A DNA stretch of 64,000 nt from Bacteroidia bacterium. Lineage in GTDB: Bacteria > Bacteroidota > Bacteroidia > 2-12-FULL-35-15. This document shows, one piece after another, positions 1-64,000 of the stretch. The translations under genes and the position numbers were made by a program. How positions within the stretch are numbered: the stretch's first letter is position 1; every line of letters begins with the position of its first letter. The notes beneath the pieces are model-generated. The model had not been told where the DNA came from and ran no database searches. It saw nothing but the letters and a program-made list of their open reading frames with translations. Where the stretch lies: contig JAGVJJ010000004.1 in NCBI GenBank assembly GCA_020051175.1, forward strand, positions 43,558 through 107,557, written 5' to 3'.

Positions 1-1
1 C

Positions 2-265
2 AAGCCTGCTGAACCTATCACGGAAGAACAGTTGCTGGCAGCTGCTGACAAGGAAACTATCCTGAAGGCAGTGCAGGAACTTGCTCCGGCATACCGCAAA
101 GTATACAACCTGAATTTAATCGAAGGTTTTCCGCATAAAAAAATTGCTGAGATACTGAACATCAGCGAAGAAACGTCAGAGATAACCCTGGATAAGGCTA
201 AATTTTACCTGCAGCAGAACATTAAGCAATTAATTACTAAATCAGATGGCAAACAGAACGGATAG
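2..265 (+). CDS. ECF-type RNA polymerase sigma factor, C-terminal fragment (5' end upstream of window)
   Basis: The reading frame is open from the window edge to the stop at 265. The translation ...LAPAYRKVYNLNLIEGFPHKKIAEILNISEETSEITLDKAKFYLQ is a sigma-70 region 4 HTH. The ORF-track start at 32 is an internal TTG. Confidence 0.75.
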   Translation, partial: KPAEPITEEQLLAAADKETILKAVQELAPAYRKVYNLNLIEGFPHKKIAEILNISEETSEITLDKAKFYLQQNIKQLITKSDGKQNG

Positions 266-1085
266 TCGCAGGCTGGATGAGTTTGTAAAACAAACCCTAA
301 GCAATTATGAGTCGGCCGCCACTGCTTCTGACTGGTCGAAAATGGAGGGTATGCTTGGAACAGCGCCAAAAATGGTAGCACCCTCTTTTAAATTTCCCTC
401 TTTTTCCGGATCAGGCGAAGGTGCTGGCTTTGTAAAAAGTATTTTTTCATCTTATATATTTTTTGTGGTGCTGATGCTTGCAGGCGGAGGCTATTTGTTG
501 TATACCATTCTTAAAGCTCCGAAACAGGATGTTGTATTAACCGCACCGTTGGCTGACAGCGCTGCAAACAAGCCTGTTGCAGAACCTCCTGTGGTTTCGA
601 ATACTGCACCTGTTGAAAACAACGCGGTGGTGGAGCTGAAGCCTGAGACTGTTAAAGATACTGTTACAGCTGTGATCCCGGAGCCTGCCAAGGCTGAAAA
701 GGAAGAAAAGGTGGAAGACCCTAAGACTGAGAAAAAAGAGACCAAAGAAGCAAAGGAGAAAAGGGAAGCTAAAGAAGCCAAAGAAAAGAAAGATGCTGAA
801 CTGGCCGAAAAGAGGGAGAAAGAAAAAAGAGAGAAGATTGAAGCTGAAAAATTAAAGACAGAAAAAAAGAAAGAGGAGGCGAGAAAGGCTGAAAAGAAAG
901 AGAAAGAGCGCCTTGCTAAGGCTGAAAAGGAAAAGAAAGAAGCTTCAAAAGAAACACTTAAAAAATCAAATAACCCGGTAGGTTTGAATTTCCTGCGTTC
1001 GGTAAACCTGGATAGTCTTAAAAAGCAGCAAAGCCAGGAACAGCCGGTACAGCAGCCTGCAAATGATACAGCTAAGGGGCAATAG
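246..1085 (+). CDS. single-pass membrane protein with long Lys/Glu-rich low-complexity domain; anti-sigma partner by position only
   Basis: This 279-aa ORF overlaps the sigma gene stop by 20 nt. It has one hydrophobic helix (IFSSYIFFVVLMLAGGGYLLYTIL) followed by ~90 aa of nearly pure K/E/A. No anti-sigma zinc motif was recognised. Confidence 0.6.
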   Translation: MANRTDSRRLDEFVKQTLSNYESAATASDWSKMEGMLGTAPKMVAPSFKFPSFSGSGEGAGFVKSIFSSYIFFVVLMLAGGGYLLYTILKAPKQDVVLTAPLADSAANKPVAEPPVVSNTAPVENNAVVELKPETVKDTVTAVIPEPAKAEKEEKVEDPKTEKKETKEAKEKREAKEAKEKKDAELAEKREKEKREKIEAEKLKTEKKKEEARKAEKKEKERLAKAEKEKKEASKETLKKSNNPVGLNFLRSVNLDSLKKQQSQEQPVQQPANDTAKGQ

Positions 1086-1180
1086 GTGGAGCTTAAGATT
1101 GGCTGGTTTGTTTGCATTGTATGGGCCTGTAGCAAATTTGGGGAAGTGTAAGGTCGATGTTATAATCCTCCCCTGGTCTT

Positions 1181-1266
1181 CGACAAGCTCAGACTGACAG
1201 CGCACCAATGCTTTCAAATAAATAGAATTATATAAATTGTTTTGCTTGGTCAGTCTGAGCCTGTCG
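1181..1266. repeat. REP-like long hairpin between convergent genes; probable bidirectional terminator
   Basis: CGACAAGCTCAGACTGAC (1181-1198) pairs with GTCAGTCTGAGCCTGTCG (1249-1266) at 17/18 complementary positions, with a ~50 nt AT-rich loop. It lies between the stops of 246..1085 (+) and 1320..3719 (-). Confidence 0.6.
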
Positions 1267-1319
1267 AAAACTGTGCGTTAGCTTGCTATTCATATAACAC
1301 GAATGCTACTACGCAAGGG

Positions 1320-3719
1320 TCATTTCAACACCACCATTTTCAATACTTCCGAAGAATATCCCTCTCCTGAAACCTGGTAAAAGTAGGTGCCGTTTGCAAA
1401 TGAGCTTAAATCAAGCAGTACTGAAGTTTGCTTCTCTTTAATCATTTCTTTATGCACCAATTCTCCCATAACATTGTAAATACTTAAAACAGGGTTCCTG
1501 ATGTTTTGCAATGTGAAATGTATGGAAGTGTTTTCGGATGCGGGATTTGGTACGTTTTGAAGTAGCCCATTCTTATTGTCTTTTTCCATTACTCCTGAAG
1601 GCAATGAATTTACCCTGTTTACAGACAGATCATCAAAATAAAAACCATCGCCATCAACTGCCTGGTCGCTGACCATTTTAAAACCGATATGAATAGTGGT
1701 GCCAATATAATCATCAAGGCTGATTTCTTCTTTCACCCAGTTAAGCTGTTGTCCGTCATATAACGGGTTCTCAAAGTCCTGGTCCGGGCTTCCCGGGTTT
1801 GTGTATTTTCCGCATAAGGGTGCCCAGGAGTTGCCTCCGTCAATTGATGCCATTACCTGAACGTAGTCGTATTCGGCTTCTATATCCCAGCGTGCCCAGA
1901 AGCTGAGATTTGCAGAGAGGGCGGTGCTCAGATCAATAGCGGTAATAAGCTTCAGGGTTTTATTTGTGTTGTCGTTGTAGTTGCCGTTGGGGCTATCTGT
2001 AATTGAACTTGGTGCTGAGGTATAATAAGCTGTTGATGTTCCCCAGTTACCTCCTGAAGCAGTGTAGCCGCTTATCGTAGAGTTATTGCTTGAAAAGGCA
2101 ACATCAATCTGTCCAAAGATTTTTGATATAGTATCGTTTTTGTCATACAAGCCATTGTTTACCTTAAGTATATATCGGAACACCTGACCACCGGCAATAG
2201 AAGGGTTGATGGCGTAGGAAATAGAGTCTGTTTTTGTTTCGAGCAGGCTCATGCTGCTGTATGTTTTTGCAGGCCCAACGGTTGTGATCCAGTTGTCAAG
2301 CGGCACAATTGAAACGGTATAGGTGGCCGGACTATCAAGTCCAAGCCTTTGAACCGAATAATTAAAATATCCGTTAACGTTATCAATGGCGTAGGGGGAG
2401 AGGTCCTTCGCCTGTGCATATTTGCCAATCAGTTCTGCAGCGAATATATTTTGCCACAAAGAATTTTCGCATATGGTAATTATGTTTTCCTGCGCTGGCC
2501 AGAAACCATCAATAGCAGACCCAACTTCCGGGGTCATTGAAAGTATTTTTGATTTGGTTGTCTGTTCCCCATAACACCAGTCGTCAGCATCACCATTGGT
2601 CACATACATCACAGTCTGGTTTCCTGTACCTGCCGTAAAATGATTGTATGATGTCATGAGCTTTGTATGGCTTTCAAATACAGCGGAATCAGGGGTGTAT
2701 AAATTTGCTATGTATCCCCATGGGTAAATCAAATCGTTGCCATACGAGTGGTAATTGATGGCCATTTTAAACTCGTGCTGCTCACAAAACCATCTTACAG
2801 CTTGTGTTTCCGGCTCTGAGAATGCAGCAGTGCCGCGAAATGTTTCATCGCTCGTAGTAGGCGAAGAACCATCATCGTCAAAAGCCCATTGGTAACCATA
2901 GTTACGGTTCAGATCAACACCGTATGTGCCATCGTTGTTGTTGCGCCTGTTTTTACGCCACAACCCGCCACCGCTGGGATCTGTTGTTTCATTGTATACA
3001 TATCCGTCCGGGTTTACGCAGGGAATGAAGTACATTTCCGTATTGTTGATCAGTGCTGTAATCTCTGCATTTGTGCCATAATTTTCAAGCAAATAATACA
3101 TATAAAAAATCATCTGTGATAAAGATGCCGGCTCTCTTGAATGGTGCAGTGCAGTATACAGGATTTCGGGTTCGGTTTCATCCGTACCGGGATTGTCGGA
3201 TATCTTCAGCCAGTATAACGGGCGGCCTTCCACAGAGTTGATGTTGCTGATGGGTTGTTTGACAGATATTAGGTTGGGGTATTGCGATGCCATGTTATCC
3301 AGTATGGCAAGCATTTCAGTGTAGGTATAAAATCCTCCCATGCTGCCCAGCTGAAAGTTAGAAGGTGTTGCAATGGTACTGGAACTGCTGCACCCTGTTG
3401 AACGTGTGCCGCTACTTTTCAATATGTTTTTGTCCTGTGATTTATTCCGGTTGCTATAGAAGGCAGACACATCATCAATCAATATATCTACCTGAAAACC
3501 ATTGGTTTTTAACAATGCGATTTCCTGTTCGGAAAAATCCGAAATAAAAAAAGTATTTTGTTTGTGCTCCCCGTGATCAACAGCCAGGCCAAGTTTGGAG
3601 AGCTGATGCAGGTTTTTTTCTTTACCATCAAGGTATATTTTAGCTTTCGAATATTTTTGTTTTTGCGCGAAAAGAGCCGTTGAAAGGCACAGCAGCAGGG
3701 TGAGATAAAATGTCCTCAT
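1320..3719 (-). CDS. secreted M14-family zinc carboxypeptidase with C-terminal T9SS sorting domain
   Basis: The M14 zinc-ligand context ALHHSREPAS is present, along with ...DLNRNYGYQW.. and HSYG. The signal peptide MRTFYLTLLLCLSTALFAQ starts at the ATG at 3719; a GTG at 3728 is also possible. The C-terminus VPNPASENTSIHF...GTYFYQV...VVLK is a T9SS CTD. Confidence 0.85.
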   Translation of the reverse strand: MRTFYLTLLLCLSTALFAQKQKYSKAKIYLDGKEKNLHQLSKLGLAVDHGEHKQNTFFISDFSEQEIALLKTNGFQVDILIDDVSAFYSNRNKSQDKNILKSSGTRSTGCSSSSTIATPSNFQLGSMGGFYTYTEMLAILDNMASQYPNLISVKQPISNINSVEGRPLYWLKISDNPGTDETEPEILYTALHHSREPASLSQMIFYMYYLLENYGTNAEITALINNTEMYFIPCVNPDGYVYNETTDPSGGGLWRKNRRNNNDGTYGVDLNRNYGYQWAFDDDGSSPTTSDETFRGTAAFSEPETQAVRWFCEQHEFKMAINYHSYGNDLIYPWGYIANLYTPDSAVFESHTKLMTSYNHFTAGTGNQTVMYVTNGDADDWCYGEQTTKSKILSMTPEVGSAIDGFWPAQENIITICENSLWQNIFAAELIGKYAQAKDLSPYAIDNVNGYFNYSVQRLGLDSPATYTVSIVPLDNWITTVGPAKTYSSMSLLETKTDSISYAINPSIAGGQVFRYILKVNNGLYDKNDTISKIFGQIDVAFSSNNSTISGYTASGGNWGTSTAYYTSAPSSITDSPNGNYNDNTNKTLKLITAIDLSTALSANLSFWARWDIEAEYDYVQVMASIDGGNSWAPLCGKYTNPGSPDQDFENPLYDGQQLNWVKEEISLDDYIGTTIHIGFKMVSDQAVDGDGFYFDDLSVNRVNSLPSGVMEKDNKNGLLQNVPNPASENTSIHFTLQNIRNPVLSIYNVMGELVHKEMIKEKQTSVLLDLSSFANGTYFYQVSGEGYSSEVLKMVVLK

Positions 3720-3946
3720 GAAAATCACTTTTTAGTAAATTTAATGAGTAATTTTCAATAAAACAATGGTTAGGCCCTTGATCAATGGATAATGCGGCCA
3801 AACAAGTGAGAATGCCTTCTGCTAATTCGAAAGATGCCCGATGACAAACACGGGTGATGGGGGTTTAGCAGTTTTCCCAACTCACGTTCCCGGAACAGGT
3901 TATCGGGAATGATATAAGTTGAGAACTTTCGGAAGCTAAAGCAGTC

Positions 3947-4213
3947 CTATTCGTACCAAAGCAGGATTTCCTCTCCGATTTTATCTACAAACTCCTGGTC
4001 ATCAACCTTTTCCATTCTCCACCCGTTGAGTGTAGAATGAGCCATGCCAATGAATTTTCCATTGAGAGTAACTTCTAGATCGAAGCAAACGCCATCCCTG
4101 CAGCTGGAAGATACAGGGATGGCCTCTCCTGTATAACGTATACCGTTATAAGTAAAATCTATAGGAACATGCTCAATTTTGTATGTTTCCTTATCCGTTA
4201 GTTCGAGTTCCAT
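3947..4213 (-). CDS. hypothetical small protein (88 aa)
   Basis: An ATG ORF lies 12 nt downstream of the 185-aa ORF on the same strand. No family was recognised. Confidence 0.5.
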   Translation of the reverse strand: MELELTDKETYKIEHVPIDFTYNGIRYTGEAIPVSSSCRDGVCFDLEVTLNGKFIGMAHSTLNGWRMEKVDDQEFVDKIGEEILLWYE

Positions 4214-4224
4214 AACAAAAAATA

Positions 4225-4782
4225 TTAAAATGTTTCTGCAAGCTCTTTTTTGGTTTGTATCGCTTTCCGTTTTTGGATTTTTTCACCTTTGGTTTCAGTT
4301 TCAGGCTGAAGCGGCAGTTGTTCCTGGCTTTCAAGCAGATCGATTAATTGCTGCAAGGCTGCAATTAATTTTTTCTTCTGTGTTTTTTCGCTCACGCTCC
4401 ACTTGTCTTTATCAGCACGTTTGTGGGCTATTTTATGTTTGAATCCAATCATAGAAGTAGTATAAGTGTTAGCATCCAGTTTTCTCACGTATTGATGTGA
4501 AAGAATATACCAGTGGTATTCGGTACCAACAGGTACGCCTGAGCCATCGGGTGCTTTACCGGCTCTGCGTTTATTTACGGAATATTCAATTTCCCATTTT
4601 TCAGGGGTGACTTTTTTTTCTTTCCATACACCAGCATCATAGTGCCACTTGTGTGAACGGCCAATCTTCATCCCGGTGTACTGCTGTCCTTCAAAAACTT
4701 TAAAATGGTCGTAACTGGCTGCAATATCTTTTTTCAGTTCTTTGTTCTGGTGTTTTTTTACTTGTCTGGGAACAGGTTTCAT
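4225..4782 (-). CDS. hypothetical basic protein (185 aa)
   Basis: A clean ATG ORF with a Lys-rich C-terminal tail. No family was recognised. It appears co-oriented and co-transcribed with the 88-aa ORF. Confidence 0.6.
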   Translation of the reverse strand: MKPVPRQVKKHQNKELKKDIAASYDHFKVFEGQQYTGMKIGRSHKWHYDAGVWKEKKVTPEKWEIEYSVNKRRAGKAPDGSGVPVGTEYHWYILSHQYVRKLDANTYTTSMIGFKHKIAHKRADKDKWSVSEKTQKKKLIAALQQLIDLLESQEQLPLQPETETKGEKIQKRKAIQTKKELAETF

Positions 4783-4797
4783 TTCGGTTTCAGGTGG

Positions 4798-4812
4798 CGT
4801 TCACTGTGAACG
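4798..4812. promoter_or_regulatory. perfect 7-1-7 palindrome CGTTCAC-t-GTGAACG, candidate operator
   Basis: Read directly from the sequence, 16 nt upstream of the ATG of the 185-aa ORF and downstream of the HTH regulator gene. Confidence 0.3.
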
Positions 4813-4935
4813 TGATGGTTTATAAGCCAAATATATATCCTGAAAATAAGAAGGTAGGAGGTATTAGCTGAAAGCCGGATTCGGACAGCCGAAGACCTGA
4901 TAAATTTGTTTAGAAGCAGGGGTTAAGTGAAACGC

Positions 4936-5964
4936 TCAATCGTTTTCTATTTTCTCTTTCAATCGTTTGATAACCCCCTCAATGCGTTTGAAATATTGGT
5001 AACGCTGCTTTTCTGCCACACCGCTGATGAGGTTTGATTTTCTTATCAGGTTTTTCAGCCATAAATCGGTTTCGTTGGAGTAATTGGTGTTGGTGGTGAG
5101 CATTACATTGAAGGTGTGGTAGGAGATGTAGGTGGCCTTTATTCCACCGGTATCCACCAGGATGCAATTATTGCCGATCATAATATCGCTGTGGTACAGT
5201 GCATAGTTGTTTTCTGAAGAAACAGGCTTGTCGTTGCGGTCGAGTTTAACATTCATTTCAGCCTGTTTTTTAATACGGTCCAGCATTTGAGATACCTGGT
5301 CGCACATTAAAAGAGCATCTTCCTTGCTTTTAAAGAAGCCCGCATCCCAGTAAAACTCAATCTGCTTGGCGGTACTGTTAACGGTGTCATCGCTCCATAT
5401 TTCTATGGAAGGTATTTGCGTATATCTGTCTAAAACGCCTTTCGCAATGCTTATAAGCTCCTCATCTACAATCGATTTGTCGAATTTGGTTTCTTCAAAC
5501 CCCTTAGAGTTAAGTATGGATTTGTTCCAATAAAATATTTTAAAAGCAGTCAGTTCAGGGTGATAAAAATGGTGGAAAACCGGAACATCTTCTGCTGCAT
5601 AGATGATCTGTTTTTCTTCAAATTTATTGATCCTGTCGAGGTCGTTACTGATATTCAGCAGGTATTCTTTGTATGAATTTACATGGCTGTTCAGCTGGTG
5701 GTAAGAAAAAGTAACCAGGCCATGGTCGTTGCTGCTATTGATAAAAGCATCAAACGACAGCTTAAAATGCTTGCAGATGGCAGCGATTTCCTCAATGCTA
5801 AGAGCGGTTTCACCCCTCATCCGCCTATAAGCACTGTCGTTGCTTACCTGCAGAAGGTCTGCAAGCTCATCTACCAGGGATATATTGGAGGGCAATGCAT
5901 CTTTTAGGCGTTGCATCAATATCATTTGGGCCGTTTGTGCCGATTCTTCCGTTTTTTTCACCAT
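4936..5964 (-). CDS. HTH-domain transcriptional regulator with large C-terminal domain of unknown function
   Basis: The N-terminal LVDELADLLQVSNDSAYRRMRGETALSIEEIAAICKHFKLS looks like a helix-turn-helix. The remaining ~270 aa are unassigned. Confidence 0.65.
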   Translation of the reverse strand: MVKKTEESAQTAQMILMQRLKDALPSNISLVDELADLLQVSNDSAYRRMRGETALSIEEIAAICKHFKLSFDAFINSSNDHGLVTFSYHQLNSHVNSYKEYLLNISNDLDRINKFEEKQIIYAAEDVPVFHHFYHPELTAFKIFYWNKSILNSKGFEETKFDKSIVDEELISIAKGVLDRYTQIPSIEIWSDDTVNSTAKQIEFYWDAGFFKSKEDALLMCDQVSQMLDRIKKQAEMNVKLDRNDKPVSSENNYALYHSDIMIGNNCILVDTGGIKATYISYHTFNVMLTTNTNYSNETDLWLKNLIRKSNLISGVAEKQRYQYFKRIEGVIKRLKEKIEND

Positions 5965-6033
5965 AATAATTCAGTGATTATTAAAATAAATGAAATTCAT
6001 TTTTGCAATATTCCGTAAATATAGAAAAGTTTT

Positions 6034-6048
6034 TTGCAAATAATGCAA
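6034..6048. promoter_or_regulatory. inverted repeat TTGCA-N5-TGCAA in divergent promoter region
   Basis: TTGCAaataaTGCAA has perfect 5-bp arms and lies ~70 nt upstream of the regulator start at 5964. A half-site-like TTTTGCAATA occurs at 6001-6010. Confidence 0.25.
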
Positions 6049-6187
6049 ATTGGCACATCTTCTCCGGTACAGTAACCTGTTAATTGCAGTTTCTGATTGA
6101 GCTTTAAAAAGGCAGGCAGTATCCCGTTTCTTCAGGGGGCTGTACCGGATTAATTTTGCTTCATAAATAATTTAAAACCTAACAAAA

Positions 6188-6367
6188 ATGAAAACTCAGG
6201 TAAAAACAGGTATGATTAGCAAAGGAATTGTTACGGTTATACTGGTAATTGTTTTAGCAACTGGTTTTGGTCAGACTGTTAAACTAAAAAGCAAACTGAA
6301 ATCAGGCAGCGAAAATTTTAAAACACAGTTTTCGAACAGCTACAACCGTTTGAAACAAATAAGATAA
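6188..6367 (+). CDS. possible small membrane protein (59 aa), below the ORF-track cutoff
   Basis: An ATG at 6188 gives MKTQVKTGMISKGIVTVILVIVLATGFGQTVKLKSK...LKQIR, with a TAA at 6365-6367 and one hydrophobic helix. There is no other support. Confidence 0.3.
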   Translation: MKTQVKTGMISKGIVTVILVIVLATGFGQTVKLKSKLKSGSENFKTQFSNSYNRLKQIR

Positions 6368-6417
6368 TTATAAAATCAACCGGATCTAAAAATAAAAACT
6401 CTAAAAACTACACATCC

Positions 6418-7101
6418 ATGAAAAATATCATCTTTTTTTGCTGTATTGTCTTTTTTAATTCGATACTTGCACAGGATACGATTATAAAATCTGACAATGC
6501 TATTATAATAGCGAAGGTTTCAGAAATAAATTCATCTGAAATAAAGTATAAGCGTTATGCTTTTCCGAACGGACCAACATACATTGAGCTGAAATCAAAT
6601 GTTAAAATGATTGTTTATGCAAATGGAGTAAAAGAAGTAATAAGTGCAGCATCAGACAGCCAGGTTAATATGAAACAGTACACCAACGATGATTATTTTA
6701 AGCCGGTGCCTTTGGGAAAGAAAATAGAAGTTGACGGGAACAGATATGCATATAAAGGGAACGTTTATTCTGAAAGAAAAATACAGCAATTACTCCTTGA
6801 TAAAAAAGACAAGCAAATTGCAGGATATGTGGCCAGAGCAAAGCAGGCGCAAAAGCTTCAATATATTGGTTTTGCGGCCATACCTCTGGGCGTTGCAGGT
6901 TTGTTGCTGGCCGAAAACGCTGTAACAACACGTTACGATGTGAACGGGCAGTACAGTACAAAAACCAATGGCAATATTGCAGCATTAAGTGTAATATGTA
7001 TTGGTGGCTCAATAAGCTGTCCGATTGTTTCAGGAGTATTTAAGCGTAAACGTAAACATTACAATACAGAGGCAGTGAATCTATATAATGAAAGATATTA
7101 A
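6418..7101 (+). CDS. hypothetical exported/membrane protein sharing an N-terminal module with the next gene
   Basis: It has a signal-like N-terminus, then DTIIKSDNAIIIAKVSEINSSEIKYKRYAFPNGPTYIELKSNVKMIVYANG. Hydrophobic segments occur near the C-terminus. Confidence 0.65.
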   Translation: MKNIIFFCCIVFFNSILAQDTIIKSDNAIIIAKVSEINSSEIKYKRYAFPNGPTYIELKSNVKMIVYANGVKEVISAASDSQVNMKQYTNDDYFKPVPLGKKIEVDGNRYAYKGNVYSERKIQQLLLDKKDKQIAGYVARAKQAQKLQYIGFAAIPLGVAGLLLAENAVTTRYDVNGQYSTKTNGNIAALSVICIGGSISCPIVSGVFKRKRKHYNTEAVNLYNERY

Positions 7102-7126
7102 AACAATTAAAAAAAACAGGAAAATT

Positions 7127-8401
7127 ATGAAAGCGAAAGAAATAATTTTATCAATTGGTGCTACTTTGTTGGTTACAACATCGTTTGCACAGGATACTAT
7201 TGTAAAGAAAAACAATGAAACAATTGTTGCCAAAATAACGGAAATATCTCAGTCAGAGATAAAATACAAGAGGGCTGACTTGCCCGATGGTCCGGCATAC
7301 GTGGTGCCGAAATCCGAAATACTGAGAATAAAGTATTTAAATGGTACGGTTGATGAGTTTGTTGCTCAAACAACAAGTAGCGGCAATGGAAATGCCTCAG
7401 CTAAACCGGATTATATATTGATTATGGTTGACGGCACACAGCTAAAGGGGAAACTGGTAAGCGAAACAAATTCAGAAGTAGTTTTGCTGGATAATAACAT
7501 AGGGCAGAAAACAATCAGCCGGAAAAAGATAAAATCGCTGAAGCCGGAACATGGCAACGTAACACAAATAGTAACGCTCGTTGATGGTTCTATACTTTCC
7601 GGTAAGATTGTAAAGCGTGATGACTCAGTATTGGTAATAGAAACCAAAGATTTAGGTGTAATAACTTTGCCGGCATATAAAGTTAAAGAGGTGCGGGAAT
7701 TGGAAGAGGGAAAGATTACAGAGGAAGGTACCATCTGGTTTAAAAATCCGAATTCTACGCGCTATCTGTTTGCTCCATCAGCTTTTTGTTTGAAAAAAGG
7801 TGAAGGGTATTATCAGAATATTTACGGTGCAGGAAATGCTTTCAATTTTGGTGTGACCGACAGGATTTCTGTGGGTGGTGGACTGGTTGGCCCTTTGGGC
7901 GCTTACATCAATACTAAGGTTGGTTACAGTATAAGTAAGGATGTACACGTTGCCGGTGGGGTATTGTTGGGAAATAGCTTTTTCCCGTTTAACGGGAATA
8001 ATATTCTGGGTGTGGGTATTGGATTTGGTGTTTTAACAGTAGGAAATTACGATCACAATATTACTGTGGGTGCAGGTTATGGGCTGGATAATTCTGATGG
8101 TACTACCAGATGGCAGGACAAGCCGGTTTTTGTTGCGAATGGTATGGCCCGTGTTGGTAAAAAATTTGCATTGGTAACAGAAAACTGGGTGATAAACATG
8201 AAGGGAGATCCTTTTGGCAGGGGTATTACAAAGGCGAGCCACTATGAAACCTTTTTTTCTTACGCATTCCGGTATATGGGGCCGCGTTCCACGCTTGATG
8301 CAGGTTTTCTGAATACACCAGCACTGATTGAGAACGGCTGGCTGATAGGTATTCCTTATATAGGTTTTGTAATCCGCTTCGGGAAGTATAAAGATGAATA
8401 A
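7127..8401 (+). CDS. hypothetical exported protein, paralogous N-terminal module plus Gly-rich C-terminal half
   Basis: The start was moved to MKAKEIILSIGATLLVTTSFAQ at 7127, which does not overlap the previous gene. DTIVKKNNETIVAKITEISQSEIKYKRADLPDGPAYVVPKSEILRIKYLNG matches the preceding gene. Confidence 0.7.
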   Translation: MKAKEIILSIGATLLVTTSFAQDTIVKKNNETIVAKITEISQSEIKYKRADLPDGPAYVVPKSEILRIKYLNGTVDEFVAQTTSSGNGNASAKPDYILIMVDGTQLKGKLVSETNSEVVLLDNNIGQKTISRKKIKSLKPEHGNVTQIVTLVDGSILSGKIVKRDDSVLVIETKDLGVITLPAYKVKEVRELEEGKITEEGTIWFKNPNSTRYLFAPSAFCLKKGEGYYQNIYGAGNAFNFGVTDRISVGGGLVGPLGAYINTKVGYSISKDVHVAGGVLLGNSFFPFNGNNILGVGIGFGVLTVGNYDHNITVGAGYGLDNSDGTTRWQDKPVFVANGMARVGKKFALVTENWVINMKGDPFGRGITKASHYETFFSYAFRYMGPRSTLDAGFLNTPALIENGWLIGIPYIGFVIRFGKYKDE

Positions 8402-8434
8402 ATAATATTGGGTGCTTGTAATTCTTAGAAATTA

Positions 8435-8515
8435 AACACAGAGAGCACAGAGAAAAAAAGGAGTTTCACAGAGCACTTCCCTGTGAAACTCTCAAAGCTC
8501 TGTGATCTCTGTGTT
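8435..8515. repeat. nested palindromic CACAGAG-type REP-like element; bidirectional terminator position
   Basis: The outer arms are AACACAGAGAGCACAGAG (8435-8452) and CTCTGTGATCTCTGTGTT (8498-8515). The inner hairpin is GTTTCACAG-N9-CTGTGAAAC (8463-8489). It lies between convergent genes. Confidence 0.65.
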
Positions 8516-8526
8516 AGAAAAAGACT

Positions 8527-9684
8527 TTAAATCTTATCAAGCGCTTGTTTCAGGTCGGCAATCAAAACATCGGCATCTTCCAGTCCTACATAACAGCGTA
8601 CAAGGTTCCAGGGCAATGGATTTTCAAAGCTTTTGCTTGCCGCTAATGCACACACGGGGAATATCAATGATTCATACCCACCCCAGGATGCTGCCATAAG
8701 AAAGTACCGGAGTGCGTTGCAGAAATTTTCTACCTGGTTGGTATTCTCTGCATTCAGAACAATTGAAAACAGTCCTCCACAGTCGGTCATTTGTTTTTTT
8801 GCGAGTGCCGATTGTGGGTTGTTTTCTGAAAAAGGATAGTAAACCTGTTTTACTTTTGGGTGCTGCTCAAGAAATTGTATTATTTTTTTTGTGCTCTCAC
8901 TGCTCCTTTTTACGCGTACTTCAAGCGTTCGCAGTCCACGCAATAATAATGCAGCATCTTGTGGTGAAATAATACTTCCAATGGTCATATATTCTTCCGC
9001 CATTATTTTCCGGATGCGTTCTTTTGTTCCGCACACAGCGCCTGCTACCACGTCACTATGGCCGTTCAGGTATTTGGTTGCGGAATGCACAATCATGTCA
9101 ATTCCATAATCGGAAGGGTTTTGATTGATAGGGGAGCAATAGCTGTTGTCCAATATGGTTGTAATGTTTTTTGCTTTTGCAACAGCTGCAATGGCTGCAA
9201 TGTCCTGCACTTCAAAAGTGAGTGAGTTAGGGCTTTCCAGGTAAATCAGTCGGGTATTGGACTGGATGGCCTTATCGAAATTCTCAACGGACGACCCATC
9301 TACAAATGTATACGTAACCCCGTATTTCACCAGGTATTTAGAGAGCAGGTTATTGGTCCAGGAATATGGTTTTGCAACACATACAACATGATCACTGCTT
9401 TTTACAACATTCATTACAGCCGCTGCCACAGCCGCACTGCCGCTTGAAAAAACAAGGGCATCCTCCGTTTTTTCAAGAGCGGCAATTTTTTTTCGCAATA
9501 TTGCAACAGTAGGATTGAAACCGCGTGTGTAGAAAGGGATTTCAAGCTCTTTTTTCAGCTGTTGACGCATTTCATCAACCGTTTTAAAACAGAAATTGCT
9601 GGTTTGAAATACAGGCGGTGCTACTGCACCATAATATTCATCACGATCTTCGCCAAGGTGGTTTATAATGTAAGAGATGTCCAT
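8527..9684 (-). CDS. PLP-dependent Cys/Met-metabolism enzyme (cystathionine beta-lyase / gamma-synthase family)
   Basis: 385 aa. The PLP-lysine context HSATKYLNGHSDVVAG and the overall layout are typical of trans-sulfuration enzymes. The exact specificity cannot be determined by eye. Confidence 0.85.
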   Translation of the reverse strand: MDISYIINHLGEDRDEYYGAVAPPVFQTSNFCFKTVDEMRQQLKKELEIPFYTRGFNPTVAILRKKIAALEKTEDALVFSSGSAAVAAAVMNVVKSSDHVVCVAKPYSWTNNLLSKYLVKYGVTYTFVDGSSVENFDKAIQSNTRLIYLESPNSLTFEVQDIAAIAAVAKAKNITTILDNSYCSPINQNPSDYGIDMIVHSATKYLNGHSDVVAGAVCGTKERIRKIMAEEYMTIGSIISPQDAALLLRGLRTLEVRVKRSSESTKKIIQFLEQHPKVKQVYYPFSENNPQSALAKKQMTDCGGLFSIVLNAENTNQVENFCNALRYFLMAASWGGYESLIFPVCALAASKSFENPLPWNLVRCYVGLEDADVLIADLKQALDKI

Positions 9685-9799
9685 AATTCAGTTTTTTTTG
9701 TATGTATTGCGATAAAACAAAAATGCGAAAAAATATTTGGATTTGTGCCAATATGTGACTGGCTTCCGGCTCACCCGGTTTTTTATTACCTTTGTTAAG

Positions 9800-10786
9800 A
9801 TGAACGCAAATGCCGTTAAAACACGTCCGCTTTTCTGGTTCTATATCCTGGTAGCCTATGTGCTTGTTCAGTTCATTTGGTGGAGTTACCTGATGGTTGA
9901 TTTGAACAATGAAATCTATCACCTGAAAACGGAACTTAATCTGTTAAAGGGTGATAGCCTCGATGACGTGGTGATGAAAGGCAATGAGCTGAATGAAAAG
10001 CTTCACAAGCGCTGGATGATGATTTTCGGGGAGGGTTTTGTCTTTATTGGTGTGCTGGTGGCTGGTATTTTTCAGGTACGTAAAACATTTAAGAGAGAAG
10101 CGGAACTGGCGCTTCAGCAGCAAAATTTTTTATTATCTGTAACACATGAGTTAAAATCCCCAATTGCATCGGCCAAGCTACAGCTGCAAACACTCCAAAG
10201 GCATGAGCTCAGTCGTGAGAAGCAGAAAGAAATTATTGCGGATGCCATTAATGATACAGAAAGGCTGAATAACCTCGTAGAGAATATTTTGCTTGCTGCA
10301 AAAATTGAAAACAGTGTATTTGTGCTTCACAAAGAAAAGCACAACCTGTCGGAATACCTTACAGAAGGCATGAACCAAACGATGAGGGCCTTTAACTATA
10401 AGCAAAAGGTGGTGCTGGCCATTGAGCCTGACATTTATATGTCAATTGATAAAACAACATTCCCATCTATTGTCCTTAACTTGTTTGAGAACGCAGTTAA
10501 GTATTCGCCCGCGGAATCAACAATTACTGTAGGTTTAAAAAAGCAGGATCGGAAAATAATTTTATTCGTTTCCGATGAGGGCGGGGGAATCCCTGAGAAG
10601 GAAAAACAATTTATTTTTCAGAAATTTTACCGTGTGGGAAATGAAGAAATACGTAAAACAAAAGGGACCGGACTTGGCTTATATATAGTTGATTATCTCG
10701 TAAAGCAACACGAAGGAGTTATTACAGTAAAGAATAATTCAAAGGGTGGAACTGTGTTCGAAATAGTATTCAGCGAAGTGTCCTAG
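9800..10786 (+). CDS. sensor histidine kinase (two TM helices, HisKA + HATPase_c)
   Basis: The H-box SVTHELKSPIASAKLQ, N-box LFENAVKYS and G-boxes DEGGGIP / GTGLGLYIV are present. The ATG at 9800 (MNANAVKTRPLFWFYILV) is preferred over the upstream start at 9737. Confidence 0.85.
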   Translation: MNANAVKTRPLFWFYILVAYVLVQFIWWSYLMVDLNNEIYHLKTELNLLKGDSLDDVVMKGNELNEKLHKRWMMIFGEGFVFIGVLVAGIFQVRKTFKREAELALQQQNFLLSVTHELKSPIASAKLQLQTLQRHELSREKQKEIIADAINDTERLNNLVENILLAAKIENSVFVLHKEKHNLSEYLTEGMNQTMRAFNYKQKVVLAIEPDIYMSIDKTTFPSIVLNLFENAVKYSPAESTITVGLKKQDRKIILFVSDEGGGIPEKEKQFIFQKFYRVGNEEIRKTKGTGLGLYIVDYLVKQHEGVITVKNNSKGGTVFEIVFSEVS

Positions 10787-10813
10787 TTTAAAATAATGTA
10801 TAAGTAATTTTAT

Positions 10814-12328
10814 ATGAAAAAAGTAGCATTAATAATTTTAGATGGCTGGGGGCTTGGCGATGGAACAAAAGCAGATGCCATTGCAAATGCGCATACTCCT
10901 TTTATGGATAGTCTGTATAAAAACTACCCTTATTCTACGCTTCGTACATCAGGTGAGGATGTAGGCTTGCCCGATGGACAGATGGGCAACAGCGAGGTAG
11001 GGCATTTGAATATAGGTGCAGGCCGCGTGGTTTACCAGGATTTGGCGTTGATCAATAAAGCGGTGCGTGAAAGGACTATTGACACGAATCCTGTATTGTT
11101 AGAGGCTTTTGAATATGCTAAAAAGAACAACGTGTCGGTTCACCTGATGGGTCTTGTTTCTGAGGGTGGGGTGCATTCGTCACAGGCTCATCTTCACCAT
11201 TTGTGCGATATGGCGAAAGCACAGGGCTTGAGCAAAGTATTTATACATGCTTTTACCGATGGCCGTGATACGGATCCTAAAAGCGGCCTTGATTATTTGA
11301 AAAATTTACAAAACCATTTGTTACAGTCTGCAGGAAAAGTGGCCAGTGTTGTTGGCCGTTATTATGCAATGGACAGGGACAAAAGGTGGGAACGCATTAA
11401 GCTGGCGTATGACTTGCTTGTAAAGGGAAAAGGGGCTGCTACAACTGATGTTGTTGCGAGTGTGGAAAGATCCTATTCAGAAGGTGTTACGGACGAATTT
11501 ATAAAGCCTCTTGTTGCGGTTGATGCCGCAGGTGCTCCTGTGGCTATAATTAAACCAGGCGATGTGGTGATTTGTTTTAATTTTCGTACGGACCGTTGCC
11601 GTGAGATTACACAAGTGCTGACGCAGCAAAACATGCCTGAACATGAAATGAGCACAATGCCATTGTACTATGTTACCATGACCAATTACGATGCTACATT
11701 TAAAAATGTTCGTGTGGTGTATGATAAGGACAATCTTGTAAATACAATGGGGGAGGTGCTGGAAGCAAATGGAAAGCAGCAGATCCGCATTGCAGAAACA
11801 GAAAAATATCCTCATGTTACGTTCTTCTTTTCTGGAGGGCGTGAAAAAGAGTTTATGGGTGAAAAGAGAATTTTAATTCCATCACCTAAAGTTGCAACCT
11901 ATGATTTGAAGCCGGAAATGAGCGCTATAGAGCTTACAGATGCCATTGTTCCGGAAATGCAGAAGGCAGAGGCACATTTTGTATGCCTCAATTTTGCAAA
12001 CCCGGATATGGTAGGGCATACGGGTGTTTACCAGGCAATTGTAAAAGCGGTAGAAACAGTAGATGCATGTTTGAAAAGAGTAGTTGAAGCAGGTTTGGAA
12101 AAAGGATATTCGTTTATAATTATTGCCGATCATGGCAATGCTGATGTTGCTATCAATGCCGATGGTTCACCAAATACTGCTCATACTACCAACCCCGTTC
12201 CATGTATTTTAATAGACAGTGAATACAAAAAGATACAAAATGGTAAGCTTGCTGATATATCACCGACTATCCTGAAGATCCTGGGGTTAGAAATCCCTAG
12301 AGAAATGACGGGAAATGTGCTTGTTTGA
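10814..12328 (+). CDS. gpmI: 2,3-bisphosphoglycerate-independent phosphoglycerate mutase
   Basis: 504 aa, with MKKVALIILDGWGLG..., NSEVGHLNIGAGR, FTDGRDT and ADHGNA motifs characteristic of iPGM. Confidence 0.95.
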   Translation: MKKVALIILDGWGLGDGTKADAIANAHTPFMDSLYKNYPYSTLRTSGEDVGLPDGQMGNSEVGHLNIGAGRVVYQDLALINKAVRERTIDTNPVLLEAFEYAKKNNVSVHLMGLVSEGGVHSSQAHLHHLCDMAKAQGLSKVFIHAFTDGRDTDPKSGLDYLKNLQNHLLQSAGKVASVVGRYYAMDRDKRWERIKLAYDLLVKGKGAATTDVVASVERSYSEGVTDEFIKPLVAVDAAGAPVAIIKPGDVVICFNFRTDRCREITQVLTQQNMPEHEMSTMPLYYVTMTNYDATFKNVRVVYDKDNLVNTMGEVLEANGKQQIRIAETEKYPHVTFFFSGGREKEFMGEKRILIPSPKVATYDLKPEMSAIELTDAIVPEMQKAEAHFVCLNFANPDMVGHTGVYQAIVKAVETVDACLKRVVEAGLEKGYSFIIIADHGNADVAINADGSPNTAHTTNPVPCILIDSEYKKIQNGKLADISPTILKILGLEIPREMTGNVLV

Positions 12329-12405
12329 TTAAAAATTCAGATGATTGAAATCCAGCCAGCTTTTTATTACGTAAATAAATTAATTTAGGGCCTTATTCCG
12401 AAACA

Positions 12406-12954
12406 GTGCTGACCAAAGTTAAATATACAGAAGAAGAATTGATTTCACTTGTCAGGAGTGGGGATCAAAGTGCTTTTGCGTATTTATACGACAATTATTC
12501 AAAAGCGTTGTTTGGGGTTATATATACTATTGTAGGGGATGCCGAAGAGTCGGAAGATATATTGCAGACGGTATTTTTGAAGATATGGAATAGTTTTGGT
12601 TCATATGATACGGACAAGGGGAGGTTGTATACATGGATGCTGAATATTACCCGTAATGCCGCTATAGACTATACGCGGTCAAAGCAAAACAAAATCAATT
12701 TAAAAAACCTTAGTTCACATAATATCGTACATGATATTGACAAGCAATATCACAATGCGGCCAATTATGATCATATTGGTTTAAAAAATATTCTTACCGA
12801 ATTAAAATCGGAGCACCAGACGATCATAGATATGGCCTATTATAAAGGTTATACGCAGGACGAGATCGCGAAGCAGCTGCAAATGCCTTTGGGTACTGTT
12901 AAAACAAAGGTAAGGCAGGCAATTATAATACTAAGAGATATTATTAATAAATAG
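12406..12954 (+). CDS. ECF RNA polymerase sigma factor
   Basis: GTG start. Region 2 is SEDILQTVFLKIWNSFGSYD...LYTWMLNITRNAAIDY and region 4 is YYKGYTQDEIAKQLQMPLGTVKTKVRQA. Confidence 0.85.
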   Translation: MLTKVKYTEEELISLVRSGDQSAFAYLYDNYSKALFGVIYTIVGDAEESEDILQTVFLKIWNSFGSYDTDKGRLYTWMLNITRNAAIDYTRSKQNKINLKNLSSHNIVHDIDKQYHNAANYDHIGLKNILTELKSEHQTIIDMAYYKGYTQDEIAKQLQMPLGTVKTKVRQAIIILRDIINK

Positions 12955-12955
12955 T

Positions 12956-13747
12956 TTGAATAGCAGGGAAATCATATCATCAGGACTTTTGGAAAGCTAT
13001 GTGCTTGGCAATTGTACAGCAGAGGAAAATCTGCTCGTGCGGGAGCTTTCTTCTAAGTACCCCGAAGTATTGACTGAAATAGAAGCTATTGAAAATGCGT
13101 TGATTCAGTATTCATCAGCCAAAGCACCTACAGTTCCGGACGCGGTAAAAAGCCGTTTGATGCTGAAACTCAACGGTGGAGAGGAAGCATCTGTAAGAAA
13201 CAAGAGCCAATCCGGCCCTAAATGGTACGGCTATGCTGCTGCTGCCGCTGTGGTGTTGTTAATAGTTAGTTCTGTTGTAAATGTGCTGCTTTATTCTAAG
13301 GTTTTGAGGCTGAGCTCAGATTTGGCGGTAATTCAACAAGAGAAAAATTATTACGTGGATCAGCTGAATGTTCAGAATGTTAGTTTGAATGCCAGGAATG
13401 CTGAAGTTGCCCTGCTTTCAAATCCTTCTACCAAACAGATATTCCTGAAAAGCACAGACACAACTGTCAATTCAAAAGCTACAATATATTGGAATACCGG
13501 TACACGTGAAACCTATCTTTCCCTGGTTCAGCTTCCGGCTCCCCCTCAGGGAAAACAATACCAGCTATGGGCTATTGTAGACGGCAAGCCAGTTGATGCC
13601 GGTGTGTTTGATGTTGCTGCCAATGATACTGTTTTGCAGAAAATGAAAGAAATCAGCAATGCCCAGGCATTTGCTGTTACTGTTGAAGTTGCCGGTGGCA
13701 GTCCTGCTCCTACACTATCCACTTTGTGCCTGATGGGCAATGTGTGA
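12956..13747 (+). CDS. anti-sigma factor, RskA-like (anti-sigma-K C-terminal domain)
   Basis: TTG start 1 nt after the sigma gene stop. It has a central TM helix (YGYAAAAAVVLLIVSSVVNVLLY). The C-terminal KQYQLWAIVDGKPVDAGVF...AFAVTVEVAGGSPAPT is typical of the RskA family. Confidence 0.75.
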   Translation: MNSREIISSGLLESYVLGNCTAEENLLVRELSSKYPEVLTEIEAIENALIQYSSAKAPTVPDAVKSRLMLKLNGGEEASVRNKSQSGPKWYGYAAAAAVVLLIVSSVVNVLLYSKVLRLSSDLAVIQQEKNYYVDQLNVQNVSLNARNAEVALLSNPSTKQIFLKSTDTTVNSKATIYWNTGTRETYLSLVQLPAPPQGKQYQLWAIVDGKPVDAGVFDVAANDTVLQKMKEISNAQAFAVTVEVAGGSPAPTLSTLCLMGNV

Positions 13748-13991
13748 TTTCTCTTTTACCAGTCATTTATAAATGGCCGCATCTTGTATTTAATGTTCTG
13801 AAATTCAGTCTATTATAATTTTTTTCGTTTTTAAAATCCAATCTCTTATTTATATCGTATCTGATATTGTTGATAATAAATATCCGGCTGTTTGTCGATA
13901 ATTAACGATATTGGTCGAAATAGAAATACACCACTCACAAACAAAAAAACTGGGCAACAGCAAACTGAAGACAACAACTAAAAAAAAATCT

Positions 13992-15836
13992 ATGAAAAAA
14001 ATTACTCGTAAACTTTTATTAGGGTTTTCGGCTTTTTGCACACTTGGTGCTCAGGCAATGGAAGGGCACTTACTCCTTTCAGCAAAATTGGATGGCATGC
14101 AGTCGGTGCCAATGAATATGGCATCAGGCTTGGGTGTAGCAAGTTTCAGATTAAATGCCACAATGGACACTATGTGTGTAAGTATAAGCATTGACAGCTT
14201 ATCAGGACCAATTACAGGAATTCACGTGCATGAAGGTGCCCCCGGGGTTAATGGTGCTGTAGTAACAGACTTAACATCCTATGTAAATGGATGGAATGTA
14301 AGTGCAATGTTAACAGGTGCAAACCTTACAAGCGCAATGGTGGCCAAATACCTGGCAGGGGCTTATTATGTAAACGTTCATACCGCAGCCAATGCCGGTG
14401 GCGAAATCCGTGGCCAGATTTGGCTTGAGTCGGATTATGCCTATACTGCAAAGTTGGATGGTGCACAACAAGTGCCGGCAGTTACAACTACTGCTTATGG
14501 TTTGGGAGTGTTTAATCTTTCTCAGGACATGTCCACATTAAGTATTGATGTTTTGGTTCAGGGCTTAAGCGGAGCAATTACTTCTGCACACCTTCACACA
14601 GGTGCAGCTGGAGCTACCGGTGGTGTTGCCATTGATTTAACAAGCATGATTTCTGGTAATACGATTTCCGGTGAAGTAAACCCTTCAGCGTTTTTAGCAG
14701 ACTTAAAAGCCGGTAACATCTATATCAATATTCATACAAGTGCAAATGCAGGTGGCGAAATCCGCGGTCAGTTATGGCACGATAATAAATTGTCTTTTGA
14801 TGCATGGTTAGACGGTGATCAGCAGGTTCCTGCTGTAACAACAACTGCAATGGGAGTTTCAAGGTTATTGTTGAACACTACTATGGATACTTTATGGTAT
14901 GATGTAGTTGCCGATGGATTGAGCGGTGCAATAACAAGCGCACATTTTCACACGGGTGCATGGGGTTCAACAGGTGGAGTTGCTGCGGACATTTCATCAA
15001 ACATCAGTGGTAACAGCATTAGTGGTTATGTAGCTGGTACTGCACTTACGTCTACAATGCTTACCGATCTTATTGAAGGTAATCTTTACATCAATGTTCA
15101 TACAGCTGCGAATGCGGGCGGTGAAATCCGCGGACAGGTTTATCGTTTAGCACGTGAAGGGTATACCATGAAGTTAAGCGGTGATCAACAGGTTCCTGCA
15201 ATTAGTGTTCCTGCCTGGGGTACTGGTGTAGTATCTGTAGACAGAGATGGAACAAACCTTCATTACATGGTGGTTGCAAACGGTTTAAGTGGTGTACTTA
15301 CAGGTGCTCATTTCCATTCAGGTGCTGCGGGTGCTAATGGTGGTGTTGCATTGGATTTGTCTTCTGTATTTACTTCTGCAGGTGGTAACGCTTCTGGTTT
15401 CGGATACTGGAAATCGACCGATGCAACGCCTTACACAGATTTAGTTGACTCAATGGTGTGGAACGAAATGATTTATCTTAATCTGCACACAACTGCAAAT
15501 GCTGGTGGAGAAATCCGCGGTCAGGTGATGCATTGGGAAAGCTGCATGAATATGCCATCAGGAATTAATGATGAAGGTATTGAAAACACAGCTGTTTTCG
15601 TATTCCCTAACCCTGCTTCTGATGTGGTGTCTGTTTCGTTTGTCTCTTCTGGTGCTGAGAAAACAAATGTTGTAATTACAGACATGCTTGGCAAACAAGT
15701 TTCAACGCAAAATTTCAATTTTGTAAAAGGACAAAATACAGCAACTGTAAATGTGGAAGGTCTTAACAGCGGGATTTATTTTATTACTGTGAACAATGTA
15801 AATGAAAAAGTGACAAAACGCTTTATCAAACATTAA
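13992..15836 (+). CDS. secreted protein with five tandem CHRD domains and T9SS sorting domain
   Basis: There are five ~120-aa repeats, each containing LSGxITxAH[FIL]HxGAxGxxGGV and Y[IV]N[IV]HTxANAGGEIRGQ. The signal peptide is MKKITRKLLLGFSAFCTLGAQA. The C-terminus is FPNPASDVVSV...GIYFITV. Confidence 0.8.
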   Translation: MKKITRKLLLGFSAFCTLGAQAMEGHLLLSAKLDGMQSVPMNMASGLGVASFRLNATMDTMCVSISIDSLSGPITGIHVHEGAPGVNGAVVTDLTSYVNGWNVSAMLTGANLTSAMVAKYLAGAYYVNVHTAANAGGEIRGQIWLESDYAYTAKLDGAQQVPAVTTTAYGLGVFNLSQDMSTLSIDVLVQGLSGAITSAHLHTGAAGATGGVAIDLTSMISGNTISGEVNPSAFLADLKAGNIYINIHTSANAGGEIRGQLWHDNKLSFDAWLDGDQQVPAVTTTAMGVSRLLLNTTMDTLWYDVVADGLSGAITSAHFHTGAWGSTGGVAADISSNISGNSISGYVAGTALTSTMLTDLIEGNLYINVHTAANAGGEIRGQVYRLAREGYTMKLSGDQQVPAISVPAWGTGVVSVDRDGTNLHYMVVANGLSGVLTGAHFHSGAAGANGGVALDLSSVFTSAGGNASGFGYWKSTDATPYTDLVDSMVWNEMIYLNLHTTANAGGEIRGQVMHWESCMNMPSGINDEGIENTAVFVFPNPASDVVSVSFVSSGAEKTNVVITDMLGKQVSTQNFNFVKGQNTATVNVEGLNSGIYFITVNNVNEKVTKRFIKH

Positions 15837-15870
15837 AAATCCAAACCGGCTCTTTAAGAGAGTTCAAATT

Positions 15871-15910
15871 AAACAAGGGAGGCCGAAATTTTCGGCCTCC
15901 CTTGTTTTTT
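15871..15910 (+). terminator. rho-independent terminator
   Basis: AAACAAGGGAGGCCGAAA/TTTCGGCCTCCCTTGTTT is a perfect GC-rich palindrome followed by a T-run. It lies 35 nt after the CHRD gene stop. Confidence 0.85.
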
Positions 15911-15980
15911 AGCATTAGGTCCAATTGTTTTAAATATTGCCTGATTTTTTTATCTTCGTATAGTCCTATTTTCTGACAAG

Positions 15981-16967
15981 ATGATAAAAAGGGTTCATGT
16001 TTATACAACATTAGCATTCATTTTCCTTGCTACGGGACTTTTCCTGTTACAATCAGAGCTTCCCGCACTGGCCCCTGTATACGTCCTGGCCGGTTATCTT
16101 TGTGCGATAAAGGAGGTGGCAAAGTATACATCATGGTACCAGTTTTCTGCAGTTTTTGGTTCCGCGTTTGTTTTGGGGCTTATATTGGATAAAAACCTCA
16201 CGAATTTCCCTTTGCTTGCATTATCGGTGTTTGTTGCCGCTTCGGGCTCCATTATGAGGGTAGTTCTGTTCCGTGTTTTTTGCCATACGCGTTATACCTG
16301 GTTTGAGCCGGCCATGCTTTCCGTTGCCGTACTTTTGTATCTGGTGGGGAATATGTGGTCAGATAATGGATGGCAAGCTTGGGTGTTTCCACCTGTTGTA
16401 TTATTTTTTCAGGGTGTTTTTACTTTTGACGTCATGAAGGATGAAAAGCAATTGCTGGGTTATGCAATGGGCGCCAACCGTGTTGCCATCGGTAAAAATG
16501 CACCGGATTTTGAGCTTCCTGACCAGGATGGAGAACTTGTGAGTATCAATGACTATAAGAGCAGGAGAAATTTATTGCTGATTTTTGTGCGGGGCGACTG
16601 GTGTCCGGGCTGTCACATGATGCTCAGGACATATCAGCGCGAAAAGGAAAGGTTCTATACAAAAGATATACTTGTGATGGCAATAGGGCCCGATCCTGTT
16701 GGGGTAAACCGCGAAATGGTGGAAAAGCTATCACTTGATTTTAAAGTGCTTTCTGATCCCGGACAGAAAACAGCAATGCGCTATGGTGTTCAGCTGAAAG
16801 AGTATGATAATGATTTTGCAGAAGATTACGAAGAAGGGATACCGCTTCCCGCTTCTTTTCTTATAGACAAGAATGGTCTGGTGCAATATGCTTCGCGGCC
16901 GGATAGGGTAGGGGAGTTCCTTGATCCAAGAACAATATTCCCTGTTGTCGATAAGTTGGGTTACTAG
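15981..16967 (+). CDS. membrane-anchored peroxiredoxin/thiol-disulfide oxidoreductase (AhpC/TSA-redoxin fold fused to polytopic N-terminal domain)
   Basis: The N-terminal ~165 aa are hydrophobic with several TM helices. The C-terminal part is GKNAPDFELPDQDGELVSINDYKSRRNLLLIFVRGDWCPGCH, a redoxin domain with a CPGC motif. Confidence 0.8.
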   Translation: MIKRVHVYTTLAFIFLATGLFLLQSELPALAPVYVLAGYLCAIKEVAKYTSWYQFSAVFGSAFVLGLILDKNLTNFPLLALSVFVAASGSIMRVVLFRVFCHTRYTWFEPAMLSVAVLLYLVGNMWSDNGWQAWVFPPVVLFFQGVFTFDVMKDEKQLLGYAMGANRVAIGKNAPDFELPDQDGELVSINDYKSRRNLLLIFVRGDWCPGCHMMLRTYQREKERFYTKDILVMAIGPDPVGVNREMVEKLSLDFKVLSDPGQKTAMRYGVQLKEYDNDFAEDYEEGIPLPASFLIDKNGLVQYASRPDRVGEFLDPRTIFPVVDKLGY

Positions 16968-16991
16968 TTTTTTACAGTAAATGTTTAAACA

Positions 16992-18314
16992 ATGAACTAT
17001 GTCCTCTGGGTAATAATAATAAGCTCAACACTTTGTGTTATAGTTGTTGCACTTTCTGTATTTCTAAAGTATCAGTCAGCAGAAAAAAGGCTTACGCTTA
17101 TTGAAGCAGAGAAGGTTAATTATGAAAGTATTATTGACCAGGCCAATGATGCTATGTTTGTTATCGATATTGTTGATGGCCGTGTTCACCAGTGTAACCC
17201 AAGTGCAGCAGCTATGCTGGGTTATACCAAAAAGGAGCTGGAGAGCAAGACCCTGTTTGAGCTTCAACCCAAAGAGCTTCTTGAAAGAAGTTCAACTACG
17301 GTTGCTGACGTGTGGGAGAAAAAAGGATTGATATATAAGGACATCCCTTTTGTGCACAAGAACGGCCATATTCTTCCAGTTGAGTGCAGTGCAAAGGTTG
17401 CCCCATTTGCAGGAAGGCCTTCAGTTGTTATTTATGCACGTGACATTACTGAACGTTTGCGATTGGAAAATGAAGTGCTGGAACAGAAAAAAATTATTGA
17501 GGTAAAAAATAAAGACATAACAGACAGTATTAATTATGCATTGAATATACAGCAGGCATTGCTTCCCTCCGGGGAAAAAATGACGATCGAACTGAAAGAG
17601 CATTTTATATTGTACCAGCCTAAAGATATTGTGAGTGGCGATTTTTACTGGTGCGACAGCAAACTGACCACTCCCCGTCCGAATCAGCCTGCGCAGGAAG
17701 TAACGGTTGTGGCTGCGGTTGATTGCACGGGGCATGGTGTGCCGGGAGCTTTAATGAGCGTTATTGGCAATACAATTTTAAAACAAATTATAAACAGGGC
17801 TACTGTTAATAATGCCGGAGAGGCATTGGGCTTGTTTAATAAAAAAGTCTCCGAAACCCTGAATACAATTAAGGATGGCATGGACATGGCTCTGTGCATT
17901 ATTAATTACAGCAAAATGGAATTCCAGTATGCGGGTGCAAATAATCCTATTTACATCGTGCGCAGGAACACAGGCGATGGGTTACAGGAGAGCCTGGTGC
18001 CTTATGAGCTTCAGGAAATAAAGGCCGATAAGCTTGCAATTGGCGCAGATTCCGGTGATACAAAAACTTTTACCAACCACGTTATACAACTGGAAAAAGG
18101 GGATTGTATTTACCTTTTTACCGATGGTTATGCGGATCAGTTTGGCGGACCGCTTGGAAAAAAGCTGATGTACAAAAAGTTTAAGGAAACATTGCTTTCC
18201 ATACAAAAGTATTCCATGGAAGAACAAAAAAATCAGTTGTATTCGTCCTTCTTAAACTGGAAGGGCGACCTGGACCAGGTAGACGATATCCTGGTGATAG
18301 GGATTCGTGTTTAA
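16992..18314 (+). CDS. PAS-domain serine phosphatase (SpoIIE/RsbU-type PP2C)
   Basis: It has an N-terminal TM helix and a PAS region (ANDAMFVIDIVDGRVHQCNPSAAAMLGYTKKEL). PP2C motifs are VSGDFYW, DCTGHGVPGALMS and LFTDGYADQFG. Confidence 0.8.
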   Translation: MNYVLWVIIISSTLCVIVVALSVFLKYQSAEKRLTLIEAEKVNYESIIDQANDAMFVIDIVDGRVHQCNPSAAAMLGYTKKELESKTLFELQPKELLERSSTTVADVWEKKGLIYKDIPFVHKNGHILPVECSAKVAPFAGRPSVVIYARDITERLRLENEVLEQKKIIEVKNKDITDSINYALNIQQALLPSGEKMTIELKEHFILYQPKDIVSGDFYWCDSKLTTPRPNQPAQEVTVVAAVDCTGHGVPGALMSVIGNTILKQIINRATVNNAGEALGLFNKKVSETLNTIKDGMDMALCIINYSKMEFQYAGANNPIYIVRRNTGDGLQESLVPYELQEIKADKLAIGADSGDTKTFTNHVIQLEKGDCIYLFTDGYADQFGGPLGKKLMYKKFKETLLSIQKYSMEEQKNQLYSSFLNWKGDLDQVDDILVIGIRV

Positions 18315-18339
18315 ATTTTTGTACTGGTTGTTACAGCCG

Positions 18340-18780
18340 CTATTCCGGCACATGGTTGAGCAGTGACCAGTACAATCCAAGGTCCATAACAACCTGCGAG
18401 AACTGATCAAATTCCAGTGGTTTAACGATATAGCTGTTTACACCTAATTCATAACATTCTTTAACATCTGGGTCTTCCTGCGATGAAGTAAAAACTACAA
18501 CCGGGATGCTTTTGGTTCGTTCGTCTGCCTTGATTTTTCTCAGCACTTCTATGCCATTTATTTTTGGCATTTTCAGATCCAGTAAAATTACAATCGGGTT
18601 CACCATTTCACGGGTGGCATAAGGTCCTTCACAAAAAATGTAATTTAAAGCTTCTTCACCGTCCTTCAGATGAACTATCTGATTAACAATCTTTCCTTCT
18701 TTTAAGGCCATTATTGTCAGTTTTGCATCGCTTGGGTTGTCTTCAACCAATACAATTTCAAAGGGAGGATTTGTTTTCAT
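18340..18780 (-). CDS. stand-alone response regulator receiver protein
   Basis: The start is set at [18 protein letters not shown] (18780), which avoids overlap with the kinase gene. Receiver residues are seen in [15 protein letters not shown] and VVVFTSS. No output domain is present. Confidence 0.85.
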
Positions 18781-18827
18781 GTCGTTAAGTATTATTGTTT
18801 GTAAATTCAATTCTGTTTTTTCTGAGT

Positions 18828-20678
18828 TTATTCTCTTGGAAGAGAAAAGTAAAATGTTGCGCCTTTGTTGACCATTCCTTCGGCCCATACCCTGCCTCCA
18901 TGCCTTACAATTATCCGTTTTACAATTGCCAGCCCAATTCCTGTTCCACTGAAATCTTCGGGATTATGAAGCCGTTGGAACACTCCAAACAGTTTGTTGT
19001 AAAATTTCATATCGAAACCCACACCATTGTCACGCACATAGTACACAGTTGTGTTTTTTTCTGAATAGGAGCCAACCTGAATAGCAGGTTCGGGGTTTTG
19101 AAAGGAATATTTGAGTGCATTGCCAATCAGGTTAACAAATACCTGTTTTATCAGTCCTCTGTCGCATGCTGCCTGTGGCAGGTTATCAACCGTTATTTTT
19201 GCGTGGTAGTTTTGTTCGTTTATTTTTAAAATTTCCTGTACTACTTCTTTTACAACATCTGTCATGTCGACTTTTGATTTTTCGATTTCTTTTTTGCCCA
19301 GTCTTGAAAAAGCAAGTAAATCATCGATTAATTGGCCCATTCGTATAGCTTCACCCATTATGGTATGCAAAAGCGATTTTCCTTCCTCATCAAGCTGCGA
19401 TGAATGTTGTTTTTCAATCACCTTTGAAAAGCCATTGATTGCCCTGATTGGTGCCCGTAAGTCATGTGAAACGGAATAAGAAAACGATTCCATTTCCTTG
19501 TTGGATGTTTCCAGTTCCGAAATTTTATTTTCCAGCTCCCGGTTCAGCGAAAGTATTTTTTGTTCGATTTGTTTTCTTTCACGTATATCCCTGATAAAGC
19601 CAATAAAAATAACCTGGCCGCTGAAAGTGTATGACGAGATTTTTAATTCAATCGGAAATACTGTGCCGTCTTTTTTAAGGGCAACAAGCTCAATTGGTTT
19701 GTTCATAACCTTTGTTTCGCCCGTGTTTAAGAATCTTGCAATGCCCCGCTCGTGTGGCTCACGATACCCTTCCGGGATAATGGTATCGGTCAGCCTCCGT
19801 CCAATCGCCTCTTTTTCGCTCCAGCCAAACATAATTACAGCTTCCGCGTTCCAATTGGTTATTGTACTTTTTTGGTCTATTGTAACTATTGCATCCGGTG
19901 CACTTTGAATCAGGTTATAAAATTTAAGATTTGCAAGTTCCAGCTCCTGCGAACGCTGTTTAATATGTGTTTCTCTCTTCTCAATTTCTTCCAGCATTAA
20001 ATTGAATACTTTCGACAATGTGTTTATCTCATCAGTTCCTTTCACGGGGGACCGGCTTGAGTAATTTCCACTTTGGGTCACAGTTTGCATGGTTTGCACA
20101 AGATTGAGGATTGGAGTGGAAATGCCTCCCTGAAATATCATTGAAATAAGAAGAGCCAGGACAATTCCTACGATGAACAGCAGCGCAGCAATACGTATTT
20201 TGTCATTAACAATGGTTTTTAATTCGGTCAGTTCTACCTGAAGTGCCACAAATCCTATATGTTCACCATTGCTCATTATTTTATTGTAAACAAAGAGTTG
20301 GTTATCTTTAAACTCCTCTTTAAAAGTATCAATGTCTGAGGGCGGCTTTAAATATTGAGGCAAGTATCCCTCTTTTGTGTAGATAGCAAAAATGTTTCCT
20401 GATTTATCAAGGATTTCAGCATTTAATATATCGGTTTCCACCTTCAATTGTGATAGTTTTTCAATGGCAGAGGTTGTGTCAAGAAACTGAATGGCAGAAA
20501 TACTGTTTGAACCAAGCACTTGTGCAATGGCCTGGATACTCTCTGCTTTTCGGTTTTTGTAGCTTTTTATATCGGTAATTACAAAAAAAGTGCAACAAAT
20601 GCTTAATACTATGAATGAAGTAACAACCTGCATAAGAATCAGTTTGTACTTTATAGATATGTCGTATAGCCTTTTCAT
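18828..20678 (-). CDS. sensor histidine kinase (periplasmic domain, HAMP, PAS, HisKA, HATPase_c)
   Basis: Two TM helices flank a ~130-aa extracytoplasmic segment. The PAS region is [27 protein letters not shown], the H-box is [16 protein letters not shown] and the G2 box is [13 protein letters not shown]. Confidence 0.85.
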
Positions 20679-20684
20679 AGCCTT

Positions 20685-21197
20685 CTATTCAATGATAATG
20701 GCATGTTGCAATAGTTGCGAGCTGACTTCGACTCCTGAATTATTAAATGATTTGAGGTTTATTTCGAACCGAAGCCTGTTGTCTGACAATAAAAAATTGA
20801 TGTGTGCTCCCTTTTTTCCGAAGCCTTCTTTTTCTGTTACAATCAGGACTGGTTTTCCGGCATACTTAGAAAGTATGCTTTCGATAGGTATACTACAGTT
20901 GGCCGGGACAAAAAGAAACTGATATCCTTCGGCCTCATCCAGTGTGCTAAATTCCTTTACAAGAATAGGTTTGTTTTTTATTTTTTTTTCATTTGCAATT
21001 GCCTGCATCTGTTTTGTAATAGGCGACTGCTCCAGTACACCAAAGTTGAAGGTGCTGATTTTGTTGTCTTTCCAATTAATATATTCAGCAAAATGGTAAA
21101 GGAATGCTGCTTTAAAAGCAGATTGCTGAGCACAGGTACGTATAGGGAAATAAGCGATCAGAATCAAACTAAAAAAGTGGATCGTTTTGTTTTTCAT
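20685..21197 (-). CDS. YfiR-like periplasmic protein (DUF4154 family)
   Basis: It has a signal peptide. The motifs FKAAFLYHFAEYINW, YQFLFVPAN, PVLIVTEKEGFGKKGAHINF and RFEINLKSFNNSGVEVSSQLLQHA match the DUF4154/YfiR pattern as I remember it. Confidence 0.7.
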   Translation of the reverse strand: MKNKTIHFFSLILIAYFPIRTCAQQSAFKAAFLYHFAEYINWKDNKISTFNFGVLEQSPITKQMQAIANEKKIKNKPILVKEFSTLDEAEGYQFLFVPANCSIPIESILSKYAGKPVLIVTEKEGFGKKGAHINFLLSDNRLRFEINLKSFNNSGVEVSSQLLQHAIIIE

Positions 21198-21226
21198 GAC
21201 ATTTGGTTAATTGGCGAAAACAAGAT

Positions 21227-23515
21227 TTAAAACTTAATCCTTGCCGATATCATTAATCTTCTTCCTTGCTGCTGGTAATCGAATGGTAATGGAGCCCTTC
21301 CACTAAGATTATTAATTAAAAAATATTTTTTATCCAATACATTTGTTGTAATAAACTTTATTTCCAATTGCTGGTTTACATTGTAACTTACATTCAGATC
21401 AACCGTGTACCATTGATTCACCTGCGCACCTCTTAAATTATCATAATTGATCCCTGCATTAGTGCCCGTTGTGGGTGCGCCTTTTTCGCTCTCTCTTCGG
21501 TTAACAATGCTTTGAAAATGTCCGGAAACGGTAAATAAGAATCTTTTTAAGGAATAGCTTATGCCTGCATTTATTGAATGTGCGGGATACCAGATTAAGG
21601 AGTTGCTTGTTTTTATAAGCGTGTCGTTACTCGTTTCTTTGAAACGTTTAACGTAAGAATAATTAGCAAATGCCTGTACGTTATCCAATAATAATTCTAA
21701 CTCTGATTCGTAACCACCTTGTGTTGTGCCTATAACATTATCAAAAGCGCCACGGCTGCTGCTGCTCCTTATCTGATCTTTAAATACGGAATAGAAAATG
21801 GTGTTTCTCCATTTTAACATTTTATTAAGGTTCCAGTCTGCTGACAATTCATAGCTTGTCAGGTCTTCAGGTTTTATATTACCTCTTCCTGACCCACTGA
21901 TAATACTGTTGGCAATGAATTGTTCAAAAGGTGAGGCCAGCCGGAATGCGTTACCATATAATGCTTTTATTGAAAAATTTTCAGAAGCAGCATAGATTAA
22001 AGCTACACGGGGGCTAAAATGTGTTTGAAACCTTTTTGTTTCTTCTTTTGTGGCCAAATCTGTGTATGTATAGTAATACATATCATAGCGTGCCCCAATA
22101 GTAGCTGTTAATTTGTTACCTAGCCATTGACCGGTGGTAAGCTGTGTATAAATACCAGTTGTGTTTACAGGATGATTTTTTATAGGTTCATACAATGGGC
22201 CAACACGCTCAAGTTTACCGCTCGCAAATGGATAAAACCCTGGTGCACTTAAATTTACATTGCTATTGTGTATTTTGTCGCCCCGGTAATATAACATGTC
22301 TTGTTCAATGCCTGCCAGCAGTGTAGCGTTCCGGTTAAGCAAATAGATGTACTGCATACGTCCGAACAAATTGTTTATGGGTGTTACATATTCTTCATAA
22401 ACGCCTGAGCTGTCAGGTAGTCCGTTGGGGAGTACTCGGGAAAACCCAACCGGTGCAATTTGCATGTTGTATCTGGAGGTTTCGTTATCATATTTTAATA
22501 CATACTCCTGGATAAGCTTTTTTGAAGAGCGTGGGGTTACGTATTTTGCAAGTACATAATTGCGTGTAACGCTGCTTGTTTTCTCAATTTCAGGAAATAT
22601 GGTTAAGAAGCCATGCCCCATCTGGAAATTATAATTTTGCAAATGGTACGATAGGCTGAGACCTTTGAGTTTATTGTTTCCTTCCAATTTGGTCCAGAAA
22701 TGCTGGCTGTTTTTTTCATCCTGTGTACGTTGCTTTATGAAATTGCCATCGGCATCTCTTTTTAAACGCAAATCATAAGAATCCACTTCATTTCCATCGG
22801 AGCTAAAGCTGTTGAATGCTACAATTATATTGGCGTTTTCACCTTTTGTGCCTGTTAATACATTGAGGTTTCGGTAGCCATAATCGCCAATTTTTATTCT
22901 TATTTCCCCATTACCTTTTAAATCAGAAAATGAAAGACTGTTTACCTGTATTACTCCGGTAACTGCTTGTGAGCCATAAAGCGCTGCCCCCGGTCCCCTC
23001 ACAATTTCTATGTTTCTTGCCATATTTATAGAAAAGGCCTGATCGGTTACAGAACTTTGAAAGCTGGAGAAGGGCACACCATCAAATAATATGAGCAGTC
23101 GTTTGCTCCACAACAAATCGCTGATGCCCCGTGAAACAATTACCTGGTTAAACCTGTCCTGGCCCGGTGTAAAGCCAGCTTGTTTGAATGCTATGTCATT
23201 GAGCGTCATCCATTGGTATCTAATTAGTTGTTCTCTGTTTGCTACAGTAATGATGCTTGGTGCAGCGCTTGCCTTTTGACCGATTTTAGAGGCACTTGAT
23301 ACAGGTGTGTCCATTAAATCCTCAAGGCTCAATTCAATCAGCTCCTGTACCCTTACACTATCTGTTACTTGTGAAAATGAATATCCATTAAGGCAGATAA
23401 GCGCCAGAACCAATGCTTTTTTAAGTGCATCGTTTTTGTATACTGTTTTACGTAGTATGGCAGACGTGGGGTATCTGTAAAGAAGGTTTGTAAGCTTCGA
23501 AATTTCCATGTTCAA
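21227..23515 (-). CDS. TonB-dependent outer-membrane receptor
   Basis: The plug motif is IEIVRGPGAALYGSQAVTGVIQV. A long beta-barrel region follows, and the protein ends ...RLMISARIKF with a terminal aromatic residue. Confidence 0.85.
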   Translation of the reverse strand: MNMEISKLTNLLYRYPTSAILRKTVYKNDALKKALVLALICLNGYSFSQVTDSVRVQELIELSLEDLMDTPVSSASKIGQKASAAPSIITVANREQLIRYQWMTLNDIAFKQAGFTPGQDRFNQVIVSRGISDLLWSKRLLILFDGVPFSSFQSSVTDQAFSINMARNIEIVRGPGAALYGSQAVTGVIQVNSLSFSDLKGNGEIRIKIGDYGYRNLNVLTGTKGENANIIVAFNSFSSDGNEVDSYDLRLKRDADGNFIKQRTQDEKNSQHFWTKLEGNNKLKGLSLSYHLQNYNFQMGHGFLTIFPEIEKTSSVTRNYVLAKYVTPRSSKKLIQEYVLKYDNETSRYNMQIAPVGFSRVLPNGLPDSSGVYEEYVTPINNLFGRMQYIYLLNRNATLLAGIEQDMLYYRGDKIHNSNVNLSAPGFYPFASGKLERVGPLYEPIKNHPVNTTGIYTQLTTGQWLGNKLTATIGARYDMYYYTYTDLATKEETKRFQTHFSPRVALIYAASENFSIKALYGNAFRLASPFEQFIANSIISGSGRGNIKPEDLTSYELSADWNLNKMLKWRNTIFYSVFKDQIRSSSSRGAFDNVIGTTQGGYESELELLLDNVQAFANYSYVKRFKETSNDTLIKTSNSLIWYPAHSINAGISYSLKRFLFTVSGHFQSIVNRRESEKGAPTTGTNAGINYDNLRGAQVNQWYTVDLNVSYNVNQQLEIKFITTNVLDKKYFLINNLSGRAPLPFDYQQQGRRLMISARIKF

Positions 23516-23671
23516 TGAGTATTATAACATCATAAGAGGTGCATATAACTATGTGAATGTACGGAGCGGCAAAAAGAACGATTTGTTAATTTCGGTGAAC
23601 GTGGAAGAAATTCCGTTGAAATGGATTTGTGAAACAGTGTGATGACTGGAAAGAAAGGCGGAAGAAAATGG

Positions 23672-23703
23672 AAACGGCTTTCAATTTTTAATGAAAGCCG
23701 TTT
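23672..23703 (-). terminator. hairpin terminator downstream of pectate-lyase-like gene
   Basis: AAACGGCTTTCA-N8-TGAAAGCCGTTT forms a 12-bp perfect stem with T-rich flanks on both strands. It lies 22 nt after the stop at 23725. Confidence 0.6.
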
Positions 23704-23724
23704 GGTTAAATTTGTTTTTTAGTA

Positions 23725-25461
23725 CTATTCAACAATCATTTGTCTTGTAATTACCTGGTTGCTTGTGGTCAGGCGGTACTGATATACTCCTGCCTTTATA
23801 CCTTTTGCTTCAAATGATACAGAATGGTTTCCGGCAGGGAGTTTTTCATCTACTAGTACACTTATTGTCCTTCCTAAAACATCTGTAATTTCCAATCTTA
23901 CAGATTCTCTGTTTTGGAGGCTGAAATTGATAAGCGTATTGGCTTTAAATGGGTTCGGAATGTTCTGCATCAGCTCGTTTTGAAGATTTGTGGCTTTTTC
24001 TTCAACACCCGATACAATTCCACACTGTGCAGAGCTTGAGCCGTTTACCAAAGCGTCAGATAGGCAGTTGAGATAGCATTCCAGGTTGGTATAACCGGTT
24101 TGCCCCGTAATGCTCATTGATAAAGAGGTACCGTTGTGATCGGGCGAATTAATATTTAAACCGTGTGCGGTTTCCCAATAGTCGGGCATTCCATCGTTGT
24201 CAGTATCCATTGGTGCAGCAGGTGATGTAAGAGGTATTATAAATGCATCGTTAAAATGATCTGCTGAATCAACTGGGGCAGCGTCAGGAATGCCTGACAG
24301 GAAAGGTTTTGTTAGTCTTCTGTCCATGCTATCGCGTGGGAATGCTCCCACATTTTTATACATGTAATTTAAGATAGAATCTGTAGCCGTGTATGCAATG
24401 GCGGGGAAAGGATGTCTTGCATTCATATGAGTAGCAATGCCTCCATCAAGGTTTGGGTTATTACCTGCTTGATCGAAATCATTACAGCAATAAAATAATT
24501 GATAATCGGAATAGAGGGGGTACAAATTCATTTTGTTACCCGATGCATATATGTTATTTGCTGCAATTTCCAGCAGATTGTGTGCAATCATTCCGGAAGT
24601 ATATGTTGTGCGGCCTACGCTGTAGTTGTTTATCCAGTTGAGGTTAATAAAAAAGGAATCGATTGGTACCTGTGCAGTTTGGTCAATATTGGAGTTGTAC
24701 CAGATATTGATTTGCTGGTCCCACAGGAGGTTGTTTGAAAGTTCTAAATTTAACGGACGCTCTTTGCCGTATTCTGATTCGCAGCTCAATTCGGGCAAGC
24801 GGCCGCCCATACGATTCCATGTGTTGTGATGTAGGGAGATACTGTCCTGTGGATGTTCTGCAGTAGAATAGTTCATTAACATTCCGCCCAGGTAGAAATG
24901 GTCGCCTAATGTTTCGGACAGCATACAGTTCTGGAAAGTAATGCGGGATGATTGTGAAAGCTGCACCGATTCATCAATAGCATTTGCAAAAGAGCAATGA
25001 TCCACTATTACATTTCTGGTTCCGTCCAATCTAAATGCATCGTCCTGAGGGTTACCGGCTATAATAGCCGGATCATGAGGACGTGAGCGCAAATGGCGTA
25101 TAATAATGTTGTCGCCAGTGCCTATTGTATCGTATACTTCGTCTACTATAAACCCCCTTACAATAATTCCTCCAGGAGATGTTTGTCCGGCCAATGTGTA
25201 ATCTCCGTATACTGTTTCCACATTACCATTTATAATACCGCTTACTTTAAACAGAATATAGCGAGGGCCAGGTGTAGCTAATGCTTCAGCCAGGGAACCG
25301 GGGCCGCTATCATTTAAATTGGTTACATAAATTACCTGGCCGCCTCTTCCGCCTGTAGTGGATGCACCAAAACCTTCAGCACCGGGAAAGGCCGGTATCT
25401 GTGAAACCAGACATAGTGATGTGCCTGTTAAGAGAGTCAAAAAAAGTAATAGATGTTTCAT
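23725..25461 (-). CDS. pectate-lyase-like right-handed beta-helix protein with T9SS sorting domain
   Basis: After the signal peptide, the N-terminus is FPGAEGFGASTTGGRGGQVIYVTNLNDSGPGSLAEAL, typical of PL1-type pectate lyases. A DTDNDGMPDYWE calcium-type motif is present. The C-terminus is IPNPFKANTLINF...GVYQYRL. Confidence 0.7.
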   Translation of the reverse strand: MKHLLLFLTLLTGTSLCLVSQIPAFPGAEGFGASTTGGRGGQVIYVTNLNDSGPGSLAEALATPGPRYILFKVSGIINGNVETVYGDYTLAGQTSPGGIIVRGFIVDEVYDTIGTGDNIIIRHLRSRPHDPAIIAGNPQDDAFRLDGTRNVIVDHCSFANAIDESVQLSQSSRITFQNCMLSETLGDHFYLGGMLMNYSTAEHPQDSISLHHNTWNRMGGRLPELSCESEYGKERPLNLELSNNLLWDQQINIWYNSNIDQTAQVPIDSFFINLNWINNYSVGRTTYTSGMIAHNLLEIAANNIYASGNKMNLYPLYSDYQLFYCCNDFDQAGNNPNLDGGIATHMNARHPFPAIAYTATDSILNYMYKNVGAFPRDSMDRRLTKPFLSGIPDAAPVDSADHFNDAFIIPLTSPAAPMDTDNDGMPDYWETAHGLNINSPDHNGTSLSMSITGQTGYTNLECYLNCLSDALVNGSSSAQCGIVSGVEEKATNLQNELMQNIPNPFKANTLINFSLQNRESVRLEITDVLGRTISVLVDEKLPAGNHSVSFEAKGIKAGVYQYRLTTSNQVITRQMIVE

Positions 25462-25514
25462 GCGTTTCTTATTTTACGCAAACATAGTAATGTTTAGGAT
25501 ATTTCAGAGGTTTT

Positions 25515-25555
25515 GGAAATAAAAATCCCCATACTGATTAAAGTATGGGGATTTT
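25515..25555 (-). terminator. rho-independent terminator
   Basis: AAAATCCCCATAC-N8-GTATGGGGATTTT, followed on the minus strand by TTTTATTTCC. It lies 27 nt after the stop of 25582..27690. Confidence 0.75.
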
Positions 25556-25581
25556 CAACAAAAATATCCAATAGAATAAAA

Positions 25582-27690
25582 TTATTGTTTTACAAACCTG
25601 GTGTTATATATTCCATTAGTGCTTTCTACGGTTATTATATATAATCCGGGTACATAGTTTGAAACGTCAATAGCATTTGATGTATCGGTTTTCAACTTTT
25701 TGTAAACCACACGTCCGCTGTAATCATAGATTGTGATATCAGCAAGTCCTTTGTAATTAATGTTAATGATATTATCTGAAGGGTTTGGATATACATTGAG
25801 GGCAGACCCATTACTGGTTGGGCTATGTATTTCCGAAATTGCCGTAGGTACACTTCCTGTAAATGGTGTGTTTACATAGAGGCCATAATTATTGAGGGCA
25901 AAAATATAATTCTCTGCATCAAAGAAGTGCGCTTTTTTGATGGATGTGTAGATCGAAGGATATTCTGTAAATACATTTAATGTTGCCTGGGTCCAGTTTG
26001 TACCGCCATCATAAGAATAATAGTAAACGGGACTGGAAGAGGCTGTTAGCATAAGTGTATCTGCACTAAGAACATGCAGGCGTGTTGCGCTGAATGAATT
26101 AATAGTGCTTGTCAACGTAGTACCTCCCATAAAACCGTTGGTAGTTTTGTATATTTTAGTGCTGGATCCGTTACTGTTGTTGGTCACTAAATAGCCAATT
26201 GCATTACTCGCCATTTGAATGTCAGCTACTGCTTCTGTTGCAGCATTCGAAGCAATCAGGAATGTGTCTAGTATGGTTTCAGTGCCGGTTGGCGTAAACC
26301 TTGAAATTTCAATGCCTTTATTTTGAAACAGTGAGTAATCAAACCAACCACCAGCATCAATAATTTCTCCGTTTGGCTTTACCGTTTGCGAGTGAGTGCC
26401 TCCACCTGCCGTAAAATAATCAAATGTGGCTCCAAAGTCTGAAGATACTATAGGCTGTCCGGCACGTGTTTCCAAAATTATACTGTCATTATCAGAATGA
26501 GAGAATTTAATTGCATTGTACGTAAATGTGTTTGTGTAACGTTGTGTCCAGGTTTGTCCATTATCAGAACTGATAAAAATCTGGCTTTTTCTGTCACCCG
26601 CAATGAAATCCCCGTTGTTTAATATTTTCACAGCCATAATATCTTCAGATGTTGGAAGTGTTATATCAAAACCAAACGAGCAGCCTCTGTCGAAAGAACA
26701 GATTACTTTTCCACCACCTTTGCCTACAAGTCCAATGTTGCCTTTAAAATACAAATCAAATATGGTGTTGTTTTCCAAGGTTTTTGGAAACATGGCACTC
26801 CAGGTAGCTCCATCGTCTGTTGATTTGTAGTTGGGCCAGATGAATAGGTTATCACCTATGTAGTCTCCTGGGCCAGTGGCTGTGTTGTCTTTCATCTGCC
26901 ATGTAGCACCGCCATCAGATGTATGATAGTTCTGCAAAGGTGTGCATATAAACATTTCAGCAGTGTCCTTAATAGTTATGCTTTGTAACGTAGCTGGAAA
27001 GGCATGATTGGACCATGTTTGACCGCCATCAAAAGATTTATATAAATGTGAATCAGTGGCCACAACAAGCGTGTCTTCTCCAACCATCACCATCTCTTTA
27101 AAATTACCATTCATTGAGCCGGTAAAGGGAACATTTGTGAAAGTCTGACCACCATCAGAGGATGTAAAATTGAAGCTTGCTCCGGTAAGAATAAATACTT
27201 TGTTGTTTTTTGCTGCCATTGCATTGGTGCCGCTACCGGCATCCAGGGTCATGGTCCATGTAGTGCCATCTGCAGAAAAATAAAAATCTTTCAGGAAAGC
27301 CTGGTACGCCAGATAACCAGCACCTGTATTTATTACCTGTATAAAGCCGGATGGTGCGCCACTTACTTCATTGAGTGTCTGCCAACCGTCAGTAGTTTTG
27401 TATACCTTGCTGGAAGAGGTATATAGCATCACACCTTCCATGGGGTTTTTCATAACGAAAGGTCCGAGATATTTTCCATAATCAACAGTGTTCAGGTATT
27501 TCCATACTTTAGTTACAGGATTTACCAATGCCATGCGGCTAAAGTCATCAGATACGTTTACCGACATATATACCGAATCTTCGTTATACACATAAGCACT
27601 GGTATTATACTGTTGCAGGTGTATTCCTGTTTGGGCTTTAACACCTAAGGCCAGGCTCAGAAATGCAATTCCAAGGTATGTTTTTTTCAT
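25582..27690 (-). CDS. BNR/Asp-box repeat beta-propeller protein with T9SS sorting domain
   Basis: At least nine SxDxGxTW-type boxes are present (SADGTTWT, SSDGGQTF, SFDGGQTWS, TSDGGATWQ, STDDGATWS, SSDNGQTWT, SYDGGTNWT...). It has a signal peptide and the C-terminus YPNPSDNIININ...GLYIITV. Confidence 0.75.
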   Translation of the reverse strand: MKKTYLGIAFLSLALGVKAQTGIHLQQYNTSAYVYNEDSVYMSVNVSDDFSRMALVNPVTKVWKYLNTVDYGKYLGPFVMKNPMEGVMLYTSSSKVYKTTDGWQTLNEVSGAPSGFIQVINTGAGYLAYQAFLKDFYFSADGTTWTMTLDAGSGTNAMAAKNNKVFILTGASFNFTSSDGGQTFTNVPFTGSMNGNFKEMVMVGEDTLVVATDSHLYKSFDGGQTWSNHAFPATLQSITIKDTAEMFICTPLQNYHTSDGGATWQMKDNTATGPGDYIGDNLFIWPNYKSTDDGATWSAMFPKTLENNTIFDLYFKGNIGLVGKGGGKVICSFDRGCSFGFDITLPTSEDIMAVKILNNGDFIAGDRKSQIFISSDNGQTWTQRYTNTFTYNAIKFSHSDNDSIILETRAGQPIVSSDFGATFDYFTAGGGTHSQTVKPNGEIIDAGGWFDYSLFQNKGIEISRFTPTGTETILDTFLIASNAATEAVADIQMASNAIGYLVTNNSNGSSTKIYKTTNGFMGGTTLTSTINSFSATRLHVLSADTLMLTASSSPVYYYSYDGGTNWTQATLNVFTEYPSIYTSIKKAHFFDAENYIFALNNYGLYVNTPFTGSVPTAISEIHSPTSNGSALNVYPNPSDNIININYKGLADITIYDYSGRVVYKKLKTDTSNAIDVSNYVPGLYIITVESTNGIYNTRFVKQ

Positions 27691-27721
27691 TTGTATTTTT
27701 GTTTTACAGGTTATACGATAA

Positions 27722-29245
27722 TCATTTTTTTATAATTGTGAATTCTACTCTTCTGTTTTCTCTTTTTCCTTCTTCTGTATCATTCGTGGCAACAGGTTTG
27801 TTTTTTCCAAATCCCTCACTGCTTAATCGTTCGGCAGTAATTCCCTGTGAAATTAAGTAATCAACAACCGCTTTTGCCCTGTTAGCGGATAATTGCATGT
27901 TAATATCATCTGCGCCTACATTGTCTGTATGGCCTGCAATTGCAATCTGCATGGTAGGATTGTTTTTTAGTAGTTCGGCCACACGATTGAGCTCAATAAA
28001 TGATTCATTTTTTAGCTCCCACTTCCCGGTGTTAAAAAATATGTTGTTCAAACGAATTACTTCACCTGTTTGTATTGGTACGAGATAAAGATCCTGAACC
28101 ATTTCTTTATATTCTTTTAAATCGCTTAAGTCGAGGTTTTCACTTACTGCATAATATCCTGGTGCTTCTGCCCTATAACCATAGGTGTGTCCGTATGGAA
28201 GTATAATCTGGTATTCACCATTGCTGACATTGGAGTTGGCTATGCCTGCTTCTTTGCCTTCCGGTAAATAGTGGTATTTAATATCGGCAGATACAGGCTG
28301 CTTTGTTTTTGCATCCAGCACTTTTCCCGTTATGAGCACAACTGGTTTTGGTTTTACTTCTTCGGCAAGTTTTATTTTAACTATATCGGTTCCACCCAGT
28401 GAATTTTTTCCGGAAACCATGTAGGCATAATTTCCCGATGCTGGTATCGTATAGTAGGCATCCCACTCAGATGAATTCACTGAAGGCCCAAGGTTTACTG
28501 GTGCCGACCATTTTTTCCAGCTATCATCCAGTCTGCGGCTCATGTATATATCATTGCTCCCATATCCACCTGGCCGATCACTTGAAAAGTACAGGGTTAT
28601 GTTATCGGCTGCAAGAAAGGGTGCCATTTCATAATAAGCCGTATTGATATCAGCTCCCAGCGGTTCTGGTGCCGACCAGGTGTTATCTTTCTGAAAAAAA
28701 CTTACATACAGATTGTAGTTACAGTTTTTTTCATCTTCTTCCGAAAGATAAAACAACATTGTTTTGTTGTCGCTGCCGATACATATTCCTGCACTTTTAC
28801 CATTCGACATTCTTTCGTATTTTTTTACATTAATTCCCTCTGGTTCGCTCCACCCGTCTTTCAAAAGATGTGTTGATGAAAACCCGCTTCCTTTAAAACT
28901 TCCTTTTTTAAAGTCTCCCCGAATGATCCTTGTATTACCATCCGCACTTTGGTAAAAAACCGAGTTATACCAGGTTTTGTTAAACGGTGGACCAAGATGT
29001 TTTGCGGTGCCCCATGTACCGTTGTTCTCCAGTTTACAATACCATATATCCTGGGTTTTTTCGGGCATCAGTGTGTTCTGAGGATGGTTTACACGAACAA
29101 AGAATAGTTTTTTTCCATCAGGTGTAATGTAGGGTGCAAGTTCATCGTATTGAGAATTTACCTGAGGGCCGGCATTCTCAATGTTTTGAGCAGCACAAAC
29201 ATTGTAAACAATCAGGAAACAGAAAAAAATATTTCTCATCCTCAA
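27722..29245 (-). CDS. OmpA-family protein with TolB-like beta-propeller repeats
   Basis: It has a signal peptide and repeated YDELAPYITPDGKKLFF / YYEMAPFLAADNITLYFSSDRPGG units. The C-terminal OmpA domain is NIFFNTGKWEL...IAGHTDNVGADDINMQLSANRAKAV...NRRVEF. Confidence 0.85.
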   Translation of the reverse strand: MRMRNIFFCFLIVYNVCAAQNIENAGPQVNSQYDELAPYITPDGKKLFFVRVNHPQNTLMPEKTQDIWYCKLENNGTWGTAKHLGPPFNKTWYNSVFYQSADGNTRIIRGDFKKGSFKGSGFSSTHLLKDGWSEPEGINVKKYERMSNGKSAGICIGSDNKTMLFYLSEEDEKNCNYNLYVSFFQKDNTWSAPEPLGADINTAYYEMAPFLAADNITLYFSSDRPGGYGSNDIYMSRRLDDSWKKWSAPVNLGPSVNSSEWDAYYTIPASGNYAYMVSGKNSLGGTDIVKIKLAEEVKPKPVVLITGKVLDAKTKQPVSADIKYHYLPEGKEAGIANSNVSNGEYQIILPYGHTYGYRAEAPGYYAVSENLDLSDLKEYKEMVQDLYLVPIQTGEVIRLNNIFFNTGKWELKNESFIELNRVAELLKNNPTMQIAIAGHTDNVGADDINMQLSANRAKAVVDYLISQGITAERLSSEGFGKNKPVATNDTEEGKRENRRVEFTIIKK

Positions 29246-29247
29246 AA

Positions 29248-30204
29248 TTATTCGGTGGTGCGGTTTTCAGTTTCTGGTTTTGTATAACCCAGTTTAGGTG
29301 ATTTTTTTCTCAGGATGCAGATAGTCCAGGTTCCTGCAACGTATATCCCGTCATAAGGGCGAATACCGGCTTCAGCACCTATTACTATACCTCTAATTTT
29401 AACATCCAGGTTTTGTACTTTGCGTAATTCCATCGGCATGGCTTGTATCCCTACCCTCCATCCAATGGGTCCGGCACCTATAACAGATTTGTAGTCTACT
29501 CCCTGGAAGCGTGCAGCCTGTATGGGAACTATAAGAAGATCTGCATAGAACTTCATTCGCTTTGATTTTGCTGCAATGCCGTCAGTATCTGTATTGATAA
29601 AAATATTGTGGGTGCTGGATTGGAATAGTCCCACATATACACCCCTCATGCTGTAGTTAATGATGTCCGGAGTTATAGTAGGGTAAGCATCGGTTCCAAA
29701 AGCCCCGCCAATGCTGTATAAGCCGCCTCTCGCACCTAGGGCCGAAATTCGGGTTGCAGGAACTGCTATGGATTTTGTGGTTGTTACTTTTTTCCCTTCG
29801 CTGTTATAGCCTGTGGATTGAGACAGGATAATATTTGTCTTTTTGGATTTGGTCTTTTTTATTAAGGAGTAAGACCCTCCCAGTTCAATCTGGTGGTGGT
29901 TTTTAATATCAGGACCACCAACGAGCTTGCCCATTGTTAGCCAGCCGTATCTCAATACAGCCTCTGCGTTAATTCTCTCTTTGTAATCGGCTGTTGCCCA
30001 AACGCCTGAACTAAAGCTGAGCCCATGAATGTTTTTAAAACCGATATCAAAGTTCATTAGTTCAACACCTACCCATAAATTAGTTACATCTTTCGGATCG
30101 TCTTTAAGTATTTTATAATTTACCATTTGTGCTTTTGAAGTTAATTGAAGCACTGTAATAAGAATAAGGGAAAAAAGAAATCTGGAAGTAAGGTTTGTAT
30201 TCAT
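29248..30204 (-). CDS. hypothetical outer-membrane (beta-barrel-like) protein
   Basis: The start is set at MNTNLTSRFLFSLILITVLQLTSKAQ (30204). The stop is 2 nt before the OmpA-family gene start. The sequence alternates hydrophobic residues and is rich in G/Y/A. No family was recognised. Confidence 0.55.
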   Translation of the reverse strand: MNTNLTSRFLFSLILITVLQLTSKAQMVNYKILKDDPKDVTNLWVGVELMNFDIGFKNIHGLSFSSGVWATADYKERINAEAVLRYGWLTMGKLVGGPDIKNHHQIELGGSYSLIKKTKSKKTNIILSQSTGYNSEGKKVTTTKSIAVPATRISALGARGGLYSIGGAFGTDAYPTITPDIINYSMRGVYVGLFQSSTHNIFINTDTDGIAAKSKRMKFYADLLIVPIQAARFQGVDYKSVIGAGPIGWRVGIQAMPMELRKVQNLDVKIRGIVIGAEAGIRPYDGIYVAGTWTICILRKKSPKLGYTKPETENRTTE

Positions 30205-30338
30205 AGCTGTTTTTTTAAGAATTTTTAACCATCGCATACATGCGATTTGAACTGATACAAAAGTCTTAAAACCAGGAAAGCAGTACAATCCGTACGGAAG
30301 GGTAATTTTATATCCGTGCCAGTACGTAGATGGTGGTA

Positions 30339-30992
30339 TTAATCGATGAGTTTATTCTCTATGGCGAACTTAATAAGGCCTACAACGGTTTTGGTATTTA
30401 CCTTTTGGAATATGTTTTTCCGGTGAGTCTCAACCGTCCGTTCGCTGATAAACAGTGCCTCTCCTATTTGTGCATTGCTATATTCTTTGGCAATCAGCTG
30501 AATAATTTCTTTTTCACGCTTTGTAAGATGGATTTCAACCGCGGGTTCCTTTTTCTGATTGCGATCATTCATGGATTTCATGATTTCTGCCGCAACTTCG
30601 TCACTGAAAAACATTCCACCCGAAGCAACTTTTTGCAATGCATTCAACAGTTCTTCTTTTCCTGTGTTTTTCAGTATGTAACCGGATGCTCCTGCATCCA
30701 GCATATCGGATATGGCAGGTTGCCCGTTAAACATGGAAAGTGCAATCACTTTCACAGATGGGTATTTTCTTTTTACTTCACGGGTAAATTCAATGCCGTT
30801 CATTCCCGGCATATTGATATCGCTGAGTATTATATCAGGAGTGTTATTTTCGATAAGCTGTAAGGCTTGTACGGCATCCTGGGCAGTGCCGCATAATTTA
30901 TACTGATGCTCATTTTGCAACAGCGCTTTTAAACCATCAATCAGCATTTGATGATCGTCCAGTATAAATATTTTAAAGGTTTCCTTAAGCAT
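30339..30992 (-). CDS. NarL/LuxR-family response regulator
   Basis: The receiver region is FILDDHQMLIDGL...ILSDINMPGMNG and the LuxR HTH is LTKREKEIIQLIAKEYSNAQIGEALFISERTVETHRKNIFQKV. Confidence 0.9.
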   Translation of the reverse strand: MLKETFKIFILDDHQMLIDGLKALLQNEHQYKLCGTAQDAVQALQLIENNTPDIILSDINMPGMNGIEFTREVKRKYPSVKVIALSMFNGQPAISDMLDAGASGYILKNTGKEELLNALQKVASGGMFFSDEVAAEIMKSMNDRNQKKEPAVEIHLTKREKEIIQLIAKEYSNAQIGEALFISERTVETHRKNIFQKVNTKTVVGLIKFAIENKLID

Positions 30993-30999
30993 TTACAGC

Positions 31000-32958
31000 T
31001 TAAAGATAGTGTTTTTTCAACGGTATTTCTATAGTAATTGTTGTTCCATTATTTGGTTGGGAATCAATGTTTAAGGTTCCATTTAGATAGGCTATCCTGG
31101 AGCGGATGTTTTTCAGTCCGATACCCTCTTTTTTTAATTCACCCTGATTAAACCCTATACCGTTATCTTCGACCATCAGTACAAGCTCATTTTCGTGTTG
31201 TATAAGTTGTATGTTTACCAGGCTTGCCTGTGCATGCTTTAAAACATTATTTACGGCCTCCTGTACCACCCTGAAAAGAATTATCTCAGTAGTGCTTTCA
31301 AGCTGGCTGCCAAGCCCATGTGCCTCAAAATCAATTGTTAGTTTGCCCGGAACCTGCAACCTGTTCAGAAAATCACGCAGAGCGGGTTCTAACCCTGCCT
31401 GCATCAATGCTCCGGGTATCATGCTGTGGGAAACATGGCGCACCTCCTTTACGGAATCATCAATAATATTAAGGGCATTGCTCATCAGTTTTTTTTCATC
31501 CTCATTTTTCAGGTGCAGCAACGACTCAAGGTTGCTGAGATTCAGTTTAACGGCAGACAGGTGCTGTCCAATGCCATCATGGAGTTCGCGTGCTATGCGC
31601 GCACGTTCATTTTCTTCCGCTTCAATTACTGCTTTAGAACGCAACTCCTGCTGCCTCAGCAGTTCCTGGCTTAAGATTGATTTTTGTTTGAATTTATACC
31701 GGGCATACAGCAAATAGAAAATAATACAGATACCCAAAATACAAATCAGCAGGATGGTGCGTTGGTTTTTCTGTTTTGTAAGTTCCAGCTGGTTGTTGTT
31801 TATTTCCAGATCTTTCCGTGTTATCTCCAGATCTTTTTTCTCTGTTTCATACCTGGTTTGCATCTCTGCAATTTTTGATGCGCTCTCTTCAGAATAAATG
31901 GTGTCATTCAGTTTTGCATATTTTTCCAAATATTCAAGTGATTTCTGGTAATTGCTGAGTTTTTTATAATCATGTGAAAGTTCGGCATAAATTTTTTTTA
32001 ATCTTTTCTTCGCTTTCAGCTGATTGGCCAGTTCCAGGGCTTTTAAGTTATATTCAATGGCCGTTTTATAATCTCCCTTTTTACCATAATCAGCTGCAAT
32101 CATGCAATAAGAGTTTGCCATTCCCAGCTTGTCGTTCAGTTTTGACCGTATGGCAAGCGATTGAAGCTGGTATTCAATGGCAAGATCATATTTTTTAAAG
32201 CCACCATAAATAACGCCTATATCACTCAAGGTAATGCCTTGTCCGTATAAATCATTGTTGTGTTGCTTTGTTACCAGGGCCTTTTTTACATATTCAAGTG
32301 CTAAGGCGTATTCCTTCATGTATCCATAAGTGAGTCCGATATTATTCTGTGAAACACCAATACCATACTGATCATTAATCTGTTCTCTCATTTTTAATGC
32401 CCTGATATGGTAGTCAAGCGCTTCTTTGTATTTTTTTAGATCAGTATATATCAGGCCGATATTGCTCAGTGTATTGGCAACACCTTTTTTGTTGTCAATG
32501 TCTTCAAACAGTTTCAGTGATTTCAGATAATAGTCAAGGGCGTTGTCGAATTCTCCCTTGTTCCAATGCACAAGGCCAATGTTGTTCAGGGTGTTGGCCA
32601 TCTGCTTTTTATTATTGAGCTTTGTGCTCAGCTCAAGGGAAAGGCCGTAATTGTATAGCGCGGAATCGTATTTACCGGTAACATCGTGAACAATACCAAT
32701 ATTATTGTAGGCTTTTACAATGCCTATTTGAAAGTTCAGGGTTTTGCTAAGTTCAATTGCCTGTCTGGCAAATTCAATGGCTTTGGGGCCGTTGCTTTCA
32801 AAATACTGCATACTTAACTTATTCAGTATGTTTACCTTGTTTGTATCTGTGGCTGTTTTAAGGCTTTGTTCAAGGCTGTCAGCTTGAGAAGCGGATTTGG
32901 ACGTACTTATGAAATTAAGAATGAAGAAAAACAGTAAAATAACTCTGAGTATTATCAT
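31000..32958 (-). CDS. TPR-repeat sensor histidine kinase (HisKA_3 + HATPase_c)
   Basis: About 330 aa of TPR-like repeats (NIGLVH..G.YD.AL.YY..SL) are followed by a TM helix, then ARELHDGIGQHLSA and EDNGIGF...GIGLKNIRSR. The stop is 7 nt upstream of the LuxR-type regulator. Confidence 0.85.
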   Translation of the reverse strand: MIILRVILLFFFILNFISTSKSASQADSLEQSLKTATDTNKVNILNKLSMQYFESNGPKAIEFARQAIELSKTLNFQIGIVKAYNNIGIVHDVTGKYDSALYNYGLSLELSTKLNNKKQMANTLNNIGLVHWNKGEFDNALDYYLKSLKLFEDIDNKKGVANTLSNIGLIYTDLKKYKEALDYHIRALKMREQINDQYGIGVSQNNIGLTYGYMKEYALALEYVKKALVTKQHNNDLYGQGITLSDIGVIYGGFKKYDLAIEYQLQSLAIRSKLNDKLGMANSYCMIAADYGKKGDYKTAIEYNLKALELANQLKAKKRLKKIYAELSHDYKKLSNYQKSLEYLEKYAKLNDTIYSEESASKIAEMQTRYETEKKDLEITRKDLEINNNQLELTKQKNQRTILLICILGICIIFYLLYARYKFKQKSILSQELLRQQELRSKAVIEAEENERARIARELHDGIGQHLSAVKLNLSNLESLLHLKNEDEKKLMSNALNIIDDSVKEVRHVSHSMIPGALMQAGLEPALRDFLNRLQVPGKLTIDFEAHGLGSQLESTTEIILFRVVQEAVNNVLKHAQASLVNIQLIQHENELVLMVEDNGIGFNQGELKKEGIGLKNIRSRIAYLNGTLNIDSQPNNGTTITIEIPLKKHYL

Positions 32959-33016
32959 ATAGCAATAATGTTACAATTATCGTTTGTCCGTTGTGGTGCA
33001 TTACAAAACTAAATGA

Positions 33017-33024
33017 TATTTTTG
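33017..33024 (+). promoter_or_regulatory. Bacteroidota-type -7 box (TAnnTTTG)
   Basis: TATTTTTG lies ~27 nt upstream of the SDR gene ATG. This is a motif match only. Confidence 0.3.
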
Positions 33025-33050
33025 TATATATACAACCAAAACTCTTTTAA

Positions 33051-33836
33051 ATGGCAACTTCTTTCGCGGTAATAACAGGAGCATCTTCGGGCATAGGGCT
33101 GGAGCTTGCAGAGCTATTTGCAAAAAATAAGGTTAACCTGGTGCTTGTGGCCCGAAGTGAGTCCAAGCTAAAGGAGCTGGCAGAAAAATTGCAAAAGCAG
33201 TATGCTGTGAAAGTACATTTGCTTGCTAAAGATTTGAGTAATTACGACACTGCCAAAGAAGTGTTTGACTGGTGTGGTTCACAGGGTGTTACTGTTGATT
33301 TTTTGGTAAACAATGCCGGTTTTGGTGATTTTGGGATGTTTTCCGAAAGCAGGTGGGACAAGCAGCTTCAAATGATTAACCTGAACATTACGACACTCAC
33401 TTACCTTACTCATTTGTTTTTACCTTCCATGGTTAACCGAAAAAATGGCAGGGTGTTGAATGTTGCTTCTACAGCCGCATTTCAACCCGGACCATTGATG
33501 GCAGTTTATTATGCTACCAAAGCGTATGTATTGCATTTTAGTGAGGCTGTTGCCAACGAACTTTCGGGTACGGGAGTTACAGTTACTGCTTTATGCCCGG
33601 GCGCAACGGAGAGTGGGTTTCAGGCTGCTGCTGATATGCAGGAGAGTAAACTGGTGAAAGGGAAGAAGCTGCCTACTTCAAAAGAAGTTGCCGAGTATGG
33701 TTATAGGGCAATGATGCAGGGCAAAGCTGTGGCTATACACGGAACGGTGAATTATTTAATGGCAAATAGTGTACGATTTACACCAAGGGGATTGGTGACA
33801 AAAATAGCGCGAATGGTACAGGATAAATCGAACTAA
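33051..33836 (+). CDS. SDR-family short-chain dehydrogenase/reductase
   Basis: The motifs are ITGASSGIG (TGxxxGxG), NNAG and the catalytic YxxxK (YYATKAY). Confidence 0.9.
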   Translation: MATSFAVITGASSGIGLELAELFAKNKVNLVLVARSESKLKELAEKLQKQYAVKVHLLAKDLSNYDTAKEVFDWCGSQGVTVDFLVNNAGFGDFGMFSESRWDKQLQMINLNITTLTYLTHLFLPSMVNRKNGRVLNVASTAAFQPGPLMAVYYATKAYVLHFSEAVANELSGTGVTVTALCPGATESGFQAAADMQESKLVKGKKLPTSKEVAEYGYRAMMQGKAVAIHGTVNYLMANSVRFTPRGLVTKIARMVQDKSN

Positions 33837-33840
33837 ATAG

Positions 33841-35139
33841 ATGCAATATTATAGTCTTAATAAACAATCTCCTGCTGTAAGTTTCAGGGAGGCCGCTATT
33901 AGTGGACAAGCACCGGACAAAGGGTTATATTTTCCTGAAACTGTACCTGTTCTGTCCGCTTCGTTTTTTGAGAAACTAAAAACGCTTTCTAAGGCAGATA
34001 TTGCTTTTGAGGTGATAAAACCTTACGTAGGGAATACTATACCGGATGCTGATTTATATACCATCTGTAAGGAAACGGTAGATTTTGAATTCCCATTGAA
34101 AAAAATAAACGAGTCGGTTTATTCGCTTGAGCTGTTTCATGGACCAACCCTTGCATTTAAGGACGTTGGCGCACGTTTTATGAGCCGCTGCCTCGGCCAT
34201 TTTTCAAAAAGCAGTGATAAGGAAGTAACGGTTCTTGTTGCCACTTCAGGTGATACCGGCAGTGCAGTTGCCAATGGTTTCTTGGATGTAAAAGGTGTTA
34301 ATGTTGTGATATTGTACCCGTCCGGGAAGGTAAGCAGGATACAGGAATTACAGTTGACTACGCTTGGCAGGAATATTACGGCACTTGAAGTGCAGGGCAC
34401 TTTTGATGATTGTCAAACCATGGTAAAGCAAGCGTTTTCGGATGGGGAACTGAATAAAAAATTATCACTTACCTCTGCAAATTCAATAAATGTAGCGCGC
34501 TGGCTCCCGCAACAATTTTACTATTTTTATGCACTGCAGCAATGGCCTTATGAATTTGAGCCGGTGATCAGCGTTCCCAGCGGTAATTTTGGAAATCTTT
34601 GTGCAGGTCTCGTAGCGTATTTTTCCGGTGCTCCTGTAGCACATTTTATTGCTGCATGCAATTCCAATGATGTGTTTTCAGAGTATATTCTCAATAGAGT
34701 TTTTAACCCGAAAACAGCAGTGGCTACAATTTCCAATGCAATGGATGTGGGTAATCCCAGTAATTTTGTTCGTATGCTGGAACTGTTTTCACACCAACAT
34801 TCCCGGATTAAGGAAATGATAAGCAATTGTTCTGTAACGGATGCAAAAACTTCTGCAACAATTGCGGGTGTATACCATGAAAACAATTATTTGCTTGAGC
34901 CTCATGGAGCAGTTGCTTATGCGGCTCTTTTGGAATACCTTGAAAAGCACCCATCACAAAAAGGAATAATACTTGAAACAGCTCATCCTGTGAAGTTTGA
35001 CGATGTTGTGAAAAAAATTATTGGTGAGGGTGCTGTAAAAATACCTGCTTCTGTTGAACATCTTCTTCAGCTTCAGAAAAGAAGTATTGTTATAAATCCT
35101 GTTTTTAGCGATTTAAAAGAATTTTTATTACACCAATAA
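33841..35139 (+). CDS. thrC: threonine synthase
   Basis: 432 aa, with the PLP-lysine motif FHGPTLAFKDVGARF, TSGDTGSA and SGNFGNL. Confidence 0.9.
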   Translation: MQYYSLNKQSPAVSFREAAISGQAPDKGLYFPETVPVLSASFFEKLKTLSKADIAFEVIKPYVGNTIPDADLYTICKETVDFEFPLKKINESVYSLELFHGPTLAFKDVGARFMSRCLGHFSKSSDKEVTVLVATSGDTGSAVANGFLDVKGVNVVILYPSGKVSRIQELQLTTLGRNITALEVQGTFDDCQTMVKQAFSDGELNKKLSLTSANSINVARWLPQQFYYFYALQQWPYEFEPVISVPSGNFGNLCAGLVAYFSGAPVAHFIAACNSNDVFSEYILNRVFNPKTAVATISNAMDVGNPSNFVRMLELFSHQHSRIKEMISNCSVTDAKTSATIAGVYHENNYLLEPHGAVAYAALLEYLEKHPSQKGIILETAHPVKFDDVVKKIIGEGAVKIPASVEHLLQLQKRSIVINPVFSDLKEFLLHQ

Positions 35140-35154
35140 TTTTTCTAAATAGTT

Positions 35155-35838
35155 TTAATTCGTAGGTTCGCCAGGAATGGCTGGAGCTGCTTGTGTTTCA
35201 AGAGCTATTGTTTCCCTGCTTCTCACAATAGAATATTTTTTAATAAAGAAAAGGTAATAATAAAGAACTATCAGTAGTCCGAGAAGACAAAGGTAAAAGC
35301 CCGACCCCAGCCCAATTGTATATTCAATATTTCCTAATGTGCTCAGGTAAGATGAGCCAAAGGCTGAAGTGCCTTCACCACTAAATGCATCCATTGTTTC
35401 AGCTTGTTTTGAACTAATTGTATATTCAAGAAATATATAAAATATAAGAAGCAGCGCAATAGCAACGCTTGCCGATAGTATGGAAATTTTTTTTCTCAGC
35501 ATCTCCAGTTTTATGAAAAACTGGAACACCAGTCCTGCAAGGATTGTAATAAAAACAGCAAACAACAGCAGTCGCATCCACACTGGTTTTTCGCTGGAGC
35601 TTCCATAAAGTGTGCTTATACCGGAATAGTCCTGGCTGCCATAACCGTAAGCATCGGATTTTTCACTTTTATCAAACGAATTGGTCAGGATTTTATAACC
35701 CTGAATAGTATACACAAGCTGGTCCTGCATCACCAGAGGTTTTAATTCTTTTGTAGTTTTATCGTTGCATGTTACCAGTAAAAAGGGTAGGAGGAAAGCA
35801 ACTAAAGAAATACTAAAGCCGAACTTTGGAATATGCAT
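35155..35838 (-). CDS. hypothetical polytopic membrane protein
   Basis: It has a lipoprotein-like N-terminus (LLPFLLVTCND) and three or four hydrophobic helices. No family was recognised. Confidence 0.55.
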   Translation of the reverse strand: MHIPKFGFSISLVAFLLPFLLVTCNDKTTKELKPLVMQDQLVYTIQGYKILTNSFDKSEKSDAYGYGSQDYSGISTLYGSSSEKPVWMRLLLFAVFITILAGLVFQFFIKLEMLRKKISILSASVAIALLLIFYIFLEYTISSKQAETMDAFSGEGTSAFGSSYLSTLGNIEYTIGLGSGFYLCLLGLLIVLYYYLFFIKKYSIVRSRETIALETQAAPAIPGEPTN

Positions 35839-35862
35839 GAGTTTGATATTAGAGTTGTTTCA

Positions 35863-36720
35863 TTATTTTTTCATCCAGCCAAGAATGTAGTCTGCTACTT
35901 CCTGCCAGTTCTCCTGGCCGCAGATATAGTGTGTCCTGCCTGGAAATTCTTTAAATTCTTTTTTGCTGTTTGTATCTTTGTAGGCCTCGAAATTGGTTCT
36001 GTTCAATGACGAAGGGATAATATTGTCCTTTTCCCCCGCAATAAACAGCAATGGCGCATGTGCTTTTTTAAAATCAATGTAGCCATCATTTTTTGTACTG
36101 CTGCGCGGAATGTTGCGGCTTTCAGGGACAACAGATTCATTGTATATTTTTGCCGTTTGCTCCAGTGTGAGTGTATTGCAAAATGCATACTGAAACCACT
36201 TAATACTTGGTAAACAAACCGAATTTCCTTTGAACGGGTTTATCGTTGGAAAATTTGATTTCAAAAAACTCCATTTGAAACTTATGATTCCTTTTGGTGG
36301 CGCTGTATCTATACATACTCCAGCTACACCCTTGCCCATATTGATCAGTTTCTGTACTGCAAGTCCTCCCATGGAATGTCCAATAAGAATAGGCTTTTCT
36401 GGAAGTTTGTCGATAAATGCAGCGAGGCTGTCAATTACCTGGCCAAAGGTAAGCTTTCCTAATGCCTGGTTTACATTTTTTCTTAACTCTTCCGGTTTTC
36501 CTTCGTGATAAGGATAAGCAGGCGTATAGCAGGTGTATCCCTGTGCTTCAAAATGTTTTTTCCATTCTGCCCAGCCTTGTGGGTTTTGAAACAAGCCATG
36601 AATAAATACAATAGTTTTACTTTGTGTGCTTATCGGTTGAGTAGTACCCATAGATATGATAATAGAATTAAAAAAGAGAAAACAGGAAACAAGTACAACC
36701 CGGTGTAGCTTCATATTCAA
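35863..36720 (-). CDS. alpha/beta-fold hydrolase
   Basis: It has the nucleophile elbow IGHSMGG, an upstream FIHGLF oxyanion-type motif and a signal-like N-terminus. Confidence 0.8.
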   Translation of the reverse strand: MNMKLHRVVLVSCFLFFNSIIISMGTTQPISTQSKTIVFIHGLFQNPQGWAEWKKHFEAQGYTCYTPAYPYHEGKPEELRKNVNQALGKLTFGQVIDSLAAFIDKLPEKPILIGHSMGGLAVQKLINMGKGVAGVCIDTAPPKGIISFKWSFLKSNFPTINPFKGNSVCLPSIKWFQYAFCNTLTLEQTAKIYNESVVPESRNIPRSSTKNDGYIDFKKAHAPLLFIAGEKDNIIPSSLNRTNFEAYKDTNSKKEFKEFPGRTHYICGQENWQEVADYILGWMKK

Positions 36721-36733
36721 ATTTATGAATATT

Positions 36734-36952
36734 CTATTGTTCTTCCCTGCGATTGCGCTTTATTATTACAAAAATCCGGAACACGGCATAAACAAGCAGT
36801 ATGCCGCCAACCGCTTCACGGTATACCGGGAATGTTTCAATTGCTGCATCTGTAAATAAAAATACCAGTGCAATGACAATATAAAGCGCCACCATTACAA
36901 AGCTGAAATAGTAGCTTACTTTTTTTAGTGGTGAAGTATTGTTAGAAAGCAT
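36734..36952 (-). CDS. small two-helix membrane protein (72 aa)
   Basis: An ATG ORF with two hydrophobic helices, lying 13 nt upstream of the hydrolase gene on the same strand. Confidence 0.45.
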   Translation of the reverse strand: MLSNNTSPLKKVSYYFSFVMVALYIVIALVFLFTDAAIETFPVYREAVGGILLVYAVFRIFVIIKRNRREEQ

Positions 36953-36973
36953 GGCGTTTTTGCATAAAACATC

Positions 36974-37018
36974 AAATCCTAAATTCTAGTATCAAACTGA
37001 TGTTAGAATTTAGGATTT
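36974..37018 (-). terminator. 15-bp perfect hairpin downstream of tonB
   Basis: AAATCCTAAATTCTA (36974-36988) is the exact reverse complement of TAGAATTTAGGATTT (37004-37018). It lies 26 nt after the tonB stop and is AT-rich. Confidence 0.5.
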
Positions 37019-37043
37019 GAAATTCAGAATTTTTAATTCTTTT

Positions 37044-37868
37044 TTATCTGATTGTAAATTTAATCGGTAAGTTATACTGTACAGATACTGCACGTCCGTT
37101 CTGCTTACCAGCACCCCATTTCGGCATTGATTTCACAACCTGAAGGGCTACTTTGTCGTAACCTGGCCCACCGGAAACACCTCTCAATACTTTTGCATCC
37201 GTAACGTTGCCTTCTTTGTCAACAACGAAGGTAACATAGCAGGTTCCGGAAATACCGGCTTCTTTCTCCATCTGAGGATACCCGATAGCTTCAATCTTAT
37301 CTTTAATCCATTTCATCATGGCTGCTGCACCGCCTGGAAATTCAGGCATCTGCTCTACAATGGTAAAAATTTCCTCTTTTACGGGCTCAACTACACCAGT
37401 TCCTTCTTCAGGAATGATGATTTGATCGTCTCCGGAACCTTCTTGTGTAACCTCGGCAACTTGTGGAGTCTCTTCCGTTTGGATTGGAGGTGGTTCATCG
37501 ATTACCTCGTCATCCGTTACTACAGGTGGTGTAAACTTTACCGTTTCCATAACCGGTGGTGGTGGCGGTGGTGGTGGTGGTGGTTCATTCGGATCCAACG
37601 GAGGAGGTTCCATGATCACAACCGTTTCGCTTACCGGAAGCTCAACTTCTTCACCAGCATTCTGTTTTATCCAGTTCAGAATCATCGGGAAGCAAACTGC
37701 CAGAAGGAATGATAATGAAGTAATAATTAATGCAATGGTTACCGTACGGTTGTATTTCTGGCGCAAATCATACGCCCCGTATGTCTTGTTTTTATTCTCA
37801 AAGACAAGCTCGTTACGCGTTTCAGCAATAACATTTGTCCAGTTATTAAATAATGGATTTCCCGCCAT
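37044..37868 (-). CDS. tonB: TonB energy-transducer protein
   Basis: It has an N-terminal TM anchor, a proline tract EPPPLDPNEPPPPPPPPPPVME and a C-terminal TonB domain (PEFPGG...GISGTCYVTFVVDKEGNVTD). It is the last gene of the exbB-exbD-exbD cluster. Confidence 0.85.
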   Translation of the reverse strand: MAGNPLFNNWTNVIAETRNELVFENKNKTYGAYDLRQKYNRTVTIALIITSLSFLLAVCFPMILNWIKQNAGEEVELPVSETVVIMEPPPLDPNEPPPPPPPPPPVMETVKFTPPVVTDDEVIDEPPPIQTEETPQVAEVTQEGSGDDQIIIPEEGTGVVEPVKEEIFTIVEQMPEFPGGAAAMMKWIKDKIEAIGYPQMEKEAGISGTCYVTFVVDKEGNVTDAKVLRGVSGGPGYDKVALQVVKSMPKWGAGKQNGRAVSVQYNLPIKFTIR

Positions 37869-37870
37869 TG

Positions 37871-38512
37871 TTATTTTGTATTTTCAGCGTTTAATAATTC
37901 TAATTCTGTAGGCATCATGTCTACAACAGCATACTTACCTATCAGGCAAACATTTAATTCGTCAATCAAATCCACCACGTTTTTATAAGTAGCCTGGTCA
38001 TCTGCTTTAATCAGTACAGTAAGAGCGTCTTTGTGGCCTTTTACTTCATTGAGCATCCTTTTAAGGGTAGTGTCGGCCTTTATTTCCTTTCTTTTGTACT
38101 TATCCTCCAACTCATGGATTTCCTTAAGGGTTGGTTCGTATCTTTCCAGTAAAAGCTTGTGAAGCCCGTCTTTTGAAAAGTTGGTTTTTGATAAGGTTGT
38201 TGGAGGCATACCATCCTTATTGTTCGGTGGATAAAACTCTCCGTTGTAGTAATAAAGTCCATCATCTTTCGTCATTATAAAAGTGATAGCGTTTTTTACT
38301 TTGATTTGGTTTTCCTTCTTTTCAGGATCAACCGGGAAAGTCAGCTCCATTGCTTTCGGCTTACTGAACGTAGATGTAAGTACGAAGAATGTAAGCAGTA
38401 AGAACGCCAAATCCACCATTGGCGTCATGTCTATTCGGGTTGATGATTTCTTGGCGCGTTTCTTACCATGTTTGCCACTGCCACCACCATCATCGGTGTT
38501 TACTTCTGCCAT
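37871..38512 (-). CDS. exbD: ExbD/TolR-family biopolymer transport protein
   Basis: IDMTPMVDLAFLLLTFFVLTSTF is the ExbD signature TM segment. Confidence 0.85.
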   Translation of the reverse strand: MAEVNTDDGGGSGKHGKKRAKKSSTRIDMTPMVDLAFLLLTFFVLTSTFSKPKAMELTFPVDPEKKENQIKVKNAITFIMTKDDGLYYYNGEFYPPNNKDGMPPTTLSKTNFSKDGLHKLLLERYEPTLKEIHELEDKYKRKEIKADTTLKRMLNEVKGHKDALTVLIKADDQATYKNVVDLIDELNVCLIGKYAVVDMMPTELELLNAENTK

Positions 38513-38604
38513 TTCTAAATGCTTTTATAAGATTTTTACTAGTTCTTATTTATACTTAACAGATGCGTTAAAAATTCAAATTCCATAACAGATTTTAAAT
38601 TTTT

Positions 38605-39285
38605 TTATTCATCTCCTTTTTCAAGGTTGGTGATCAGGTTGAATTTATAAATCTTCCTGTCGGTGAACACTTTAATAACTTCTTTTACACGGATATAGTT
38701 TGCTTTTCCGTCAGCTTTGATTGCAAAGCGCAGTGGTTCGTATTTGAACTCACGCCCGGCAGCTTCTGCTTTGTTTTTTTGTTCCTGTGCTTGTTTCGCA
38801 GCTTCTATTTGGCCGAACTGGATCCAGTCACCCAATTGGTTATGCAAAGAGTCGGTCGGGATTCCAGGCGACTTTACAGCCATACGGGCATTCTCGTCCA
38901 TATTGATATAATCTTTAAGCAAAGCCCCGCTGTACCCCGGAACCGGAACAATAGGTACTCCAAAGCTGGTCATCTTGGCAAATTCTGCCTTTTCCTTATC
39001 TGTAAAAGTAACTTTATATTGAGCAGCCATTCTGTCAAGCGTCCTGATGCGCACATCATAGTTGTTAACGTTGAAGAAAGCGTGGCCCTGATCGTCAACA
39101 CTGATCATGATCACATTTTCAGGTAACAGCTTATCCGAAGTAGATGATGGTGTGTCAACAACAACAGGTTCAGAAACTCTTGCAGAGGCCGTAAGCATAA
39201 AGAAGGTAACCAAAAGAAAAGCCAAATCCACCATTGGGGTCATGTCCAGCGAGGGATTGCTTTTGGGCATCTTAATTTTAGGCAT
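38605..39285 (-). CDS. exbD: ExbD/TolR-family biopolymer transport protein (second copy)
   Basis: LDMTPMVDLAFLLVTFFMLTAS, in the same cluster. Confidence 0.85.
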   Translation of the reverse strand: MPKIKMPKSNPSLDMTPMVDLAFLLVTFFMLTASARVSEPVVVDTPSSTSDKLLPENVIMISVDDQGHAFFNVNNYDVRIRTLDRMAAQYKVTFTDKEKAEFAKMTSFGVPIVPVPGYSGALLKDYINMDENARMAVKSPGIPTDSLHNQLGDWIQFGQIEAAKQAQEQKNKAEAAGREFKYEPLRFAIKADGKANYIRVKEVIKVFTDRKIYKFNLITNLEKGDE

Positions 39286-39426
39286 GTCTTGTTGTATTTT
39301 AATTAATTATAATAATACGAAAATTGGTTACGGATAAACGAATTGTTACGAATTTACTAAACAGAATAGCTAAAACAGTTGTAAGTCCGTTTCATAAATT
39401 CGTTTTTTATTCGTTATTAGTAACCT

Positions 39427-40221
39427 CTATTTGTGAGCGCTAACAGATTGAACGATAGTAAAACCAGCCTCGTCCATGCTGAAAGTGATAGCGTCAATTT
39501 TGTTGGTGAAGTAGTTGTACATGATAATACCAACAACCGAACCAATGATACCGATAGCTGTATTGATAAGCGCCTCAGAAATACCTGTTGCAAGAGCAGT
39601 AGTATCAGGGGCACCAGCTTGCGACATCGCAGCAAATGAACGAATCATACCCAATACCGTTCCGATTAGTCCCCATAGCGTAGCAATAGTAGCGCAGGTA
39701 GAGATAACAGAAAGGTTTTTAGAAAGCATTGGTAATTCAAGAGCGGTTGCTTCTTCAATTTCTTTCTGGATAGCAGCTACTTTGCTTTCTTTGTCCAAAG
39801 AGTTGTCGTTGTGCAATGCTCTTAGCTTTTCAACACCGGCACGTACAACGTTAGCCAGCGAACCTTGCTGTTGATCGCAGGCAGCAATAGCTTCATCAAA
39901 CTTGTCAGCTGCAATCAAAGCTTTGATGTTGCGGATAAAATTTTCAGCACGGCCTTTACCTTTTGAACGGGCAATGGTCATTAAACGCTCAATAGAGAAA
40001 GTGATAATAATTAAAAAGATAGCCATAAGGATAGGTACGATAAAACCTCCTTTGTACATCATTCCAAGATAATCACCTTGTTTCGGATGTCCTTCTGCGT
40101 CAAAATGCGATGGGTCGCCAAGGATAAAAACATAAATAAGAATCCCTACTCCTACACAGATTAAAATAGCTAAGGATGCAAATAGTGATTTGAATACGCT
40201 AGGTGAATTTTGTTTGCTCAT
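39427..40221 (-). CDS. exbB: MotA/TolQ/ExbB proton-channel protein
   Basis: Three TM helices and the conserved C-terminal ATIATLWGLIGTVLGMIRSF...ISEALINTAIG. Confidence 0.9.
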   Translation of the reverse strand: MSKQNSPSVFKSLFASLAILICVGVGILIYVFILGDPSHFDAEGHPKQGDYLGMMYKGGFIVPILMAIFLIIITFSIERLMTIARSKGKGRAENFIRNIKALIAADKFDEAIAACDQQQGSLANVVRAGVEKLRALHNDNSLDKESKVAAIQKEIEEATALELPMLSKNLSVISTCATIATLWGLIGTVLGMIRSFAAMSQAGAPDTTALATGISEALINTAIGIIGSVVGIIMYNYFTNKIDAITFSMDEAGFTIVQSVSAHK

Positions 40222-40323
40222 TGCTGTTAATTTTAAGGTTAATTTTAAGTTTTAAAGTTTAAATTGAAAGTGTTCTGCTTTTAAATTCTTTTATTGTTTT
40301 TCTTCCTTTCAAAAACAAGGCTT

Positions 40324-40331
40324 CAAACATA
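40324..40331 (-). promoter_or_regulatory. Bacteroidota-type -7 box (TATGTTTG on minus strand)
   Basis: CAAACATA on the plus strand equals TATGTTTG on the minus strand, ~100 nt upstream of the exbB ATG. This is a motif match only. Confidence 0.25.
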
Positions 40332-40491
40332 CTAAATCTATTTTGAAAGTAAAAATTTTAAAAGATTAACTAATTATTAATAAATACCGGCAACTTGTGA
40401 ACGCAAAGTAAATAACAATATTGCCAGGATAATCAATGGTTTATTAAATGGCTGTTTTTGAAGTGTAAAAGGCGGTTTTTACATATTGGTT

Positions 40492-41118
40492 TTATTCCCC
40501 TTTTTTCCTTTTTTCTTTCAGGTAAGTGCTTATTAGCGGTATTAACGTGATGATTACCAGTCCGATAACGATATAGCCTACATTTTTTTGCACCCATTCA
40601 TACGTGCCAAGGTAATAACCGATGCTTGCAAGCAAACCAATCCAGGCTATAGCCCCGGCAATATTGTAAAGCATGAATTTTTTGAAATCCACACGAATCA
40701 CCCCTGCCAATATGGGGGCAAAAGTGCGGATAATGGGTAAAAAGCGCCCTATTATTAAAGTTTTGCCACCATTGTCTTTATAGAACTTTTCAGTAACAAT
40801 CAGGTACTGTTTTTTAAAAATCAGGGAGTCTTTGCGATGGAACAGTGGAGGGCCAACTTTGTGGCCGAACCAGTAACCGGCTATATTGCCTAAAATGGCT
40901 GCCAGTGAAAGGAGCAGGATCAAAACAAAAATATTTACATCAAGCACTTCCGGTTTGGAAACACAAATAAGGCCCGAAATGAATATGAGTGAATCACCAG
41001 GTAAAAAGAAGCCGATAAGCAGTCCGGTTTCGGCAAACACAACAAACAACAACAGGGCCAGTCCACCATACTGTATGATAGATTGCGGGTCCGTAAGCTG
41101 TTTTAAGAAATCCAGCAT
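40492..41118 (-). CDS. DedA-family membrane protein
   Basis: 208 aa, with AETGLLIGFFLPGDSLIF and IIGRFLPIIRTFAPILAG, typical of DedA/SNARE-associated proteins. Confidence 0.85.
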   Translation of the reverse strand: MLDFLKQLTDPQSIIQYGGLALLLFVVFAETGLLIGFFLPGDSLIFISGLICVSKPEVLDVNIFVLILLLSLAAILGNIAGYWFGHKVGPPLFHRKDSLIFKKQYLIVTEKFYKDNGGKTLIIGRFLPIIRTFAPILAGVIRVDFKKFMLYNIAGAIAWIGLLASIGYYLGTYEWVQKNVGYIVIGLVIITLIPLISTYLKEKRKKGE

Positions 41119-41185
41119 AGTTAAGTCCGGGTAGGTTTATTAAAGTTGCGTATAAATTCACATACCAGCCCACCCGGGAAAGGTA

Positions 41186-42433
41186 TTAATCTAATTTTAT
41201 TTTGTCGATATCCTGCGGAGTATTATAGGGATGTAATTCTCCTTCCCACTTCGACACCACTGCAGTTGCTACTGCATTTCCAACCACGTTGGTGGCAGAG
41301 CGGCCCATATCCAGAATCTGATCGATGCCCAATAATAATAATAGGCCTTCAACCGGGATATTAAAATGCTGGAGCATACCGGCAATTACAACCAGTGAAG
41401 CTCTTGGTATACCAGCCATTCCTTTGCTGGTTATCAACAATATCAGGAGCATTACTATCTGGTCACTTACACTCATATCAATGCCGTAAGCCTGGGCAAT
41501 AAAAACGGTTGCAAAAGTCATGTACATCATGGAACCATCCAGGTTAAAAGAATACCCTAGCGGTAGTACAAAGCTGATGATGCGGTTCCTGCATCCGAAT
41601 TTTTCAAGCGATTCGATGGTTTTAGGCATAGCAGCCTCCGAGCTGGCAGTGCTGAAAGCCAATAAGATAGGCTCTTTAATATGGTTGAGCAGCCTGAAAA
41701 AGTTGATTTTTAAAAGGAAACAGATAAGAAATAATATAATAAAAATAAAAGAGAGCAAACCGAGGTAAAATGTTCCTATAAGGTATAAATATCCTGTAAG
41801 TACCCCCAGTCCCTGTTTTGCTACAACGGCTGAAATAGCCCCAAATACACCAAAAGGAGCAAAAGCCATTACATAATTGGTTACCTTAAACATAATGTGG
41901 GAAATGGAGTCGAAAAAATCGACAACTATTTTGCCGCCTTTACCGATGGAAGCGGTAGCAATACCAAAAAACAGGGCAAATACAACAATGGGCAGTATTT
42001 CATTTTTTGCCATCACGCCTACAATGCTGTCAGGGATAACGTGTTCAATAAAATTTTTTGCATCAAATCCTTTGCTGGCTTCTATTCCCGTTGCTGCATT
42101 GGCAGGCGGTAGTTCCAGCACCATTTGTTTACCAGGCTCAAAAAAGTTGACAAGCATTAGTCCTAATAATAGCGAAACAATGGCAGCAGCAGTGAAATAC
42201 AATAAGGTTTTGATTCCAATCCGCCCTACCGATTTAAAATCCCCTACTTTGGCAACACCTACAACAAGCACTGAGAATACAAGTGGCGCAATGATCATTT
42301 TAATCAGGCGCATGAATATGTCGCTGAGTATGTGCAGGCCGGGAGCCACATCTTTCCAGAAATACCCTACCAGTATCCCTAAAAACATTCCTAAAAAAAT
42401 CTGGACAATTAAACTGGGCTTTTTAAATTTCAT
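41186..42433 (-). CDS. dicarboxylate/amino acid:cation symporter (DAACS/GltP family)
   Basis: The start is set at MKFKKPSLIVQIFLG (42433). The protein is polytopic, with ...FSTASSEAAMP..., NLDGS and DMGRSATNVVGNA motifs. Confidence 0.85.
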   Translation of the reverse strand: MKFKKPSLIVQIFLGMFLGILVGYFWKDVAPGLHILSDIFMRLIKMIIAPLVFSVLVVGVAKVGDFKSVGRIGIKTLLYFTAAAIVSLLLGLMLVNFFEPGKQMVLELPPANAATGIEASKGFDAKNFIEHVIPDSIVGVMAKNEILPIVVFALFFGIATASIGKGGKIVVDFFDSISHIMFKVTNYVMAFAPFGVFGAISAVVAKQGLGVLTGYLYLIGTFYLGLLSFIFIILFLICFLLKINFFRLLNHIKEPILLAFSTASSEAAMPKTIESLEKFGCRNRIISFVLPLGYSFNLDGSMMYMTFATVFIAQAYGIDMSVSDQIVMLLILLITSKGMAGIPRASLVVIAGMLQHFNIPVEGLLLLLGIDQILDMGRSATNVVGNAVATAVVSKWEGELHPYNTPQDIDKIKLD

Positions 42434-42525
42434 CAGGCTTTTTTGTTTAACAGGAAACAAATATACGGTTTGTATTATAAATGGGGACAAAGCGGTTTAT
42501 TGCCGTGTAAAGTATAACACCAAGG

Positions 42526-42557
42526 CCACAGAGCAAGCACAGATTTACACAGAGAGG
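42526..42557. repeat. half-copy of the CACAGAG-type repeat
   Basis: CCACAGAGCAAGCACAGATTTACACAGAGAGG lies immediately after the ftsX stop. It shares the CACAGAG words with the element at 8435-8515 but has no inverted partner. Confidence 0.35.
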
Positions 42558-42558
42558 G

Positions 42559-43431
42559 TTAATAGTACAGGTCGTCCGACTTCACACGCAGGTATTTGCG
42601 CACAGCAAGTGCCGTGCTGATTCCCGAGATAATAATCCCGATAACTGTAACCATCCCAAAGAGGGTGGCAAGCATGGTTTCGTCCTGAAGCTCTACGAGC
42701 TCAGGAAGCTGCTTTTGCGCAAAATACAGCACTCCAATGAGCATGAGTATGGCAATAACAGCACCATAAATACCATGTTTAATGCCTTTCAGCACAAAAG
42801 GCCAGCTTACAAAACTCTGTGTGGCGCCAACAAGTTGCATTGTCCTGATAATGAATCGTTTGCTGTAGATTGAAAGCCTTATGGTATTGTTGATAAGCGC
42901 TATGGCAATTACCATCAGCAGGCTGCTGAAAGCTAAGATTACAAGCCCTATTTTCTGTACGTTCTCATTGATCATGCTTACCAGCGATTTCTGGTAGACC
43001 AGCTCTTTTACCAGCTTGCTGTGCAGTATTTCCTGCTCTATCCATGCAATGCTGTCGGTATTGGCATAAACCGCCTTCAAGTGGACATTAATAGAAGGAA
43101 GCAGGGGGTTGTAGCCCAAAAAAGCAATAAAGTCTTCGCCTAAATCTTCCTGAAGGCGTTTGGCAGCATCTTCCTTATTGATAAATTCTGTTGATTTTAC
43201 ATAATCAGATGCATCCAGCGTTTTTGTAAAGTGTTGAATGTCCACTTCTTTGGCATTGTCGTTCAGGATAATCTGTATGCCAATGTTTTCTTTCAGGTTG
43301 TCGGAAAGCTTGCTGGTGTTGAGTACAATAATTCCTAACAGGCCAAGCATAAACAATACCAACGCCAGGCTAACTACTGTAGTAATTGTAGAGCCTACGA
43401 ATTTGCGTTCTGCTTTTTTCTTTTCTGCCAC
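42559..43431 (-). CDS. ftsX: cell-division ABC-transporter permease-like protein FtsX
   Basis: 290 aa. The layout is an N-terminal TM helix, a ~100-aa extracytoplasmic domain and three C-terminal TM helices, with RTMQLVGAT in between, as in FtsX. Confidence 0.8.
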   Translation of the reverse strand: MAEKKKAERKFVGSTITTVVSLALVLFMLGLLGIIVLNTSKLSDNLKENIGIQIILNDNAKEVDIQHFTKTLDASDYVKSTEFINKEDAAKRLQEDLGEDFIAFLGYNPLLPSINVHLKAVYANTDSIAWIEQEILHSKLVKELVYQKSLVSMINENVQKIGLVILAFSSLLMVIAIALINNTIRLSIYSKRFIIRTMQLVGATQSFVSWPFVLKGIKHGIYGAVIAILMLIGVLYFAQKQLPELVELQDETMLATLFGMVTVIGIIISGISTALAVRKYLRVKSDDLYY

Positions 43432-43540
43432 CTTGTTGGGATTTGTGTGTGCTAAATTAGGGCTAATCCTTTAGCGTAAACAGTAAAATCATTTTTGAAA
43501 TAAACAACTGAACGTTAATAACTCGGAAATGGCTTGGGGG

Positions 43541-43735
43541 ATTGAGTTATTAGGTTATTTGTTATCAGTTATTGGTTAATAGTTATTGGGTTAATAGGTA
43601 AAGGTTAGTAGTTATAGGTTAATAGTATTGGCCGTTAATAGTTATAGGTTAATAGTTATCGGGTTATTAGTGATCTGTTACTAGCTGGGGTTATTGTGTT
43701 GTAGTTATTAACTCATTGGTTCATTGGCAATAGTA
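43541..43735. repeat. block of ~12 degenerate 13-14 bp tandem repeats, consensus GGTTAATAGTTAT (nearly C-free on plus strand)
   Basis: Exact GGTTAATAGTTAT occurs at 43574-43586 and 43647-43659. Degenerate units (GAGTTATTAGGTTAT, TTGTTATCAGTTAT, AGGTTAGTAGTTAT, CGTTAATAGTTAT...) fill the rest. Confidence 0.8.
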
Positions 43736-43759
43736 GTATATAAGGTGTGAGTTACATTC

Positions 43760-43880
43760 AATAGCTAATAACCTGGTAACTCAGTAAACTCTGTAACCCA
43801 ATCCCCTAATAACTAATAACGGATAACTATTAACCCAATAACCCATTACCTATTACCCTAATAACCAATGAACCAATAAA
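43760..43880. repeat. block of the same repeats in inverted orientation (ATAACTATTAACC; nearly G-free on plus strand)
   Basis: Exact ATAACTATTAACC occurs at 43823-43835. CCAATGAACCAAT (43865-43877) is the reverse complement of ATTGGTTCATTGG in the left block. CAATCCCC pairs with GGGGATTG at 43537. Confidence 0.8.
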
Positions 43881-43897
43881 CTAGTCTGACTAATTCG

Positions 43898-43905
43898 TAT
43901 CTTCG
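43898..43905 (+). promoter_or_regulatory. imperfect -7 box TATCTTCG upstream of leuS
   Basis: It has one mismatch to TAnnTTTG and lies 26 nt upstream of the leuS ATG. Confidence 0.25.
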
Positions 43906-43930
43906 CACCTGCTAAAAAAGTTTATAAAAA

Positions 43931-46900
43931 ATGGAATACAATTTCAGAGAAGTAGAAAAAAAATGGCAGGAACACTGGGCCAAGAATAAAACCTATAAAA
44001 CGGAGAACAGCTCTTCCAAACCTAAATATTATGTGCTGGACATGTTCCCGTACCCAAGCGGGGCTGGCTTGCACGTTGGGCATCCGTTGGGATATATTGC
44101 TTCTGATATTTTTGCGCGCTACAAACGCCTGAAAGGTTTTAATGTATTACATCCGATGGGGTATGATTCATTTGGTCTTCCGGCTGAACAATATGCCATT
44201 CAAACCGGCCAGCACCCTGAAATTACTACCAAAACCAATATTGCACGTTACCGTGAACAGCTGGATAAAATAGGCTTTTCATTCGACTGGGACAGGGAAG
44301 TGAGAACCTCCGATCCGAGCTATTACAAATGGACCCAATGGATTTTTATTCAGTTATTCAACTGCTGGTACAATAAAAAAACGAACAAGGCGGAGAAAAT
44401 AGAAACGCTTGTTAAAACTTTTGAAACTACCGGTTTTAAAGGTACCGAAGATGATATTTTAACCGGTGATTTGGAAGTTTACCACGATGGTTTTACCGCT
44501 GAAGAATGGAGCGGTTTTTCAGAAGCTACTAAAGAGCAGGTTCTGCAACAATTCCGACTTGCTTACCTGAGTGATACCATGGTGAACTGGTGTCCGCAAC
44601 TGGGTACCGTGCTTGCCAATGAAGAGGTGAAAGATGGTGTTTCTGAGCGTGGGGGCTATCCGGTGGAACGTAAGCTGATGAAGCAATGGAGCCTGCGTAT
44701 TACGGCTTATGCCGATAGATTACTAAATGATTTGGAAGGTATTGACTGGACGGAAAGTATTAAAGAAGCGCAGCGTAACTGGATAGGGAAGTCGGTAGGA
44801 ACCAGCATCCGTTTTAGCCTCACCCCTGGCCCCTCTCCAAAGGAGAGGGATAACACGCCTGGCTATCAAACAGCAAATAAGGCAATATGGGAACGATTGA
44901 AATCCAATTCGAGAGAAAATAGGAAAAATCAAACAGAAGCAGAAGAGCTTCTTTGGGAGCAAGTGCGAGATAGGAAGCTGGGATATAAAATCAGGAGACA
45001 GCACGCTGTTGATCAATTTATAGCAGATTTTATTTGTTTGGAACAAAAACTAATTATTGAAGTTGACGGTGAAATACATAACTATCAGCAGGAGTATGAC
45101 GAGGGAAGGACTTATCTTTTGGAAGAAATTGGTTATAGAGTAATCAGATTTACAAATAATTCAGTAAAGGAAAATATCAATTGGGTTTGCGATGAAATTG
45201 CAAAGGCGTTACAGTCTCCCCTCTCCTTTGGAGAGGGGGCAGGGGGTGAGGCTTTTGTTGAAGTCTTCACCACCCGACCCGACACTGTTTTCGGAGTGTC
45301 CTTTGTAACATTAGCCCCGGAACATGAACTGGTAGCGAAAATTACAACAGATGCACAAAGAAAAGCAGTAGAAGAATATGTGACATTTGCCAAAAACCGC
45401 AGTGAGCGGGAGCGTATGGCAGATGTGAAAAAAATTACCGGGGTGTTTACCGGTGCTTATGTTGCACATCCGTTCACTGGAAAAAAAGTTCCCGTATGGA
45501 TAGGCGACTATGTGTTGGCCGGTTATGGAACAGGTGCAGTAATGGCAGTTCCTGCGCACGATTCGCGTGACTTTGCTTTTGCAAAGCATTTTGGATTAGA
45601 CATTACTCAGGTTATTCTTCCCCCTTCTCCTTTGGAGAAGGGGCCGGGGGATGAGGCTTATGAAGCTAAAGAAGGGAAATTGGTTAACTCTGATTTTCTG
45701 GACGGATTGGAGGTAAAAGCTGCCATCAAAAAGGCGATTGCCGTAATAGAAGAAAAAGGCTTAGGGAAAGGCAAAACCAATTTCCGTTTGCGTGATGCTA
45801 TTTTTGGGCGTCAGCGCTATTGGGGGGAGCCCATTCCGGTGTATTATAAAGATGGAATTCCTCATGTGTTAAGCGAAAGTGAATTGCCGTTGGTATTGCC
45901 GGAGGTAGATAAATATCTCCCTACTGAAACCGGTGAACCACCATTGGCCCGTGCCAAAGACTGGAAATACAAAGGGGAATATGAATACGAATATTCCACC
46001 ATGCCGGGCTGGGCTGGCTCTTCCTGGTATTTCCTGCGTTATATGGATGCACATAATGACAAAGAGTTTGCTTCGAAAGAGGCAGTAAACTATTGGCAAA
46101 ATGTAGACTTATACATGGGCGGGGCGGAGCATGCTACAGGGCATTTACTGTATGTGCGTTTCTGGACAAAGTTTTTGTACGATTTAGGATTGATTCCTGT
46201 GATCGAACCGGCAAAAAAACTGATTAATCAGGGGATGATACAGGGAAGAAGTAATTTTGTATATCGTTTAGGTTTTGTGGGGCATATTGAGAATGATGGA
46301 AAAGATAATAAAATTTTTGAATCTCTTCCTTCACTATTCGTGTCTAAAAAATACTTTGATAATCAAACAGAATATAACACTGAGATATTTGCAAGACATT
46401 CCAAAATACTCAAGGAGAATAATATTGCGTCTTTACCACCGATTAGGTACCACGTGATTATTCCATTGCATGTTGATGTTAATATGGTGGAAAATGATGT
46501 ATTAAATATAGAAGCTTTTAAAAATTGGAGAGAAGAATATAAGAACGCTGAATTTCTTTTGGAGGACGGCAAATACATCTGTGGCAGCGAAGTAGAAAAA
46601 ATGTCCAAATCCAAATGGAATGTGGTGAGCCCGGATTCTATGGTGGAGCAATACGGTGCAGATTGTTTGCGCCTGTATGAAATGTTTTTAGGGCCTCTGG
46701 AGCTTTCCAAACCTTGGAACACCAATGGCATTACAGGTGTTTCTAATTTTATGCGTAAGCTGTGGCGATTGTATCATACCACAGACTGGAACAACACCCC
46801 TCTCCTTTGGAGAGGGGCAAGGGGTGAGGCTATCAGCAATGAACCAGCTACAAAGGCCGAGCTAAAAACCCTGCACAAAACCATAAAAAAAATCACAGAA

Positions 46901-47314
46901 GATATTGATCGTTTTTCATTCAACACTTCCGTAAGTAATTTTATGATTTGTGTGAATGAGCTAACGGAGCAGAAATGTAACAAACGTGAGATACTGGAGC
47001 CTCTGGCAATCATTATTGCGCCTTATGCACCGCACATTGCAGAAGAGCTGTGGAGCAAGTTAGGGCATAGAGAAAGCATCACGTATGCTGTTTTCCCTGA
47101 ATGCAAAGAAGAATACCTTGTAGAAAGCTCCTTCAATTACCCTGTTTCGTTCAATGGAAAAACCCGCTTTTTTCAGGAATACGACCGCTCTTTATCCAAA
47201 GAAGAAATAGAAAAAGAAATCATGACCCTGGAGCAAACCCAGAAATATCTTGAGGGAAAAACTCCTAAAAAAGTGATTGTGGTGCCTAATAAGATTGTAA
47301 ATATTGTGATATAG
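43931..47314 (+). CDS. leuS: leucine--tRNA ligase carrying three in-frame repeat-element insertions
   Basis: The HIGH motif ([10 protein letters not shown]), NWIGKS, the editing-domain [24 protein letters not shown] and the C-terminal anticodon-binding region are all present in a single 1127-aa ORF. Confidence 0.95.
44818..45251 (+). mobile_element. TIR-bounded ~434 bp module encoding a DUF559 (Vsr-like) endonuclease domain, in frame within leuS
   Basis: The left end CCTCACCCCTGGCCCCTCTCCAAAGGAGAGGG (44818-44849) is the near-exact reverse complement of the right end CCCCTCTCCTTTGGAGAGGGGGCAGGGGGTGAGG (45218-45251). The interior translates to [82 protein letters not shown], the DUF559 pattern. 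Confidence 0.6.
45620..45657 (+). repeat. solo copy of the palindromic repeat, in frame in leuS editing domain
   Basis: CCCCCTTCTCCTTTGGAGAAGGGGCCGGGGGATGAGGC is translated as [13 protein letters not shown]. Confidence 0.85.
46797..46830 (+). repeat. solo copy of the palindromic repeat, in frame in leuS C-terminal domain
   Basis: CCCCTCTCCTTTGGAGAGGGGCAAGGGGTGAGGC is translated as (T)[11 protein letters not shown]. Confidence 0.85.
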
Positions 47315-47321
47315 TAGTTTT

Positions 47322-47428
47322 TTAACCGTCATTGCGGGCGGAGCGAAGCAATCTCATACCAGCATGAGATTGCTTCTCCGAAGGAATCTTCAGACATTCG
47401 CTAAAAGCCCCTTCGTAATGACGGTTAA
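47322..47428. repeat. nested palindromic REP-like element downstream of leuS; probable terminator
   Basis: The outer arms are TTAACCGTCATTGCG (47322-47336) and CGTAATGACGGTTAA (47414-47428). The inner 13-bp perfect stem is GAAGCAATCTCAT (47345-47357) paired with ATGAGATTGCTTC (47364-47376). Confidence 0.7.
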
Positions 47429-47538
47429 AATCCCTTTCCATAACGGCTTTCAATCCCATTTTAAGCCCCTGTTTTCCCAAAACCTTAAGAAACCGTTATT
47501 AAATACCCCTATTTCAAGGAAATACCAATAAAAATGAC

Positions 47539-47546
47539 TACTTTTG
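47539..47546 (+). promoter_or_regulatory. Bacteroidota-type -7 box TACTTTTG upstream of typA
   Basis: An exact TAnnTTTG match ~65 nt upstream of the typA ATG. This is a motif match only. Confidence 0.3.
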
Positions 47547-47611
47547 CACCCGCTTTGCGCAGGGATGTGCCCTTTTTGTGAAGAAAAAACATTTTTATTT
47601 TCAAATTTTAA

Positions 47612-49420
47612 ATGCAAAACATCAGAAACATTGCCATTATTGCTCACGTTGACCATGGCAAAACCACGTTGGTAGACAAAATTTTACATACCGGGAAACT
47701 GTTCCGTGAAAACGAAACATCAGGAGAGTTGATCCTTGATAACAATGACCTGGAGCGCGAACGCGGGATTACCATTCTTGCCAAAAACGTTTCTGTACGT
47801 TACAAAGGCACTAAAATCAATATCATTGATACTCCGGGACACAGTGACTTTGGAGGTGAGGTAGAGCGTGTATTGAACATGGCGGATGGTGTTGTTCTGT
47901 TGGTAGATGCATTTGAAGGTCCAATGCCTCAAACGCGTTTCGTTACTCAGAAAGCGCTTGCTCAGGGCAAAACCGTTATTCTGATTATTAATAAAGTAGA
48001 TAAACCAAACTGCCGTCCGGATGAGGTGCACGACCAGGTATTTGACCTGTTCTTTAACCTGGATGCTACTGAGGAGCAATTGAACTTCAGAACGGTGTAT
48101 GGTTCATCAAAACAAGGCTGGATGGGCCCGGACTGGAAAACTCCAACTGCTGATATTACCTATTTATTGGATCAAATCATTGATTTTTTCCCGAATGCTC
48201 CTGCACACGAAGGTACCTTGCAAATGCAGATTACCTCGCTTGATTATTCATCTTTCGTTGGTCGTATTGCCGTAGGCCGTGTATTAAGAGGTTCTATCAA
48301 AGAAAATATGCCGGTATCGCTTGTAAAGCGTGATGGAAGCGTTGTTAAATCACGTATTAAGGAATTGTTCACATTCGAAGGTTTGGGTAAGCAAAAAGCT
48401 ACCGAAGTACAGGCAGGGGACATTGTTGCCGTAACTGGTATTGATGGATTTGAAATCGGTGATACCATTGCAGATTTTGAAAATCCGGAAGGTCTTACGC
48501 CAATCGCGATTGATGAACCTACAATGAACATGACGTTTACCATCAATAACTCACCGTTTTTTGGTAAAGAAGGTAAATTTGTTACTTCCCGCCACTTGCG
48601 CGACCGTTTGTTCAAAGAGCTGGAAAAAAATCTTGCATTACGCGTAGAAGAAACCAATTCGGCAGATTCCTACCTGGTGTACGGACGTGGTATTCTCCAC
48701 TTGTCGGTATTGATTGAAACCATGAGACGCGAAGGGTATGAGTTGCAAGTTGGTCAGCCTCAGGTAATTATAAAAGAGGTTGACGGGGTGAAATGTGAGC
48801 CGGTTGAGTATTTAACAGTAGATGTTCCAGAGCCAGTATCAGGTAAAGTGATTGAGTACGTTACACAACGTAAAGGAGACTTAAAAGTAATGGAGCCGAA
48901 AGGCGATTTGATTCATATCGAATTTGAAATCCCTTCTCGTGGTATCATCGGTTTACGTAATAATATTTTAACTGCAACTGCTGGTGAAGCTATTATGGCG
49001 CACCGTTTTAAAGCATTTGAGCCATGGAAAGGCAGCATTCCAAGTCGTGGTAATGGTGTTTTAATTTCTGGTGAACAAGGAACGGCTATTGCTTATTCAA
49101 TTGATAAATTGCAGGACAGAGGTAGATTCTTTGTTGAAGCAGGTGACCCAATCTATACCGGTCAGATCATAGGTGAGAACAACCGCCAGGATGATATGGT
49201 GGTAAACATTACCAAAGAAAAGAAGTTGACAAACATGCGTGCATCCGGAAGTGATGAAAAAATGCGTATAGTGCCTAAAATTACCTTCTCCCTGGAGGAA
49301 GCAATGGAATACATCCAGTGGGATGAATATGTTGAAATAACACCGAAATCGATACGTTTACGTAAAGTGTTGCTGGATGAGAACGAGCGTAAGCGCCAGG
49401 AAAAAAAGCTGGTGTATTAA
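47612..49420 (+). CDS. typA: translational GTPase TypA/BipA
   Basis: 602 aa, with [36 protein letters not shown] and an EF-G-like domain order. Confidence 0.95.
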
Positions 49421-49446
49421 TAGTTTATCTGTTTAAATTTGAAAAA

Positions 49447-49477
49447 CCCCAAACTGTTATGTTTGGGGCTTTTTTAT
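49447..49477 (+). terminator. rho-independent terminator (A-run/T-run on both sides, so bidirectional)
   Basis: CCCCAAAC-tgttat-GTTTGGGG is followed by CTTTTTTATT and preceded by GAAAAA. It lies between convergent typA and the collagen-like gene. Confidence 0.85.
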
Positions 49478-49548
49478 TGCTCATTAATGGCGGATTGTAA
49501 CCGCTGTCCGACTTTGATAATTGTTCTCTAAGCCTATAAAAAGTTATT

Positions 49549-53091
<3,543 letters not shown>

Positions 53092-53405
53092 TTTAAATAA
53101 ATTTGGATGTAAAGTTAACTTAATAACAACATATGAAGCAATTTTTTTTATAGACGAATATTGATTTTGTATCTACGATTGTTTGGTTTGTCTTTTGCTT
53201 AATTTTGAAAAAAGTTGTTGTTTTGGTGCTATTTAGAAGGATAGGGTCGTAATAACATCGTTTGATTTCTGGAATTTTAAAAAGGTGTTGTAAAAAGGGT
53301 GCAGGACAATTCGTCCATCCGGATAAGTTGCAATGGTTATATTTATGGAATTTAATTCCCATAGTTTGTATCTTTCCCGGATTTAGACGGTTATTAATTC
53401 AGAGT

Positions 53406-55517
53406 ATGAAACTTAAATTCATAGTTTTAATTGGTTTTGTTTTTTATGTAGCTACACTGTACTGTCAGTCAGATAGCATAGTTGAGCCCTCTATTGCCTC
53501 AAGTATTGTTGAAGCAGAGTTGAAGGCAAAAGAAATTTCAGTGGATTTAAGCAATCCTGAGGATGTTGAAATGGTGCTTAAAAAAATACATACGTTCAAA
53601 TACCTTGAGTCAATTGTTTTTGAGGGTGATGCGGAGGATGTGGCGCTGAACAAAATTTTATACAGGCTGTCGGTCCTGAAAAACCTGAAAAGCCTAACTT
53701 TTAAAGATAATGGTCTTGTGAAAATGCCTGAAAGTATAGCAGGCCTTAAAACGCTTGAGAAACTTACAATTGAAGGTAATGTGGGGATGGATTATATTGA
53801 TTTGTGTACACGCCTTAGCAATTCAAATATTAGTGAATTGAATCTGCTTGACAATAATCTCAAAGAAAATTCAATCGCTTTAAAGAAAGTCCGTTCACTT
53901 AAAAAGTTGAAAATTTCCGGTAGTAATCAGTTGGATTATAAAGAACTTTTTGAAGAACTTGCTGAGCTTCCGTCTTTGGCTGCACTAGCTATTCCTGTAA
54001 ATTTCCTCACAGAGCTGCCCGACAATATTACCAAGCTGAAAGCCCTGCAGTTGCTGGATGTAAGTGATAATATTCTGGCAACCCTTCCTGATGGTTTGTC
54101 GTCATTGAAAGCAATTAACAATTTGTCGATTCAGGGCAATCTTTTATTAAGTCCCGCAAAGGATCTGGAGAAACTAAAAGGAAACGACATACGTTTTCTG
54201 GCTATTGACAAAGAAGTTTCGGGTGAAGAGATAGAACAAATAAAAAAGATGTTTCCGAATGCAGAGCTCAATTTTCCGGTTGAGCAAACGGAGGAAGAGG
54301 TAGAAGAAGAGTATAAGCTTGACGCATCGCCATCCCCCGTTGCAAAAAATACACTTACAGGAATGCTAAAGACAAAAAAGTCAACGGGTATTCAGTCAGG
54401 CGCTTATCTTTTATACCCTTCTCTTTTTACAGGGATTAATTACACTTTCGATACCTTGCGGTTTGAGGAACGCTATACCAATCTTAATTATACAAATGTT
54501 TACCAGCGCCTGCCAAGCGGTATGGCAGTGGGAGGGGAGTTCGGTTTTGGGTGGTATTGGTTTTATGGCAATTTACGTAAATCATACAAGAATGTTTTTT
54601 ATTTCTATCCCTCTCAAATGTTGTCGGTTAATTACCCTGAGTTACGTGCTTTTTCGGGAATGAAATGGGTATACCAGGGCGAGCTGAGCAGAAGAAAATT
54701 CAGAAAAAAAATACTTAAAAAAAGCTGGAGCGACATCAGGATAGAGTTCGATAAAAACAATAGTCTTTTTACGCTTTACCTTAAATCGCCATCCGGGTTT
54801 GAAAAGATAAATGCTTACCCTTTTGTATCCACTGTAACTCCGATTGAAAAAACGCAACAGACGTACTCAAGAAGATTTTTATTGTATCAAAAGGCGCTCT
54901 CGCGAAGGGCCGAGCAGTTTAAAAGAACGCATGTCAGGGAAAAGCGCAGGTACGATATCAATTTCAACAATATGCTGAACTATGCCTGGAAGGAGCTGCA
55001 ACTCAGCATGAGTGATGAAGAAAAGCTGATGAGTCGTGAAGAATGGCTCGAATACTATGACAATATTGTAGCGAATGAAAAGCAGGCCCTGGAGAATACA
55101 CCACTATTGCTTTCTTACTTTATAAGACGGCTTTCATTACAAGGTATTAAGCCTTCTCCGCAAAGTTTTCTGGAAACGAATGACAATAGGATAAAAAGTT
55201 TTGATGCAGATTTTGTTGACGCAGCAGGTTCCGGGAAACTGGCTGTATCCAATATTATTATTGTTAACACTAAGAGTAATTTGTATTCCCAGGTAAGTGG
55301 AACACTCGGGCTGGCGCCAAACAGGCTTGCTCTCAAACAGTATTCATCTTATCTTGTTTTTGTGGAATTAAGGAATGGTAACCTGGGAGTTGTAACTACT
55401 GAAGAAATTGATAGCAAAATATTTGATCCGACTAAAACAACCGAATTGAAAGTGAAGGTGTTTGATAAAAACCTTAGTACAATGGGCGATTTGATGAGTG
55501 CGGCCAGCCTGAAATAA
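53406..55517 (+). CDS. leucine-rich-repeat (LRR) protein with large uncharacterised C-terminal domain
   Basis: The start is set at MKLKFIVLIGFVFYVATLYCQ (53406). About 10 LRR units follow (LKNLKSLTFKDNGLVKMPESIAGLKTLEKLTIEGN, LKALQLLDVSDNILATLPDGLSSLKAINNLSIQGN). The C-terminal ~400 aa are unassigned. Confidence 0.75.
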   Translation: MKLKFIVLIGFVFYVATLYCQSDSIVEPSIASSIVEAELKAKEISVDLSNPEDVEMVLKKIHTFKYLESIVFEGDAEDVALNKILYRLSVLKNLKSLTFKDNGLVKMPESIAGLKTLEKLTIEGNVGMDYIDLCTRLSNSNISELNLLDNNLKENSIALKKVRSLKKLKISGSNQLDYKELFEELAELPSLAALAIPVNFLTELPDNITKLKALQLLDVSDNILATLPDGLSSLKAINNLSIQGNLLLSPAKDLEKLKGNDIRFLAIDKEVSGEEIEQIKKMFPNAELNFPVEQTEEEVEEEYKLDASPSPVAKNTLTGMLKTKKSTGIQSGAYLLYPSLFTGINYTFDTLRFEERYTNLNYTNVYQRLPSGMAVGGEFGFGWYWFYGNLRKSYKNVFYFYPSQMLSVNYPELRAFSGMKWVYQGELSRRKFRKKILKKSWSDIRIEFDKNNSLFTLYLKSPSGFEKINAYPFVSTVTPIEKTQQTYSRRFLLYQKALSRRAEQFKRTHVREKRRYDINFNNMLNYAWKELQLSMSDEEKLMSREEWLEYYDNIVANEKQALENTPLLLSYFIRRLSLQGIKPSPQSFLETNDNRIKSFDADFVDAAGSGKLAVSNIIIVNTKSNLYSQVSGTLGLAPNRLALKQYSSYLVFVELRNGNLGVVTTEEIDSKIFDPTKTTELKVKVFDKNLSTMGDLMSAASLK

Positions 55518-55585
55518 TTTTTTTTACATTTCGTATCTTTTTCTTTTTTATCCAGTTATTAAAATAAAAACTTAAACAGGCTTCT

Positions 55586-56161
55586 ATGAAAGAAGTAGCA
55601 ACTCCATATCACTATAGTAAGGAGCGTATAGGAAAAGAGCAAGAACTCGTAAGAGAAGCCCAGAATAATCCTGACCGGTTCGATGTACTCTATAATAATT
55701 ACTACGAACAGATATTTCTATTCATATTGAAGCGGGTTGAAACCGAGGATATTGCTGCTGATGTTACATCGCAGGTGTTCCTGAAGGCCCTTACAAATAT
55801 ACATAAATACAAGTCCGTGGGTTTGCCCTTCGGTTCATGGCTTTACCGGATAGCTCGTAATGAATTGTACGACCAGCATTTTAAGAACAGATTGGAATTG
55901 GTCGTGAGTGTAGAGAGCAAAGGCGTTTGGAATATGATAGCCGAAATTGGTGAGGAGAAAAGGGAGGAGGATTACACACGGCTACATGCTGCTCTTGGAA
56001 TGCTCACGAATGAAGACATGGAACTCATTGAGCTTCGTTTTTTTGAGAAGCGCCAGTTCAAAGAGATTGCCGAAATATTGGAGTTGACTGAAAACAATGC
56101 GAAAGTAAAAACATACAGGATACTGGATAAATTAAAAAAATTGCTGAAGAATGAAAGATAA
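55586..56161 (+). CDS. ECF RNA polymerase sigma factor
   Basis: Region 2 is AADVTSQVFLKALTNIHKY...GSWLYRIARNELYD and region 4 is FFEKRQFKEIAEILELTENNAKVKTYRILDKL. Confidence 0.85.
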   Translation: MKEVATPYHYSKERIGKEQELVREAQNNPDRFDVLYNNYYEQIFLFILKRVETEDIAADVTSQVFLKALTNIHKYKSVGLPFGSWLYRIARNELYDQHFKNRLELVVSVESKGVWNMIAEIGEEKREEDYTRLHAALGMLTNEDMELIELRFFEKRQFKEIAEILELTENNAKVKTYRILDKLKKLLKNER

Positions 56162-57728
56162 AAACACCATAAAACGTAAGCTTTTAACAGACCGTAGCCT
56201 TCCTGGTTCTGAGCAAATCAGCAGGCACAAGGATTTTAAAAGCCTGAAACAAAATTATAGTGCAATTAAAAGTAATTGGTTGAAAAAACTTTTTATTGGA
56301 GGAGCTGCTATTGTTGGTACTGCCGTTGTTGCAGTTGTTGTTTATATGTCTGGTACAACCCATGCCGACTCTGTTCAGGCACCAGAGCAGATTGCTACAG
56401 AGCAGCAGCAGGCATTTGTTCAGCAGCCGTTACCTGGAATAGACATTCCTTTTTCATCTTACAGAATTTCTGTAAAAAATGGTGGCACTTTCACGTATAA
56501 GACCGGCAGTACAGTTGTAATTCCTGCTAATGCTTTTGTTGTGAAAGACGGAGATAATTTGAGTGATAGCGTTACAATTAATTACCGGGAATTTCATACA
56601 GCATACGATATTTTTGTATCGGGAATTCCAATGAAATATGATTCTGCTGGTGTTGCCTATACTTTTGAATCCGCTGGTATGATTGAGATAAAAGGATATG
56701 ACGGAAATAAGCCATTGTTGTTGAATAAAGACAAGGAGGTTGAGGTTTCAATGGCTTCAGCTAATAACCAGGCGGATTTTAACCTGTACCACTTAGATAC
56801 ACTGAATAAAAACTGGTCGTACAAAGGGAAAGATAAGATTGTGCCGGTTGATGGAAATAAAGCGGCCAGTGCGATTAAAGCCATTGAGAAGCCTGTAAAA
56901 GAAAGTTTGCCTGTTGCTAAAAACGAACTGCTTGTAACACCAGAATTGGCGAACCAACAAAAATATTGCTTCAACATAGGGTATGATAAGAAGGATTTCC
57001 CGGAATTGAGTGCCTATGAAAACGTTTTATTTGAAGTTGCCGACAATAGCTTTAAACCTGCCTATTATAAAATAAGCTGGGACAAAATTTCCTTGCAAAG
57101 TACAGAGTCAAAAGGTTTGTTTATTGTAAAGCTTAAAAAGGCGGATACTACAATTTCTGTGCGGGCAAAGCCGGTTTTTGATAAAGAGGGTTATGACAAG
57201 GCCCTGAAAGATTTTGAGGCGAAACAGGCCCAGATGCAGGAAAAGGAAAAAATGAAGGAGCAAAGGGAGAATTCAAAATTAACTTCTGTGAATAAGGAAC
57301 TTTCTGCCTATAATCGTAAGGATTTTATACGTGCTGCTAATTTCACTGTCGACAGGAGGTTTACGATTAGGGCTTTTGGGATATATAATTGTGATAGGCC
57401 AATTTTGCCCCGTGTGATTGAAACACAACAGGTGGCGAATGTTCTCAAAGAACGGGAAAAGGAAGAGTTTAAGGGGCCTTCTCCCGGTAGCGTCAATCCG
57501 ATTGTTTATGTGATTGAAAAAGGTAAAAATGCAGTGTTTACTTTTAACGGTGTAAAGGAAGTGAACCTGAACAGGGATGTTCAAAATTTAATATGGACAG
57601 TAACAGATAAAAGGCAAATTGCTTTTTTCAAACCTTCGGATTTTAATAATCCATCAGCACCAGCTAAACCTTTTGTTGCAGACAACCAGGAAATCGCACT
57701 GGCCGAAATAAAGAATTTTTCAAATTAA
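56151..57728 (+). CDS. single-pass membrane protein co-transcribed with the ECF sigma factor (anti-sigma/sensor by position)
   Basis: It overlaps the sigma gene by 11 nt. One TM helix (LFIGGAAIVGTAVVAVVVYM) lies near residue 50, followed by a ~450-aa extracytoplasmic domain. No anti-sigma motif was recognised. Confidence 0.6.
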   Translation: MKDKNTIKRKLLTDRSLPGSEQISRHKDFKSLKQNYSAIKSNWLKKLFIGGAAIVGTAVVAVVVYMSGTTHADSVQAPEQIATEQQQAFVQQPLPGIDIPFSSYRISVKNGGTFTYKTGSTVVIPANAFVVKDGDNLSDSVTINYREFHTAYDIFVSGIPMKYDSAGVAYTFESAGMIEIKGYDGNKPLLLNKDKEVEVSMASANNQADFNLYHLDTLNKNWSYKGKDKIVPVDGNKAASAIKAIEKPVKESLPVAKNELLVTPELANQQKYCFNIGYDKKDFPELSAYENVLFEVADNSFKPAYYKISWDKISLQSTESKGLFIVKLKKADTTISVRAKPVFDKEGYDKALKDFEAKQAQMQEKEKMKEQRENSKLTSVNKELSAYNRKDFIRAANFTVDRRFTIRAFGIYNCDRPILPRVIETQQVANVLKEREKEEFKGPSPGSVNPIVYVIEKGKNAVFTFNGVKEVNLNRDVQNLIWTVTDKRQIAFFKPSDFNNPSAPAKPFVADNQEIALAEIKNFSN

Positions 57729-57731
57729 GAA

Positions 57732-59741
57732 TTACTTCAGAATGATTCTTCCAAGCAGGGAGTTAAAGGTTTTTTTTGCTTCTATCAGCTGTTGTTGTGT
57801 CTGAAGCAATGTTATCATTTCTTCTTCGGGAGGCTGTTCCTTTAATTTGTTCTGAATGCCGTGTATCATCATTTCCAGCTTGCGGCTCTTGAGCGCATAA
57901 ATAGCGTGGTACAATGATTTTTTTAGGATGTTTTCTTCCATAGTTGGATAAATCTGGTGCTGTTCCCACTTGGAAAGTGAATAAGGGGTGCTGATGAGAT
58001 CCACCGTTAAATAAGCAACATCAGTATTCTGGTGGTTTATAAAGTGGTTATAATCAGGTATTGCTTCATTGCTGAGCTGTTCAACAAACTCTTTGTAAAT
58101 GGCATTATATACCGGGTTTTCAAGAACAATCTGGTCGTGTTCCAGCTCATGTACCAGAAGTGAGGCAACGGGAATCTCCACTTGAAGTGGTTTGTTATAT
58201 TCGTCCAGTTCTTCACTCTCCACCAAAACGGTTTTACGGCCATAGTTTAAAAGCAGGCGTATAATATCCCGTTCCTGGTATTCGGCACTTGCATCCAATG
58301 CCTGCTTTTGCGTTTCAGTAATAAGAATTTCTTCTGTATTGATTTCCGGTGGTAGGGTTTCAGATGCAGGGTTTCCTTTATCGTTAAAGCGCTTGTTGCG
58401 GATTTTGTTCAGCTCATTTAATAGGACATGTTCCTCTATATCCATTATTTTACTGCATTCCTTCACATATACCGAGCGGTAAATGGCATCAGGGATAAGA
58501 GCGATACTATCCACTATTTCTTTGATAAGGCCTGCTTTTTTTAGTGGATCGCTTCCCACCTCATTCATCATCAGGTGGGTCTTAAAAGAAATAAAATCTT
58601 TGGAGTTCTTTTCAATAAAGGATTTCAGCTCTTCACTGCTAACGCGTTTGGAATAGGAGTCCGGGTCTTCACCATCCGGAAAAAGTAAAACTTTTACGTT
58701 TAATCCTTCTTCAAGAATCAAATCAATTCCCCTGAAACTGGCTTTGATACCGGCATTGTCACCATCGTATAAAATTGTGATGTTGTTGGTGAGCCTTCGT
58801 ATAACCCTTATCTGGCCTATGGTCAGGGATGTGCCGCTGCTTGCCACTACGTTTTCTATCCCTGCCTGGTGCATGGAAATTACATCTGTATATCCTTCCA
58901 CCAGGAAGCAGTTGTCGAGCCTGGAGATCGCATTTTTGGCGAAATATATACCATACAGCACATCACTCTTATGGTAAATTTCTGATTCAGGCGAGTTGAG
59001 GTACTTCGCTATTTTTTTATCTGTGCGTAATGTGCGTCCTCCAAACGCTATCACACGGCCCGAAACAGAGTGTATCGGGAACATTACACGTCCCCAGAAG
59101 CGGTCAAGATATTTTGCAGCGTTTTTTGTAACGGTTTCTTCTGAACCTGCAGCGGACTCTTCTTCGTTTTTGTATTCAATTGTAAGTCCCGATTTTACGA
59201 GGTACTCGGTTTTGTATCCTTCAGTAACAGCGGCATCCGTAAAAGCACTGCGGTGGTTCATGCTGTAGCCAAGCTGAAACTTTTGTATGATATCATCTCT
59301 GAAGCCCCGCTCCCTGAAATAGCCGAGGCCAACAGATTTGCCCTCGTCCGTATGATGTAAATTATCGGTGAATTTTTTTTGAGCAAATGAAGAAACAACC
59401 AGCAGGCTTTCCCTTTCACTGTTTGATTGAAGCTGTTCGGGGCTCAGCTCTTCTTCCGTTATTTCAATATTGTATTTTTTTGCAAGCTGCCGCAAAGCAT
59501 CCGGATAAGATACTTTATCCTTATCCATAATAAAATTAACAGCATTACCCCCTTTACCGCAGCCGAAACATTTATAAATTCCCTTGGCCGGAGAAACATA
59601 AAAAGAGGGTGTTTTTTCATCGTGGAACGGACAAAGGCCAATAAGATTAGCTCCACGTTTTTTTAATGTAACGTGTTCGCCCACCACTTCTTCAACACGT
59701 GCTGCGTCAAAAATTTTATCTATGTCTTCCTTGCTAATCAA
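57732..59741 (-). CDS. dnaG: DNA primase
   Basis: The CHC2 zinc finger is CPFHDEKTPSFYVSPAKGIYKCFGCGKGGNAVNF and the TOPRIM motifs are VEGYTDVI and LYDGDNAG. Confidence 0.95.
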   Translation of the reverse strand: MISKEDIDKIFDAARVEEVVGEHVTLKKRGANLIGLCPFHDEKTPSFYVSPAKGIYKCFGCGKGGNAVNFIMDKDKVSYPDALRQLAKKYNIEITEEELSPEQLQSNSERESLLVVSSFAQKKFTDNLHHTDEGKSVGLGYFRERGFRDDIIQKFQLGYSMNHRSAFTDAAVTEGYKTEYLVKSGLTIEYKNEEESAAGSEETVTKNAAKYLDRFWGRVMFPIHSVSGRVIAFGGRTLRTDKKIAKYLNSPESEIYHKSDVLYGIYFAKNAISRLDNCFLVEGYTDVISMHQAGIENVVASSGTSLTIGQIRVIRRLTNNITILYDGDNAGIKASFRGIDLILEEGLNVKVLLFPDGEDPDSYSKRVSSEELKSFIEKNSKDFISFKTHLMMNEVGSDPLKKAGLIKEIVDSIALIPDAIYRSVYVKECSKIMDIEEHVLLNELNKIRNKRFNDKGNPASETLPPEINTEEILITETQKQALDASAEYQERDIIRLLLNYGRKTVLVESEELDEYNKPLQVEIPVASLLVHELEHDQIVLENPVYNAIYKEFVEQLSNEAIPDYNHFINHQNTDVAYLTVDLISTPYSLSKWEQHQIYPTMEENILKKSLYHAIYALKSRKLEMMIHGIQNKLKEQPPEEEMITLLQTQQQLIEAKKTFNSLLGRIILK

Positions 59742-59926
59742 AGCGATGCGTTGCCTTTAAAATTGAATCTGCCAGAACCGGATATAACCACTTGCTTTCC
59801 GGGCCGGAATAAGAAACTAATTTACGAAATAAAAAGGAAAAATCAGCCAGGCAATCAAAGATTAAAGCCAAATAATTATAATAATGCACGAAACTGTGGA
59901 TAAGTATCGACCATTGTACGAAGTGA

Positions 59927-61492
59927 TTATTTTAATATGACCACTTTGTGTGTAGAAACAGAATCATTTGTCTTGATTGTAATAGTATAAATGCCATTTG
60001 GCTGGTTTCTCAAGTCCAGTACGATGGCTTGGTCATTATGTGTTTCTGAAAGAATGATGTCACCCTTTTGGTTGTGTACAATTATTTCTTTAAGAAGTTG
60101 ATTTCTTTTTAAAGAAATGTTGAAAATTCCATAAGAGGGATTTGGTGTAACAAATAAGCCTGGTGGTTTGGTTTCAAGCTGGAAAATGCTTGTTGGGGCA
60201 CCTGTCCGTGCAAAAGATTTTACAAACCATACATCAAGCGAGCCGTCCTTTGTATTGGCATATACACTGTACAGCGTATCATCGCGCAGCACGGTCGACA
60301 TAAAATCATTCCCACTTTCAGAAAGGATATCGTCATAAGGAACCAGCATATCGCTAAGAATGAAGTTGGCAGAGAAATTTAAGGAGTCATGATCCCTGAA
60401 TGTTGCATAGAATTCAGAGGCTCTCGCAAATCCATTTCCTGGTGAATTTCTTCGATCGCGCCATGTTATGATTAAATCCCCATCGGTATCAAAATCTGCC
60501 CAAAGCATGTCCTGCATCTTGTTGTTGCTTTGTGGGTCATCGTTTATGCGTAAAGGTGCAGTCCAGCTGGTGCCACTATTGTTGGTTTCAATCATCATGA
60601 TATCAATATCGCCATAAGGTTTGCTTGGGTATACAAATACAAGATGATTACTGTTGGTTGGATCCTGTATAAGTCTGTAAGCCAGCTTGGCGCTGTCATT
60701 AGCAGCAGGTGTTTGAGTATTTGTGAATGTGCGATAAGTAAAATGTGCTCCGTTGTTGGTGCTACTTGCTAAAATATATTGTGGGTAAACATTTTGTGAT
60801 GTTACGTAGCTTGGATACATTGCATGGAATGTATTGCCATATCCACAGGGCGCAGGCATAGGAGCAGCAATAAGATTGCCAACTAGATAATTGACGGTAT
60901 CCAGGTAACGCCATGGTTGCCAAGTAGCGCCACTGTCGGCTGATGTAACAAAATACGGACGATTAGGTGCAGGTATCCAGGGTGCAGGTTTTGTTGTCAG
61001 GTAAAGCTTATCGCCTGTATTATTTACGACAAGCCACGGGCGGTCTATAGGCAGCTTATTTCCATCGGCATACATATCAATCATTTTAACGGGTGCTCCC
61101 CAGCTGAGTCCGCCATTCATGGATTTAAAAAGATATACACCCCCGGAATCGGGATTTTCACGGTAGTCGATATAGCTTAAGAACAAGTTCCCGTTATTAT
61201 CAAAAGCCATAGATGGATCAGCAGATTTATACGTAGGAACAATGTGGGGCATATTGACAGTCGTGTTCCAGCTTAAGCCACCATTAAACGAAGATTTAAC
61301 CTTTATTGTAAGTCCTGAGCCATTATTAAACACAAAGCCCATCCAGGCAACGACAATGTTTTTAGGATTGCTGGGGTTAATAGCAATGTAGGGTTCTCCC
61401 TCAAAAACATTCCCATTGGAAATGTTCTGGTCCTGCGATTTTAATGTGATAAATGATGTCAGAAAAATAGAGATAAAAAGTTTCGTTTTCAT
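59927..61492 (-). CDS. BNR/Asp-box (sialidase-fold) protein with T9SS sorting domain
   Basis: Asp-boxes SFNGGLSWN, SMNGGLSWG, SADSGATWQ and TNNSGTSWT are present. It has a signal peptide and the C-terminus TPNPSYGIFNISL...GIYTITI. Confidence 0.75.
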   Translation of the reverse strand: MKTKLFISIFLTSFITLKSQDQNISNGNVFEGEPYIAINPSNPKNIVVAWMGFVFNNGSGLTIKVKSSFNGGLSWNTTVNMPHIVPTYKSADPSMAFDNNGNLFLSYIDYRENPDSGGVYLFKSMNGGLSWGAPVKMIDMYADGNKLPIDRPWLVVNNTGDKLYLTTKPAPWIPAPNRPYFVTSADSGATWQPWRYLDTVNYLVGNLIAAPMPAPCGYGNTFHAMYPSYVTSQNVYPQYILASSTNNGAHFTYRTFTNTQTPAANDSAKLAYRLIQDPTNSNHLVFVYPSKPYGDIDIMMIETNNSGTSWTAPLRINDDPQSNNKMQDMLWADFDTDGDLIITWRDRRNSPGNGFARASEFYATFRDHDSLNFSANFILSDMLVPYDDILSESGNDFMSTVLRDDTLYSVYANTKDGSLDVWFVKSFARTGAPTSIFQLETKPPGLFVTPNPSYGIFNISLKRNQLLKEIIVHNQKGDIILSETHNDQAIVLDLRNQPNGIYTITIKTNDSVSTHKVVILK

Positions 61493-61548
61493 GGGTGCTT
61501 ATAGGTTGGTACCCATAAAAATAGAAAAAAGCCCGCATGCCACAAATA

Positions 61549-62451
61549 CTATTTTATCTGACTTACAAAGCGATAAAGATTAAAATCCGGCTTTTTTAAT
61601 TCGCTTTCCAACTGTTGTTGTAGCTGTTTTTTGGAAACATTTTTCATTCGCTGGTTTTGAATGAGCCGGTATGCTTTTTCTGCAAGCAAATAAGAGCGTT
61701 TATTATTCACGCCAAGAGCATGGTGCTTGTCAATAGCATCAATAAGCTCGCTTACGCCCTCGTTTTTTGTGGCAGTTGCTTTTATTACCGGAATGTTCCA
61801 GTTTCCAGCGGGTTTGGAATGCACCAGTTGTTGTATGTTTTTCATAAACAATGCAGCTCCATCGCGATCCGATTTGTTTACAACAAACACATCCGCAATT
61901 TCCATAACACCGGATTTTATGCTTTGTATATCATCCCCCGATTCGGGTACCAGCACAAGTACGGTCGTGTCTGCCAGACCAACAATTTCCACCTCGCTTT
62001 GCCCTACACCAACTGTTTCTACTATAATGTAATCAAAAATCGAAGCCCTCATAACATCCGTTATTTCAATGGTTGCAGCCGATAAGCCACCCAAAGAACC
62101 TCGTGTTGCAAGCGAACGGATAAAAACATTCTCATTTGTGAAATGCTCCGCCATTCGCAAGCGATCACCCAGCAAAGAGCCGTAATTAAAAGGAGAGGTA
62201 GGATCGATAGCAATTACACCAACCGTTTTCCCCTTCTCTGTTAGCTGTTTTATAACAGCATTTATCAATGTGCTTTTTCCAGCACCTGGGGGACCAGTTA
62301 TCCCTAGTACAGGCACATTTCGCTTGAAATCAAGTGAGGTTAGTATTTCTTGTGAACCCTCCAATTCATTCTCAACAATAGTGATGCAGCGTGCCAAAGC
62401 TTTTTTATCGCCTTGGTGGAGTTGTTGAATGAGTGTGAGGGCTGCTGTCAT
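61549..62451 (-). CDS. MeaB/ArgK-family G3E GTPase (methylmalonyl-CoA mutase-associated type)
   Basis: The P-loop is GITGPPGAGKSTLI. Other motifs are ETVGVGQSE and VVNKSD (NKxD). The protein is 300 aa. Confidence 0.85.
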   Translation of the reverse strand: MTAALTLIQQLHQGDKKALARCITIVENELEGSQEILTSLDFKRNVPVLGITGPPGAGKSTLINAVIKQLTEKGKTVGVIAIDPTSPFNYGSLLGDRLRMAEHFTNENVFIRSLATRGSLGGLSAATIEITDVMRASIFDYIIVETVGVGQSEVEIVGLADTTVLVLVPESGDDIQSIKSGVMEIADVFVVNKSDRDGAALFMKNIQQLVHSKPAGNWNIPVIKATATKNEGVSELIDAIDKHHALGVNNKRSYLLAEKAYRLIQNQRMKNVSKKQLQQQLESELKKPDFNLYRFVSQIK

Positions 62452-62464
62452 AATAGAAAGATTT

Positions 62465-62500
62465 CCCCTCTCCTTAGGAGAGGGGATGATGGGGTGAGGC
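62465..62500 (+). repeat. intergenic copy of the palindromic repeat found in leuS
   Basis: CCCCTCTCCTTAGGAGAGGGGATGATGGGGTGAGGC fills the 50-nt spacer between the asnS stop (62502) and the meaB-like start (62451). Confidence 0.85.
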
Positions 62501-62501
62501 C

Positions 62502-63959
62502 TTAAAACTCCGCAGTTTTAGGCGCTCTTGGGAACGGTATTACATCCCTGATATTTGTCATCCCTGTAACAAATAATACAAGCCTTTCAAAACCCAATCC
62601 AAACCCTGCATGTGGAGCTGTCCCAAACCTGCGTGTATCCAGGTACCAGTACAATTCTTCTGCAGGTATGTGCATGTCGCGCATTCTCTGTTCTAGGTTT
62701 TCCAATCTTTCTTCACGTTGTGAACCACCAACAATTTCACCTATTCCTGGGAACAGGATATCCATTGCACGTACTGTTTTGCCATCTTCATTCAATCGCA
62801 TGTAAAACGCTTTGATCTCCTTCGGATAATCCGTAAGAATAACAGGCTTTTTAAAATGTTTCTCTACAAGATAGCGTTCATGTTCGCTTTGCAAATCAGC
62901 GCCCCAGTTTTCTATAAGGTATTTGAATTTTTTCTTTTTATTAGGTGCTGAATTTTTAAGTATTTCTATTGCTTCTGTGTAGGTGAGCCGCTGAAATTCA
63001 CTGGAGGCAACAAAGTTCAGTTTACTTACTAAATCCATCTCAGAACGTTCGTCCATAGGCTTTTGTTTTTCTTCTTCCAATAAGCGGTTTTTCAGGAACT
63101 CAAGTTCATCCGGATGATTTGTGATAACGTAGTTAATACAGTATTTTAATAAATCTTCTGCAAGCTGTGCATTGTCATTAAGGTCAGCAAACGCTACTTC
63201 AGGTTCAATCATCCAGAACTCTGCAAGGTGGCGGGTGGTGTTAGAATTTTCGGCACGGAATGTAGGGCCAAAAGTATATACTTCTCCCAAAGCCATCGCG
63301 CCAAGCTCCGCTTCTAACTGACCGGAAACAGTAAGGTTTGTGGTTTTTCCAAAAAAATCCTGCTTAAAATCCACTTCACCATTTTCAGTACGTGGAGGGT
63401 TGTCAAAGCTCAGGTTGGTTACACGGAACATTTCGCCTGCACCTTCAGCATCGGAAGCTGTAATAATAGGGGTATGCAGGTATACGAAGCCACGGTCATT
63501 GAAAAATTTATGTATCGCAAATGCCAGTGAATGACGTATTTTAAATACCGCATTGAATGTATTGGTACGGAAACGCAAATGTGCAATTTCGCGAAGGAAT
63601 TCAAGGCTGTGCTTTTTAGGTTGCAAAGGAAATTTTTCTGCATCGCTGTCGCCCAATATTTCCAGTTGTTCTACCTTTATTTCTACTTTTTGTCCTTTTC
63701 CCGTTGATTCTATCAGTTTACCTTTTACTGCTATCGCAGCACCGGTTGTTATACGTTTCAGCAATGCCTCGTCCGTATTTTGATAATCAACTACCGCTTG
63801 TATGTTATTTATTGTAGAGCCATCATTAATAGCTATAAATTGGTTATTCCTGAAGGTTCTAACCCATCCTTTAACAACTACGTCAGTACCATAGGTGCTT
63901 ACGTTTAGCAATTCCTTAATCTTTGTTCTTCGTTCTGCAATCATATTTTTAAAATTCAA
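62502..63959 (-). CDS. asnS: asparagine--tRNA ligase
   Basis: 485 aa. It has an N-terminal OB-fold region, class II motifs [21 protein letters not shown] and GSQREER, and the C-terminal [10 protein letters not shown]. Confidence 0.95.
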
Positions 63960-64000
63960 GGTTTTTAAGCGCGAAATACAAAAAAACGAAATTTTTAGGG

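Follow-up and report, generated by a model that had tools for sequence, protein, structure and literature searches.

The leucine–tRNA ligase gene (leuS) of the 64-kb window, the whole stretch of DNA analysed here, holds within its reading frame a nuclease-type DUF559 domain enclosed by two inverted copies of a hairpin repeat. Our best reading, which we consider probable, is that this insert is a translated, non-splicing nuclease cassette, selfish or formerly selfish, bounded by inverted hairpin units, with an architecture like that of REPIN/RAYT systems and a lifestyle like that of inteins or Rickettsia palindromic elements.

Repeat units in the leuS reading frame

The repeat unit (~35 bp) is formed by a hairpin, CCCCTCTCC-TTT-GGAGAGGGG, with a 9-bp stem and 3-nt loop, a gap of 3–5 nt and a box, GGGGTGAGGC. 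Scanning the window for CCCCTCTCCTTTGGAGAGGGG with up to three mismatches identifies five units, A–E (Table 1), against 0.00 matches in the shuffled window; the box (up to one mismatch) likewise occurs five times, in each case 3–5 nt from a hairpin. Four of the five units lie within one 3.4-kb gene (p ~4e-5 for a fixed gene, our own binomial estimate) and the fifth is intergenic. A first-pass annotation made from the letters alone had described four copies inside a leuS that stays open for 1127 aa, which ORF reading and the motif scan both confirm. The protein aligns with T. thermophilus LeuRS (1h3n, E=4e-181) and all its LeuRS catalytic motifs are intact. Rfam holds no family for the unit, and an E-value search over 43800–47500 gave one chance match only. 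A role as intrinsic terminator was rejected: the hairpins stand inside an ORF, and copy E has no U-run after it on the transcribed strand.

Table 1. Features of leuS and of the hairpin repeat units, in window coordinates
Feature	Position	Strand	CCCCTCTCCTTTGGAGAGGGG match	Description
leuS (leucine–tRNA ligase)	43931..47314	+		1127 aa, uninterrupted; HVGH (HIGH-type), KMSKS and TTRPDT present
Near-identical tract, 1.5 kb	44514..46017			3 mismatches to L002; includes cassette and unit C
Whole in-frame cassette, 436 bp	44817..45252	+		Inverted unit, DUF559, unit
Unit A, left cassette terminus	44817..44850	-	44830-44850 (minus)	Box GCCTCACCCC 44817-44826, hairpin 44830-44850; read as aa 296-307
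DUF559 / Vsr-like PD-(D/E)XK nuclease domain	44864..45214	+		aa 312-428; RRQH, DF.C, E.DG..H, D..R and RF.N intact
Unit B, right cassette terminus	45218..45252	+	45218-45238	Hairpin 45218-45238, box 45243-45252; read as aa 430-441
Unit C, solo, slightly degenerate	45622..45657	+	45622-45642 (2 mismatches)	CCCTTCTCC..GGAGAAGGG, box GGGATGAGGC; editing domain; translated
Unit D, solo	46797..46830	+	46797-46817	Loop ahead of anticodon-binding-domain helix; translated
Unit E, loop TTA	62465..62500	+	62465-62485	Intergenic: asnS stop (62502) / MeaB-like GTPase gene start (62451)

Units B, C and D share an orientation and are read through the box as GGG GGT GAG GCT (GGEA), GGG GAT GAG GCT (GDEA) and AGG GGT GAG GCT (RGEA), respectively; unit A is translated in reverse relative to these. 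Codon reading thus bears out the annotation's statements that the three same-orientation copies end in G/D-E-A and that this phase avoids the TGA inside GGTGAGG. The shared phase is real but says little when taken alone, since the box has two stop-free phases and G-V-R is used elsewhere. Of the six reading frames of the consensus unit, five contain no stop and encode Pro/Gly/Ser-rich peptides.

The translation shows the flanking motifs as claimed: NWIGKS and TTRPDT around the first site, FAKHFGL before unit C and LHKTIKK after unit D. Related LeuRS have short variable loops at these places, in agreement with the loop assignment made from the letters, and empty sites, for which the annotation had proposed a search, were found at all three: KVENSDAEV at site 1, AGGDLSKES or PPVDWDFADKS at site C and NGDALN at site D. 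Compared with HNGDALNISNE, unit D adds about 12 codons as a clean insertion. Unit C is indeed an in-frame loop repeat but not a clean insertion: it takes the place of ~10 native codons, and the net addition relative to the closest empty allele is two codons.

A DUF559 cassette in LeuRS

Units A and B, taken by the annotation as independent hits, are the inverted ends of one element: the 367 bp between them encode a full DUF559 domain. The idea of separate hits therefore falls for A and B; C and D are solo units in loops. A Pfam scan finds this domain as the cassette's sole cargo (PF04480, 113.6 bits against a cut-off of 20.6, profile positions 2–109 of 109); the closest solved structure is PDB 3hrl (E=1.9e-19). 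The cassette contains neither an in-frame Met codon nor a stop, and is inserted in frame at the turn of a LeuRS β-hairpin, between positions aligning with T. thermophilus LeuRS residues 236 and 238. An intein or intron reading was rejected, splicing domains being absent from the Pfam scan and the frame being translated.

Nuclease-type motifs are at least 95% conserved across 42 LeuRS-embedded DUF559 copies, and nuclease activity is predicted from sequence. The domain is under purifying selection: comparison of the window with the homologue L031 gives pN 0.158 and pS 0.737 (ω about 0.06), equal to the LeuRS segments of the same pair (ω 0.05–0.08), with saturation of synonymous sites equal to that in the host gene. 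In an AlphaFold model, pLDDT is 82–93 for DUF559 and below 50 for unit A (aa 299–311), unit B (aa 430–440) and unit D (aa 951–966), unit C forming coil (pLDDT 66–70). The nuclease domain of the model folds separately, tethered by two low-confidence linkers; the repeats as a whole occupy coil or low-confidence linkers, consistent with the loop positions that the annotation had suggested mapping onto a structure.

Units conserved as DNA elements

The units are conserved as nucleotides and behave as DNA elements. Their mean pairwise identity is 86–88%, versus 57% for DUF559 coding DNA, and at third codon positions the values are 0.74–0.93 versus 0.39. Homologues between them use all three frames of the right-hand hairpin (PLSFGEG, PSPLERG and PLLGRG), and the repeat is nearly identical from Flavobacterium to Prevotellaceae. 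All unit matches come from Bacteroidota or Ignavibacteria records, save one MAG labelled Comamonadaceae.

Neighbouring units are placed tails-outward, with their boxes facing away from each other, at a ratio of 46:2, and the spacing of paired units is bimodal: 36 doublets are separated mostly by 20–40 bp and 10 cassettes by about 370–420 bp. Cassettes and doublets alike have the terminal inverted repeats (A)GCCTCACC ... GGTGAGGC(T), and no consistent target-site duplication was found at the cassette or doublet flanks examined. In a census of 120 loci, most units stand alone or as doublets within short open stretches and are thus probably intergenic. Solo units also occur in frame in many genes away from any DUF559, among them AsnB, UxaA, Fmt, HMG-CoA lyase and UvrD. 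Solo units are five-fold more frequent in LeuRS with the cassette than in those lacking it (0.60 versus 0.12, p=1.6e-4, uncorrected for phylogeny and genome-wide unit load).

Spread across LeuRS and other host genes

DUF559 occupies site 1 in 42 of 120 LeuRS homologues and a second LeuRS site, after aa 680/681, in 4 of the 120; one protein has both. The frame is kept in dozens of homologues (from NCBI, JGI, ENA and Logan). Rather than a gene hit by chance, leuS is a host that recurs throughout the phylum, and many lineages use the same pair of cassette sites and the same solo-unit loops. A leuS in CP096135 is broken up into several ORFs.

The layout CCTCACCCC–hairpin–DUF559–hairpin–GGGGTGAGG is present at LeuRS site 1 in the window, L003, L031, L033 and L046, at LeuRS site 2 (L008), in chorismate synthase (L014), an IcmF-type mutase (L028, L083), Lhr (L050) and L044. 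Unit–DUF559–unit arrangements lie in frame also in MetH and restriction-modification enzymes; RecJ, XseA, TGT and PheRS-β carry DUF559 in frame with P/S/G-rich flanks. The hosts among the top 150 representatives include LeuRS, AroC, MetH, PheRS-β, RecJ, XseA, TGT, Type ISP and Eco57I-like enzymes. All told, there are at least 15 unrelated DUF559 host proteins and at least two sites within LeuRS; the hosts have no common functional theme beyond being conserved genes, and cassette ends are identical in at least six unrelated host genes.

In a sample picked by DUF559 similarity alone, the nine closest relatives are all embedded in ORFs of at least 924 aa (1157–1308 aa where uncut by contig ends), and all nine are flanked by the ~35-bp unit family. 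This family adjoins only about 10–17% of diverse DUF559 homologues in a peptide-regex test; the others have different P/S/G-rich hairpin-type flanks, or are free-standing ORFs of 120–160 aa. The repeats flanking DUF559 in more distant hosts differ from the exact unit family.

Could these be ordinary REP- or MITE-like repeats, moved by an unlinked transposase and landing at random, whose in-frame copies survive in loops and for which DUF559 is a passenger or favoured landing site? The predominance of solo and doublet units in the census, the in-frame solo units in many genes without nearby DUF559 and the documented presence of REPs inside ORFs, including those of tRNA synthetases (PMC3733652), would all agree with this. 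We nevertheless regard it as quite unlikely, in view of the orientation bias and the discrete 370–420-bp spacing class around DUF559, the embedding and unit flanks of every one of the nine relatives in the unbiased sample, the concentration of window units in one gene and the identity of cassette ends across unrelated hosts.

Empty alleles, mosaics and inheritance

Close relatives are polymorphic at site 1, which is empty in L001 and filled in L002 and the window. The flanks in L001 are 98.8% identical to the window, the cassette and unit C are absent, and the 5′ half of leuS is ~86% identical. L002 shares the near-identical tract of Table 1, and 27% of positions differ from it in the 128 bp directly upstream of 44514. 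The window leuS is a mosaic, matching L002 at 44514–46017 and L001 at 45722–47313, with an overlap of 296 bp. The pattern of the shared tract is that expected if recombination transferred the cassette along with its flanks; the alleles come from metagenome assemblies, and the mosaics could partly be strain chimeras.

This mosaic, with an overlap at which an assembler could switch strains, is the one observation that favours an artefact, in which the repeats would be assembly errors (a doubt that the annotation had raised itself) or leuS a pseudogene backed by a second intact copy. Such an account is very improbable. The independent ENA assembly L002 contains all four units and DUF559 in one open LeuRS ORF of 1138 aa; the frame is preserved across homologues from four sources, purifying selection extends across the insert and the LeuRS catalytic motifs are complete.

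On the LeuRS tree, cassette presence implies at least eight gains or losses and is strongly clustered (8 changes versus 35 when shuffled). This clustering, together with the saturated synonymous sites of DUF559, indicates that most copies are old and vertically inherited. Remnants at site 1 comprise solo units, the partly deleted cassette of P0008 and, in the LeuRS of Mucilaginibacter gilvus (L064), a doublet. Chitinophagaceae DUF559 copies in three different sites or genes are mutual nearest relatives. The solo units were considered as footprints of an inter-hairpin cassette deletion, which would be expected to bear a box on either side; unit D, with its one box, does not support this origin, and unit C has a weak, spacerless left-box-like match. 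True doublet remnants are known elsewhere, as in L064.

Old vertical inheritance would also fit a domesticated domain, that is, an old fusion whose nuclease now works for the host (in repair, defence or quality control of nucleic acids, for example) and whose hairpins are kept for a role as linkers or as signals in DNA or RNA, not through any remaining mobility. An ω equal to that of the host gene with saturated dS, the clustered presence and the nucleotide-level conservation of units over long times are all compatible with domestication, and REPIN–RAYT systems are likewise argued to be long-lived and vertically inherited. Domestication is in our judgement unlikely, because unrelated host proteins and more than one LeuRS site are occupied, decayed remnants and empty alleles exist in close relatives, DUF559 relationships cross host genes and the hosts lack a shared functional theme.

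Proposed explanation and significance

Under our preferred reading of a selfish or formerly selfish nuclease cassette, the element would borrow the promoter and translation of its host gene and could survive only in frame and within a tolerant loop. The probable targets of the nuclease, for recognition or cutting, are unit DNA or unoccupied insertion sites, and repair after cutting would copy the cassette in; to our knowledge, a PD-(D/E)XK nuclease is by itself incapable of strand transfer. Transmission would be mainly vertical, with occasional inter-allele transfer by homologous recombination and, rarely, a move to a new site or gene. Internal deletion would reduce a cassette to a short inverted doublet, and further decay, or separate insertion, would yield solo units such as C and D, persisting only in permissive loops.

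It is a serious possibility, though somewhat short of probable, that DUF559 cassettes constitute an unrecognised class of bacterial mobile element: a start- and stop-less nuclease, enclosed by translatable hairpin units, that lives as a non-splicing internal domain of essential and conserved proteins (LeuRS, MetH, PheRS, AroC, RecJ, TGT and restriction-modification enzymes among them), maintaining or maintained by a population of cognate hairpin repeats spread over the phylum. They might then be, and we offer this tentatively, the Bacteroidota counterpart of REPIN–RAYT, with a Vsr-like nuclease in place of the tyrosine transposase. In the literature searched, which covered DUF559, repeat peptides, homing by Vsr-like enzymes and insertions in frame or in LeuRS, no description came up, nor any paper on the repeat family; the annotation was likewise unaware of in-frame insertion being described for this family.

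Introns splice at the RNA level and inteins at the protein level. If our reading is true, the cassettes represent a third way for a selfish nuclease to inhabit an essential gene, staying in the protein by means of repeat-encoded flexible linkers, and DUF559 becomes a candidate for the enzyme behind a hairpin repeat family extending from Flavobacterium to Prevotellaceae. Many of the unusual peptides rich in P/S/G, and many 'endonuclease domain-containing' annotations, in Bacteroidota proteomes would also be accounted for; repeat-derived sequence would steadily supply core proteins with loop variants; and LeuRS and other enzymes would offer linkers and sites for domain insertion that nature has already tested. 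In practical terms, cassettes inflate and fragment gene calls, as in the leuS of CP096135.

Comparison with known systems

Inteins are recognised by a Hint/splicing domain, an insert that begins with Cys, Ser or Thr and a terminal His-Asn with a nucleophile after it. Those with homing endonucleases resemble the cassette in being in-frame, nuclease-encoding inserts that adjoin highly conserved motifs of essential genes, and in showing presence/absence polymorphism, decay products and mosaic flanks. The cassette differs in having neither a Hint/splicing domain nor splice-junction residues (it begins S-LTPGP and ends GGEA-F), in its conserved terminal inverted repeats and in apparently staying in the mature protein.

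ShiLan, an in-frame homing insertion in a phage methylase that is neither intein nor intron (PMC11855218), also leaves its host frame open and carries a nuclease. Its HNH nuclease has a GTG start codon of its own and lies out of frame with the host, whereas that of the cassette is in the host frame; the cassette is, moreover, bounded by hairpin units and found in cellular genomes. DUF559 has been grouped with Vsr and the intron-encoded homing endonuclease I-Bth0305I (EDxHD) in the PD-(D/E)XK superfamily (PMC3424549); unlike I-Bth0305I, cassette DUF559 does not reside in an intron and is a putative nuclease known from sequence.

Intragenic REPs and Rickettsia palindromic elements (RPEs) lie in frame in conserved genes, tRNA synthetase genes among them, and are translated and tolerated in loops (PMC3733652). 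The annotation's parallel with RPEs is apt, since the leuS repeats, too, are palindromic and translated in frame within loops, with the host ORF open and the position compatible with the fold. However, the leuS unit (~35 bp, of other sequence and from Bacteroidota) is outside the Rickettsiales RPE sequence families, its copies pair as termini of a protein-coding cassette and they reuse the same loops of the same gene across a phylum. MITEs share terminal inverted repeats with the cassettes and doublets, which differ in showing no consistent target-site duplication of fixed length.

The REPIN/RAYT systems (REPtrons) have in common with our elements a GC-rich hairpin with an adjacent conserved tag, inverted short-spacer doublets, an enzyme coding sequence between two inverted units and long vertical persistence. 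They differ in enzyme, RAYT being an HUH (Y1) tyrosine transposase and the cassette enzyme a Vsr-like PD-(D/E)XK protein (DUF559), and in tag, GTAG/CGTC being absent from the cassette unit, whose tag is GGGGTGAGGC. Furthermore, no separate gene encodes the cassette enzyme, which is made as a domain within host proteins.

Repeat units and a nuclease cassette within leuS

The leuS product is a bacterial-type LeuRS (best solved relative T. thermophilus LeuRS, 1h3n, E = 4e-181) with the Pfam domains tRNA-synt_1, LeuRS editing and Anticodon_1. As the first-pass annotation held, its gene carries four palindromic repeat copies (A–D) with the frame left open, and the copies are read in the phases described there, the same-orientation boxes giving G/D-E-A. 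Each unit (~35 bp) is formed by a hairpin, CCCCTCTCC-TTT-GGAGAGGGG, a 3–5 nt gap and a box, GGGGTGAGGC. With up to 3 mismatches allowed, a search of the 64-kb window finds the hairpin 5 times, where shuffled sequence gives an expectation of 0.00; all boxes in the window adjoin a hairpin, and folding predictions give every hairpin a 9-bp stem and a 3-nt loop. Translation of unit sequences leaves 5 of the 6 frames of the consensus without a stop (the sole stopping phase is G GGG TGA GGC), making the unit a ready-made translatable linker. Copy E is intergenic: 50 bp separate the asnS stop (62502) from the start of a MeaB-like GTPase gene (62451), and E lies there, with its box abutting the stop codon of asnS, a second aminoacyl-tRNA synthetase gene. 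The only other hairpin so strong in the window is perfect, GC-rich and unrelated (GGAGGCCGAAATTTTCGGCCTCC, 9-bp stem).

Features of leuS and hairpins in the window
Feature	Position	Orientation	Remark
leuS	43931-47314	+	open ORF, 1127 aa
Cassette	44817-45252		units A and B with DUF559
Unit A hairpin	44830-44850	reverse
Unit B hairpin	45218-45238
Unit C hairpin	45622-45642		degenerate copy
Unit D hairpin	46797-46817
Unit E hairpin	62465-62485		unit 62465-62500; intergenic, between asnS and MeaB-like GTPase gene
Unrelated hairpin	15878-15900

Units A and B form an inverted pair, boxes facing outwards (GCCTCACCCC ... GGGGTGAGGC), and the 367 bp between them encode a complete DUF559 domain (PF04480, 113.6 bits, profile positions 2–109 of 109), a Vsr-like PD-(D/E)XK nuclease domain whose nearest match among solved structures is the endonuclease-like protein 3hrl (E = 1.9e-19). 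The two units are therefore the ends of one 436-bp cassette: unit, nuclease domain, unit. Read in the host frame, it contains zero Met codons and zero stops. Its position, which we call site 1, lies between residues aligning with T. thermophilus LeuRS 236 and 238, at the turn joining two β-strands immediately before TTRPDT. An AlphaFold model of the window LeuRS (74 homologues as input, mean pLDDT 71) places DUF559 (residues 312–428) as a separate folded domain with pLDDT 82–93; units A (299–311), B (430–440) and D (951–966) fall below 50, and the unit C region (562–582) is coil at 66–70, in agreement with the loop placement first proposed. Unit D is a clean insertion of ~12 codons; unit C replaces ~10 native codons, with a net gain of 2.

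Filled, empty and decayed sites in LeuRS

We aligned the 120 best LeuRS homologues, mostly from Bacteroidia MAGs (64–97% identity). DUF559 sits at exactly site 1 in 42 of the 120, with a left flank of L[TSI]P[NGST]PSPKE[RK]G and a right flank that reads as a 13-residue peptide, PSPLERGxGGEA or PLLGRGAGGEA; one DNA hairpin, read in its three frames, gives all three right-hand peptides. A further site (site 2, after residue 680/681, between ARAKDWKYK and an 11-residue segment) is filled in 4 of the 120, and one LeuRS (P0049, 1256 aa) holds DUF559 at both. Insert-free homologues have short variable loops at site 1 (for example, KVENSDAEV), which are true empty sites. Remnants at site 1 include solo units (P0021, P0033, P0080 and P0101), a partial deletion (P0008) and, in the isolate Mucilaginibacter gilvus (L064), the pair of units lacking the nuclease. 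Sites C and D, the loops holding units C and D, are occupied by units in other lineages too, in differing frames and at slightly shifted positions. The earlier reading of repeats kept in frame and tolerated in loops stands, but it was incomplete: two of the copies form the termini of a nuclease cassette, and leuS is hit recurrently and not by chance.

Mapped onto a neighbour-joining tree built from the LeuRS core, cassette presence requires at least 8 changes, against 35 with shuffled labels, indicating mostly vertical inheritance with repeated gain or loss. Solo units are about five times as frequent in LeuRS with a cassette (mean 0.60 versus 0.12 per protein; Mann–Whitney p = 1.6e-4, kinship ignored). 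The site-2 domain of P0049 clusters with other site-2 copies, away from its own site-1 copy. Another LeuRS (P0332, 1079 aa) combines a site-1 DUF559 with a NUDIX domain (PF00293, residues 520–643) at the site C position, showing that this loop accepts other whole domains.

Selection and movement

Between the window and L031, a locus whose LeuRS core is ~84% identical, DUF559 gives pN 0.158 and pS 0.737 (omega ~0.06), the same as LeuRS segments (0.05–0.08). The domain is therefore translated and constrained as protein, and the same figures make it as old as host divergence in these lineages. Conservation reaches 95% or more for the motifs RRQH, DF.C, E.DG..H, D..R and RF.N across the 42 embedded site-1 copies. 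In five site-1 cassettes the units have a mean pairwise identity of 86–88% (0.74–0.93 at third codon positions), and the DUF559 coding DNA 57% (0.39). This high identity, with reading frames that vary among homologues, reveals units conserved as nucleotide sequence and not as peptides, through constraint or concerted evolution.

DUF559 copies cluster mostly by host and site, with some exceptions. Three Chitinophagaceae copies, from LeuRS site 1 (L046), LeuRS site 2 (L008) and AroC (L014), are mutual nearest relatives; one site-2 copy (P0059/L125) resembles site-1 copies more than it does most others from site 2, and one MetH copy has a LeuRS copy as closest relative. Such kinship means that cassettes have passed from site to site and from gene to gene, and these moves are old, given identities of only 55–66%.

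Mosaic alleles in close relatives

The relative L001 (GCA_049276555.1) is 98.8% identical to the window across 8.6 kb upstream. Its leuS is without A, DUF559, B and C, has ~86% identity in the 5' part and is 100% identical from 45722 to the stop codon, unit D included. L002, an independent ENA assembly (~94–96% identity around leuS), has DUF559 and the full set of four units within a single open ORF of 1138 aa; it alone validates the four-unit ORF and answers the earlier concern over an assembly artefact. Across 44514–46017, L002 and the window disagree at only 3 positions; in the 128 bp directly upstream they disagree at 27% of positions. The window allele is that of L002 in 44514–46017 and that of L001 in 45722–47313, with an overlap of 296 bp. 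These tracts identify the locus as a recombination mosaic in which the cassette travels with ~0.3–0.8 kb of flank. The match to two relatives arises from genuine recombination or else from a metagenome contig that joins strains, and strain chimerism could contribute part of the mosaic pattern. Window and L002 share only 52–70% identity in 46231–46570 (neighbouring parts, 93–100%), a hypervariable stretch (residues ~768–880) within a lineage-specific insertion (~777–889) unalignable to T. thermophilus LeuRS.

Units, doublets and cassettes in other genomes

Scanning one genome per species with CCCTCTCCTTTGGAGAGGG-N3-8-GGTGAGG returned at least 119 loci; the matches listed come from Flavobacterium and other Flavobacteriaceae, Mucilaginibacter, Chitinophagaceae, Cytophagales, Prevotellaceae, Dysgonomonas, Capnocytophaga and Ignavibacteria. 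Among these, the majority of 135 exact matches are in short open stretches, with ~20–25% within long ORFs. A tolerant model finds 194 units in the loci listed, where neighbouring units face tails-out (boxes outward) in 46 cases against 2 and are spaced in two modes, 20–40 bp (36 doublets) and ~370–420 bp (10 cassettes). Hosts of unit–DUF559–unit arrangements are LeuRS (sites 1 and 2), chorismate synthase, IcmF-type methylmalonyl-CoA mutase, Lhr helicase, an N6-methylase and a 1398-aa protein, the host ORF being open in every case.

Many doublets (L009, L019, L047, L058, L088, L114 and others) pair the main unit variant in one arm with a second variant, TCCTCTCCTTTGGAGAGGATTTAGGTGAGG (peptide ..FGEDLGEA), in the other. 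In a Ferruginibacter MAG (L066), a 624-aa ORF resembling tRNA nucleotidyltransferase (assigned by eye from sequence) has four tandem unit-containing copies of a ~50-aa stretch (PVPSP[PL]ERGWGEV...), which looks like local unit amplification inside a coding region. Alongside the cassette, two IcmF-type mutases (L028 and L083) carry three to six or more additional units or doublets elsewhere among the linkers of the ORF; two more (L140 and L142) have DUF559 at another site with a different flanking repeat (SPKGGDLEGA type). In a complete Sphingobacteriales bacterium genome (L003; CP096135.1, 364884–385336), gene calling breaks the cassette-bearing leuS into several ORFs and labels the DUF559 part a 150-aa 'endonuclease domain-containing protein', probably because of frameshifts or annotation splitting.

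Range of host proteins

In a metagenome sample selected solely on DUF559 similarity, the nine closest relatives (55% identity or more) all lie within ORFs of 924 aa or longer (1157–1308 aa if uncut by the contig), in LeuRS site 1, LeuRS site 2 or MetH, and all nine are flanked by the window's unit family; more distant relatives include embedded copies and ordinary free-standing ORFs of 120–160 aa. A full HMMER search yielded 21,414 hits among 1.84 billion representatives, and 34 of the best 150 exceed 400 aa. Pfam scans of 30 of these 34 identify as hosts LeuRS (at least 7), another class I aminoacyl-tRNA synthetase, PheRS-beta, AroC, MetH, RecJ, XseA, TGT, UDP-GlcNAc 2-epimerase, SpoIID, TPR-SpoIIE phosphatases, a methyltransferase, and Type ISP and Eco57I-like restriction-modification enzymes. 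P/S/G-rich peptides of hairpin-repeat type bracket DUF559 in all scanned hosts, not always as the window's exact unit. The restriction-modification enzymes are among the most frequent hosts (P0280, P0290, P0292, P0298, P0313, P0314, P0371, P0243 and P0264; L021, L139, L150 and L155), P0243 having two DUF559 domains.

A possible mechanism and comparison with known systems

The cassette nuclease may be active; it would recognize the unit or the empty site, the cassette would spread via break repair or recombination, and cassettes would be the source of doublets and some solo units. We found no paper on DUF559 cassettes, the unit or LeuRS–DUF559 in a literature of incomplete coverage, and novelty is therefore provisional; the cassette, widespread and apparently undescribed, lends itself to direct tests. 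DUF559 itself has been classed with Vsr and the homing endonuclease I-Bth0305I (PMC3424549).

Rickettsia palindromic elements and intragenic REPs (PMC3733652) share the lifestyle of solo units but differ in sequence family, unit size and host phylum. REPIN/RAYT systems share the cassette architecture, although their enzyme is a HUH transposase and that of the cassette a Vsr-like PD-(D/E)XK nuclease without its own gene. Inteins with homing endonucleases resemble the cassette in target choice, but a Pfam scan of the window LeuRS finds no splicing apparatus in it. The ShiLan insertion (PMC11855218) is likewise in-frame and non-splicing; its nuclease is read out of frame, whereas that of the cassette is read in the frame of its host.

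Follow-up and report, generated by a model that had tools for sequence, protein, structure and literature searches.

The window, that is, the whole 64-kb stretch of DNA analysed here, contains a single leuS gene, which encodes leucine--tRNA ligase (LeuRS) and carries a nuclease cassette inside its reading frame. The ORF matches TIGR00396 (E = 6.6e-275) and keeps the HIGH (HVGH) and KMSKS motifs, the editing domain and the anticodon-binding domain. The cassette is located between the invariant F295 and V445/F446 of LeuRS, at the start of the CP1 editing domain, and three solo hairpin units lie further downstream. The source species has no entry among the reference genomes, where the best match is at 74%, and a look-up of the exact LeuRS protein sequence gave no hit. 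The features of the locus are:

43931–47314, plus strand: leuS (leucine--tRNA ligase), the host gene of the cassette, an intact ORF of 1127 aa
44816–45253, plus strand: complete cassette, 438 nt or 146 codons, in phase with the leuS ORF
44816–44850, plus strand: left inverted repeat (tail, spacer and hairpin), encoding a 12-residue peptide
44817–44826, plus strand: tail of the left repeat, GCCTCACCCC, followed by the spacer TGG
44830–44850, plus strand: hairpin of the left repeat, CCCCTCTCC-AAA-GGAGAGGG
44894–45214, plus strand: DUF559 / EDxHD-type (Vsr-like) nuclease domain, LeuRS residues 322–428
45218–45253, plus strand: right inverted repeat (hairpin, spacer and tail), encoding a 13-residue peptide
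45218–45238, plus strand: hairpin of the right repeat, CCCCTCTCC-TTT-GGAGAGGGG
45243–45252, plus strand: tail of the right repeat, GGGGTGAGGC
45622–45657, plus strand: solo unit 2, a hairpin with the right-type tail GGGATGAGGC, in frame in leuS at about residues 563–575
46797–46830, plus strand: solo unit 3, a hairpin with a right-type tail, in frame in leuS at about residues 956–967
62465–62500, plus strand: solo unit 4, a hairpin with a tail, intergenic

The nuclease cassette in LeuRS

The cassette has no promoter, start codon or stop codon of its own. It contains no stop at all and no in-frame ATG, in agreement with the original prediction, which had seen no in-frame methionine in the insert. 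TTG (44897) and GTG codons do occur in frame; since the DUF559 domain is not followed by a stop codon, any product initiated at them would still carry the C-terminal portion of LeuRS. With the frame open on both sides, the cassette is apparently translated as an internal LeuRS domain.

Direct reading of the sequence gives the junction residues as F/SLTP and GGEA/F, where the slash marks the boundary, and in related copies at the same LeuRS loop the last residues are GGEA, GGEV or GGED, with F, I, S or Y next. The absence of intein junction residues had been predicted, and an intein is ruled out, since these junctions are the wrong ones and neither a Hint domain nor an intein family was matched in Pfam. 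A group I or group II intron is ruled out by the lack of an Rfam ribozyme match and by the frame being open on both sides; at E values up to 1, one chance lncRNA match was the only Rfam match in 43500–47500.

DUF559 is the sole domain found in the cassette. The DUF559 (Vsr-like) identity first proposed from the sequence was confirmed by a profile search, which matched Pfam DUF559 (PF04480) with E = 1.8e-34 over model positions 2–109 of 109, and a match to NCBIfam PRK09767 (E = 1.9e-22) fell below the equivalog cut-off. No transposase of a known class (DDE, HuH, serine or tyrosine) was found in the cassette with Pfam. A profile search of the PDB returned 3hrl (E = 2.4e-36) and I-Bth0305I (3r3p; E = 4.9e-6). 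An AF2 model (pLDDT 81.8) was used as the Foldseek query and superimposed on 3hrl with a TM-score of 0.87 and an rmsd of 2.2 Å and on 3r3p with a TM-score of 0.74; Vsr (1vsr) was also listed, and the fold search further returned RAP/FASTK-like proteins.

Across 32 relatives there is no variation at the catalytic-type residues D71, E82, D84, H88 and D95 (insert numbering). The catalytic residues of EDxHD nucleases are D196 in I-Bth0305I (D51 in Vsr), H213 (H69 in Vsr), D222 (D97 in Vsr) and a Glu. In the alignment with 3r3p, these cassette residues fall on N208, on D222 and on the mutated D196A, and within one position of the mutated H213A.

In the structure predicted for LeuRS, pLDDT is 75–93 in the nuclease domain and below 50 at residues 299–309 (left repeat), 430–440 (right repeat), 569–572 (solo unit 2) and 951–966 (solo unit 3). 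The Pro/Ser/Gly-rich peptides encoded by the repeats are predicted to be flexible linkers, which would let the nuclease and the host enzyme fold independently, with the cassette in a surface loop beside invariant LeuRS motifs.

Inverted repeats and solo hairpin units

Two arm pairs, 44823–44849 / 45219–45245 (27 nt, 96% complementary) and 44816–44833 / 45236–45253 (18 nt, 89% complementary), combine into terminal inverted repeats of about 34–36 nt, as anticipated in the original prediction, which had placed such repeats around an in-frame insert in leuS. Each arm is made up of the tail GCCTCACCCC, a spacer of 3–4 nt and a GC-rich hairpin CCCCTCTCC-WWW-GGAGAGGGG, and the cassette is bracketed by two such units in inverted orientation. 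As DNA, the hairpins have folding energies of -9.4 to -10.8 kcal/mol. The T-runs described at both ends are real, the left one being the conserved Phe codon of LeuRS; the target duplication suspected in them is unsupported, as no consistent direct repeat was found flanking more than 20 well-delimited cassette copies.

The window was compared with the sequence L001. The nuclease core has a pN/pS of 0.23 at a pS of 0.72, LeuRS has a pN/pS of 0.22, and the core is under purifying selection. In the repeat codons, pS is 0.054 (left) and 0.094 (right) and pN/pS is at least 1; it is the nucleotide sequence of the repeats that is conserved.

The hairpin motif was matched 8 times in the window (0.00 matches expected), and four of the five hairpin units of the window lie inside leuS. 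Solo unit 2 occupies a variable LeuRS loop, where the syntenic relative L082 has an unrelated loop; the same solo is found in L001. Solo unit 3 is identical in L082 and in the cassette-bearing L081. On the minus strand, solo unit 4 immediately follows the stop codon of asnS, and 13 nt separate its end from the start of a gene for a MeaB-like GTPase. A further 37 solos occur in related host genes, and hairpin density is 0.66 per kb in host ORFs versus 0.018 per kb outside them. Among 98 units, which were chosen as hairpins, there are 16 stem types; the stems vary between elements and self-complementarity is kept. In 18 of 37 elements, the hairpins at the two ends are not the same.

Because related genes show full, internally deleted, collapsed and single-unit states, the three solos of the window behave as remnants of such cassettes. 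The original prediction had taken the solo palindromes for non-autonomous remnants of the element. Their reading as remnants agrees with this; non-autonomous elements dispersed over the genome they are not, as they are clustered in the same host genes. A second LeuRS insertion site (site B) lies near window residue 685, not 563, which rules it out as the origin of solo unit 2. When the related LeuRS were mapped, no full cassette was seen at the two solo sites of the window that lie in leuS.

The twin hairpins at both boundaries, the RNA-acting relatives of the fold family (the RAP/FASTK-like proteins of the fold search) and a host spectrum resembling that of inteins raise the alternative that the segment is removed before the enzyme matures, either by unrecognised protein splicing or by RNA excision at the twin hairpins, in which the nuclease would cut the loops of both hairpins and RtcB or a similar ligase would join the ends, as happens in Ire1/HAC1 or archaeal splicing. 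We consider such removal highly improbable. The cassette lacks a Hint domain as well as the C-terminal His-Asn and subsequent Cys, Ser or Thr of inteins, and the Rfam search found no intron. The downstream frame is open in 78 of 80 copies, which excision would not need, the distance between equivalent loop positions of the two hairpins (388 nt) is no multiple of 3, and remnants persist in frame as translated loops.

Occupancy and turnover at the LeuRS site

DUF559 is carried by 45 of the 120 closest LeuRS, 42 of them at the same loop (site A), and the cassette is missing from most close LeuRS. Two Patescibacteria genomes have site A filled as well. The syntenic relative L082 has neither a cassette nor a repeat remnant there; its flanking leuS sequence is 86–89% identical to the window at the nucleotide level, and 45886–48424 is identical. 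The window is ~100% identical to L081 over 44531–45885 and 100% identical to L082 from 45886 onwards. This mosaic identity was set aside as proof of homing, because in these metagenome assemblies the whole ftsX-leuS-typA region, and not the cassette alone, is mosaic; chimeric assembly is possible.

The same mosaicism, in a window and relatives that are metagenome assemblies, could be taken as a sign of an artefact, that is, a mis-assembly, or of a dead leuS with a functional copy elsewhere. Such an origin is hardly credible, given that the ORF is intact with all its motifs, that LeuRS is under purifying selection, and that the same architecture is present in dozens of independent assemblies as well as in cultured isolates (Pedobacter miscanthi, Aequorivita todarodis, Flavobacterium difficile and Mucilaginibacter hurinus).

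Several alleles illustrate decay. In L083, compared with L084, a 351-bp in-frame internal deletion has left both repeats in place, site A has collapsed to a tail-hairpin-tail palindrome in L085 and is reduced to a half unit in L086, and paired-repeat derivatives without the nuclease and single units are found in both orientations. As judged from these sequences, the cassette turns over, and its decay products are cassettes with internal deletions, collapsed palindromes and lone hairpin units. No close filled/empty pair with an otherwise identical site was found among the related LeuRS; the "empty" alleles differ in loop sequence.

The cassette and LeuRS show equal divergence between the window and L001, so at this locus the cassette has been inherited mostly by vertical descent. 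Since many lineages are occupied and the cassette co-diverges with LeuRS in this comparison, it looks like a long-term resident in the manner of an intein, with turnover and no recent hop. The original prediction had named an ancient, vertically inherited LeuRS domain as the finding that would speak against it; the wide occupancy and the co-divergence go part of the way towards such a domain, yet the site turns over. Host and insert identities are weakly coupled (Spearman 0.27), with hosts 85% identical carrying inserts 43% identical, and this poor coupling argues for repeated invasion. The entry of divergent cassettes at one and the same site, like the mosaic tracts, would be an indirect sign of homing. 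Cassettes from different hosts also interleave in a neighbour-joining tree, which is based on ~120 residues and has unreliable deep nodes.

These data also bear on whether the cassette is a domesticated accessory domain, in which the nuclease fold would now serve LeuRS (for example in nucleic-acid binding or regulation), would be inherited vertically in the clade and would retain the repeats as relics. The pN/pS of the core, equal to that of the host, the co-divergence with LeuRS, the 42 of 120 occupied sites and the relation of the fold to RNA-binding RAP/FASTK domains would all fit domestication. It is nevertheless quite improbable: most close LeuRS, including the syntenic relative, are without the cassette, which has repeatedly been deleted in frame, the same cassette sits in about 15 unrelated enzyme families, its catalytic residues are kept, and host and insert divergence are weakly coupled. 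Moreover, a role of the protein leaves the DNA-level conservation of the repeats unexplained. The earlier view of a selfish element, as opposed to a fixed LeuRS domain, is upheld by the patchy presence of the cassette, its lack in L082, the decay of the site, the other host families and the weak coupling.

Host range, proposed mechanism and known systems

In the reference genomes, 78 of the 80 best relatives, that is, those most similar to this query, lie in frame inside large proteins with the ORF open on both sides. The hosts comprise LeuRS, where other loops are used as well, and some 15 other protein families, including IleRS, ValRS, MetH, RecG, RecJ, Lhr, a mutase-MeaB fusion and methylases; MetH and the mutase fusion have several sites each. 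The cassette class is widespread in Bacteroidota and extends to Ignavibacteria, Patescibacteria, Chloroflexota and Leptospirales. As vectors, phages, plasmids and viral contigs were rejected: they carry only distant DUF559 relatives (<50% identity), most of them free-standing.

A spread over so many sites and hosts could also be that of a true transposon, with DUF559 as a hairpin-end transposase or excisase that cuts the inverted repeats; the cassette, and perhaps the solos and paired repeats as MITEs, would move, and selection would keep the in-frame copies. Terminal inverted repeats conserved at the nucleotide level, as found in MITE and IS-type transposons, the nuclease-less paired repeats and single units in both orientations, and the interleaving of cassettes from different hosts are all consistent with transposition. 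However, no target-site duplication was found, and intergenic copies are almost absent, unlike those of MITEs and IS elements. At ~110 residues, the Vsr-type nuclease belongs to a family that is not known to carry out strand transfer, and the re-use of the same loop across phyla is typical of homing. We therefore regard a transposon as unlikely.

We propose that the insert is probably a selfish, in-frame EDxHD/Vsr-type homing-endonuclease (DUF559) cassette, translated by the host and spread by homing or by repeat-guided gene conversion, and we infer that it is the autonomous form. In this model, the host-fused nuclease would cut alleles that are free of the cassette or bear a remnant, with the site's conserved coding sequence or else the hairpin or palindrome itself as its target, and repair of the break from a cassette-bearing copy would amount to homing. 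The hairpin repeats may play two roles, as DNA recognition or recombination sites for homing and cassette exchange and as coding sequence for flexible linkers. The conserved repeats may also act as portable homology arms, with a cassette from one locus replacing a remnant at another, and deletion between the two hairpins would restore a palindrome. Only in-frame sense copies in tolerated loops would be both expressed and viable, which would account for the 78 of 80 relatives embedded in frame.

The cassette shares with EDxHD homing endonucleases such as I-Bth0305I (Taylor et al. 2011, PMC3239194; Dassa et al. 2009, PMC2677866) a homologous catalytic domain with conserved Asp/His/Asp residues and a patchy distribution at conserved sites of essential or DNA-metabolism genes. 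The known members, however, reside in group I introns, (split) inteins or free-standing ORFs and bear N-terminal NUMOD/HTH DNA-binding modules, whereas the cassette has no splicing element, start or stop, a short helical N-terminal extension and hairpin-bearing inverted repeats. Like inteins with homing endonucleases, it lies in frame beside invariant motifs of aminoacyl-tRNA synthetases, helicases and B12 enzymes, shows long vertical residence with sporadic loss and re-invasion, and has its nuclease expressed within the host polypeptide. Unlike them, it lacks the Hint fold and splicing junctions, has inverted repeats in the DNA and evidently stays in the mature protein, tethered by linkers that are predicted to be disordered. 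Free-standing DUF559 proteins (E. coli YcjD type; N. gonorrhoeae NGO0050, PDB 3hrl) belong to the same Pfam family and have the same fold, but they are independent small genes, whereas the cassette subfamily is nested in frame in host enzymes together with repeats.

The solos and paired-repeat derivatives resemble Rickettsia palindromic elements, which reportedly go back to work by Ogata and colleagues in 2000, in being short palindromic DNA that lies in frame in genes and is tolerated as surface loops. Rickettsia palindromic elements are dispersed in high copy and have no coding capacity, and they are not known to have a cognate enzyme; the cassette family, in contrast, has a nuclease-bearing parent form and few copies, concentrated in the same host genes. 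The arrangement of an enzyme gene between two inverted hairpin repeats, accompanied by solo and paired hairpins of the same family, is also that of the REP/RAYT systems, said to have been described by Nunvar in 2010 and by Bertels and Rainey in 2011. RAYTs are HuH Y1 transposases and REPs are extragenic and abundant, whereas the enzyme of the cassette is a Vsr-type nuclease and everything lies within coding sequence. Rickettsia palindromic elements and other in-frame palindromic repeats and MITEs have been reviewed (PMC10969869).

No account of such cassettes was found in the open-access literature on DUF559, inverted repeats, homing, in-frame palindromes, LeuRS insertions or Vsr-like elements. 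There is about an even chance that they form a previously undescribed class of mobile element, namely a promoterless nuclease cassette without start or stop that exists solely as an unspliced in-frame domain of essential enzymes and whose repeats have a dual role.

Homing endonuclease genes are thought to require a self-splicing intron or an intein to invade essential genes harmlessly. The cassettes described here appear to be splicing-free: they would rely on loop tolerance and linker-coding repeats and borrow the transcription and translation of the host. If so, they would represent a third route, after introns and inteins, by which selfish nucleases enter conserved genes, and would provide Rickettsia-type in-frame palindromic repeats with a parent element. 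They would also yield compact hairpin- or palindrome-specific nucleases and natural permissive insertion sites in enzymes. Finally, they would give the large DUF559 family a concrete biological role and account for many oversized annotations of aminoacyl-tRNA synthetases, MetH, RecG and similar proteins in Bacteroidota.

A nuclease domain translated within LeuRS

The leuS gene of the window encodes a leucine--tRNA ligase with complete catalytic, editing and anticodon-binding domains, and carries in frame a cassette consisting of a DUF559 nuclease domain between two inverted repeats. The same repeat unit (tail, spacer and GC-rich hairpin) also occurs as solos, single units without the nuclease.

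Cassette, host gene and solo units in the window
43931-47314, + strand: leuS, intact ORF of 1127 aa (TIGR00396, E 6.6e-275)
44816-45253, + strand: cassette, 438 nt, codons 296-441 of leuS, edged by inverted repeats
44823-44849 / 45219-45245: longer pair of repeat arms, 27 nt, 96% complementary
44816-44833 / 45236-45253: shorter pair of repeat arms, 18 nt, 89% complementary
45622-45657: solo, hairpin and tail, in frame in leuS
46797-46830: solo, hairpin and tail, in frame in leuS
62465-62500: solo, hairpin and tail, intergenic, directly adjoining the asnS stop codon

The cassette matches Pfam DUF559 over the full model length (E 1.8e-34), and its reading frame contains neither an ATG nor a stop codon. 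The original prediction of a repeat-flanked DUF559 domain in the leuS frame, with no in-frame methionine, is thus confirmed. TTG and GTG codons do occur in the frame; because there is no stop codon, any product would still be fused to the C-terminal part of LeuRS. The 64-kb window holds no further DUF559 and no second leuS. For synonymous comparisons we used L001, a related locus whose cassette, in the same LeuRS loop (site A), is 74% identical to that of the window. The pN/pS is 0.23 for the nuclease core and 0.22 for LeuRS, indicating equally strong purifying selection, and we regard an artefact or a pseudogene as having a negligible probability.

A profile of 32 relatives retrieved two solved structures: 3hrl (E 2.4e-36), which is N. 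gonorrhoeae NGO0050, and 3r3p (E 4.9e-6), the catalytic domain of the homing endonuclease I-Bth0305I. Modelled with AlphaFold (pLDDT 81.8), the insert aligns with 3hrl (TM 0.87) and 3r3p (TM 0.74), and also matches Vsr. Five residues, numbered D71, E82, D84, H88 and D95 within the insert, do not vary among the relatives and line up with the positions described as catalytic in I-Bth0305I and Vsr (PMC3239194). By profile and model comparison, the catalytic domain belongs with the DUF559/EDxHD homing endonucleases.

The cassette was predicted not to be an intein, and indeed Pfam detects no Hint or intein domain in it and both junctions (F/SLTP and GGEA/F) lack splicing residues; Rfam detects no intron at this position. 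Removal of the segment from the RNA or the protein therefore strikes us as very improbable. Instead, translation places the EDxHD-type nuclease inside the host enzyme, as a domain tethered by linkers. When LeuRS is modelled at full length, pLDDT is 75-93 in the nuclease domain and below 50 in the peptides encoded by the repeats (residues 299-309 and 430-440) and in both solos within the gene (residues 569-572 and 951-966); in this model these peptides and solos behave as flexible linkers or loops.

Repeats conserved as nucleic acid

Both arms share one layout, a tail GCCTCACCCC, 3-4 nt and a GC-rich hairpin CCCCTCTCC-WWW-GGAGAGGGG. Counting both strands, the window has 8 matches to this hairpin motif versus 0.00 expected, with folding energies as DNA of -9.4 to -10.8 kcal/mol. 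The DUF559 domains of relatives are flanked by the same unit of tail, spacer and pyrimidine/purine hairpin, detectable on both sides in 48 of 80 loci. Among 98 units there are 16 inner stem types, every one self-complementary, and the two hairpins of one element are unlike each other in 18 of 37 elements. Hairpin density is 0.66 per kb within host ORFs versus 0.018 per kb in flanking DNA.

Between the window and L001, pS is saturated in the nuclease core (0.72) and LeuRS (0.705), whereas in the repeat codons it is 0.054 (left) and 0.094 (right), with pN/pS of 1 or more. The repeats are thus conserved at the nucleotide level: the constraint acts on DNA or RNA, not on the peptide.

Only 50 nt separate asnS (stop 62502, minus strand) from a MeaB-like GTPase gene, and the intergenic solo occupies nearly all of them; aminoacyl-tRNA synthetase genes and MeaB fusions are typical full-cassette hosts elsewhere. 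The ftsX-leuS intergenic region contains two degenerate short-repeat arrays (43541-43671 and 43806-43879), one of GTTATTGGTTAATA type and the other of the complement type TAACCCAATAAC, together forming a large imperfect inverted arrangement with a GC skew of +0.6 followed by -0.28. L082, a syntenic relative (ftsX-leuS-typA), differs from the window in this region.

Turnover at site A and distribution of the cassette

DUF559 is present in 45 of the 120 closest LeuRS proteins (64-100% identity), in 42 of these 45 at site A, which is bounded by the invariant F295 and V445-F446-T-T-R-P-D-T. A second loop, site B (near window residue 685), is filled in four LeuRS proteins, and one protein (P0169, 1256 aa) has cassettes at both. 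In cassette-free alleles site A is a loop of 8-9 residues. L082 is 100% identical to the window over 45886-48424 and has neither cassette nor repeat remnant at site A, while the cassette of another relative, L081, is 99.3% identical to that of the window. Compared with L084, L083 has lost the nuclease through an in-frame internal deletion of 351 bp but keeps both repeats; L085 retains a collapsed tail-hairpin-tail palindrome, L086 one hairpin and tail, and further alleles degenerate traces. Another 37 solos lie in related host genes in both orientations, some as close left-and-right pairs without the nuclease. As judged from these alleles, the cassette is not a fixed LeuRS domain; it turns over and decays to paired repeats, palindromes and solos. 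That the domain has been domesticated is distinctly improbable.

Since its core has diverged from L001 as much as LeuRS has, the window's cassette has been resident at this locus for a long time. In a set of 70 LeuRS proteins with a site-A cassette, however, host and insert identity are only weakly coupled (Spearman 0.27), with inserts down to 43-44% identity in hosts of 85-86% identity, and a neighbour-joining tree, weak at its deep nodes, nests site-B and other-host cassettes among site-A ones. Together, these results indicate repeated invasion or replacement at one site and movement between sites. The T-runs at the cassette ends had been proposed as a possible target duplication, but the left one is a conserved Phe codon, and the flanks of related copies show no consistent target-site duplication. 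We consider a true hairpin-end transposon unlikely.

The window's leuS is itself a mosaic: it follows L081 over 44531-45885 (~100% identity) and L082 from 45886 onwards (100% identity). This is compatible with homing but no proof of it, because the whole region is mosaic and the sequences are metagenome assemblies. Over 40800-49480, 100% blocks alternate between different pairs of the window, L081 and L082, which indicates frequent homologous recombination in the population or chimeric assembly. A hypervariable, low-GC (about 0.31) segment of leuS (46180-46570, residues about 750-880, GMIQG to KMSKS) is 100% identical to the window in L082 and 54-77% in L081, although the L081 flanks are 94-100% identical; it looks like an allelic swap of an insertion domain.

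When a single genome of each species was scanned, at least 584 relatives were retrieved. In 78 of the best 80, DUF559 lies in frame within a stop-to-stop ORF of 387-1491 aa.

Cassette hosts named by Pfam
Aminoacyl-tRNA synthetases: LeuRS (sites A and B), IleRS, ValRS
MetH: four different positions
RecG, RecJ and Lhr
MeaB-methylmalonyl-CoA-mutase fusion: two positions
Type ISP and Type I restriction-modification enzymes, DNA methylase
UDP-GlcNAc 2-epimerase and TruB

Carriers come from numerous orders of Bacteroidota, with cultured Pedobacter, Mucilaginibacter, Flavobacterium, Aequorivita and Polaribacter among them, and extend to Ignavibacteria, Anaerolineae, Leptospirales and two Patescibacteria (Paceibacterota). 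The site-A cassettes in the LeuRS genes of the latter (L022:4229-6874 and L059:5254-7920) suggest cross-phylum transfer to the homologous site, or mis-binning. Representatives at 50% identity, searched exhaustively, gave 21,420 clusters with E no higher than 1e-3; among the best 150, about 65 exceed 250 aa. More distant DUF559 proteins of plasmids and viral contigs are mostly free-standing.

The best 'free-standing' DUF559 protein (P0001, Sphingobacteriales JAD_PAG50586_3) starts with MVSFSLIPNPSPKEKG and ends in the right-repeat peptide, exactly as a site-A cassette of LeuRS does; it probably stems from a leuS that is frameshifted or was mis-called rather than from an independent gene. One representative protein (P0241, 377 aa) contains three DUF559 stretches. 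A distant match on a Sphingomonas plasmid (H18, NZ_CP155753.1 112517-112933) overlaps features annotated as a DUF559 protein and as sufB; this may represent a further nested or adjacent cassette, here in Alphaproteobacteria.

Proposed mechanism and relation to known systems

As the most probable mechanism, we propose that the host-fused nuclease would cut cassette-free or remnant alleles, at the conserved coding sequence or the palindrome, and that repair would copy the cassette into the cut allele. The conserved repeats could provide portable homology for cassette exchange between loci, and recombination between the two hairpins would leave a collapsed palindrome. A copy would be both expressed and viable only if it lay in frame, in sense orientation and within a tolerated loop.

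The cassette shares its catalytic domain with the EDxHD homing endonucleases, but has no intron or intein and no ORF of its own, and is bordered by hairpin inverted repeats instead. It would work like an intein-borne homing endonuclease, but without splicing. At the DNA level it resembles REP/RAYT units and Rickettsia palindromic elements, but lacks defining features of each. Full-text searches of the open-access literature returned no published description of such cassettes, and we put the chance that they deserve the status of a new class at about even.

Follow-up and report, generated by a model that had tools for sequence, protein, structure and literature searches.

A short palindromic repeat read in frame in place of a native loop of Bacteroidia leucyl-tRNA synthetase, and its probable spread by gene conversion

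The leuS gene of this Bacteroidia genome raises the question of how a short, perfectly self-complementary piece of DNA came to lie in frame within the editing domain of leucyl-tRNA synthetase (LeuRS), and whether the hairpin, the peptide that it encodes, or neither of them is what has been maintained there. The stretch of DNA analysed (64,000 nucleotides, referred to here as the window) contains the whole gene, whose product is recognized by Pfam as a LeuRS with an editing domain spanning aa 441-604. This is the sole full-length LeuRS match in the assembly (G000), although a second leuS may exist, given that the assembly is only 82% complete. A preliminary description of the window had pointed to a 38-nt solo palindromic repeat read in frame inside this domain, and the sequence, the ORF and the Pfam assignment all agree with that view. 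The repeat, denoted here as copy C, consists of a hairpin, CCCCTTCTCC-TTT-GGAGAAGGGG, with a perfect stem of 10 bp, followed by a CC spacer and the G-box GGGGGATGAGGC. In the leuS frame, it reads as a 13-residue peptide (aa 564-576), preceded by ...GLDITQVIL. The number of chance matches expected for its 38-nt string was 0 (100 dinucleotide shuffles). An insert of 13 residues is too small for a Hint domain, and Pfam assigns no domains other than LeuRS and DUF559 to the leuS product, so copy C was rejected as an intein. The positions of all relevant features are collected in the table.

Table. Features of leuS and of the repeat family in the window (positions counted from the first letter of the window).
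Feature	Position	Strand	Remarks
leuS	43931..47314	+	1127 aa, ORF open throughout; LeuRS (Pfam)
Copy A	44817..44849	-	left terminal repeat of the DUF559 cassette, inverted; read as 10 residues
DUF559 domain	44894..45214	+	aa 322-428 (Pfam), Vsr-like PD-(D/E)xK nuclease, in frame in leuS
Copy B	45218..45252	+	right terminal repeat of the DUF559 cassette; read as 12 residues
Copy C	45620..45657	+	solo repeat, T:A/GATGAGG subfamily; 38 nt, in frame in leuS
Copy C, left arm	45621-45630	+	
Copy C, loop	45631-45633	+	
Copy C, right arm	45634-45643	+	
Copy C, spacer	45644-45645	+	
Copy C, G-box	45646-45657	+	
Copy D	46797..46830	+	second solo copy; read as 11 residues
Family copy outside leuS	62464..62500	+	close to where a 322-aa ORF begins on the other strand

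Copy C belongs to a family, and three further members are found in the same gene. Copies A and B are terminal inverted repeats that bracket the DUF559 domain, and the resulting cassette, with the same unit at its ends, lies 370 nt upstream of copy C. Copy D corresponds, in comparison with the sister gene L007, to a clean 36-nt insertion between AAC and AT. The family unit can be written as a CCCC(T/C)TCTCC-N3-GGAGA(A/G)GGGG hairpin, a spacer of 2-5 nt and a G-box, GGGG(T/A/AT)GAGGC. Membership was defined by a C/T-rich arm, a loop of 3-4 nt, a complementary G/A-rich arm, a spacer of 2-5 nt and then a G-box of the form GGGG(N)GAGG(C/T); copy C presents all of these parts in order and is matched by the nhmmer profile of the family. 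A first genome-wide search with a hairpin regular expression returned 758 hits and was too permissive; it was replaced by a tail-anchored hairpin scan and the nhmmer profile. The scan yielded about 38 family copies in the 4.05 Mb of G000, in both orientations relative to genes, with about a quarter of them deep within long ORFs and the others intergenic or at gene ends. According to Pfam, the host ORFs encode IleRS, AspRS, IspG/GcpE, a DUF58 protein, a methyltransferase and a collagen-like protein. The IleRS ORF also bears a DUF559 cassette; in all, G000 encodes two DUF559 domains outside leuS. As inverted pairs, the unit forms the ends of in-frame DUF559 cassettes in housekeeping genes of Bacteroidia. 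The family was not considered to be a MITE: no target-site duplication was found at copy C, copy D or the cassette junctions when these were compared with empty alleles, and the autonomous partner of the repeat encodes only a DUF559 nuclease domain of about 110 aa, with no associated transposase. In the same comparison with empty alleles, host codons had been deleted both at copy C and at the cassette. Literature searches found no published description of this Bacteroidia family of hairpin plus G-box units and DUF559 cassettes.

A first piece of information on what copy C does to the protein came from the comparison of about 100 leuS genes (30 belonging to relatives of G000 and 80 taken from public Bacteroidia MAGs, all the relatives compared being metagenome-assembled genomes). 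Most of these genes lack the palindrome and have an unrelated sequence at the site, namely a native loop of 9 residues that reads Pro-Pro-VDWDFxxxS or (A/S/T)GGDLSKE(S/A). Copy C stands in the place of this loop, after the HDSRDFAFA motif of the editing domain. With respect to the sister gene L007 (87% identical), 9 codons are exchanged for 11, and with respect to a loop of the type found in the leuS locus L050 the net gain is of 5 codons. It had been proposed initially that the repeat adds about 12 codons; since the orthologues carry a native loop of 9 residues, this figure has to be corrected to a net gain of 2 or 5, and copy C has swapped the loop rather than extended it. The exact position of the left junction is uncertain by 5-6 nt, since CCCCT could come from the native Pro-Pro codons as well as from the hairpin arm typical of copy C's subfamily (see below), so that the first CCCCCT may belong to the host (Pro-Pro) or to the element. 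The native loop (PPVDWDF...) was also considered as a possible decayed repeat, a notion that was rejected because there is no convincing nucleotide similarity and this type of loop is widespread in families free of repeats. The LeuRS of T. thermophilus (1h3n) aligns without gaps at copy C, where it has a loop of its own of equal length, and in an AF2 model of aa 434-656 the copy C stretch is a coil with a pLDDT of 71, located between blocks of 93 and 87. These data suggest that copy C is translated and tolerated as a flexible loop.

An alternative would be that the segment is skipped at expression, either by translational bypass or by hairpin-guided RNA excision, so that the mature LeuRS lacks it. 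In some yeast mitochondria, GC-rich hairpin inserts are indeed bypassed by ribosomes. However, the copies that lie well inside long ORFs are all free of stops in the host frame, and the length changes caused by copies C and D, relative to the related genes, are multiples of three. Moreover, the copies in the + orientation avoid the single frame that would give TGA in the G-box, a restriction that would be needless if the segment were skipped, and a search of the copy C region against Rfam (E up to 1) returned no family match. Skipping is thus hardly to be expected here.

A second aspect concerned the stem. Copy C contains TTCTCC/GGAGAA, compared with TCTCC/GGAGAG in the other three copies in leuS, and the preliminary description had interpreted the paired changes in its stem as compensatory. 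To place this difference, a profile built from 28 seed copies was searched against G000 and 109 leuS loci of relatives, with no demand for complementarity, which produced 103 distinct copies. At stem pair 4, 84 of these are C:G, 18 are T:A and a single one is C:T, while the half-changed states T:G or C:A are found in none. Pairing is also evident over the whole stem, because 855 of 913 stem cells are Watson-Crick, compared with 809 +/- 4.4 when right arms were shuffled among copies (maximum of 825 in 2000 shuffles). The T:A state goes together with an ATG in the G-box (GGGGATGAGG), which 15 of the 18 T:A copies have and all 84 C:G copies lack. Copy C has both marks, T:A at stem pair 4 and the GATGAGG box, and is a member of this T:A/GATGAGG subfamily. 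Beyond these loci, 301 genomes of the class were sampled, and 45 of them contain the exact T:A hairpin, in about 162 copies; a reversed-pattern control gave 0. The five genomes richest in this hairpin contain 156 C:G, 58 T:A and 5 half-changed copies, and one genome carries more than 100 hairpins of the common type. G000 itself has one more copy of the T:A subfamily, located just past a stop codon on contig C31. From this distribution, the T:A change is an inherited subfamily mark, roughly one event multiplied by copying, which did not arise in copy C. The paired change is consequently real and is reproduced in many other copies, as a covariation check over genomic copies was meant to establish, but it does not represent compensation within leuS. 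The preliminary description had also named two observations that would speak against it, that is, paired substitutions not reproduced in other copies and a segment conserved at the protein level in relatives lacking the palindrome. Given that the paired change recurs and that the palindrome-free relatives carry an unrelated loop, neither of them was made.

Does the hairpin then act in the leuS transcript? It could be postulated that a regulatory mRNA hairpin has been selected in this gene, for instance for ribosome pausing between parts of the editing domain or for tuning of expression. The structure prediction proposed at the outset gave a hairpin of -22.2 kcal/mol in a 48-nt context (z = -1.3), and this hairpin was kept in the minimum-energy structure of a 141-nt context (z = -2.1), the z-scores being modest because the base composition is strongly biased. 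As single-stranded DNA, copy C folds with -10.6/-11.0 kcal/mol (one value per strand). The folding of the RNA, together with the fact that the nucleotides of the repeat are better conserved than the flanking synonymous sites, would be compatible with a function in the messenger. However, the z-score of the shorter fold is low, and the unit is present in leuS also in inverted orientation (copy A), as well as between genes and in the genes for IleRS, AspRS, IspG, the DUF58 protein and the methyltransferase. Furthermore, the closest leuS relatives, L007 and L050, lack copy C, which indicates a recent gain. Finally, among the stem mismatches outside the outermost pair, T.G (11) and C.A (7) are similarly frequent, so there is no sign of selection acting on one transcript strand. 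A regulatory hairpin in the mRNA is accordingly very improbable. The earlier proposal that selection or templating acts on the hairpin, and not on the peptide, therefore stands in so far as the nucleotides are kept, whereas mRNA structure as the target finds no support in a unit that occurs in both orientations and between genes.

A clue to the origin of copy C was derived from its distribution at the aa-564 loop. This loop is filled in 10 of the approximately 100 leuS loci, and by three types of hairpin: CCCCTTCTCC/GGAGAAGGGG with a GATGAGG box in 7 loci, CCCCTCTCC/GGAGAGGG with a GAGAGG box in L083 and, in decayed form, in L046, and CCTTCCCC/GGGGAAGG with a GATGGGG box in L098. Each of the three types is self-complementary, which amounts to covariation among occupants of one site. 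In a tree of the leuS core, the filled genes are scattered instead of forming one group: L001 is sister to the empty L007, L004 is found among empty GGDLSKES genes, and L002 groups with the empty L003 and L021. On trees built from either nearby or distant leuS columns, the filled state costs 8-9 changes. Identity among the filled genes rises locally around the site, where it exceeds that between whole-gene sisters.

The most informative pair of genes is L004 and L050, which are about 99% identical across leuS and differ only by a DUF559 cassette and by a patch that contains copy C. The cassette has sharp junctions and replaces 8 codons. The patch comprises copy C and about 80 nt immediately upstream that are dense in SNPs, and identity is recovered within the G-box. 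This pair thus exhibits presence and absence at one site of a conserved gene with co-converted flanks, as described for homing. In the L002/L003 pair (about 15% diverged), the excess divergence is found on both sides of the repeat, so that the shape of the tract varies, and the one-sided tract, seen only in L004/L050, was discarded as a general rule. The third codon positions of five orthologous T:A copies in leuS indicate that the nucleotide hairpin, and not the peptide, is what has been kept: 0-2 of 13 differ within the repeat as against 34-50 of 100 in the flanks. Repeats are not uniformly conserved, as two other solo repeats common to L004 and L050 show 2/33 and 4/38 differences over a background of about 1%. 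Taken together, repeated re-templating from a common pool would fit this pattern better than purifying selection in place, and the conservation of copy C in particular may reflect recent re-templating rather than purifying selection. It must be considered, though, that a patchy pattern of this kind would also be expected from plain homologous recombination between lineages, with no need for a nuclease.

The relationship between solo repeats and cassettes offered a further view. Six of the 10 filled leuS genes are devoid of a cassette. Copy C is therefore independent of a cassette in cis, and a strict cis linkage was rejected. At the cassette site around aa 296, the loci compared display a series of states: empty, with 16 residues between TSLKF and IEV; a full cassette; a cassette from which the nuclease ORF has been deleted and both ends kept (L061); and a solo right end that abuts the same host codon as the right end of the cassette. 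In the leuS of genome G030, a full cassette is found at aa ~683, a different loop from that of copy C, and its right end belongs to the subfamily of copy C, in the same frame, reading SPSPAEKGQGDEA and then Tyr; solo repeats occupy this aa ~683 site in L002, L004 and L050. It follows that solos and cassettes share sites and ends.

This knowledge makes it conceivable that copy C is the last remnant of a DUF559 cassette once inserted in the aa-564 loop, which lost its left end and nuclease ORF, along with the codons of the native loop, to an internal deletion, and that the allele later spread only through ordinary recombination, being immobile in itself. The aa-296 site, with all stages of decay including solo right ends at the host codon of the cassette, would be in keeping with such a history, as would the full cassette and the solos at site ~683, and a deletion would account for the missing native loop. 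Nevertheless, none of the approximately 100 leuS loci has a full cassette at the aa-564 loop (for this reason, a remnant and a solo-mobile element look the same at that site), the presence of three hairpin types in one loop would need three separate invasions followed by decay, and L004 gained its solo copy as such within about 1% divergence. On balance, this origin is unlikely.

Most of these observations could be integrated by assuming that copy C is a translated and tolerated solo right-end repeat that spread by homing-like short-patch gene conversion, a reading to which we assign a probability of roughly 0.7. According to this model, short-patch conversion with a filled allele as donor would have brought copy C into the leuS gene described here and into several unrelated leuS lineages, following a break that a nuclease of the DUF559 family presumably made in trans. 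The stem would remain perfect because only copies competent to form the hairpin are propagated or re-templated, and neither the peptide nor the structure of the leuS mRNA would be the selected entity. What is new for the solo copy is the reading of the paired change as a subfamily mark, the replacement of the native loop, the three hairpin types in one loop and the near-identical filled/empty pair.

A more far-reaching version of the conversion model, which must be regarded as tentative and somewhat doubtful, is that the 33-38 nt unit of hairpin and G-box is itself a nuclease-free homing module, served in trans by DUF559 nucleases. In such a scheme, housekeeping genes would be cut at conserved loops by nucleases whose own genes lie elsewhere in the cell, and repair from a filled allele or from an ectopic copy would install the hairpin and remove the native loop codons. 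If this were true, the unit would be a bacterial counterpart of the GC clusters of yeast mitochondria, and the repeated invasion of one LeuRS loop by different subfamilies would mean that these repeats continually replace loops in essential enzymes across Bacteroidia.

Several known systems share part of these features. The Rickettsia palindromic elements (RPEs; Ogata et al. 2000, reviewed in PMC10969869) are in-frame palindromes found in many unrelated and often essential genes, and are translated as extra peptide segments at sites thought to be compatible with the fold; they measure about 100-150 bp, are restricted to Rickettsia and have no linked nuclease (PMC10969869). The likeness, as in-frame and translated palindromic repeats, is one of behaviour only, because the Bacteroidia unit has 33-38 nt, doubles as the terminal repeat of a DUF559 cassette, replaces residues of the native loop and is found again and again at one loop in separate lineages. 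The GC clusters of yeast mitochondria, above all the optional ones that lie in frame within var1 (Strausberg & Butow 1981; Hudspeth et al. 1984; PMC8811140), pass to empty alleles by unidirectional gene conversion (PMC8811140). Both they and the Bacteroidia unit are short GC-rich palindromes in an AT-rich genome and optional in-frame inserts. In contrast, the GC clusters are organellar, have terminal AG/TAG repeats, which are absent from the junctions of the Bacteroidia unit that were examined, and share their ends with no Vsr-like nuclease cassette. As for the nuclease, I-Bth0305I is the prototype of the Vsr-like (EDxHD) homing endonucleases and resides in a self-splicing group I intron (PMC3239194). 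It resembles the autonomous members of the family in its Vsr fold, in the conserved and essential genes concerned and in a pattern of presence and absence with converted flanks; unlike it, the Bacteroidia insert is read through, without intron or intein, and copy C is free of nuclease, cleavage of the empty leuS site being putative.

REP sequences, which are extragenic, bear a GTAG or CGTC tag and flank RAYT genes (PMC3733652), deserve separate consideration, since the unit is comparable to REPs and BIMEs in size, in its GC-rich imperfect palindrome and in its tens to hundreds of copies per genome. The corresponding proposal is that of a REP-type element moved by a RAYT, or IS200-IS605-type Y1 transposase, acting on hairpins of single-stranded DNA. 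The short GC-rich palindrome with an asymmetric tail, present in tens of copies, and the two Y1_Tnp homologues encoded in G000 would agree with it. However, the best Y1_Tnp gene (C75:9934-10278), which is RAYT-like, has another repeat on its flanks, which ends in ATTTGTAG and is of the classic GTAG-tagged REP type, and no copy of the family was found on the contigs of either Y1_Tnp gene. In addition, the unit lacks a GTAG or CGTC tag, is often intragenic and bounds DUF559 cassettes. An origin as a REP moved by a RAYT was rejected on these grounds and is considered highly improbable.

In-frame selfish palindromes in essential genes have been known mainly from Rickettsia and from yeast mitochondria, and here they are found in free-living Bacteroidia, as a repeat tied to a Vsr-like nuclease cassette. 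The near-identical filled/empty pair and the three hairpin types in one loop provide a direct handle on how short repeats enter conserved coding DNA and leave it functional, and also on how loops of enzymes become replaced. At a practical level, where PSPLEKG.GDEA, LSFGEG.GGEA, LLWRGAGGEA and similar peptides turn up in Bacteroidia proteins, they are to be read as translated repeat DNA and not as protein motifs.

A full DUF559 cassette, an in-frame insert with a Vsr-like nuclease domain, was found in the leuS gene of another genome (locus L027, genome G030) at a different loop from that occupied by the solo copy in the window's leuS, namely at aa ~683 (G000 numbering, G000 being the source genome of the window), where it is bounded by ...NWNYK before and YPYELTTMPGWAG after. 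At this place, the leuS genes L004 and L050 carry a decayed solo repeat, SSFEGGKGDDA, instead of the cassette. The leuS aa-296 site of L061 (DATEMK010000110) contains a 43-residue insert that retains both terminal repeats, HLSPNPSPLERG ... LSFGEGGGEV, and has lost the nuclease ORF, and which looks like an internally deleted cassette. Double-tailed repeats, ordered as G-box complement, hairpin and G-box, were observed at two places in G000, the form expected if a cassette's two inverted ends had recombined across their palindromic cores.

Four other G000 genes, encoding AspRS, IspG/GcpE, a DUF58 protein and a SAM-methyltransferase-like protein, each bear an in-frame solo copy of the leuS repeat deep within the gene, reading SPLLWRAAGGEA in AspRS and ALSFGEGWGEA in IspG/GcpE. 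The G000 IleRS harbours a DUF559 cassette of its own, in frame at aa 700-805, whose left (CCCTTCCC/GGGAAGGG) and right (CCCTCCCC/GGGGAGGG) end hairpins are of types other than the leuS repeat; an additional solo copy lies within the same gene.

Coordinates of cassettes, repeats and host genes
Feature	Location	Locus	Remark
leuS cassette, G030	protein around RYWGEP, +55 to +230	L027	
Host genes of in-frame solos, G000	C35:51261-53042; C43:9141-11183; C26:137293-138312; C52:7925-8893	L113; L114; L112; L116	
IleRS gene, G000	C102:53111-57085	L111	1325 aa; outside window
Additional IleRS solo copy	C102:53754-53784	L111	
Double-tailed repeats, G000	C51:4-53; C10:37454-37494		
Y1-transposase (RAYT-like) gene and flanks, G000	C75:9534-10680		outside window

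leuS is also strongly mosaic in a second stretch, at columns aa 805-908 (window about 46343-46654). Here, L001 and L004 share 67-90% identity, whereas L004 and its whole-gene sister L009 share only 17-38%, which suggests recombination between lineages in this variable insertion of the LeuRS catalytic domain.

Arrays of a GTAG-tagged REP-type repeat, GCGGCAGAGCCGCGAAAYATTTGTAG, different from the leuS hairpin family, lie on both sides of the Y1-transposase gene.
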